Below, one piece after another: positions 1 to 11,872 of a stretch of 11,872 nucleotides of DNA. The translations under genes were made by a program, and so were the position numbers. The number at the start of each line of letters is the position of its first letter. Position 1 is the stretch's first letter. A model generated the notes under the pieces. The model worked only from the letters and a program-made list of their open reading frames with translations, searched no databases and was not told the origin of the DNA. Where the stretch lies: the UHGV virus genome UHGV-1566471; one strand, 5' to 3'. Origin of the DNA: a virus.

Positions 1-257
1 ACCGAAAAAACAAAACTTCCGTCAGCTTTTTCAAATTCATTTTCATAGCAGTTGTCAACAGGCGGTTCTGAAAATACTGTTCCAAGAGCCTGTTTGTAAG
101 TTGCTTCACTAAGATTTTCAACATCATAACGAATAAGCACTCTGACATTTGTAATACTCTTTATACCAAGATAGCGCTTTACTTCTTCTTTGAGTTCTTT
201 TGCATGTACTGCATATGGCTGTTTCTTTTCAACATAAATCCTTCTTACACTTCCCAT
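1..257 (-). CDS. 5' part (about 85 codons) of a divergently oriented low-GC gene that runs off the left edge; N-terminus resembles the N-terminal domain of single-chain large PurL (FGAM synthase) of low-GC bacteria
   Basis: Minus-strand ATG at 255-257 preceded by GGAGG at 7-nt spacing (revcomp of 258-272 = ggaggcaccgca+ATG). Open to the window edge, translating MGSVRRIYVEKKQPYAVHAKELKEEVKRYLGIKSITNVRVLIRYDVENLSEATYKQALGTVFSEPPVDNCYENEFEKADGSFVFSV. Absent from the ORF track because it has no stop in the window. Region is visibly AT-rich, unlike the rest. Family assignment is from memory of PurL N-termini, not a search. Confidence 0.5.
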   Translation of the reverse strand, partial: MGSVRRIYVEKKQPYAVHAKELKEEVKRYLGIKSITNVRVLIRYDVENLSEATYKQALGTVFSEPPVDNCYENEFEKADGSFVFS

Positions 258-261
258 TGCG

Positions 262-564
262 GTGCCTCCATTTCCTTTTTCTTCCTGTTCCTGCTGTTAT
301 TTTGATGAGTTGCTTGAACTACTTGGGAAGGCCGCTCAGAGTCGTACGGAAAACTTCCTTAACCGTAAGTTGTATGCAACCGTAGATGACAGGCCTGCGG
401 ATGATCCTGATGGGCTTGTGATATCTGATGATGTGAAGCTGGCGCTCCTGCTACTTGTCAGCCATTTCTACGAAAACCGCTCAACGGTTACAGACGTTGA
501 GAAAATGGAGTTGCCAATGAGCTTTAACTGGTTGGTTGCTCCTTATCGCCTTATACCACTATGA
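262..564 (+). CDS. Phage gp6-like head-tail connector protein, probably 5'-truncated or disrupted (recognisable part starts about nt 304)
   Basis: C-terminal 85 aa (DELLELLGKAAQ...LALLLLVSHFYENRSTV...LVAPYRLIPL) fit the gp6-like connector pattern. The first 14 codons (PPFPFSSCSCCYF) are read from the pyrimidine-rich upstream region of the minus-strand gene and lack the usual N-terminal motif. In-frame starts are only GTG 262 or TTG 310, neither with a convincing RBS. Stop overlaps the next start (ATGA at 561-564). Confidence 0.55.
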   Translation: MPPFPFSSCSCCYFDELLELLGKAAQSRTENFLNRKLYATVDDRPADDPDGLVISDDVKLALLLLVSHFYENRSTVTDVEKMELPMSFNWLVAPYRLIPL

Positions 565-971
565 AAATTCGTCAGGCGCAGACCAGCGCAACCTACATTC
601 TGCCTGACCCAGGCGAGCTGAATAAACGCGTCCTGATCCGCCAGCGGGTGGATATGCCCGCGGATAACTTTGGCGTGGAGCCTCAATACCCGGTTACGTT
701 CCGGACATGGGCGAAGGTTATCCAGACCAGTGCCACCACCTGGCAGGAAACCGCGCAGACCGGAGATGCCATCACCCATTACATCACCATTCGTTACCGC
801 CGGGGGATCACCGCTGATTATGAGGTGGTCTGCGGTGACAGTGTGTACCGGGTGAAACGTCAGCGCGATCTGAACGGGGCGCGGCGCTTTCTGCTGCTGG
901 AGTGTACGGAGCTGGGCGAATGTAGGCAGAGTCACGGAGGCAACAATGACGACTTCCTTTTTGCACGTTGA
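561..971 (+). CDS. Phage head closure / head-tail adaptor protein
   Basis: 136-aa ORF, ATG overlapping the upstream stop (ATGA), position directly after the gp6-like connector; translation consistent with head-tail joining family proteins. Confidence 0.75.
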   Translation: MKIRQAQTSATYILPDPGELNKRVLIRQRVDMPADNFGVEPQYPVTFRTWAKVIQTSATTWQETAQTGDAITHYITIRYRRGITADYEVVCGDSVYRVKRQRDLNGARRFLLLECTELGECRQSHGGNNDDFLFAR

Positions 972-1452
972 TTTTCAGCAGCCCGCGGAGATGCGCTTTA
1001 ACCGCGCCCGTGTCCGGCGGGCGTTTGTCACGATTGGTCAGCGTCATATGCGTGATGCCCGTCGGCTGGTGATGCGCCGTGCACGGTCGGCACCGGGTGA
1101 AAACCCCGGTTATCAGACCGGACGCCTGGCTCGTTCGATTGGTTACATGGTACCCAGAGCCAGTAAACATCGCCCTGGTTTTATGGCACGTATAGCCCCT
1201 AACCAGCGTAATGGAGAGGGAAACCGCCGTATCAACGGTGATTTTTATCCGGCTTTTTTGTTCTATGGCGTGAGGCGAGGGGCAAAGCGTCGTCGCAGCC
1301 ATCATCGTGGTGCATCCGGTGGCAGCGGCTGGCGACTGGCTCCACGTAATAACTTTATGGTGGAAACGCTTGAAAAGAACCGCAGCTGGACACGCTATTT
1401 TCTGGCGCGGGAATTGCGTAAATCACTGAAGCCGGAGCGACGACACAGATGA
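946..1452 (+). CDS. HK97 gp10-family phage protein (tail completion / neck)
   Basis: 168-aa basic protein; GGAGG 8 nt upstream of ATG 946; motif LARSIGYMV...ARIAPN...YPAFLFYG resembles the HK97 gp10 family; overlaps upstream gene by 26 nt. The long antisense ORF 808..1305 is R-rich and judged spurious. Confidence 0.75.
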   Translation: MTTSFLHVDFQQPAEMRFNRARVRRAFVTIGQRHMRDARRLVMRRARSAPGENPGYQTGRLARSIGYMVPRASKHRPGFMARIAPNQRNGEGNRRINGDFYPAFLFYGVRRGAKRRRSHHRGASGGSGWRLAPRNNFMVETLEKNRSWTRYFLARELRKSLKPERRHR

Positions 1453-2009
1453 AACTGACGCCTGTTATTGCTGCGCTGCGTGCCCGCTGCCCGTATTTTG
1501 AAAACCGGGTGGCAGGCGCGGCACAGTTCAAAAATCTGCCGGAGGTCGGAAAGCTGAGACTCCCGGCGGCGTATGTGGTACCGGGTGATGACTCTCCGGG
1601 AGAAAACAAAAGCCAGACCGACTACTGGCAGGAGCTGAAAGAGGGTTTCTCCGTGGTTGTCATACTGAGTAACGGGCGTGATGAGCGCGGTCAGTTTGCC
1701 TCGTATGATGTGGTGGACGATGTCCGGCAGATGCTCTTTAAGGCTCTGCTGGGCTGGAACCCGGAAGCGTGCGGTAACCCGATTACCTATGACGGCGGCA
1801 CGCTGCTGGATCTGAATCGTCATGAGCTGATTTATCAGTTCGATTTTTCGGTCATCAGCGAGCTGACCGAAGACGATACCCGCCAGCAGGATGACCTGAA
1901 CAGTCTGGATGAACTGCGAACGCTGGCGATTGATGTTGATTATCTCGATCCCGGTAACGGGCCTGACGGCGATATCGAACATCACACCGAAATAACCCTT
2001 CCTTCCTGA
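1449..2009 (+). CDS. Mu gp37-like (DUF1834-type) virion morphogenesis protein
   Basis: 186-aa acidic protein MKLTPVIAALRARCPYFENRVAGAAQFKNL...; ATGA start/stop overlap with upstream gene; sits immediately upstream of the DUF2635-sheath-tube block as in Mu-like tail modules. Confidence 0.7.
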   Translation: MKLTPVIAALRARCPYFENRVAGAAQFKNLPEVGKLRLPAAYVVPGDDSPGENKSQTDYWQELKEGFSVVVILSNGRDERGQFASYDVVDDVRQMLFKALLGWNPEACGNPITYDGGTLLDLNRHELIYQFDFSVISELTEDDTRQQDDLNSLDELRTLAIDVDYLDPGNGPDGDIEHHTEITLPS

Positions 2010-2017
2010 GGATCCTC

Positions 2018-2188
2018 ATGTTTGTGAAACCTGTTAAAGGGCGGTCAGTGCCTGACCCTGCCCGCGGCGACCTTTTGCCCGCCGAAGGGCGAAATGTTGA
2101 CGAGAACAACTACTGGCTGCGCCGTGAAGCAGCGGGTGATATCCGGCGCGTGAATAAAAAGGTGAATACCGATGACGATAAGCTTTAA
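2018..2188 (+). CDS. Small Mu gp38-like protein (DUF2635-type), 56 aa
   Basis: Not in the ORF track (below 60 aa). ATG 2018 preceded by GAGGA; translation MFVKPVKGRSVPDPARGDLLPAEGRNVDENNYWLRREAAGDIRRVNKKVNTDDDKL; overlaps the sheath start by 17 nt; conserved position just upstream of the sheath gene. Confidence 0.6.
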   Translation: MFVKPVKGRSVPDPARGDLLPAEGRNVDENNYWLRREAAGDIRRVNKKVNTDDDKL

Positions 2189-3668
2189 CACCATTCCGTC
2201 GAATACGCTGGTTCCGTTGTTTTATGCGGAAATGGATAACCAGGCGGCGAATACTGCACAGGACAGCGGAGCATCGTTGCTGATTGGTCACGCCAATAAC
2301 GGTGCAGAGATTGTTGCCAACAGTCTGGTGCTGATGCCGTCGGCAGACTATGCACGCCAGATTTGTGGTGCGGGAAGTCAGCTGGCGCGTATGGTCGAGG
2401 CTTATCGCCAGACCGACCCGTTTGGCGAGCTGTATGTGATTGCCGTTCCGGAAGCCGCAGGCGCGGCGGCAACGGTTACTCTGACGGTGACCGGGGCGGC
2501 AACCGAAACCGGCACGGTGAATGTGTATGTGGGACATACCCGCGTGCAGGCACCGGTGACCAACGGCGATAACGTCGCGACGATTGCCGGCAGTATCCAG
2601 GATGCCATCAATGCCGTTCCGGCCCTGCCGTTTACGGCCTCATCTTCGGCTGGCGTGGTCACACTGACCGCGCGTCATAAGGGACTTTGCGGGAATGAAA
2701 TTCCTGTCAGCCTCAATTACTACGGCTTTGGTGGGGGCGAAGTGCTGCCAGCGGGTGTACAGATTGCTGTGGCGACGGGTACCGCCGGAACGGGCGCTCC
2801 TGTTCTCACCGGTGCGGTGGCTGCAATGGCGGATGAGCCGTTTGATTATATCGGCCTGCCGTTCAACGACACGGCCTCCGTTAACACGCTGGTGACCGAG
2901 ATGAACGATACCAGCGGTCGCTGGAGCTATGCGCGTCAGCTGTATGGTCATGTGTATACGTCAAAGACCGGTACGCTGTCAGAACTGGTGACCGCAGGTG
3001 ACCAGTTTAACCAGCAGCACATTACCCTGGCGGGGTACGAAAAAGAAACCCAGACACCTGCCGACGAGCTGGCGGCAAGCCGTACCGCCCGCGCAGCGGT
3101 GTTTATCCGCAACGATCCGGCACGTCCCACGCAGACCGGTGAGCTGGTGGGTATGCTGCCTGCGCCGAAGGGGAAACGGTTCACGATGACCGAGCAGCAG
3201 ACCCTGCTGTCTCATGGCGTGGCAACGGCGTATGTCGAAAGCGGGGTACTGCGCATTCAGCGTGATGTCACCACGTACAGGAAAAATGCTTACGGGGTTG
3301 CGGATAACAGCTACCTCGACAGCGAGACGCTGCATACCAGCGCGTATGTGCTGCGCAAACTGAAATCCGTCATTACCAGTAAGTACGGGCGTCACAAGCT
3401 TGCCAGTGACGGTACCCGCTTTGGTCCCGGTCAGGCGATTGTCACCCCGGCGGTGATCAAAGGGGAACTGCTGGCAACCTACCGTCAGCTTGAGCGTGCG
3501 GGGATCGTGGAAAACTACGAACTGTTTAAGCAGTACCTGGTTGTGGAGCGTGATGCCAGCGATCCGAACCGCCTGAACACGCTGTTCCCGCCTGACTATG
3601 TTAACCAGCTGCGTGTCTTTGCCGTGGTTAACCAGTTCCGTCTTCAGTATTCAGAGGAGTCCGCATAA
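2172..3668 (+). CDS. Contractile tail sheath protein (Mu gpL-like)
   Basis: 498-aa ORF, N-terminus MTISFNTIPSNTLVPLFYAEMDN typical of Mu-like sheath proteins; followed by the tube gene with TAATG overlap. Confidence 0.9.
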   Translation: MTISFNTIPSNTLVPLFYAEMDNQAANTAQDSGASLLIGHANNGAEIVANSLVLMPSADYARQICGAGSQLARMVEAYRQTDPFGELYVIAVPEAAGAAATVTLTVTGAATETGTVNVYVGHTRVQAPVTNGDNVATIAGSIQDAINAVPALPFTASSSAGVVTLTARHKGLCGNEIPVSLNYYGFGGGEVLPAGVQIAVATGTAGTGAPVLTGAVAAMADEPFDYIGLPFNDTASVNTLVTEMNDTSGRWSYARQLYGHVYTSKTGTLSELVTAGDQFNQQHITLAGYEKETQTPADELAASRTARAAVFIRNDPARPTQTGELVGMLPAPKGKRFTMTEQQTLLSHGVATAYVESGVLRIQRDVTTYRKNAYGVADNSYLDSETLHTSAYVLRKLKSVITSKYGRHKLASDGTRFGPGQAIVTPAVIKGELLATYRQLERAGIVENYELFKQYLVVERDASDPNRLNTLFPPDYVNQLRVFAVVNQFRLQYSEESA

Positions 3669-4024
3669 TGGCCCGTATCGGGGGAACCTGTTATTTCAAA
3701 ATTGACGGTCAGCAGCTATCGCTGACCGGCGGCATTGAGGTGCCCATGAACAGGACGGTCAATGATGACATCATCGGCCTGGACGGTTCAGTGGACCGCA
3801 AGGAAACTCACCGTGCGCCTTATGTCAAAGGGACCTTCAAGGTGCCGAAGAATTTTCCGGTGAACAAAATCACCTCGTCTGATGAGATGACAATCACTGC
3901 CGAGCTGGCGAACGGTCAGGTCTATGTACTGTCGTCTGCCTGGCTGCACGGCGAAGCGAACCATAATGCCGAAGAAGGCACGGTCGATCTTGAGTTCCAC
4001 GGTGAAGAAGGGGATTACCAGTAA
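3668..4024 (+). CDS. Tail tube protein (Mu gpM-like)
   Basis: 118-aa ORF immediately after the sheath; GAGGAG upstream; TAATG overlap at both ends; size and position match tube proteins of contractile tails. Confidence 0.85.
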   Translation: MARIGGTCYFKIDGQQLSLTGGIEVPMNRTVNDDIIGLDGSVDRKETHRAPYVKGTFKVPKNFPVNKITSSDEMTITAELANGQVYVLSSAWLHGEANHNAEEGTVDLEFHGEEGDYQ

Positions 4025-4293
4025 TGAAAGAGCTTGAGTTAAAGAAACCGATTACTGCTCATGGCGAGACACTCTCCGTACTGGAGTTTGATGAACCCAC
4101 CGGGAAGGATGTCCGCGAGCTGGGGTATCCCTACCAGATGAATCAGGATGAGTCAGTCAGACTTCTGGCGCATGTGGTGTCGAAATACATTGTGCGGCTG
4201 GCGAAAGTGCCGCAAAGCTCTGTCGACCAGATGTCTCCGGCAGACCTGAATGCAGCGGCGTGGCTTGTGGCTGGTTTTTTCCTCCAGGCCTGA
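4024..4293 (+). CDS. Tail assembly chaperone, short (in-frame) product
   Basis: 89-aa ORF between tube and tape measure genes; its 3' end overlaps a second ORF in the -1 frame, the conserved two-ORF arrangement of tail chaperones. Confidence 0.8.
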   Translation: MKELELKKPITAHGETLSVLEFDEPTGKDVRELGYPYQMNQDESVRLLAHVVSKYIVRLAKVPQSSVDQMSPADLNAAAWLVAGFFLQA

Positions 4294-4442
4294 CGGCTGA
4301 ATACCTCACTGATCGCTTCTTTGACTGCGCCAGCTACTGGCGCATTAATCCTTTCGAATTGCTGAATATGCCGATCAGTGAAATTCCCTTACTGGTCAGT
4401 CAGGCAAACAGGATAGAGCAGGAGAAACGCACACATGGCTGA
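4024..4442 (+). CDS. Tail assembly chaperone, long product by programmed -1 ribosomal frameshift at T TTT TTC (4275-4281)
   Basis: Slippery heptamer T-TTT-TTC in X-XXY-YYZ register of the upstream frame (codons GGT TTT TTC); the -1 frame stays open from 4260 to the stop at 4440-4442, which overlaps the tape measure start at 4435. Frameshifting is predicted, not shown. Confidence 0.55.
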
Positions 4443-6270
4443 ATTTGAGCTTAAGGCGTTGATCACCGGTGTCGACAGGCTTTCTCCCGCGCTGTCGAAA
4501 ATGCAAAAGAAAATCCGGGGATTTAAACGCCAGGCGGAAGAAGCGTCACAGGGTGGGCTGGCGCTTGGTGGCGGACTGGCAGCGGGTCTGACGCTTTCCC
4601 TGAAATCTTATGCCGATCAGGAAAACGCCGCCACCGGGCTGAAAGTCGCCATGATGGATGCGAACGGCGAGGTTGGAAAGAGCTTTCAGGACATCAATAA
4701 ACTGGCTATTGGCCTGGGTAACCAGCTACCCGGTACAACGGCTGATTTCCAGAACATGATGCAGATGCTGGTGCGTCAGGGGATCCCGGCAGAAAACATT
4801 CTGGGTGGTGTGGGTAAAGCGACAGCTTATCTTGCGGTACAACTGAAAAAAACACCGGAAGCGGCTGCTGAGTTTGCTGCAAAGATGCAGGATGCTACCG
4901 GAACGGCGTCAGAAGACATGATGGGGCTGTTCGACACTATCCAGAAGGCGTTTTATCTGGGCGTTGACGATACCAACATGTTGTCCTTCTTCACTAAAAC
5001 CAGTTCTGTTCTGAAGATGGTGAACAAGGACGGTCTTCAGGCTGCACAGAGCCTTGCCCCCATCAGCGTCATGATGGATCAGATGGGGATGAACGGGGAG
5101 TCGGCAGGTAATGCCCTGCGAAAAGTTATCCAGTCCGGATTAAGCGTTAAGAAAATCAGGGACGTCAATAAAGTCATGGCCCGCCAGAAACTCGGGGTAC
5201 AGCTCGATTTTACTGACGGCAAAGGGAGTTTTGGCGGTCTTGATAACATGTTTAAACAACTGGCAAAGCTGCGAAAACTGACCGACGTTAAGCGAACAGG
5301 TGTACTTAAGGCAATATTTGGTGATGATGCCGAAACCCTTCAGGTGGTAAATGCTCTGATCGATAAAGGAAAGGATGGTTACGATCAGATCCAGCAGAAG
5401 ATGAATAAACAGGCCAGTCTGAATAAACGTGTTCAGGCCCAGCTTGGTACGCTGTCCAACCTGTGGGAGGCAATGACGGGGACCGCAACTAACGGCCTTG
5501 CGGCTATTGGCGGCGCATTTTCTGGTGACGCCAAAAATATCACGCAATGGCTGGGGGAGTTAGGGGAAAAATTCACGAAGTTTGCGGATGAAAATCCCCG
5601 GGTTATTCGCGGCGTCGTCGGGCTTGCTGCCGGTCTTGCGATTCTGAAACTGGGATTGATGGGCGTGGGCAGTGCCATCAGTATCGTCAGCAGGATCATG
5701 TCGATGACGCCGATTGGCATGATTGCGACGGCGATTGCCCTGGCTGCGGGATTAATTATCACTAACTGGGATGTTGTCGGACCTTATTTTAAGAAACTCT
5801 GGGAAACCATTAGTCCTTATTTTGAGGCTGGCTGGGAACTTCTGAAGAAGGTTTTTGCCTGGTCGCCGCTGGGGATGGTGATCAATAACTGGGGACCGGT
5901 TGTTAAGTGGTTTCAGGATATGTGGGATAAGCTGAAGCCGATTATTGAATGGTTTACCGACAGTTCCGGTGACACGGTCGATGCCATTAACTCGGCGCAG
6001 TGGGGCGCGGGTGCTTATGATGCTTATGGGACGGGATTCCCGGCGCGGGGATACACACCTTATCCGGCGATGGATCCGGCTCAGGCAAACAACGCCTCCG
6101 ATGCCACAGGCCCGAATCCCTTCATGATTAACAAAGCTTCTGCGCCAAAAGTTGATGGTGAGATCAAGGTCTCTTTTGTGAATTCGCCTCCGGGTATGCG
6201 GGTTATGGAAACGCGATCCAGCGGTTTTGATGTCAGCCATGATGTTGGCTATACGCGCTTTGGCAGGTAA
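4435..6270 (+). CDS. Tail tape measure protein
   Basis: 611-aa ORF directly after the chaperone pair; Gly/Ala-rich, helix-prone N-terminal part and a hydrophobic segment (VVGLAAGLAILKLGLMGVGSAISIV...IATAIALAAGLIITNW) typical of tape measure proteins. Confidence 0.9.
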   Translation: MAEFELKALITGVDRLSPALSKMQKKIRGFKRQAEEASQGGLALGGGLAAGLTLSLKSYADQENAATGLKVAMMDANGEVGKSFQDINKLAIGLGNQLPGTTADFQNMMQMLVRQGIPAENILGGVGKATAYLAVQLKKTPEAAAEFAAKMQDATGTASEDMMGLFDTIQKAFYLGVDDTNMLSFFTKTSSVLKMVNKDGLQAAQSLAPISVMMDQMGMNGESAGNALRKVIQSGLSVKKIRDVNKVMARQKLGVQLDFTDGKGSFGGLDNMFKQLAKLRKLTDVKRTGVLKAIFGDDAETLQVVNALIDKGKDGYDQIQQKMNKQASLNKRVQAQLGTLSNLWEAMTGTATNGLAAIGGAFSGDAKNITQWLGELGEKFTKFADENPRVIRGVVGLAAGLAILKLGLMGVGSAISIVSRIMSMTPIGMIATAIALAAGLIITNWDVVGPYFKKLWETISPYFEAGWELLKKVFAWSPLGMVINNWGPVVKWFQDMWDKLKPIIEWFTDSSGDTVDAINSAQWGAGAYDAYGTGFPARGYTPYPAMDPAQANNASDATGPNPFMINKASAPKVDGEIKVSFVNSPPGMRVMETRSSGFDVSHDVGYTRFGR

Positions 6271-6293
6271 TGAAAAATTAATCTGTTAATGAG

Positions 6294-6316
6294 TCCCACT
6301 CCGGTGGGATTTTTTA
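6294..6316 (+). terminator. Possible weak intrinsic terminator or attenuator between tape measure and DNA circularization genes
   Basis: Hairpin TCCCAC (6294-6299), loop TCCG, GTGGGA (6304-6309), followed by a run of six T (6310-6315). Stem is only 6 bp, so at most partial termination. Confidence 0.3.
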
Positions 6317-6330
6317 TGTACGGAGTTTAT

Positions 6331-7659
6331 ATGACGTGGAAAGACAGACTTCAGGACGCGTCATTTCGCGGTGTGCCGTTTAAGGTTGAAGAAGAAAGTG
6401 CGGGAACCGGTCGCCGTGTGGAAACGCACGAATACCCGAACCGCGACAAACCCTATACCGAAGACCTGGGGAAAATCACTTTCCGCCCGTCCATCACGGC
6501 TTATGTGGTGGGAGATGACTGCTTTGACCAGCGCGATCGCCTGATTGACGCGCTGAATAAACCCGGTCCTGGCACGCTTGTCCATCCGACTTACGGTGAG
6601 CTGAAAGCCTGTGTTGACGGGGAAGTTCGGGTCAGCACATCGAAGAGTGAAGGGCGTATTGTCCGCTTTGACCTGAAGTTTGTCGAAGCGGGAGAACTCT
6701 CTTACCCCACATCAGGTGCGGCGACGGCGCAGACGCTGATGTCATCCTGTTCTGCACTGGATGACTGCATCAGTGATAGCTTCAGTGGTTTCAGTATCGA
6801 TGGCGTGGCAGATTTTGTGCAGAACGACGTCGTCGGTAATGCCAGCACAATGCTTGGGTATGTTTCTGATGCGATGAAAGTGGTGGATTTTGCCGTATCG
6901 GATGCCGCCAGGCTGTTGCAGGGGGATATCTCGGTACTTCTGCCGCCGCCATCGTCAGGCAAAAATTTCGTTGAGCAGGTGCAGAAAATGTGGCGTACCG
7001 GGAAACGCCTTTATGGTAACGCCAGCGACCTGGTCACCATGATCAAAACGCTTTCCGGTGTCAGCCTCGGCAGCGATCTGCAACCGCGCGGCGTCTGGAA
7101 AACGGACAGTAAAACCACCGCCACGGCGACGCAGCAGCGTAACGTGGTTGCCAGCACCCTTCGTACGACCGCAATCAGCGAAGCGGCGTATGCCGTCACC
7201 CGATTGCCTGCGCCAACAACTTCCGCGGTGATGCAGAATGCCGCAGTGGGGCAGGCAACAACACCCGCGCAGAGCACCGGCTGGCCTTCTGTCACGCATC
7301 CGGCACTGAACAATGCACCGGCGGTGAAAAACACGGTTGACCTGCCAACGTGGGAAGAACTGACCGACATTCGCGACACACTGAATACGGCAATTGATAA
7401 GGAGTTGTCCCGTACAACCAGTGATGCGCTGTTTCTGGCGCTGCGCCGGGTGAAAGCAGATCTGAATGCGGATATCAACACGCGCCTTGAACAGTCTGCT
7501 CGGATCATTCAGCGCACGCCGGATGAGGTTTTACCCGCGCTGGTGCTGGCGGCGGCCTGGTTTGATAACGCGGCGCGTGACGCGGACATTATCCGGCGTA
7601 ATGCCATTACGCATCCCGGCTTTGTGCCGGTGATCCCTCTGAAGGTGCCAGTGCAATGA
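6331..7659 (+). CDS. DNA circularization protein (Mu gpN / gp43-like)
   Basis: N-terminus MTWKDRLQDASFRGVPFKVEEE matches the DNA circulation protein N-terminal motif. ATG 6331 preferred (GGAG 4 nt upstream); the ORF track start 6289 and ATG 6316 are in-frame alternatives. Stop overlaps the next start (ATGA 7656-7659). Confidence 0.85.
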   Translation: MTWKDRLQDASFRGVPFKVEEESAGTGRRVETHEYPNRDKPYTEDLGKITFRPSITAYVVGDDCFDQRDRLIDALNKPGPGTLVHPTYGELKACVDGEVRVSTSKSEGRIVRFDLKFVEAGELSYPTSGAATAQTLMSSCSALDDCISDSFSGFSIDGVADFVQNDVVGNASTMLGYVSDAMKVVDFAVSDAARLLQGDISVLLPPPSSGKNFVEQVQKMWRTGKRLYGNASDLVTMIKTLSGVSLGSDLQPRGVWKTDSKTTATATQQRNVVASTLRTTAISEAAYAVTRLPAPTTSAVMQNAAVGQATTPAQSTGWPSVTHPALNNAPAVKNTVDLPTWEELTDIRDTLNTAIDKELSRTTSDALFLALRRVKADLNADINTRLEQSARIIQRTPDEVLPALVLAAAWFDNAARDADIIRRNAITHPGFVPVIPLKVPVQ

Positions 7660-8735
7660 ACGACAATGTCACGCTACGGGTAAATGGCCGGGAGTGGAAT
7701 GGCTGGACATCGGTGCGCATCGGTGCCGGTATTGAACGGCTGGCGCGGGATTTCAGTGTGGAGATCACTCGCCAGTGGCCGGGAGATGAGGGTATCACCA
7801 CGCTTCAGCCGCGCATTAAAAACGGTTCAAAAGTGGAAGTGCTGATTGGTGATGAGCTGGTGATCACCGGCTGGGTGGAGGCGACTCCCGTTCGTTACGA
7901 TGCCCGTTCGGTCAGCACCGGTATTGCCGGACGTAGTCTGACGGCTGACCTGATTGACTGTGCAGCCGAACCGACACAGTTTAACGGACGCTCGCTGGTG
8001 CAGATTGCGCAGGCGCTTGCTGCGCCTTTCGGCATTGAGGTGGTGAACAACGGTGCACCGTCGGATGTTATTCCTGATGTCCAGCCTGATCACGGTGAAA
8101 CGGTGATCGAGGTGATCAACAAAATACTCGGTCAGCAGCAGGCGCTGGCTTACGACGACCCGCACGGCAGGCTGGTGATTGGCGGTATTGGCTCAACGCG
8201 GGCACATACCGCGCTGGTACTTGGGGAAAACATCCTTTCCTGTGATACGGAGAAGAGTGTTCGGGAGCGTTTTTCAGTTTACCAGGTGGCGGGGCAGCGT
8301 GCCGGAAACGACGATGATTTCGGTGAGGCCACCACCACCGCGCTGCGGGCCCGCACAGAGGACGCATTTATTGCCCGTTACCGTCCGATGTATATCAGGC
8401 AGACAGGGCAGGCCACGGGGGCAGGTTGTATTGCGCGTGCTGACTTTGAAGCCCGACAACGGGCGGCGCGGACGGATGAAACCACCTATGTGGTGCAGGG
8501 CTGGCGACAGGGTAACGGTACGCTGTGGCAGCCCAACCAGCGGGTGATTGTCTTCGATCCGGTCTGTGGTTTCGACAATACCGAACTGCTTGTCTCGGAA
8601 GTCACGTTTACTCAGGACCAGAACGGCACCCTGACGGAAATCCGTGTCGGCCCACCTGATGCTTATCTTCCTGAACCCGAAGCCCCCGGCGCGCGGAAAA
8701 AGAAAAAAGCCAGAGTACAGGAGGACCCGTTCTGA
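7656..8735 (+). CDS. Baseplate hub / tail protein (Mu gpP / gp44-like)
   Basis: 359-aa ORF, N-terminus MNDNVTLRVNGREWNGWTSVRIG typical of Mu P-like proteins; lysine-rich C-terminus; TGATG overlap with next gene. Confidence 0.85.
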   Translation: MNDNVTLRVNGREWNGWTSVRIGAGIERLARDFSVEITRQWPGDEGITTLQPRIKNGSKVEVLIGDELVITGWVEATPVRYDARSVSTGIAGRSLTADLIDCAAEPTQFNGRSLVQIAQALAAPFGIEVVNNGAPSDVIPDVQPDHGETVIEVINKILGQQQALAYDDPHGRLVIGGIGSTRAHTALVLGENILSCDTEKSVRERFSVYQVAGQRAGNDDDFGEATTTALRARTEDAFIARYRPMYIRQTGQATGAGCIARADFEARQRAARTDETTYVVQGWRQGNGTLWQPNQRVIVFDPVCGFDNTELLVSEVTFTQDQNGTLTEIRVGPPDAYLPEPEAPGARKKKKARVQEDPF

Positions 8736-9283
8736 TGAGGACGATTGAAGCCATGCAGCGACAACTCCTCGGCCTGATTGGGCGGGCCGTGGTGAAAAGC
8801 ATCAGTGCCGCCACGAAATGTCAGACCGTGGATGTGTCCCTGATTGCCGGTGAACCCAAAGCCGGGGTTGAACATCTTGAACCCTACGGTTTTACCGCAA
8901 GGGCAAACAGCGGTGCGGAAGCGGTGGTGTTGTTTCCGGATGGCGACCGTTCTCATGCAGTGGTTGTTACGGTGTCGGACCGGCGCTACCGCCTGAAAGG
9001 GCTGCAGACGGGTGAGGTGGCTGTCTATGACGATCAGGGGCAGTCTGTGACGCTGACCCGGGAGGGGATCGTGGTGGACGGTGCAGGTAAAACGATCACG
9101 TTTCGCAATGCGCCCAGAGCACGTTTTGAAATGGACCTGGAAGTGACAGGACAGGTGAAAGACCTGTGCGACTCCGGCGGCACCACCATGTCAGCGATGC
9201 GGCTTGCCTATAACGGGCATCGTCACAGAGAGAACGGTCAGGGCAGTAACACCGACAAACCTGATAAAGCGATGGAGGCATGA
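8735..9283 (+). CDS. Baseplate assembly protein V / central spike (Mu gp45-like)
   Basis: 182-aa ORF in the position of Mu gp45; translation consistent with gpV-like spike proteins. Confidence 0.8.
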   Translation: MRTIEAMQRQLLGLIGRAVVKSISAATKCQTVDVSLIAGEPKAGVEHLEPYGFTARANSGAEAVVLFPDGDRSHAVVVTVSDRRYRLKGLQTGEVAVYDDQGQSVTLTREGIVVDGAGKTITFRNAPRARFEMDLEVTGQVKDLCDSGGTTMSAMRLAYNGHRHRENGQGSNTDKPDKAMEA

Positions 9284-9708
9284 TGGAACTGTGGCTGACG
9301 GTGAACGGTAAACGCACCTGCGCCAGCGCACAGCTGGATCCGCTGACCCGCGCCGTGGTGATTTCCCTGTTTACCTGGCGGCGGGCGGAGCCTGATGACA
9401 ACGCCGACGTCCCGATGGGATGGTGGGGGGATACCTGGCCTGCGGTACAGAATGACCGTTACGGCTCCCGACTGTGGCTGCTTCAGCGCAGCAAACTGAC
9501 CAATCAGCTGGTGCAGACGGTAAGGGGGTATATCCGCGAATGCCTGCAATGGATGATTGATGACGGCGTGGTGTCCCGTATTGATCTGGATATCCGCCGC
9601 ACCGGGATTAATGAACTGGGTAACAGTATCACTCTCTGGCGTCGTGACGGACCGGTAATGATTTCTTTTGATGATCTGTGGAGTGCGATAACGCATGGCG
9701 GACAGTGA
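9280..9708 (+). CDS. Phage GP46-family baseplate protein (Mu gp46-like)
   Basis: 142-aa ORF, ATGA overlap with upstream gene; conserved position between the gpV-like and J-like genes. Confidence 0.8.
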   Translation: MMELWLTVNGKRTCASAQLDPLTRAVVISLFTWRRAEPDDNADVPMGWWGDTWPAVQNDRYGSRLWLLQRSKLTNQLVQTVRGYIRECLQWMIDDGVVSRIDLDIRRTGINELGNSITLWRRDGPVMISFDDLWSAITHGGQ

Positions 9709-10753
9709 ATTTCAGCGCCCGACGCTGGCAGAAAATATCAGTATGCTCCGTAACGATTTATTCGCCAGGCTGGACGTCAGCGACACGCTCCGGCGCATGG
9801 ATGAAGACGTGCGGGCAAAGGTGTATGCGGCGGCGCTGCATACGGTTTACGGTTACATCGATTATCTGGCAATGAACATGCTGCCTGACCTGTGCGATGA
9901 GTCCTGGCTGGCGCGACATGCTGCGATGAAACGGTGTCCGCGCAAGGGGGCCACGGCTGCCAGCGGGTATATGCGCTGGGAAGGTGTCAGCGATGGCCTG
10001 AAGGTGACCGCCGGGAGTGTTATTCAGCGCGATGACCTGGTTCAGTACACGGCAACTGCCGATGCAACCAGCACCGGTGGTGTCCTGAGCGTGCCGATCG
10101 CCTGCTCAAGTGCAGGCGCGGTCGGTAACGCTGACGACGGTACGTCATTAATCCTGGTCACGCCGGTTAATGGTCTGCCGTCTTCCGGCGAGGCAGATAC
10201 CCTGACAGGTGGATTTGATATTGAAGAGCTGGAAACGTGGCGCGCCCGCGTCATTGAGCGGTATTACTGGACGCCTCAGGGCGGGGCTGACGGGGACTAT
10301 GTCGTCTGGGCTAAAGAAGTGCCCGGCATTACCCGCGCATGGACATACCGACACTGGATGGGAACGGGGACTGTCGGTGTGATGATAGCCAGCAGTGACC
10401 TGATTAATCCCATTCCGGAAGAATCAACGGAAACGGCAGCAAGACAACATATCGGGCCACTGGCCCCGGTGGCAGGCTCTGATTTGTATGTATTCAGGCC
10501 GGTGGCACATACGGTGGATTTTCATATCCGCGTGACGCCGGACACACCAGAAATACGGGCTGCCATTACCGCGGAGTTGCGTTCGTTCCTGCTGCGTGAT
10601 GGTTATCCGCAGGGAGAACTGAAGGTATCGCGTATCAGTGAAGCGATTTCCGGTGCGAACGGGGAATACAGCCATCAGTTGCTTGCACCGGCAGACAATA
10701 TCTCCATTGCAAAAAATGAACTGGCGGTACTGGGGACGATTTCATGGACGTGA
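9695..10753 (+). CDS. Baseplate J-like wedge protein (Mu gp47-like)
   Basis: 352-aa ORF; size and order (gp46 then J-like then gp48-like then fiber) match Mu-like baseplates and the e14 jayE-ymfQ-stfP arrangement. Confidence 0.85.
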
Positions 10754-11328
10754 CAAACGATGATTACATCCGTCTGTTGTCGGCACTGTTGCCCCCCGGT
10801 CCGGCGTGGTCAGCCAGCGATCCGGCGATTGCCGGTGCGGCACCGTCATTAACCCGCGTTCATCAGCGTGCGGATGCCCTGATGCGGGAGCTGGATCCGC
10901 GCACCACCACTGAACTGATAAACCGCTGGGAGCGTCTGTGCGGTCTGCCGGATGAATGTATTCCGGCGGGAACGCAGACCCTTCGCCAGCGTCAGCAACG
11001 GCTGGATGCGAAGGTTAACCTGGCGGGCGGCATCAACGAGAATTTTTATCTTGCACAGCTTGCTGCCCTGGGCAGACCAGACGCCACCATCACGCGATAC
11101 GACAAAAGCACGTTCACCTGCTCATCGGTCTGTACTGACGCGGTGAATGCGCCGGAATGGCGGTATTACTGGCAGGTCAACATGCCAGCCGCCACAAACA
11201 CCACCTGGATGACATGTGGCGATCCCTGTGATTCCGCGCTGCGTATCTGGGGCGACACCGTTGTCGAATGTGTGCTTAACAAACTCTGCCCGTCGCATAC
11301 CAACGTAATTTTTAAATATCCGGAGTAA
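10744..11328 (+). CDS. Mu gp48-like / YmfQ-like tail protein (DUF2313-type)
   Basis: 194-aa ORF overlapping the J-like gene by 10 nt; Cys-containing C-terminus; sits immediately upstream of the tail fiber gene as in e14 and Mu-like prophages. Confidence 0.8.
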
Positions 11329-11331
11329 TCC

Positions 11332-11872
11332 ATGCATCGTATAGACACGAAAACCGCGCAGAAGGATAAGTTCGGCGCGGGTAAAAACGGTTTTACCCGT
11401 GGTAACCCCCAGACCGGCACGCCTGCCACCGATCTGGATGATGACTACTTTGATATGTTGCAGGAAGAACTCTGCAGCGTGGTGGAGGCATCCGGTGCCA
11501 GCCTGGAGAAGGGGCGGCATGACCAGCTGCTTACCGCGCTTCGTGCACTGCTGTTAAGCCGCAAGAATCCGTTTGGCGATATCAAATCGGATGGCACGGT
11601 GAAAACGGCTCTCGAAAACCTTGGTTTGGGAGAAGCGGCAAAAAGGAATGTGGGGACAGAGACAAACCAAATACCAGACATGGCTTCGTTTGCTTCTGGT
11701 CCGGGTTGGATGAAATTTCCATCTGGTAAAATTATTCAGTATGGCTATCATACATCCAGTAACAGTAGTTCAATCATTATTAATTTCCCTATTCCTTTCC
11801 CGACTCAATGTTACGGAGTCACAGGGGGTGGAACAGATGCCAGTGCAGCAAATATTGTAGGTTGCCAGGTCA
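11332..11872 (+). CDS. Tail fiber protein, 5' part (conserved N-terminal domain plus start of AT-rich variable receptor-binding region); runs off the right edge
   Basis: GGAG 6 nt upstream of ATG 11332; N-terminus [48 protein letters not shown] is the conserved N-terminus of StfP/StfE/Mu S-type side tail fibers; open to the window edge (180 codons). Not in the ORF track because no stop is present. Confidence 0.85.
11609..11634. other. Candidate 26-bp crossover site for a Gin/Cin/Pin/Hin-family serine DNA invertase (gix/pix-like), inside the tail fiber gene
   Basis: CTCTCGAAAACC-TT-GGTTTGGGAGAA: imperfect dyad (9 of 12 half-site positions symmetric) around a 2-bp core, with the AAACC/GGTTT signature of hix/gix/cix sites. 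It falls at the codons for ALENLGLGE, where constant and variable fiber parts join in invertible fiber systems, and coincides with a drop in GC downstream. Confidence 0.55.

Follow-up and report, generated by a model that had tools for sequence, protein, structure and literature searches.

The window analysed here, that is, the whole stretch of DNA of 11,872 nt, opens with an abrupt break in composition, and it raises the question of how the start of a bacterial purine-biosynthesis gene came to lie directly against a phage neck and tail module whose connector gene lacks its own start. The initial annotation had offered two answers: foreign DNA inserted into a prophage, in which case the cargo to the left would be the likely site of anything novel, or a chimera of assembly or construction. 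Judging from comparison of the sequence with the native relatives of each flank, we conclude that the break is very probably an artefactual inter-genome chimera of two unrelated gut organisms, carried on a low-coverage metagenome contig, and that a mis-join in the de Bruijn graph of the assembler is its most likely cause, a template-switched library molecule being less likely.

An exact-protein look-up with the tape-measure protein retrieved the contig ERZ1303424 NODE_1983_length_11872_cov_2.302530 (ENA), which is the entire window, identical over all 11,872 bases, and whose SPAdes-style name marks it as a node of a metagenome assembly with a k-mer coverage of 2.3. Since the window is the complete contig, nothing lies to the left of base 1, there is no left-hand cargo, and the foreign piece is a terminal tip of 303-325 nt. 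The compositional break itself is as sharp as originally described, with a GC content of 0.366 in positions 1-303 against 0.556 in 326-11872; among the 11,244 sliding 303-nt windows of the phage part, the lowest GC is 0.442 and none is as low as the tip. The features on which the argument rests are collected in Table 1.

Table 1. Features of the 11,872-nt window, with the strand on which each lies and the evidence for its assignment
Feature	Position	Strand	Evidence
purL (fused phosphoribosylformylglycinamidine synthase), first 85 codons	1..257	-	TIGR01857 and native contigs; cut by contig end
Native intergenic spacer, 39 nt, with the purL ribosome-binding site GGAGG (269-265)	258..296	-	49-mer in 10 contigs; L094 layout
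Stop codon (299-297) and last codons of the 448-aa gene upstream of purL	297..325	-	Identity to L094 and L101
Junction: 22-nt string GATGAGTTGCTTGAACTACTTG, identical in both parents	304..325		Three-way alignment
Head-tail connector (gp6-like / Ad1), SfV-type, codons 22-107 and stop	304..564	+	PF05135; alignment to intact genes
Neck, contractile tail and baseplate module of an SfV-like (Mu-type tail) E. coli prophage	561..11872	+	Pfam; nucleotide identity

The purL gene start and its native Lachnospiraceae locus

The minus strand of the low-GC tip carries a well-formed gene start, in which GGAGG (269-265) is followed by a 7-nt spacer and an ATG at 257-255, just as the initial annotation had it, and the resemblance to PurL proposed there for the encoded 85 aa proved to be genuine. 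Residues 5-84 of the fragment align with positions 1-80 of the 1239 positions of the NCBIfam model TIGR01857 (E 6.6e-18, 63.7 bits), its N-terminal domain thus matching from the start of the model; a Pfam search of the same 85 aa gave no match, and NCBIfam was required for the identification. The whole-protein cutoff of TIGR01857, 1057 bits, stands for the complete enzyme with its linker, AIRS and glutaminase domains, and the window's fragment falls below it because only 85 codons are present. The full-length gene of a native contig (L094), whose start is identical to these 85 codons, encodes 1251 aa and scores 1835 bits over positions 1-1239, above the same cutoff.

A human-gut Lachnospiraceae bacterium is the source of the fragment. 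When one genome per GTDB species was scanned with a degenerate pattern, 507 purL loci emerged, almost all of them in Lachnospiraceae and their relatives; the best match, in a human-gut Lachnospiraceae MAG (contig CAKRFU010000015.1), has 99% protein and 97% nucleotide identity. Compared with the GTDB representative MAG (L003), the window shows 9 mismatches in 317 nt, and since these lie mostly at synonymous purL positions, they represent ordinary strain variation in a working gene and not the wear of a decaying insert.

Closer relatives were retrieved with an exact 49-mer (window 255-303), which is present in 10 independent metagenome contigs, none of which has phage DNA at the purL site. Two of them, L094 (ERZ780144 NODE-384, 62.6 kb) and L101 (ERZ773190 NODE-105, 102 kb), both from gut metagenome samples other than that of the window, are 100% identical to window positions 1-325; past 325 they read AGCTGCTGCTTGATGATGAC, which is the 3' end of a 448-aa gene, with no phage sequence. 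The native layout in L094 is a 448-aa ORF (8007-9353), a 39-nt spacer and the 1251-aa purL (9393-13148). The short stretch upstream of the minus-strand start had been taken as a sign of disruption, leaving no room for a promoter of its own; this part of the initial reading did not hold, for the same 39-nt gap is native to the bacterium, and the size of the spacer is therefore uninformative on the junction.

The gene upstream of purL belongs to no Pfam or NCBIfam family. Its size depends on the strain (441-448 aa; 8007-9353 in L094 and 289-1614 in MAG L003), and its C-terminal region is repetitive, with a coding sequence rich in GAT and GAA. A separate observation concerns six unannotated human faecal virome records deposited as 'Bacteriophage sp.' (MT835862, MT836869, MT838278, MT836187, MT838725 and MT835514), which contain purL-like DNA 66-69% identical to window positions 29-259. 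A reading of positions 1-260 as a phage moron was rejected, these matches being of low identity and to other purL genes; the records suggest that bacterial chromosomal sequence, or further chimeras, may be found among deposited virome 'phage' sequences.

The SfV-like prophage module and its truncated connector gene

To the right of the tip, the gene content and the nucleotide identity are those of an ordinary SfV-like prophage. The module runs from head closure, Neck1, tail terminator, DUF2635, sheath, tube, tail chaperone and tape measure through the DNA circularisation protein, the GpP hub, Gp45, Gp46, baseplate J and Gp48 to the 5' part of the tail fibre gene, and it is collinear with the structural module of SfV-like prophages. 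Positions 304-1500 are 97.3% identical to phage SfV and reach 98.6% identity with E. coli chromosomes, and positions 304-11744 match E. coli chromosomes in a single piece at 97.3% identity. At least 80% of the window is covered in 880 of 5,426 complete E. coli genomes, and about 1,000-2,000 complete genomes of the species carry matching SfV-like prophages. Every E. coli and phage match has its left edge at exactly 304 (1,076 E. coli records, and again when the full window was used as query), and a search of the same 5,426 genomes at a sensitive setting gave no match to positions 1-303.

This edge falls inside the connector gene. The plus-strand ORF at 262-564 scores 24.1 bits against PF05135, above the gathering threshold of 21.2, and its match covers profile positions 19-100 of 101, with neither a start of its own nor the N-terminus of a complete gene. 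Intact homologues, aligned here from E. coli 50EVAW and from SfV, are 107 aa long, begin with MLLKMEEIKLQLRLDDDFSDEDELLELL and start 63 nt upstream of the point at which homology sets in at 304, so that 63 nt (21 codons) are missing from the front of the window's copy, a loss that grows to 28 codons when the shared 22 bases are credited to the bacterium. The complete 107-aa form is present in all 18 intact relatives inspected, 16 of these loci having been reached through exact copies of neighbouring proteins. GTG 262 was considered as a start codon and rejected, since the first 14 codons read from it are the antisense of the bacterial spacer; no intact homologue starting there was found, and the gene caller of the source collection places no gene between 257 and 561. 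The earlier observation that the connector lacks its N-terminus and a credible start is thereby borne out.

The opposite end of the contig also shows a local change in composition. Over the last 128 nt (11745-11872), within the tail fibre ORF that extends from 11332 to the contig end, GC falls to 0.43; none of the 5,426 complete E. coli genomes matches this segment at the nucleotide level, and tblastn matches of the tail fibre to the phage collection end at residue 138 of 180. A second chimera at this end was considered and ruled out, given that the Pfam domain Gp53-like_C (aa 128-173) crosses the boundary at 11745 within one continuous ORF. The segment therefore looks like a divergent, swapped receptor-binding tip, of the kind that belongs to natural variability.

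Two further observations on the module may be recorded. A canonical -1 slippery heptamer, T_TTT_TTC, occurs at 4275-4281 within the gene for the tail assembly chaperone (Phage_TAC_7, 4024-4293) and leads into an overlapping ORF (4260-4442) that ends at the start of the tape measure gene, which is the arrangement of the classic programmed frameshift of G/GT type. In six related prophages (L108-L113), the interval between the tape measure and DNA-circularisation genes holds an extra gene (15413-16090) of 225 aa with no Pfam family, which is absent from the window (6270-6331) and from its O157:H7-type best matches.

The shared 22-mer and the origin of the join

In the three-way alignment, identity to the Lachnospiraceae parent extends through 325 and identity to E. 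coli begins at 304; the two overlap perfectly in the 22-nt string, and the crossover lies somewhere inside it. The E. coli side of the junction is itself a common sequence, as positions 304-344 match 262 E. coli records, 78 of them at 100% including the A at 321 (ETEC H10407 being the one aligned). An earlier estimate of the overlap, 14 nt with 1 mismatch, had been obtained with MAG L003 and was superseded when closer strains showed the perfect 22-mer. This string is the sole exact match of at least 22 nt between the 13.3-kb native Lachnospiraceae contig and 13 kb of the prophage. Under a uniform model, the expected number of shared 22-mers is 2e-5 for this pair of segments and about 1.7 for complete genomes of 3 Mb and 5 Mb; a coincidence of this kind, rare but able to mislead an assembler, is therefore to be expected somewhere between two such genomes, and the join sits exactly on one. 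A blunt, homology-independent join is effectively excluded, and the joining process used the shared string.

The two flanks thus align near-identically to different organisms, neither parent contains the flank of the other, and the breakpoint lies on an exact repeat of both parents whose 22 nt are one more than the k of 21 with which SPAdes begins by default. At k=21 in a SPAdes-type de Bruijn graph, the paths of both genomes would be merged by the shared 22-mer; at about 2x coverage, the true continuations, namely the capsid side in E. coli and the upstream-gene side in the Lachnospiraceae, could be missing or clipped, and a single unbranched hybrid path would then be emitted and passed to the rounds of larger k as a pseudo-read. 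That the k=21 join survived into the final contig is something we infer, since the final k of SPAdes is normally greater than 22. Between the two options of the initial annotation, it is thus the chimera that is favoured, by a join placed on the only shared 22-mer and at the tip of a 2.3x contig, and the foreign insertion with novel cargo to the left that lacks support.

The same artefact could also have arisen at the bench, if, during library preparation or whole-genome amplification, a Lachnospiraceae strand whose extension had remained incomplete paired through the 22-nt identity with an E. coli prophage template and was elongated on it, the hybrid molecule then being faithfully assembled at the contig tip. 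We consider this origin unlikely, though far from negligible, and count it as a sub-case within the probability given to the artefact as a whole. A junction lying exactly on the shared 22-mer is what template switching predicts, the foreign tip of about 300 nt is roughly the size of one library fragment, and at a coverage of 2.3 one molecule can be enough to lengthen the end of a contig; nevertheless, 22 nt is k+1 for k=21 and fits the graph mis-join at least equally well, and the sequence does not tell the two apart. Under either mechanism of the artefact, no cell would have contained an insertion, a cargo or a disrupted prophage.

A real recombinant would require that Lachnospiraceae chromosomal DNA entered an SfV-like prophage or phage genome of E. 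coli through the 22-bp identity, with deletion of the 5' end of the connector gene and of everything upstream. In length, the shared string comes close to the minimum that RecA-dependent homologous recombination needs in E. coli, and the position of the junction is by itself compatible with a real event; the index of the collection, moreover, lists this exact contig in 2 samples, which may reflect either a duplicate deposit or an independent occurrence. Such an event is nonetheless highly improbable. The two parents belong to different phyla, and both flanks stand at their native identity (100% and 97-98.6%); the foreign DNA is confined to the 303-nt tip of a 2.3x contig; and the native Lachnospiraceae locus is free of phage DNA in 10 of 10 contigs. 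The product would be a dead prophage with a 7% purL stub, for which there is no selective rationale. The initial annotation had named recurrence of the junction in independent genomes as evidence that would count against its suspicion, and no such recurrence was recovered: exact searches with a junction 41-mer and 45-mer gave no hit in IMG/VR or in JGI metagenome contigs, the hybrid connector ORF is absent from the gene index whether begun at GTG 262 as V, at GTG 262 as M or at TTG 310, and the junction is absent from the 5,426 complete E. coli genomes. Two contigs with the same tape-measure protein (L106 and L107) are other strains, with 11 and 18 substitutions relative to the window, and because they do not reach the junction they provide no independent check. 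A laboratory construct or vector chimera would account for the abruptness of the junction and for nothing further, and its probability is close to nil, for each flank is unremarkable chromosomal or prophage DNA of a gut organism, the contig is a node from the assembly of a metagenome, and the junction shows no vector, adaptor or cloning-site sequence, being a natural 22-mer of both parents.

Significance and relation to known systems

There is no new biological feature in this finding, and its main value lies in quality control. Left uncorrected, the contig could pass for a phage carrying a bacterial purine-biosynthesis gene, that is, an apparent auxiliary metabolic gene, or for a transfer from Bacillota to E. 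coli, and either misreading would contaminate surveys of host prediction, auxiliary genes or gene transfer. The case also provides a recipe that works without reads, applicable at the tip of a low-coverage contig, in which the native relatives of each flank are found and the breakpoint is tested for a shared string of about k bases. If, against the balance of the evidence, the contig were a real recombinant formed in the gut, it would offer a direct snapshot of the capture of cross-phylum DNA by a phage through short homology, and would be a rare case in which recombination between phyla, at an identity of 22 bp, is observed directly.

Each part of the contig has a well-known counterpart. With the fused large PurL (FGAM synthase) of Bacillota, as modelled by TIGR01857, the fragment has the same N-terminal 80 model positions in common, and it differs in holding 6.8% of the native 1251-aa gene, so that no function is expected from purL in this contig. 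With Enterobacteria phage SfV and the SfV-like prophages of E. coli and Shigella, which combine an HK97-type head with a Mu-type contractile tail, positions 304-11744 are collinear and 97% identical, the order of genes from connector to tail fibre being the same; the window differs from them in a connector gene truncated at its 5' end by the artefactual join, and in the last 128 nt of the tail fibre, which are without a nucleotide counterpart in the E. coli collection. As regards the join itself, translocations between genomes are recognised as one class of misassembly in metagenomes and form a category of metaQUAST (bioRxiv 10.1101/763813). The contig shares with this class flanks near-identical to different species, a breakpoint on a short exact repeat no shorter than the smallest k, low coverage and a foreign piece at the contig tip; it differs in that the usual causes of such misassemblies are conserved genes, such as those for rRNA, or strain-level similarity, whereas here the join falls on a chance 22-mer shared by members of different phyla.

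Follow-up and report, generated by a model that had tools for sequence, protein, structure and literature searches.

Tail assembly chaperones of the G/GT type are reportedly made with the help of a programmed frameshift. In phage lambda, the chaperone gene lies just upstream of the tape measure gene, and gpG and gpGT arise from a -1 slip near its 3' end on the slippery heptamer G GGA AAG. The ratio of the short to the long lambda product is needed for tail assembly, both products are absent from virions, and the shared domain sits on the tape measure protein while the extension recruits the tube protein (PMC5009743). A second described pair is gpE/gpE+E' of phage P2, encoded in the FETUD tail operon, for which a -1 frameshift was shown experimentally (Christie et al. 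2002, as cited in PMC3091744); the P2 record annotates a -1 translational frameshift, with E of 91 aa and E+E' of 142 aa. For phage Mu, a -2 frameshift has been reported (PMC5009743; PMC2628397).

The locus described here belongs to virus genome UHGV-1566471, from which a stretch of 11,872 nucleotides was analysed as a whole (hereafter, the window). The window is the contractile-tail module of an SfV-like temperate myovirus (prophage) of E. coli/Shigella, with the order sheath, tube, chaperone, tape measure and then Mu-type baseplate. Genes for a head-tail connector, head completion and a tail terminator (262..2009; PF05135, PF05521, PF23840) and a DUF2635 gene (2018..2188; PF10948) are followed on the + strand by those for a 498-aa tail sheath (2172..3668; PF04984, PF17482, PF17481, phrog_165), which matches SfV orf11, and a 118-aa tail tube (3668..4024; PF10618 with E 3e-33, phrog_185). 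The chaperone gene (4024..4293, + strand; phrog_166) comes next, then that for the 611-aa tape measure protein (4435..6270, + strand; PF10145, phrog_28, phrog_17727), which starts at the base equivalent to the start of SfV orf14, and, by Pfam, those for a Mu-type DNA circulation protein and the gp44-gp48 baseplate proteins (6289..11328). The region 3668-4700 is 99.2% identical to orf12-14 of Shigella phage SfV and 98.5-99.0% identical to SfI, SfII and two E. coli phages. The tail module was detected in 1089 of 5426 complete E. coli genomes, about one in five, and is also carried by the Shigella serotype-converting phages SfV, SfI and SfII. The genes between 3600 and 4700 are tightly coupled; no promoter-like sites were found there on either strand, and no terminator-like sites on the + strand.

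Read by ordinary decoding, the chaperone gene gives the short form of the protein ('G'/gpE-like; 89 aa, 9.9 kDa). Its start codon, ATG 4024, shares bases with the TAA that closes the tube gene (TAATG), and direct translation ends with ...WLVAGFFLQA* at the TGA of 4291-4293. The short ORF scores 58.8 bits (E 5.4e-16) against PF10109 (Phage_TAC_7, 'tail assembly chaperone proteins E, or 41 or 14'), a family whose membership is defined by a score above the curated gathering score, here 25; the match covers residues 4-86 and profile positions 2-78 of 79. With the tube gene (PF10618) on one side and the tape measure gene (PF10145) on the other, the chaperone gene occupies the position of a G/GT-type gene.

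Near the 3' end of this gene, the + strand carries T TTT TTC at 4275..4281 (ggT TTT TTC in the 0-frame register), and it falls into the X XXY YYZ register, as the 0-frame codons are GGT (4273), TTT (4276) and TTC (4279). No stop interrupts the -1 frame between 4152 and the TGA at 4440-4442; the +1 frame closes at 4298. The preliminary description of this DNA had proposed tandem tRNA-Phe slippage on a heptamer in the correct register, and a short chaperone ORF accompanied by a -1 ORF that reaches the tape measure gene; direct reading of the codons bears out both. It had also placed the end of the extended frame exactly at the start of the tape measure gene, and here the geometry had to be corrected to an overlap of 8 nt (ATGGCTGA; ATG at 4435, stop at 4440-4442), as in P2, where the long frame likewise overlaps the ATG of gene T by 8 nt. 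The space between the chaperone stop and the tape measure ATG (4294-4434) measures 141 nt.

From the comparisons given below, it is very probable that a -1 frameshift fusion is made at 4275-4281 of the tail chaperone gene. Base 4281 would be read twice, and the -1 frame would add the 'T'/E'-like part of the protein (4281..4442, + strand), 53 codons (PPGLTAEYLTDRFFDCASYWRINPFELLNMPISEIPLLVSQANRIEQEKRTHG) followed by TGA. The predicted fusion has 139 aa and 15.8 kDa, in which 86 N-terminal residues shared with the short form are joined to the 53-residue C-terminal part; the junction reads ...AGFF-PPGLTAEY... (in full, ...AGFF-PPGLTAEYLTDRFFDCASYWRINPFELLNMPISEIPLLVSQANRIEQEKRTHG). The predicted tryptic peptide across the junction is VPQSSVDQMSPADLNAAAWLVAGFFPPGLTAEYLTDR, and the 0-frame C-terminal peptide of the short form is VPQSSVDQMSPADLNAAAWLVAGFFLQA.

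The site most closely resembles that of P2. In both phages the short product belongs to PF10109 (E 5e-16 here, 1.4e-12 for P2) and its gene lies between those for tube and tape measure. At the aligned residue, each has a heptamer of the T6 type in an identical register, GGT TTT TTC here and GGT TTT TTG in P2, and in each the first T of the heptamer is the third base of a GGT glycine codon. The product sizes correspond (89/139 aa here, 91/142 aa in P2), and there is no downstream structure in either (for P2, PMC3091744). The two sites differ in the last base of the heptamer, C here and G in P2, so that the A-site tRNA is that for Phe here and for Leu in P2, and the tail module here is of the Mu/SfV type, not the P2 type. 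Pairwise identity is low (BLASTP E 0.56), and homology is seen at the profile level only. When 18 predicted fusions were aligned with P2 E+E' by hhalign, the match extended over 120 columns with a probability of 86% and an E-value of 4.9e-6; at the junction VAGFF|PP aligned with VVGFL|VA, and the extensions aligned too. Judged by these profiles, the predicted slip site is a homologue of the P2 E/E+E' site, with the difference that the P2 frameshift has been shown by experiment, whereas that of the present phage is predicted from its sequence.

The likeness to lambda and Mu, to which the preliminary description had pointed, is more divided. The lambda-type logic holds, with a chaperone gene just upstream of the tape measure gene and a -1 slip predicted near its 3' end. 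The lambda proteins fall into a different Pfam family, the relationship being compared at the Pfam level only, and belong to a non-contractile tail. The parallel with Mu did not hold for the frameshift, for which the closest counterpart is P2 E/E+E'. Mu gp41 is covered by the family name of PF10109 ('E, or 41 or 14'), and the neighbouring families are also those of Mu for sheath, tube, DNA circulation protein and gp44-48 baseplate. However, gp41 has 144 aa and no in-frame X XXY YYZ heptamer, and the long ORF downstream of it, which continues for 43 codons beyond the stop, uses the +1/-2 frame. Given this, and the -2 shift reported for Mu, the mechanism proposed here follows P2 and not Mu.

Within a single genome, the heptamer is only suggestive, because random synonymous codons for the peptide G-F-F would be expected to give T TTT TTY in about 27% of cases by chance. 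The 15 genes of the window (3662 codons) contain seven in-frame X XXY YYZ heptamers, among which only that at 4275-4281 lies at a gene end, three codons before the stop, with a long -1 extension that reaches the next gene. It is conservation among homologues that lifts the site above chance. A scan with one genome per species gave 20 loci with 40-100% amino acid identity, from Edwardsiella, Buttiauxella, Citrobacter, Atlantibacter, Scandinavium, Kluyvera, Erwinia, Pantoea, Kosakonia and further Enterobacteriaceae, with the betaproteobacterium Derxia gummosa as the farthest source. All 20 have the T6 heptamer at the equivalent codon, as T TTT TTC or, in two loci, T TTT TTT. The stop of the short ORF varies in position (5 to 16 codons after the heptamer start), and the -1 frame runs 41-49 codons past the chaperone stop in every locus, to end a few bases from an ATG or GTG at the expected tape measure start.

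A codon alignment of 19 distinct alleles showed GGT for G84 and TTT for F85 in 19/19, and TTC for F86 in 18/19 with TTT in the remaining one. Every one of the 19 other invariant residues that are neither Met nor Trp is synonymously variable in the same alleles, with 2-5 codons each. As the codons of G84, F85 and F86 stay fixed while those of other invariant residues vary synonymously, the alignment indicates selection on the nucleotides, not on the protein.

The arrangement extends to other described phages. With the fusion as a tblastn query, two frame-split pieces were found in 23 phage records, and the split-frame arrangement is shared with the group of SfV orf13, ST64B sb15 and phiP27 L46. 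The in-frame heptamer is T TTT TTT in ST64B, SfIV and phiP27, T TTT TTC in BgVeeders33 and Pseudomonas phage DVM-2008, and T TTT TTG in Pseudomonas phage PG1 and Bordetella phage PBb002; in all seven, as in P2, the start of the tape measure gene marks the end of the -1 frame. The ST64B/SfIV/phiP27 subgroup differs from the present locus in that its short ORF does not stop until at least 20 codons beyond the slip site. The T6 heptamer was kept in 8/8 further phages in total. The conservation of the heptamer thus stood up in the 20 loci, the 19 alleles and the eight further phages, and because a T6-type heptamer with this geometry recurs across the family, the site does not merit its first portrayal as unusually clean.

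Among near-identical prophage loci (IMG/VR, n = 80), the canonical site is kept in 74. Four lack the first T of the heptamer and with it the in-register heptamer (GGT to GGG, in one case also TTC to TTT). In the other two, which represent distinct alleles (L004 and L005), a 1-nt insertion of an extra G fuses both frames. The slip site is therefore not absolutely fixed among near-identical prophages, and the six deviating loci are plausibly defective or decaying prophages. 'Full-length' fused proteins in the protein database (P0001-P0006) were also considered as natural fusions and rejected, as they are singletons with scattered indels that point to assembly errors.

Conservation of the run would look the same if selection acted on a string of Ts as such and not on a ribosomal heptamer. 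A product of the same kind could then come from transcriptional slippage, in which RNA polymerase adds a U on the T6 run, so that a minority of mRNAs carry fused frames and are translated in the ordinary way. The slip site is indeed a homopolymer run, lengthened to T7 in loci L098 and L099 and in ST64B, SfIV and phiP27, and the two alleles with an inserted base demonstrate that one additional nucleotide does fuse the frames. UUUUUUU is noted as prone to transcriptional slippage (PMC4066793). Yet the T6 run is shorter than those on which bacterial RNA polymerase slips appreciably, which are of about 8-9 or more. In addition, the run keeps to the X XXY YYZ register throughout, and the base 3' of it varies between C, T and G, which is what an A-site codon would lead one to expect. 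For the homologous site of P2, both the record and the literature give a translational -1 frameshift (PMC3091744). Because the run is short and the homologous event in P2 is described as translational, we regard transcriptional slippage as very unlikely here.

The -1 frame beyond the chaperone stop bears the mark of a coding sequence. Over the stretch that begins at the chaperone stop and closes with the last full sense codons, dN/dS comes to 0.12 for the -1 frame, against 1.37 for the 0 frame and 1.21 for the +1 frame. The contrast holds both in the part between the chaperone stop and an internal ATG (4296..4367; 0.10, 1.75 and 1.15, respectively) and in the part from that ATG to the end (4368..4436; 0.15, 1.04 and 1.23). 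The motif FDCAxYWRINPxELL...QANRI is kept among the homologues, and the extension matches phrog_32181 (E 4e-40), which PHROG labels as 'unknown function'.

Such a conserved frame could also be a gene of its own, with the second ORF initiated independently at GTG 4260, TTG 4359 or ATG 4368. There is an in-frame GTG at 4260, the record of phage vB_EcoM-689R6 has 4260..4442 as a CDS ('hypothetical protein'), and phrog_32181 is a PHROG family of stand-alone ORFs. However, the GTG that opens the mechanically called -1 ORF (4260..4262, + strand; ORF 4260..4442) owes its first G to the third base of the preceding codon and its TG to the invariant Trp80; it arises as a by-product of that Trp codon and is not a real start codon. 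Among 18 distinct homologous loci, 11 have no start codon upstream of the heptamer, and three of those 11 have no ATG, GTG or TTG anywhere in the -1 ORF. No Shine-Dalgarno sequence precedes GTG 4260 or the internal ATG 4368. Moreover, the part upstream of the internal ATG, which could not be translated from it, is the most constrained (dN/dS 0.10, FDCAxYWRINP). An independent start at 4260 had been named beforehand as the alternative that would speak against a frameshift; with its GTG not conserved and no Shine-Dalgarno sequence before it, two separate genes are more improbable still than transcriptional slippage. That the heptamer is an accident beside a non-coding spacer, with the 89-aa protein as the sole product and 4294-4434 as an intergenic stretch, has a negligible probability, and the comparative data already contradict it. 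RefSeq/PGAP and the SfV record do annotate this interval as empty and GFF codons do give the heptamer at the chance rate noted above, but the 'spacer' is under strong frame-specific purifying selection, encodes a peptide conserved across genera, and adjoins a heptamer that is invariant at synonymous sites.

The comparative tests thus support the main reading of the locus, a chaperone gene and a -1 ORF joined at the heptamer by an extension that runs to the tape measure gene. In the proposed mechanism, most ribosomes would stop at 4291-4293, having made the short chaperone of 89 aa. A smaller fraction, with a P-site tRNA-Phe on TTT and an A-site tRNA-Phe on TTC, would slip back by one base on T TTT TTC, after which both tRNAs would re-pair with TTT (UUU). 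Decoding would then continue in the -1 frame from CCT (4281) to the TGA at 4440-4442 and give the 139-aa fusion. If lambda G/GT and P2 E/E+E' serve as the model, the domain common to both products would coat the tape measure protein and the extension would recruit the tube protein, the frequency of slipping would set the fixed short:long ratio needed in tail assembly, and neither chaperone product would remain in the virion.

The extension itself resembles P2 E' only remotely, in a profile alignment with the shared pattern D-x-A-x-x-[FY]-[WH]-x-x-P-x-E-L. While P2 E+E' carries both PF10109 and PF06528 (Phage_P2_GpE, the P2 E' domain) and scores 76 bits on the latter, neither the 53-aa extension nor the fusion matched PF06528 at E<0.1; because it is below the gathering score, the extension is not assigned to that family. 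No NCBIfam model matched the fusion, the extension or P2 E+E'. A sequence-profile search of solved structures returned no relevant relative, the best match being an unrelated HNH nuclease (E 0.012).

A canonical stimulated -1 frameshift site has either a stable conserved RNA structure 5-9 nt downstream or a Shine-Dalgarno-like sequence 6-17 nt upstream. No conserved stimulatory hairpin or pseudoknot was detected at a spacing of 5-9 nt, either by folding of 4282-4361, by alifold of 16 homologues or by comparison of 21 loci with shuffled sequences. The 50 nt after the heptamer fold with -6.5 kcal/mol, no better than shuffles (z +1.1). The corresponding values in the homologues lie mostly between -0.8 and +1.8, with L098 and L103 as exceptions, and a strong hairpin right after the site was seen only in the two most distant lineages of the 21 folded loci. 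The alifold consensus showed no structure near the site and no covariation, and the upstream sequence GGCTTGTGGCTGG, inspected by eye in the alignment, is neither Shine-Dalgarno-like nor conserved. An Rfam scan of the whole window matched no family. A perfect 8-bp hairpin, TGCGCCAG-CTA-CTGGCGCA, is present at 4326..4344 on the + strand, within the T coding region and 44 nt after the heptamer. It was rejected as a stimulator, being too distant, coincident with the conserved DCASYWR codons and free of covariation, and probably lies outside the frameshift signal.

The heptamer class H_HH.U_UU.Y is among the most efficient in E. coli (PMC4066793). In an E. coli reporter, frameshifting on U UUU UUC was 0.12% without a stimulator and rose to 0.89% when the IS911 stimulator was present and to 7.6% with the IS3 pseudoknot; the corresponding values for U UUU UUG, the P2 version, were 0.118%, 0.247% and 0.765% (PMC4066793 supplement). 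The P2 frameshift is reported to occur at two to three times the lambda level of roughly one long product in 30 (PMC5009743). Tentatively, and as an unlikely case, the PF10109 chaperones of P2, SfV-like phages and their relatives may shift at useful levels on a bare T6 heptamer without RNA structure. If the gap between the level reported for P2 and that in the reporter (about 0.12%) is real, an unrecognised stimulator would have to act, for which the conserved nascent peptide ...[VA]-G-F-[FL] and the invariant GGU E-site codon are candidates; were this true, the locus would be a clean natural example for identifying such a stimulator.

Public annotation of this phage group lacks the frameshift. 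The RefSeq records of SfV, SfI, SfII, SfIV, ST64B and phiP27 contain the short ORF only, annotated as orf13 in SfV, with the extension unannotated, and in the best-matching E. coli genome PGAP likewise calls the short ORF only ('phage tail assembly protein'). A frameshift annotation was absent from every SfV-group record examined and from the one RefSeq E. coli annotation examined. In the literature on SfV or ST64B and frameshifting we found no statement on the slip site; earlier cataloguing of the SfV group is possible. As far as could be verified, the locus adds a new and unannotated case to a well-known kind, and neither its mechanism nor its geometry is out of the ordinary. The main value of the finding is in annotation hygiene, and it alters no concept in recoding or tail assembly. 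Recognition of the frameshift would add the correct 139-aa product and give the orphan family phrog_32181 a function, and the 60-aa hypothetical protein called in one phage record would be spurious. For the family as a whole, the T6 frameshift site would be an ancient shared feature of gpE/PF10109 chaperones across P2-type and SfV/Mu-type tails.

Among the 80 near-identical IMG/VR prophage loci (L004-L083), two alleles, L004 and L005, carried an extra G (GCTGGGTTTTTTCC) at about positions 1744-1760, corresponding to window 4270-4283. The insertion joins the tail assembly chaperone and its -1 frame extension into a single frame, so the 139-aa fusion is predicted to be produced by ordinary decoding. 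Because the two loci differ from each other at further positions, the extra G looks, from these sequences, like an inherited allele and not a random sequencing error. If lambda is a guide, a phage making the fusion only should be expected to have a tail defect. In another four of the 80 loci GGT had become GGG (window 4273-4281), which leaves the heptamer without its initial T (G TTT TTC), and in one of the four TTC was replaced by TTT as well. These four prophages may be in decay, or they may be variants of lower efficiency that depend on the U UUC tetramer.

The region 3' of the slip site (4282-4361) was predicted to fold with an energy of -20.3 kcal/mol (z -2.3). It contains a perfect 8-bp hairpin, TGCGCCAG-CTA-CTGGCGCA (4326-4344), which lies within the extension coding region 44 nt 3' of the slip site and overlaps the conserved DCASYWR codons; no covariation was detected in this hairpin. 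The enterobacterial loci had no strong hairpin directly after the heptamer. Strong hairpins that begin 1-2 nt 3' of the heptamer were found in the most distant homologues, that is, two uncultured proteobacterial MAGs (L098/L099, 1450-1475; -21 kcal/mol, z -2.9) and Derxia gummosa (L103, 1450-1490; -22 kcal/mol, z -1.9), and from these the use of a stimulator may be lineage-specific.

One more T6 heptamer in frame, T TTT TTG, was located at window 1254-1260, inside an ORF (946..1452) that lies between the genes for head completion and the tail terminator and encodes a 168-aa product with no Pfam match. It is probably there by chance, given that slippage would lead into a -1 frame of just 29 open codons and shorten the protein. 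At the gene junctions (3668, 4024, 7656, 8735, 9280 and 9695), nearly all tail genes of the window share 1-14 nt with their neighbours, ATGA and TAATG being examples, and this arrangement in the sequence indicates likely translational coupling along the tail operon.

The module was found in 1089 of 5426 complete E. coli genomes. The 141-nt stretch at window 4294-4434 is left blank in the RefSeq record of phage SfV and likewise has no PGAP annotation on the best-matching E. coli genome, and the stand-alone extension ORF is listed in PHROGs as phrog_32181, "unknown function".

Phage Mu differs in its recoding signal. Mu gp41 (L106, 2950-3115) lacks any X XXY YYZ heptamer in frame, and its extension of 43 codons occupies the +1/-2 frame, which fits the published -2 frameshift. 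Homologous tape measure and baseplate modules are thus preceded by two distinct recoding solutions.

Follow-up and report, generated by a model that had tools for sequence, protein, structure and literature searches.

A pix-type DNA invertase crossover site in the tail-fiber gene of an SfV-like prophage is probably an orphan relic

The tail-fiber gene at the right end of UHGV virus genome UHGV-1566471 contains a 26-bp DNA invertase crossover site. The whole 11,872-nucleotide stretch that was analyzed is termed the window here. We consider it highly probable (roughly 0.87) that the site is a relic: a pix-type crossover site left as an orphan at a mosaic joint, in an SfV-like, serotype-converting prophage whose fiber tip is fixed. 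An ancestor would have carried a full e14-type invertible segment that was later lost or replaced, and the present lineage would have a single fixed fiber C-terminus and a single assembly chaperone, with an acyltransferase of O-antigen type at the prophage end. Previous work has already established the type of site, its position in fiber genes, the e14 system, and SfV-like prophages. A first-pass annotation of the same DNA is partly supported, in that it correctly recognized a known motif and then over-extended the inference.

The window corresponds to the full length of ENA metagenome contig ERZ1303424 NODE_1983_length_11872_cov_2.30, which has a coverage of 2.3x and a record that ends at position 11872. 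All DNA discussed below as lying 3' of this position was read from 99%-identical relatives, and none of it is in the window's own record. Based on the Pfam families of its called genes, the window contains a Mu-type contractile-tail module. The gene order is tail terminator, sheath (2172-3668), tube, assembly chaperone, tape measure (4435-6270), DNA-circulation protein, gpP-like hub, gp45, gp46, gp47/baseplate J (9695-10753), gp48/YmfQ, and fiber. This is the Mu-like tail and baseplate order expected of an SfV-like prophage, as judged from Pfam and the SfV annotation. The gp48/YmfQ-family baseplate gene (10744-11328, plus strand; PF10076 Phage_Mu_Gp48, E = 8e-27), which is called ymfQ in related E. 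coli records, lies directly 5' of the fiber gene, and the order is that of ymfQ-stfP in e14. The fiber gene itself begins with an ATG at 11332 on the plus strand and runs off the contig end at 11872, so that the first 180 of its 213 codons are present.

Elsewhere in the module, the gap between the tape-measure and DNA-circulation genes (6270-6289) is empty in the window. The same gap holds an opposed gene for an OB-fold protein in E. coli GPEC1405 (L001 3075-3521) and a 176-aa open reading frame in a lineage with a closely related fiber, P0007 (L128 408-938). It appears to be a moron insertion spot. An upstream search with the head-completion protein (window 561-971) returned places with lysis, terminase, and head genes. 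No recombinase was found at the places returned by this query, and the protein is widespread (10,971 index blocks), so these places are not lineage-specific.

The crossover site occupies positions 11609-11634 (CTCTCGAAAACCTTGGTTTGGGAGAA), and its central dinucleotide, TT (AA on the other strand), is at 11621-11622; neither feature is assigned a strand. Half-sites CTCTCGAAAACC and GGTTTGGGAGAA flank the central TT and are imperfectly symmetric, with self-complementarity around it at 18 of 26 positions (9 of 13 pairs). The first-pass annotation had described a 26-bp imperfect palindrome with an AAACC-NN-GGTTT core at these positions, and AAACC-TT-GGTTT is indeed read there. This exact core, AAACCNNGGTTT, occurs once in the window, compared with 0.01 copies expected from 200 shuffles. 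If one mismatch is allowed, the single extra match in the window is AAACCCCGGTTA at 1101-1112. We rejected it as a second site, given that its flanks are unlike those of the 26-bp site, and it is most likely a chance match. No second 26-mer is found in the window at up to eight mismatches. The site is in frame in the fiber gene, where it encodes ALENLGLGE (fiber residues 93-101).

Sites of this 26-bp class, with AAACC-NN-GGTTT and a 2-bp core, are known from the G segment of Mu (gix/Gin), the C segment of P1 (cix/Cin), and the H segment of Salmonella (hix/Hin). In Mu and P1, they lie at the joint between the constant and variable parts of the fiber gene. Hin-family invertases exchange strands at the central 2 bp of the site, and we take the TT at 11621-11622 to be the would-be strand-exchange point in an e14-type reaction. 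These enzymes depend on an enhancer bound by Fis and on the assembly of two sites into a particular supercoiled synapse, and nearby inverted sites are strongly favored. In known systems, the Fis-dependent enhancer is located within the invertase gene, at its 5' end. The Mu, P1, and Salmonella H systems are complete: each has an enhancer and a pair of inverted sites with a serine invertase adjacent, whereas the window has one site.

Positions 11609-11634 have the 26-bp crossover site of a Hin/Gin/Cin/Pin-type segment, and earlier assignment to the hix/gix/cix/pix class can be narrowed to a pix-type member. The window's 26-mer matches the site of e14 stfP (ycfK), that of SfV orf21, and that of CPS-53 yfdL at 26 of 26 positions. 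Judged on sequence, the match to e14 is far beyond chance, and the window's 26-mer can be regarded as a true descendant of a Pin-type (e14 P-segment) crossover site.

In the e14 region of E. coli K-12 MG1655, the site (L005 4779-4804) is inside stfP. Its inverted partner, TTCTCCCAAACCAACGTTTATGAAAA, lies 1.8 kb downstream (L005 6606-6631), inside stfE and directly before pinE. A 2025 study describes a 1797-bp inversion in e14 that is flanked by TTGGTTTGGGAGAAGG and CCTTCTCCCAAACCAA and catalyzed by PinE, PinQ, or PinR (PMC12529663). The three enzymes come from three different K-12 prophages, and all invert the e14 P segment, which means that they act in trans. The published e14 repeat matches the window at 15 of 16 positions. 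Both e14 orientations were also detected in MG1655-derived cultures by a whole-genome inversion screen, in which e14 was the only inverting locus found (PMC4272514). The window resembles e14 in the order of ymfQ (gp48) and fiber gene, in the fiber N-terminus (94.6% amino-acid identity to StfP residues 1-111), and in having the identical site at the same codon position. However, e14 has the inverted partner, opposed tfaE and stfE genes, and pinE, whereas the window's lineage has one fiber C-terminus of another type, one tail-fiber assembly gene (TAP), an acyltransferase, and then the prophage end.

The 180 fiber residues encoded by the window are 100% identical to those of P0001, an E. coli protein of 213 aa whose residues 128-212 form a Pfam Gp53-like_C domain. 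The conserved N-terminal part (11332-11608, plus strand), presumed to attach to the baseplate, is common to e14 StfP, SfV orf21, and CPS-53 YfdL, and this region has 95-98% nucleotide identity to L005, L002, and L004. The start of the variable, AT-richer, receptor-binding part (11635-11872, plus strand) was delimited by GC content and homology end-points. GC content is 55.6% in the conserved part versus 43.7% in the variable part, and 46 of 80 related viral contigs lose nucleotide homology to the window at 11625-11637. Because homology ends there, the site is a mosaic joint for fiber C-terminal cassettes, and its earlier placement at the boundary between a conserved fiber N-terminus and an AT-rich variable part is borne out.

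Among complete E. coli genomes, no record covers at least 80% of the variable part (window 11560-11872). A peptide scan of species-representative genomes for this part gave 211 pattern matches, of which none was confirmed. Salmonella phage PT1 was considered as a guide to the lineage and rejected: it has an 81% match to window 11665-11870, but its fiber is longer and different, and its baseplate context is P2-like and unrelated.

Contigs that encode P0001 (L007-L013) served as reference relatives; 24 were read, representing seven distinct places. They align to window 1332-11872 with 98.9-99.0% identity and no gaps, reaching the last base (L007-L011), and the 238 bp 3' of the site are 99.8% identical to L007. 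All 24 have the same order: the 213-aa fiber gene, which ends 33 codons past the window; a 143-aa Caudo_TAP assembly gene on the plus strand; an Acyl_transf_3 gene on the minus strand (371 aa, GC 32%); a DinI-like gene (minus strand); and host genes. The products were assigned with Pfam. The host genes past DinI are prfC-osmY-ytjA-yjjU-yjjV in most of these contigs and aspS-nudB-yebC-ruvC in L009.

No second site at up to 8 of 26 mismatches occurs within 10 kb on either side in L007-L013. A tblastn search with K-12 PinE gave a best E value of 1.8 in L007-L013 and the window, compared with 1e-123 in e14. Searches of L007 and L009 by tblastn with e14 StfP, TfaP, TfaE, and StfE detected one plus-strand fiber gene and one plus-strand TAP gene, and no opposed fiber or chaperone gene. 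All examined contigs with this fiber cassette have one arrangement only. The first-pass annotation had placed a partner site, alternative fiber and chaperone genes, and an invertase just past the right edge; none is present within 10 kb in the 99.0%-identical contigs. The check it proposed, for an inverted site and a serine invertase in the next 3-5 kb, was made in the near-identical relatives and found neither in any of them, which is the outcome that it had named as refuting its interpretation (neither feature within about 5 kb).

The window would be expected to continue past 11872 as these relatives do. Because the lineage has no inverted partner, no alternative fiber or chaperone, and no invertase, local inversion is impossible in it. 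Moreover, no phase-variable receptor specificity is expected, since a Hin-family invertase needs an inverted partner on the same molecule. The earlier suggestion that this prophage may be capable of such variation is over-extended. Three points weigh against our reading. The absence of partner and invertase is read from 99%-identical relatives rather than from the window's own contig; the site is a perfect copy of the functional e14 site, with no visible decay; and Pin-family invertases of other prophages act in trans, so that they may have some activity on it.

The same fiber, TAP, and acyltransferase layout occurs with two related fibers, P0007 (98% identical) and P0017 of Enterobacter (78-80% identical), in the 24 contigs examined for each. 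No partner site and no Pin were found in loci with these cassettes (L128-L135). The Enterobacter version of the site has decayed to CTCTTTCAAATCTTGGTCTGAAATCT. In the P0007 variant (L128 6278-6303), there is a G-to-A change inside the site (CTCTCAAAAACC...) that converts ALENLGLG to ALKNLGLG. Because this change is non-synonymous, strict constraint acts on neither the peptide nor the DNA site in that orphan lineage.

This type of fiber C-terminus, a 143-144-aa Caudo_TAP, and an opposed 371-aa Acyl_transf_3 gene (GC 32%) are always found together (L007 10001-12240; L128 6001-8240; L132 6001-8246). The trio is kept both in E. coli and in Enterobacter prophages with fibers that are only ~80% identical, and its members appear to be inherited together as a cassette for receptor binding and surface modification. 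The Acyl_transf_3 product probably modifies a surface polysaccharide, with O-antigen acetylation suggested by its family. In the 99%-identical relatives, this gene is the candidate for an O-antigen-modification gene between the fiber/TAP genes and the prophage end, beyond the window's edge. Near-identical prophages reside at no fewer than three chromosomal places: upstream of prfC-osmY (L007, L008, and L010, from 13207 onward), in the aspS-ruvC region (L009, from 13342 onward), and at a third place for P0007. The P0007 variant (L128 8403-11853) occupies the argW site of CPS-53, beside an integrase adjoining yfdC and mlaA.

The frequency with which such sites have partners was surveyed in 80 IMG/VR contigs whose fiber N-terminus is at least 97% identical to that of the window; these were scanned for sites and Pin. 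An inverted partner is present in 38 contigs and absent from 31, and 11 have too little downstream sequence to judge, which leaves 69 informative loci. Among loci with an inverted partner, 16 have it 1.5-2 kb downstream together with a full-length Pin gene, 18 have a partial or contig-cut Pin gene, and 4 have no Pin gene in view. Loci that lack a partner include 25 with no Pin and at least 3 kb of downstream sequence, and 6 with Pin fragments only. In partner-bearing relatives, the e14 segment has homologues in either orientation with respect to the constant part (for example, L071, L079, L080, and L083 versus the opposite in L001, L014, L020, and L040). Because the segment is seen in both orientations, the identical site is active in the partner-bearing half of the family.

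Exact 26/26 sites are found in 30 of the 38 loci with a partner versus 12 of the 31 without (Fisher p = 0.001, for loci that are not phylogenetically independent). This excess fits a relaxed constraint on orphan sites. The window's own cassette is found in none of the 80 contigs, and hence in none with a partner site.

Many relatives have an intact inverted partner and a Pin stub of 44-49 codons (L001 10893-11075, and also L014, L020, L027, L040, L052, L068, L082, and L085). These are decaying systems that could be flipped by the invertases of other prophages. Three short viral contigs have a full-length minus-strand Pin gene (L029 1748-2374, L034 2696-3322, and L081 3196-3828). In these, a pix-like extra site (five mismatches), a fiber-tip fragment, and Pin all lie upstream of ymfQ and the main fiber site. 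This layout may reflect a multi-site arrangement, a pair of adjacent cassettes, or an assembly that passed through an inversion.

Orphan copies are also found in well-studied phages and prophages. SfV, SfI, SfII, SfIV, and CPS-53 have a Mu-like tail module that is 95-97% identical to that of the window, and SfV has 97.4% nucleotide identity to window 4700-11682. SfV and CPS-53, like the window, have the identical 26-bp site alone in the fiber gene and no invertase. In SfV, there is no partner, and the fiber and TAP genes are followed by a terminator and gtrV-gtrB-gtrA. SfV-type phages and CPS-53 have an O-antigen-modification gene between the fiber/TAP genes and the attachment site, which is the position of the candidate gene in the window's relatives. 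However, the window's fiber C-terminus departs from that of the SfV group beyond position 11682, and the putative conversion gene of the window's relatives is an Acyl_transf_3 acyltransferase, versus gtrABV in the SfV group. The CPS-53 copy (26/26) is an orphan in the yfdL pseudogene of K-12 (L139 7884-7909; NC_000913.3 2471883-2471908), and its neighbors are yfdK, an opposed tfaS pseudogene, gtr genes, and intS. The opposed tfaS pseudogene beside yfdK, which is absent from the window's lineage, looks like a remnant of a former invertible segment. Thus, orphan copies are common in this group, comprising 31 of the 69 informative viral contigs in addition to SfV and CPS-53 yfdL.

Under the relic reading, three things account for persistence of the site: the strong conservation of the coding stretch that holds it (ALENLGLGE), its position at the joint where fiber C-terminal cassettes have been swapped in this phage family, and the youth of the lineage relative to its e14-like relatives.

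With the orphan copy in CPS-53, the number of identical or related pix sites in K-12 comes to three, and K-12 also has three Pin genes. An orphan might be used in trans, in which case a Pin-family invertase of a co-resident prophage would pair it with a pix-type site elsewhere, such as that of an e14-like prophage. We regard this as unlikely. An orphan and a complete system do share a chromosome, both in K-12 (e14 and CPS-53 yfdL) and in CP178306.1 and CP178308.1 (L094/L101 and L095/L100). However, the need for a Fis enhancer and a supercoiled synapse favors nearby inverted sites, and the site has decayed in the Enterobacter lineage. The clustering of homology breakpoints at the site in 46 of 80 loci is what exchange there would produce, but descent from local invertible segments combined with homologous recombination in the conserved N-terminus explains it equally well. 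Because Pin-family invertases act in trans, as the shared use of the e14 P segment by PinE, PinQ, and PinR demonstrates, some activity on the orphan site is possible (PMC12529663). Nevertheless, the screen of MG1655 derivatives found the e14 inversion only, despite the presence of the identical CPS-53 orphan in K-12 (PMC4272514).

It is still less likely that the window's phage, unlike its near-identical relatives, carries a complete invertible segment past the contig end. Such segments are present at 38 of the 69 informative loci with the same fiber N-terminus, including e14 and L001, and occur in both orientations there. In addition, the contig ends 238 bp 3' of the site, and assemblies may often break near invertible DNA. 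However, those 238 bp already correspond to one cassette type, given their 99.8% identity to L007, and this type is followed by TAP, the acyltransferase, and the prophage end in all contigs examined (24 each for P0001, P0007, and P0017). No partner site or Pin accompanies the cassette, which is in 0 of the 80 viral contigs. A coverage of 2.3x is enough to account for a contig break, and inversion should break an assembly at the repeat rather than 238 bp past it.

That the palindrome is a coding by-product of a conserved peptide, with no recombination history, is scarcely credible: although it encodes ALENLGLGE in frame within a region of 95-98% conservation, where a 26/26 match to e14 is roughly what conservation predicts, the identical sequence is one of two experimentally defined end-points of the e14 inversion (PMC12529663, PMC4272514), the site in relatives has an inverted partner located next to a Pin gene, with the segment occurring in both orientations, and homology among relatives ends exactly at the site.

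These findings suggest caution in annotation. The presence of a perfect hix/gix/cix/pix-type site in a fiber gene is not sufficient to predict phase-variable host range, and ~45% of such sites in this phage family are orphans (31 of 69 informative loci), among them the sites of SfV and CPS-53. For the window's contig, the relic reading implies a fixed receptor specificity, with the fiber tip and one chaperone (and the acyltransferase in near-identical relatives) inherited as a block. Wider interest attaches only to the low-probability possibility of recombination in trans. If it occurs, then cassettes comprising fiber C-terminus, chaperone, and O-antigen-modification genes would be moved between prophages, or large chromosomal inversions would result, and the ending of homology among relatives exactly at the site would be explained.

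Follow-up and report, generated by a model that had tools for sequence, protein, structure and literature searches.

An AT-rich receptor-binding tip joined at a pixL crossover site in the tail fibre of an SfV/e14-type prophage: a very likely fixed member of the Din-type fibre cassette pool

Described fibre cassettes and the tail module of the window

Exchange of tail-fibre tips at a DNA-invertase site is a well-known phage route to a change of host range. For Din invertases to act, one supercoiled molecule has to carry both two crossover sites and an enhancer bound by Fis. In the Mu G segment, where S/U and S'/U' alternate, two gix sites and the invertase Gin make up an active switch. In the e14 prophage of Escherichia coli K-12 the corresponding element is the 1797-bp invertible P segment, carrying stfP (ycfK)-tfaP and tfaE-stfE between the inverted sites pixL and pixR, with pinE adjacent. 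The site pixL, at which the Pin invertase of e14 crosses over, has been tabulated together with the hix, gix, cix and mix sites (PMC3241671), and the P-segment repeats and their inversion by PinE, PinQ and PinR have been described (PMC12529663). A chimeric e14 StfE2 protein with anti-phage activity has also been reported. In the Shigella flexneri serotype-converting phage SfV, grouped here with SfI, SfII and SfIV, the fibre genes are orf21 (short tail fibre) and orf22 (assembly protein), and recognition of the O-antigen by the tail governs the host specificity of SfI-type phages (PMC3636060). The foot of R-pyocin fibres is a trimeric LPS-binding jellyroll (PMC6363177).

The DNA analyzed here, referred to as the window, is a stretch of 11,872 nucleotides of a viral genome. 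By its open reading frames and their Pfam matches it comes from a temperate myovirus of the Mu-like tail type and covers head completion and the tail: a sheath gene (2172-3668) followed by the tube gene, a tape measure gene (4435-6270), a DNA-circulation gene (6289-7659) and baseplate genes (7656-11328), in the same tail and baseplate gene order as in Mu. The last baseplate gene, on the plus strand at 10744..11328 and directly upstream of the fibre gene, encodes a wedge protein of the YmfQ/Mu gp48 family; it is annotated as YmfQ in E. coli relatives and matches Pfam Phage_Mu_Gp48 in a 99%-identical copy. With a GC of 0.578 and a third-position GC (GC3) of 0.64, it closes the GC-rich conserved tail module. 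SfV is 97.6% identical to the window from 304 to 11682, and SfI, SfII, SKA5 and 689R6 are about as close, with collinear, near-identical sheath, tube, tape measure and baseplate genes followed by ymfQ and the fibre gene. On this similarity the window is assigned to an E. coli prophage of the SfV/e14 type (Mu-like), of which it is the tail module. Part of it is matched by 1,914 of the 5,426 complete E. coli genomes, in which the last open reading frame is annotated as a "gp53-like domain-containing protein".

Three further features of the module were noted. Positions 1-303 have a GC of only 0.36 and contain a minus-strand open reading frame, running from an ATG at 257 off the window start, for the N-terminal 80 aa of a single-chain FGAM synthase (TIGR01857, E 6.6e-18). 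The likeness to SfV and SKA5 sets in abruptly at 304, within the head-tail adaptor gene, so that this end of the window looks either like a join of chimeric origin or like a truncated prophage next to unrelated DNA. Just 5' of the tape measure gene, an 89-aa Phage_TAC_7 reading frame (4024-4293) overlaps one of 60 aa (4260-4442), an arrangement usual for a frameshifted tail-assembly-chaperone pair. The longest reading frame of the DNA-circulation protein has 456 aa, but the gene calls give 442 aa for near-identical copies and for an E. coli relative and 447 aa for SfV, so its true start is probably a downstream ATG.

Composition break and crossover site within the fibre gene

The tail-fibre gene begins at ATG 11332 (plus strand, first residues MHRID) and runs off the window end at 11872, with 180 of its 213 codons inside. 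The full protein (P0001) has 213 aa and agrees with the window at all 180 residues present there (100% identity). Six contigs (L005-L010), 99.0% identical to the window over 10.5 kb, run through the whole fibre gene; the last 33 codons, the chaperone gene that follows and the missing downstream partner site described below were read from these 99%-identical copies.

The initial annotation had described a fibre with a GC-rich, conserved N-terminus to about aa 100, followed from about 11640 by an AT-rich part of other origin. Its sequence, coordinates and peptide (aa 128-167 of this reading frame) were correct, and the composition drop was borne out. The GC of 11640-11872 is 0.425 compared with a mean of 0.561 (sd 0.040, z = -3.4) for all 233-nt windows in 501-11400, the lowest of which reached 0.433, so that none was as low. 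A maximum-likelihood scan of a 99%-identical copy holding the whole fibre gene placed the GC change point at exactly 11640 of the window (log-likelihood ratio 33.5; 2-lnL interval 11538-11727), and the change point for GC3 fell after codon 96. Codon usage is likewise non-uniform along the gene: the GC at the first, second and third codon positions is 0.61/0.42/0.61 in codons 1-101 and 0.44/0.53/0.34 in codons 102-180, while every other tail gene of the window has a GC3 between 0.57 and 0.66. Because GC3 decreases while second-position GC increases, the shift lies at synonymous sites and does not stem from the Ser, Asn and Ile content of the protein. The low GC persists through the rest of the fibre gene and through the chaperone gene (0.42) in the near-identical copies.

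The break in similarity falls at the same place. The constant N-terminal part (11332..11608, plus strand, aa 1-92, GC3 0.61) is 94-100% identical in nucleotides across 80 viral contigs as well as SfV, e14 and 689R6. It is related to residues 42-113 of Mu S (32% identity over 72 aa, pairwise BLASTP E 2e-8) and to the Mu S structure 5YVQ (E 0.013-0.028), and it is predicted by AlphaFold2 (AF2) to be helical (helices at 34-96, pLDDT about 80); these likenesses suggest that it is the baseplate-attachment region. Three relatives whose C-termini differ keep 87-100% identity to the window in each 30-nt bin up to 11631 and then fall to 17-37%, the random level; in the bin 11602-11631, SfV, the e14-like relative L001 and 689R6 are all 100% identical to the window. 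Past this point 689R6 is abruptly random, at 11635/11636, and SfV and L001 decay across the next 100 nt, a gradual loss explained by a 36-aa neck that is common to many alleles. In line with the initial annotation, conservation among the closest relatives does not reach into the C-terminal part: SfV, SfI, SfII, e14 and 689R6 are 96-98% identical over about 11 kb, and their identity stops between 11635 and 11744.

At this junction lies a 26-bp crossover site of the Din invertase family, 11609..11634, with its core dinucleotide at 11621-11622. Its sequence is CTCTCGAAAACCTTGGTTTGGGAGAA, and the reverse complement, TTCTCCCAAACCAAGGTTTTCGAGAG, that is TTCTCCCAAACC AA GGTTTTCGAGAG, is identical at 26 of 26 positions to pixL as listed in Table 3 of PMC3241671; it follows the dix-type pattern TTC...AAACC NN GGTTT...GAA. 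The match is unique in the window, and shuffled sequences give an expectation of 0.00. Of the inverted repeats flanking the K-12 P segment, the left arm consists of the same 21 nt, and the site is also identical to the left P-segment repeat arm of the e14-like relative. It is read in frame as codons 93-101 (ALENLGLGE), at the constant/variable junction where similarity and GC both break. In e14, pixL occupies the same codon position, the ymfQ gene and the constant part are about 95% identical to those of the window, and GC3 drops past the site from 0.63 to 0.35. In an alignment of 12 DNA sequences the 26-bp site was the sole block common to all left and right flanks.

Mu shows the same design: gixL sits within S in the same frame, where it encodes FIQNLGLQE (xNLGLxE in general form), and the cassette beyond it again consists of a tip and a chaperone. 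We considered gixL as the homologous codon and rejected it, since gixL is at aa 169 of the 504-aa fibre and the site studied here aligns with Mu residues at about aa 105-113; the comparison with Mu thus supports the mechanism and the reading frame only, not positional homology. The Mu tip is moreover unrelated, and the GC3 drop is small there (0.49 to 0.42).

In phage vB_EcoM-689R6 (L004, 15876-18157) an SfV-type constant part is joined exactly at pixL to a tip of the e14 stfE type, giving a fibre of 171 aa, and the 12-sequence alignment likewise resolved 689R6 into an SfV-type left flank and an e14 stfE-type right flank. Beyond its fibre gene lie mcrA-like and DNA-invertase genes in opposite orientation, a layout that differs from K-12 e14 and suggests, from the arrangement of these genes, a rearrangement at the site. 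Some alleles that carry the same tip as the window have a degenerate right half-site (GGTTTGAAATCT, LGLKS), indicating that the site is not strictly needed to keep the tip.

The tip domain and its occurrence in other phages

Beyond the site the cassette opens with the conserved neck (11635..11742, plus strand, aa 102-137), which is already AT-rich and still recognizable across many alleles. Its identity to the e14-like relative is 57-90% per 30-nt bin, and to E. coli genomes 76% by blastn. In 94 aligned sequences the invariant columns of the neck were A102, A103, V107, G108, T109, N112, Q113, P115, D116, M117, F120, G123, W126, P130, I134 and Q136. The hypervariable core of the receptor-binding foot domain follows from about aa 138 (11743..11872, plus strand), and the domain extends 33 codons past the window. 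Over the whole tip the residues invariant across the 94 alleles are NQ.PDM, G..W, I.Q.G, IPF, S207 and G212, in keeping with the scattered shared motifs that had been noticed at the outset.

A Pfam match to Gp53-like_C (PF21882) covers aa 128-173 (11713-11850; E 1.7e-11, 44.9 bits against a gathering cut-off of 24.9). It is shortened by the window end, and full-length relatives span profile positions 1-83 of 84. Among PDB sequences the tip matched the R2-pyocin fibre (6CT8, 6CL6) and gp53 of Acinetobacter phage AP22 (4MTM) with E values of 1e-4 to 9e-4; all PDB sequence matches, including R1 pyocin 6CXB and the short tail fibre 9ZD7, ranged from 1e-5 to 2e-2. The pyocin feet and AP22 gp53 share with the tip a G-W...Q-G...FPIPFP core (E about 1e-4), although their identity to it is only 22-23% and they belong to long-shafted fibres, whereas the protein of the window has 213 aa and a short helical N-terminal part.

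An AF2 model built on the 94-sequence alignment had a mean pLDDT of 62, with about 80 in the helical N-terminal part and 55-74 in a beta domain of eight strands; a first run with a 14-sequence alignment reached a pLDDT of 47 and was discarded. The best Foldseek matches of the model were 6CT8, 4MTM and 6CL6 (E about 1e-5, between 2e-5 and 6e-5, probability 1.0; rmsd 3.2 A over 94 columns for 4MTM), followed by the H-type lectins SLL-2 and Helix pomatia agglutinin. Since the model has a pLDDT of 55-74 in this region and its confidence is modest, the fold matches are taken as supportive only. The same set of relatives has been listed for the R-pyocin foot (PMC6363177). The initial annotation had called the AT-rich part a receptor-binding module, and its assignment to the Gp53-like_C family as a lectin-type foot, a homologue of the R-pyocin foot that binds LPS, agrees with this. 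The domain family, the pyocin foot and the O-antigen data for SfI together point to a trimeric foot that binds a surface polysaccharide and folds with the help of the TAP chaperone as the likely mechanism, and by this analogy the tip may be a determinant of host range.

The tip recurs in other genera at 84-85% aa identity, as "phage tail proteins" of 115-129 aa in Salmonella and Citrobacter. In a P2-like Salmonella prophage (L014) it forms a silent, promoterless inverted cassette with its own TAP gene, adjoining a Resolvase/HTH_7 gene; the inverted repeats, TTTTCATAAACCTTGGTTTGGGAGAAG and ...CCCAAACCAAGGTTT..., lie 1818 bp apart, one of them within the active fibre gene. In a Citrobacter locus (L013) both the N-terminus to which the same tip is fused and the baseplate preceding it are different. 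The fibre of Salmonella phage PT1, 449 aa long and with a tail-collar N-domain, has the tip at its C-terminal end, with a nucleotide identity of 81% in the tip and 70% over tip and TAP gene. Megablast of the tip and chaperone against the 5,426 complete E. coli genomes gave no match, the hypervariable core had no DNA match in the same genomes, and an exact 41-mer of the variable part was not found in the species-representative genome collection. E. coli seldom carries the window's tip, the nearest copies of which occur in prophages of Salmonella, Citrobacter and Enterobacter. As a protein query against a word-based index the 110-aa tip alone returned 26 candidates, and a profile of seven alleles reached 870.

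The tip is therefore found, at 81-85% identity, with three N-termini or baseplates that are unrelated, which supports the earlier proposal of a horizontally exchanged module of different origin. Because all alleles share one domain family and the 36-aa neck, "different origin" has to be read as another allele of a shared cassette pool rather than as another fold. Beyond that proposal, the present analysis places the break exactly at pixL, gives the mobile unit as tip plus chaperone, recognizes the common domain family and neck, and finds that low GC is common to most alleles.

Fixed and invertible forms behind one constant part

To the right of the fibre gene the six near-identical copies all have the same order: the fibre gene, a single 143-aa Caudo_TAP chaperone gene (E 8e-30), an Acyl_transf_3 gene on the opposite strand, dinI and host genes. 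A Gp53-like_C tip followed by a Caudo_TAP gene is also the arrangement of e14, which, unlike the window's lineage, has in addition a second inverted site 1797 bp away, a second tip and chaperone in inverse orientation, and pinE; the tip allele of the window is unrelated in DNA to that of e14 beyond the neck. With a search that allowed up to 3 mismatches, and that would detect pixR, we found no second pix site in the window or in 20-kb near-identical loci, 10 kb on either side, and only the single site in the whole SfV genome. An inverted second site is present in the relatives L001, L011 and L014. No serine invertase gene (Resolvase plus HTH_7) was called in L005-L010, either in the 10 kb downstream or in the upstream tail module, and the whole SfV genome has none. 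Nor do the near-identical copies contain an alternative promoterless inverse tip with its chaperone, the single TAP gene being followed by the acyltransferase gene. The status of the site as an orphan refers to the window, the near-identical loci and the SfV genome.

SfV thus resembles the window in its single orphan pixL within the fibre gene, its want of an invertase and an O-antigen-modification module after fibre and chaperone, at the prophage end. It differs in its tip allele (216 aa, with similarity stopping at about 11682), in its chaperone and in having gtrABV downstream. The Acyl_transf_3 gene of the copies (L005 11125-12240, about 480 bp past the window end, GC 0.32) stands directly after the fibre chaperone on the opposite strand, in the place of gtrA-gtrB-gtrV of SfV. 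Lying beside the receptor-binding cassette, it is a candidate gene for an O-antigen acetyltransferase and thus for lysogenic conversion.

A diversity-generating retroelement was also considered as the source of variation and was rejected: among the called genes of the near-identical copies there was no reverse transcriptase, and a search for a template repeat in L005 (9900-13300) gave only chance matches of 12-20 nt to the variable region.

To place this locus among others with the same constant part, we surveyed the 80 IMG/VR viral contigs (L017-L096) that encode it at 94-100% identity to the window. The pixL site was intact (26/26) in 51 of the 80 loci. By a crude key they carried about 46 variable C-terminal alleles, from 194 to more than 300 aa long, and the window's allele was found in none of them. 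In 31 loci an inverted partner site, mostly an exact pixR, lay 1.5-1.95 kb downstream, and 28 of these 31 also encoded a Pin (PinE) homologue; the strict partner-site pattern missed partners in 15 loci that have a Pin homologue. Neither partner nor Pin was present in 25 of the 80, counting loci with at least 2.5 kb of downstream sequence, as in the window's lineage. In 62 of 79 loci GC decreased after the site relative to the constant part (means of 0.51 and 0.56), with the window's value at the low extreme. In e14 stfP and stfE, SfV, L001, L014 and PT1 the GC3 of tips and chaperones was 0.31-0.45 (0.52 for the active L014 tip) and that of constant parts 0.59-0.66. The drop in most loci and in all named relatives indicates that low GC is a property of the whole cassette pool, of which the window's allele is an extreme case.

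Many of these loci have, after the same 101-aa constant part, much longer Gly-rich tips (at least 300 aa, for example GGGGGGCQAISSNETFFGAGGGAG) in place of Gp53-like feet, some of them with site variants such as CTCTTCAAAACCTTGGTTTGGGAGAT.

Taken as a whole, these observations make it very likely that the AT-rich tip is a real, horizontally exchanged receptor-binding cassette and a fixed, invertase-less member of the Din-type fibre cassette pool. Codons 1-92, the constant part, go with the GC-rich tail operon and would anchor the fibre to the baseplate, and codons 93-101 are written over pixL, a crossover site for serine invertases of the Pin/Gin/Cin/Hin type. Everything past the site, namely the AT-rich remainder of the fibre gene and the Caudo_TAP chaperone gene beyond the window, would form the mobile cassette, drawn from a large pool common to enterobacterial myoviruses. 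In e14, Mu and many close relatives, paired cassettes between inverted sites beside an invertase gene are flipped to pick the tip and switch host range. In the window's lineage, as in SfV, one cassette with one site and no invertase would leave the tip fixed and the site a relic or a passive junction. The Gp53-like_C tip, resembling H-type lectins, would be folded by its chaperone into a trimer whose variable loops bind LPS or O-antigen and so set the adsorption specificity.

We infer the trimeric state, the type of receptor and the exchange by recombination at or around the site from these comparisons. A break at a 26-bp block kept by every allele is also what homologous recombination would produce, so the position of the break does not in itself demonstrate a role of an invertase in the exchange. 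The cassette may have been exchanged by an invertase or by ordinary homologous recombination at the conserved block, the sequence being compatible with both.

The orphan site could instead be used in trans, with PinE, PinQ or PinR of other cryptic prophages recombining it with distant pix sites to give new or chimeric tips. PinQ, PinR and PinE all invert the e14 P segment and so act outside their own element (PMC12529663); the site is intact at 26/26 here in spite of the lack of a linked invertase, as it is in 51 of the 80 surveyed loci, and in 689R6 the SfV-type constant part meets the e14 stfE-type tip exactly at the site. On the other hand, the site also encodes the conserved LENLGLGE, so that protein constraint or recent ancestry may account for its conservation, and the need for two sites and a Fis-bound enhancer on the same molecule is at odds with a neighbourhood that has no enhancer-bearing invertase gene. 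No rearranged junctions at the site were seen among the contigs examined. Nothing in direct support of use in trans was found, and we regard it as improbable. If it were true, a prophage that lacks a switch could capture new tips, or the host could make chimeric anti-phage fibre proteins.

It is more improbable still that the AT-rich part is one of two tips flipped at this locus by a Pin-type invertase, that is, an active, phase-variable segment. The perfect pixL, the 31 loci of the survey with a partner site, 28 of them with a Pin homologue, and the e14-like relative, which is 97% identical over the tail genes and has a full 1.9-kb segment, would all fit such a switch, but the six near-identical copies have neither a second cassette nor an invertase, no second site lies within 10 kb on either side, and the whole genome of SfV, the closest phage with a sequence, has a single site and lacks an invertase.

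Divergence in place, with no exchange, would attribute the drop to the amino-acid content or to the constraint of a fast-evolving receptor-binding domain, and the Ser-, Asn- and Ile-rich tip, together with the one domain family and neck shared by the alleles, could be read in that way. It has very little probability, being contradicted by the opposite movement of second-position (0.42 to 0.53) and third-position GC (0.61 to 0.34), by flanks that stay 96-100% identical while the tip is at random level, which divergence in place cannot give, by the same tip at 81-85% behind unrelated N-termini in other genera, and by a chaperone gene that is also low in GC.

An assembly chimera of two prophage fibre genes sharing site and neck, joined at about 11640, can practically be dismissed in spite of the chimeric look of the left window end and of drafts that sometimes break in the fibre gene, since independent NCBI, ENA and Logan assemblies have the identical 213-aa protein on at least 24 contigs, flanked left and right by the same genes (in the index, 50 blocks of the collection contain it). 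In one E. coli draft assembly the fibre gene comes in two parts (P0019 and P0130), each at a contig end, with the break at about aa 137, where the neck stops; this is likely due to several prophages per genome that share the constant part and the neck and so break short-read assembly.

A fixed cassette from the shared pool is thus the reading that we retain. It belongs to the long-known Din-invertase fibre cassettes and mosaic tail fibres and leaves the current understanding of how such modules move unchanged; the allele itself is uncharacterized, although already present in databases. What is added here is the exact junction, pixL, the exchange unit of tip plus chaperone, the occurrence of invertible and fixed forms behind one constant part, and the domain family of the tip. 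For annotation and for phage engineering, the exchangeable host-range module of SfV/e14-type fibres starts after pixL, at position 11635 of the window, and the unit to swap is the tip together with its chaperone.
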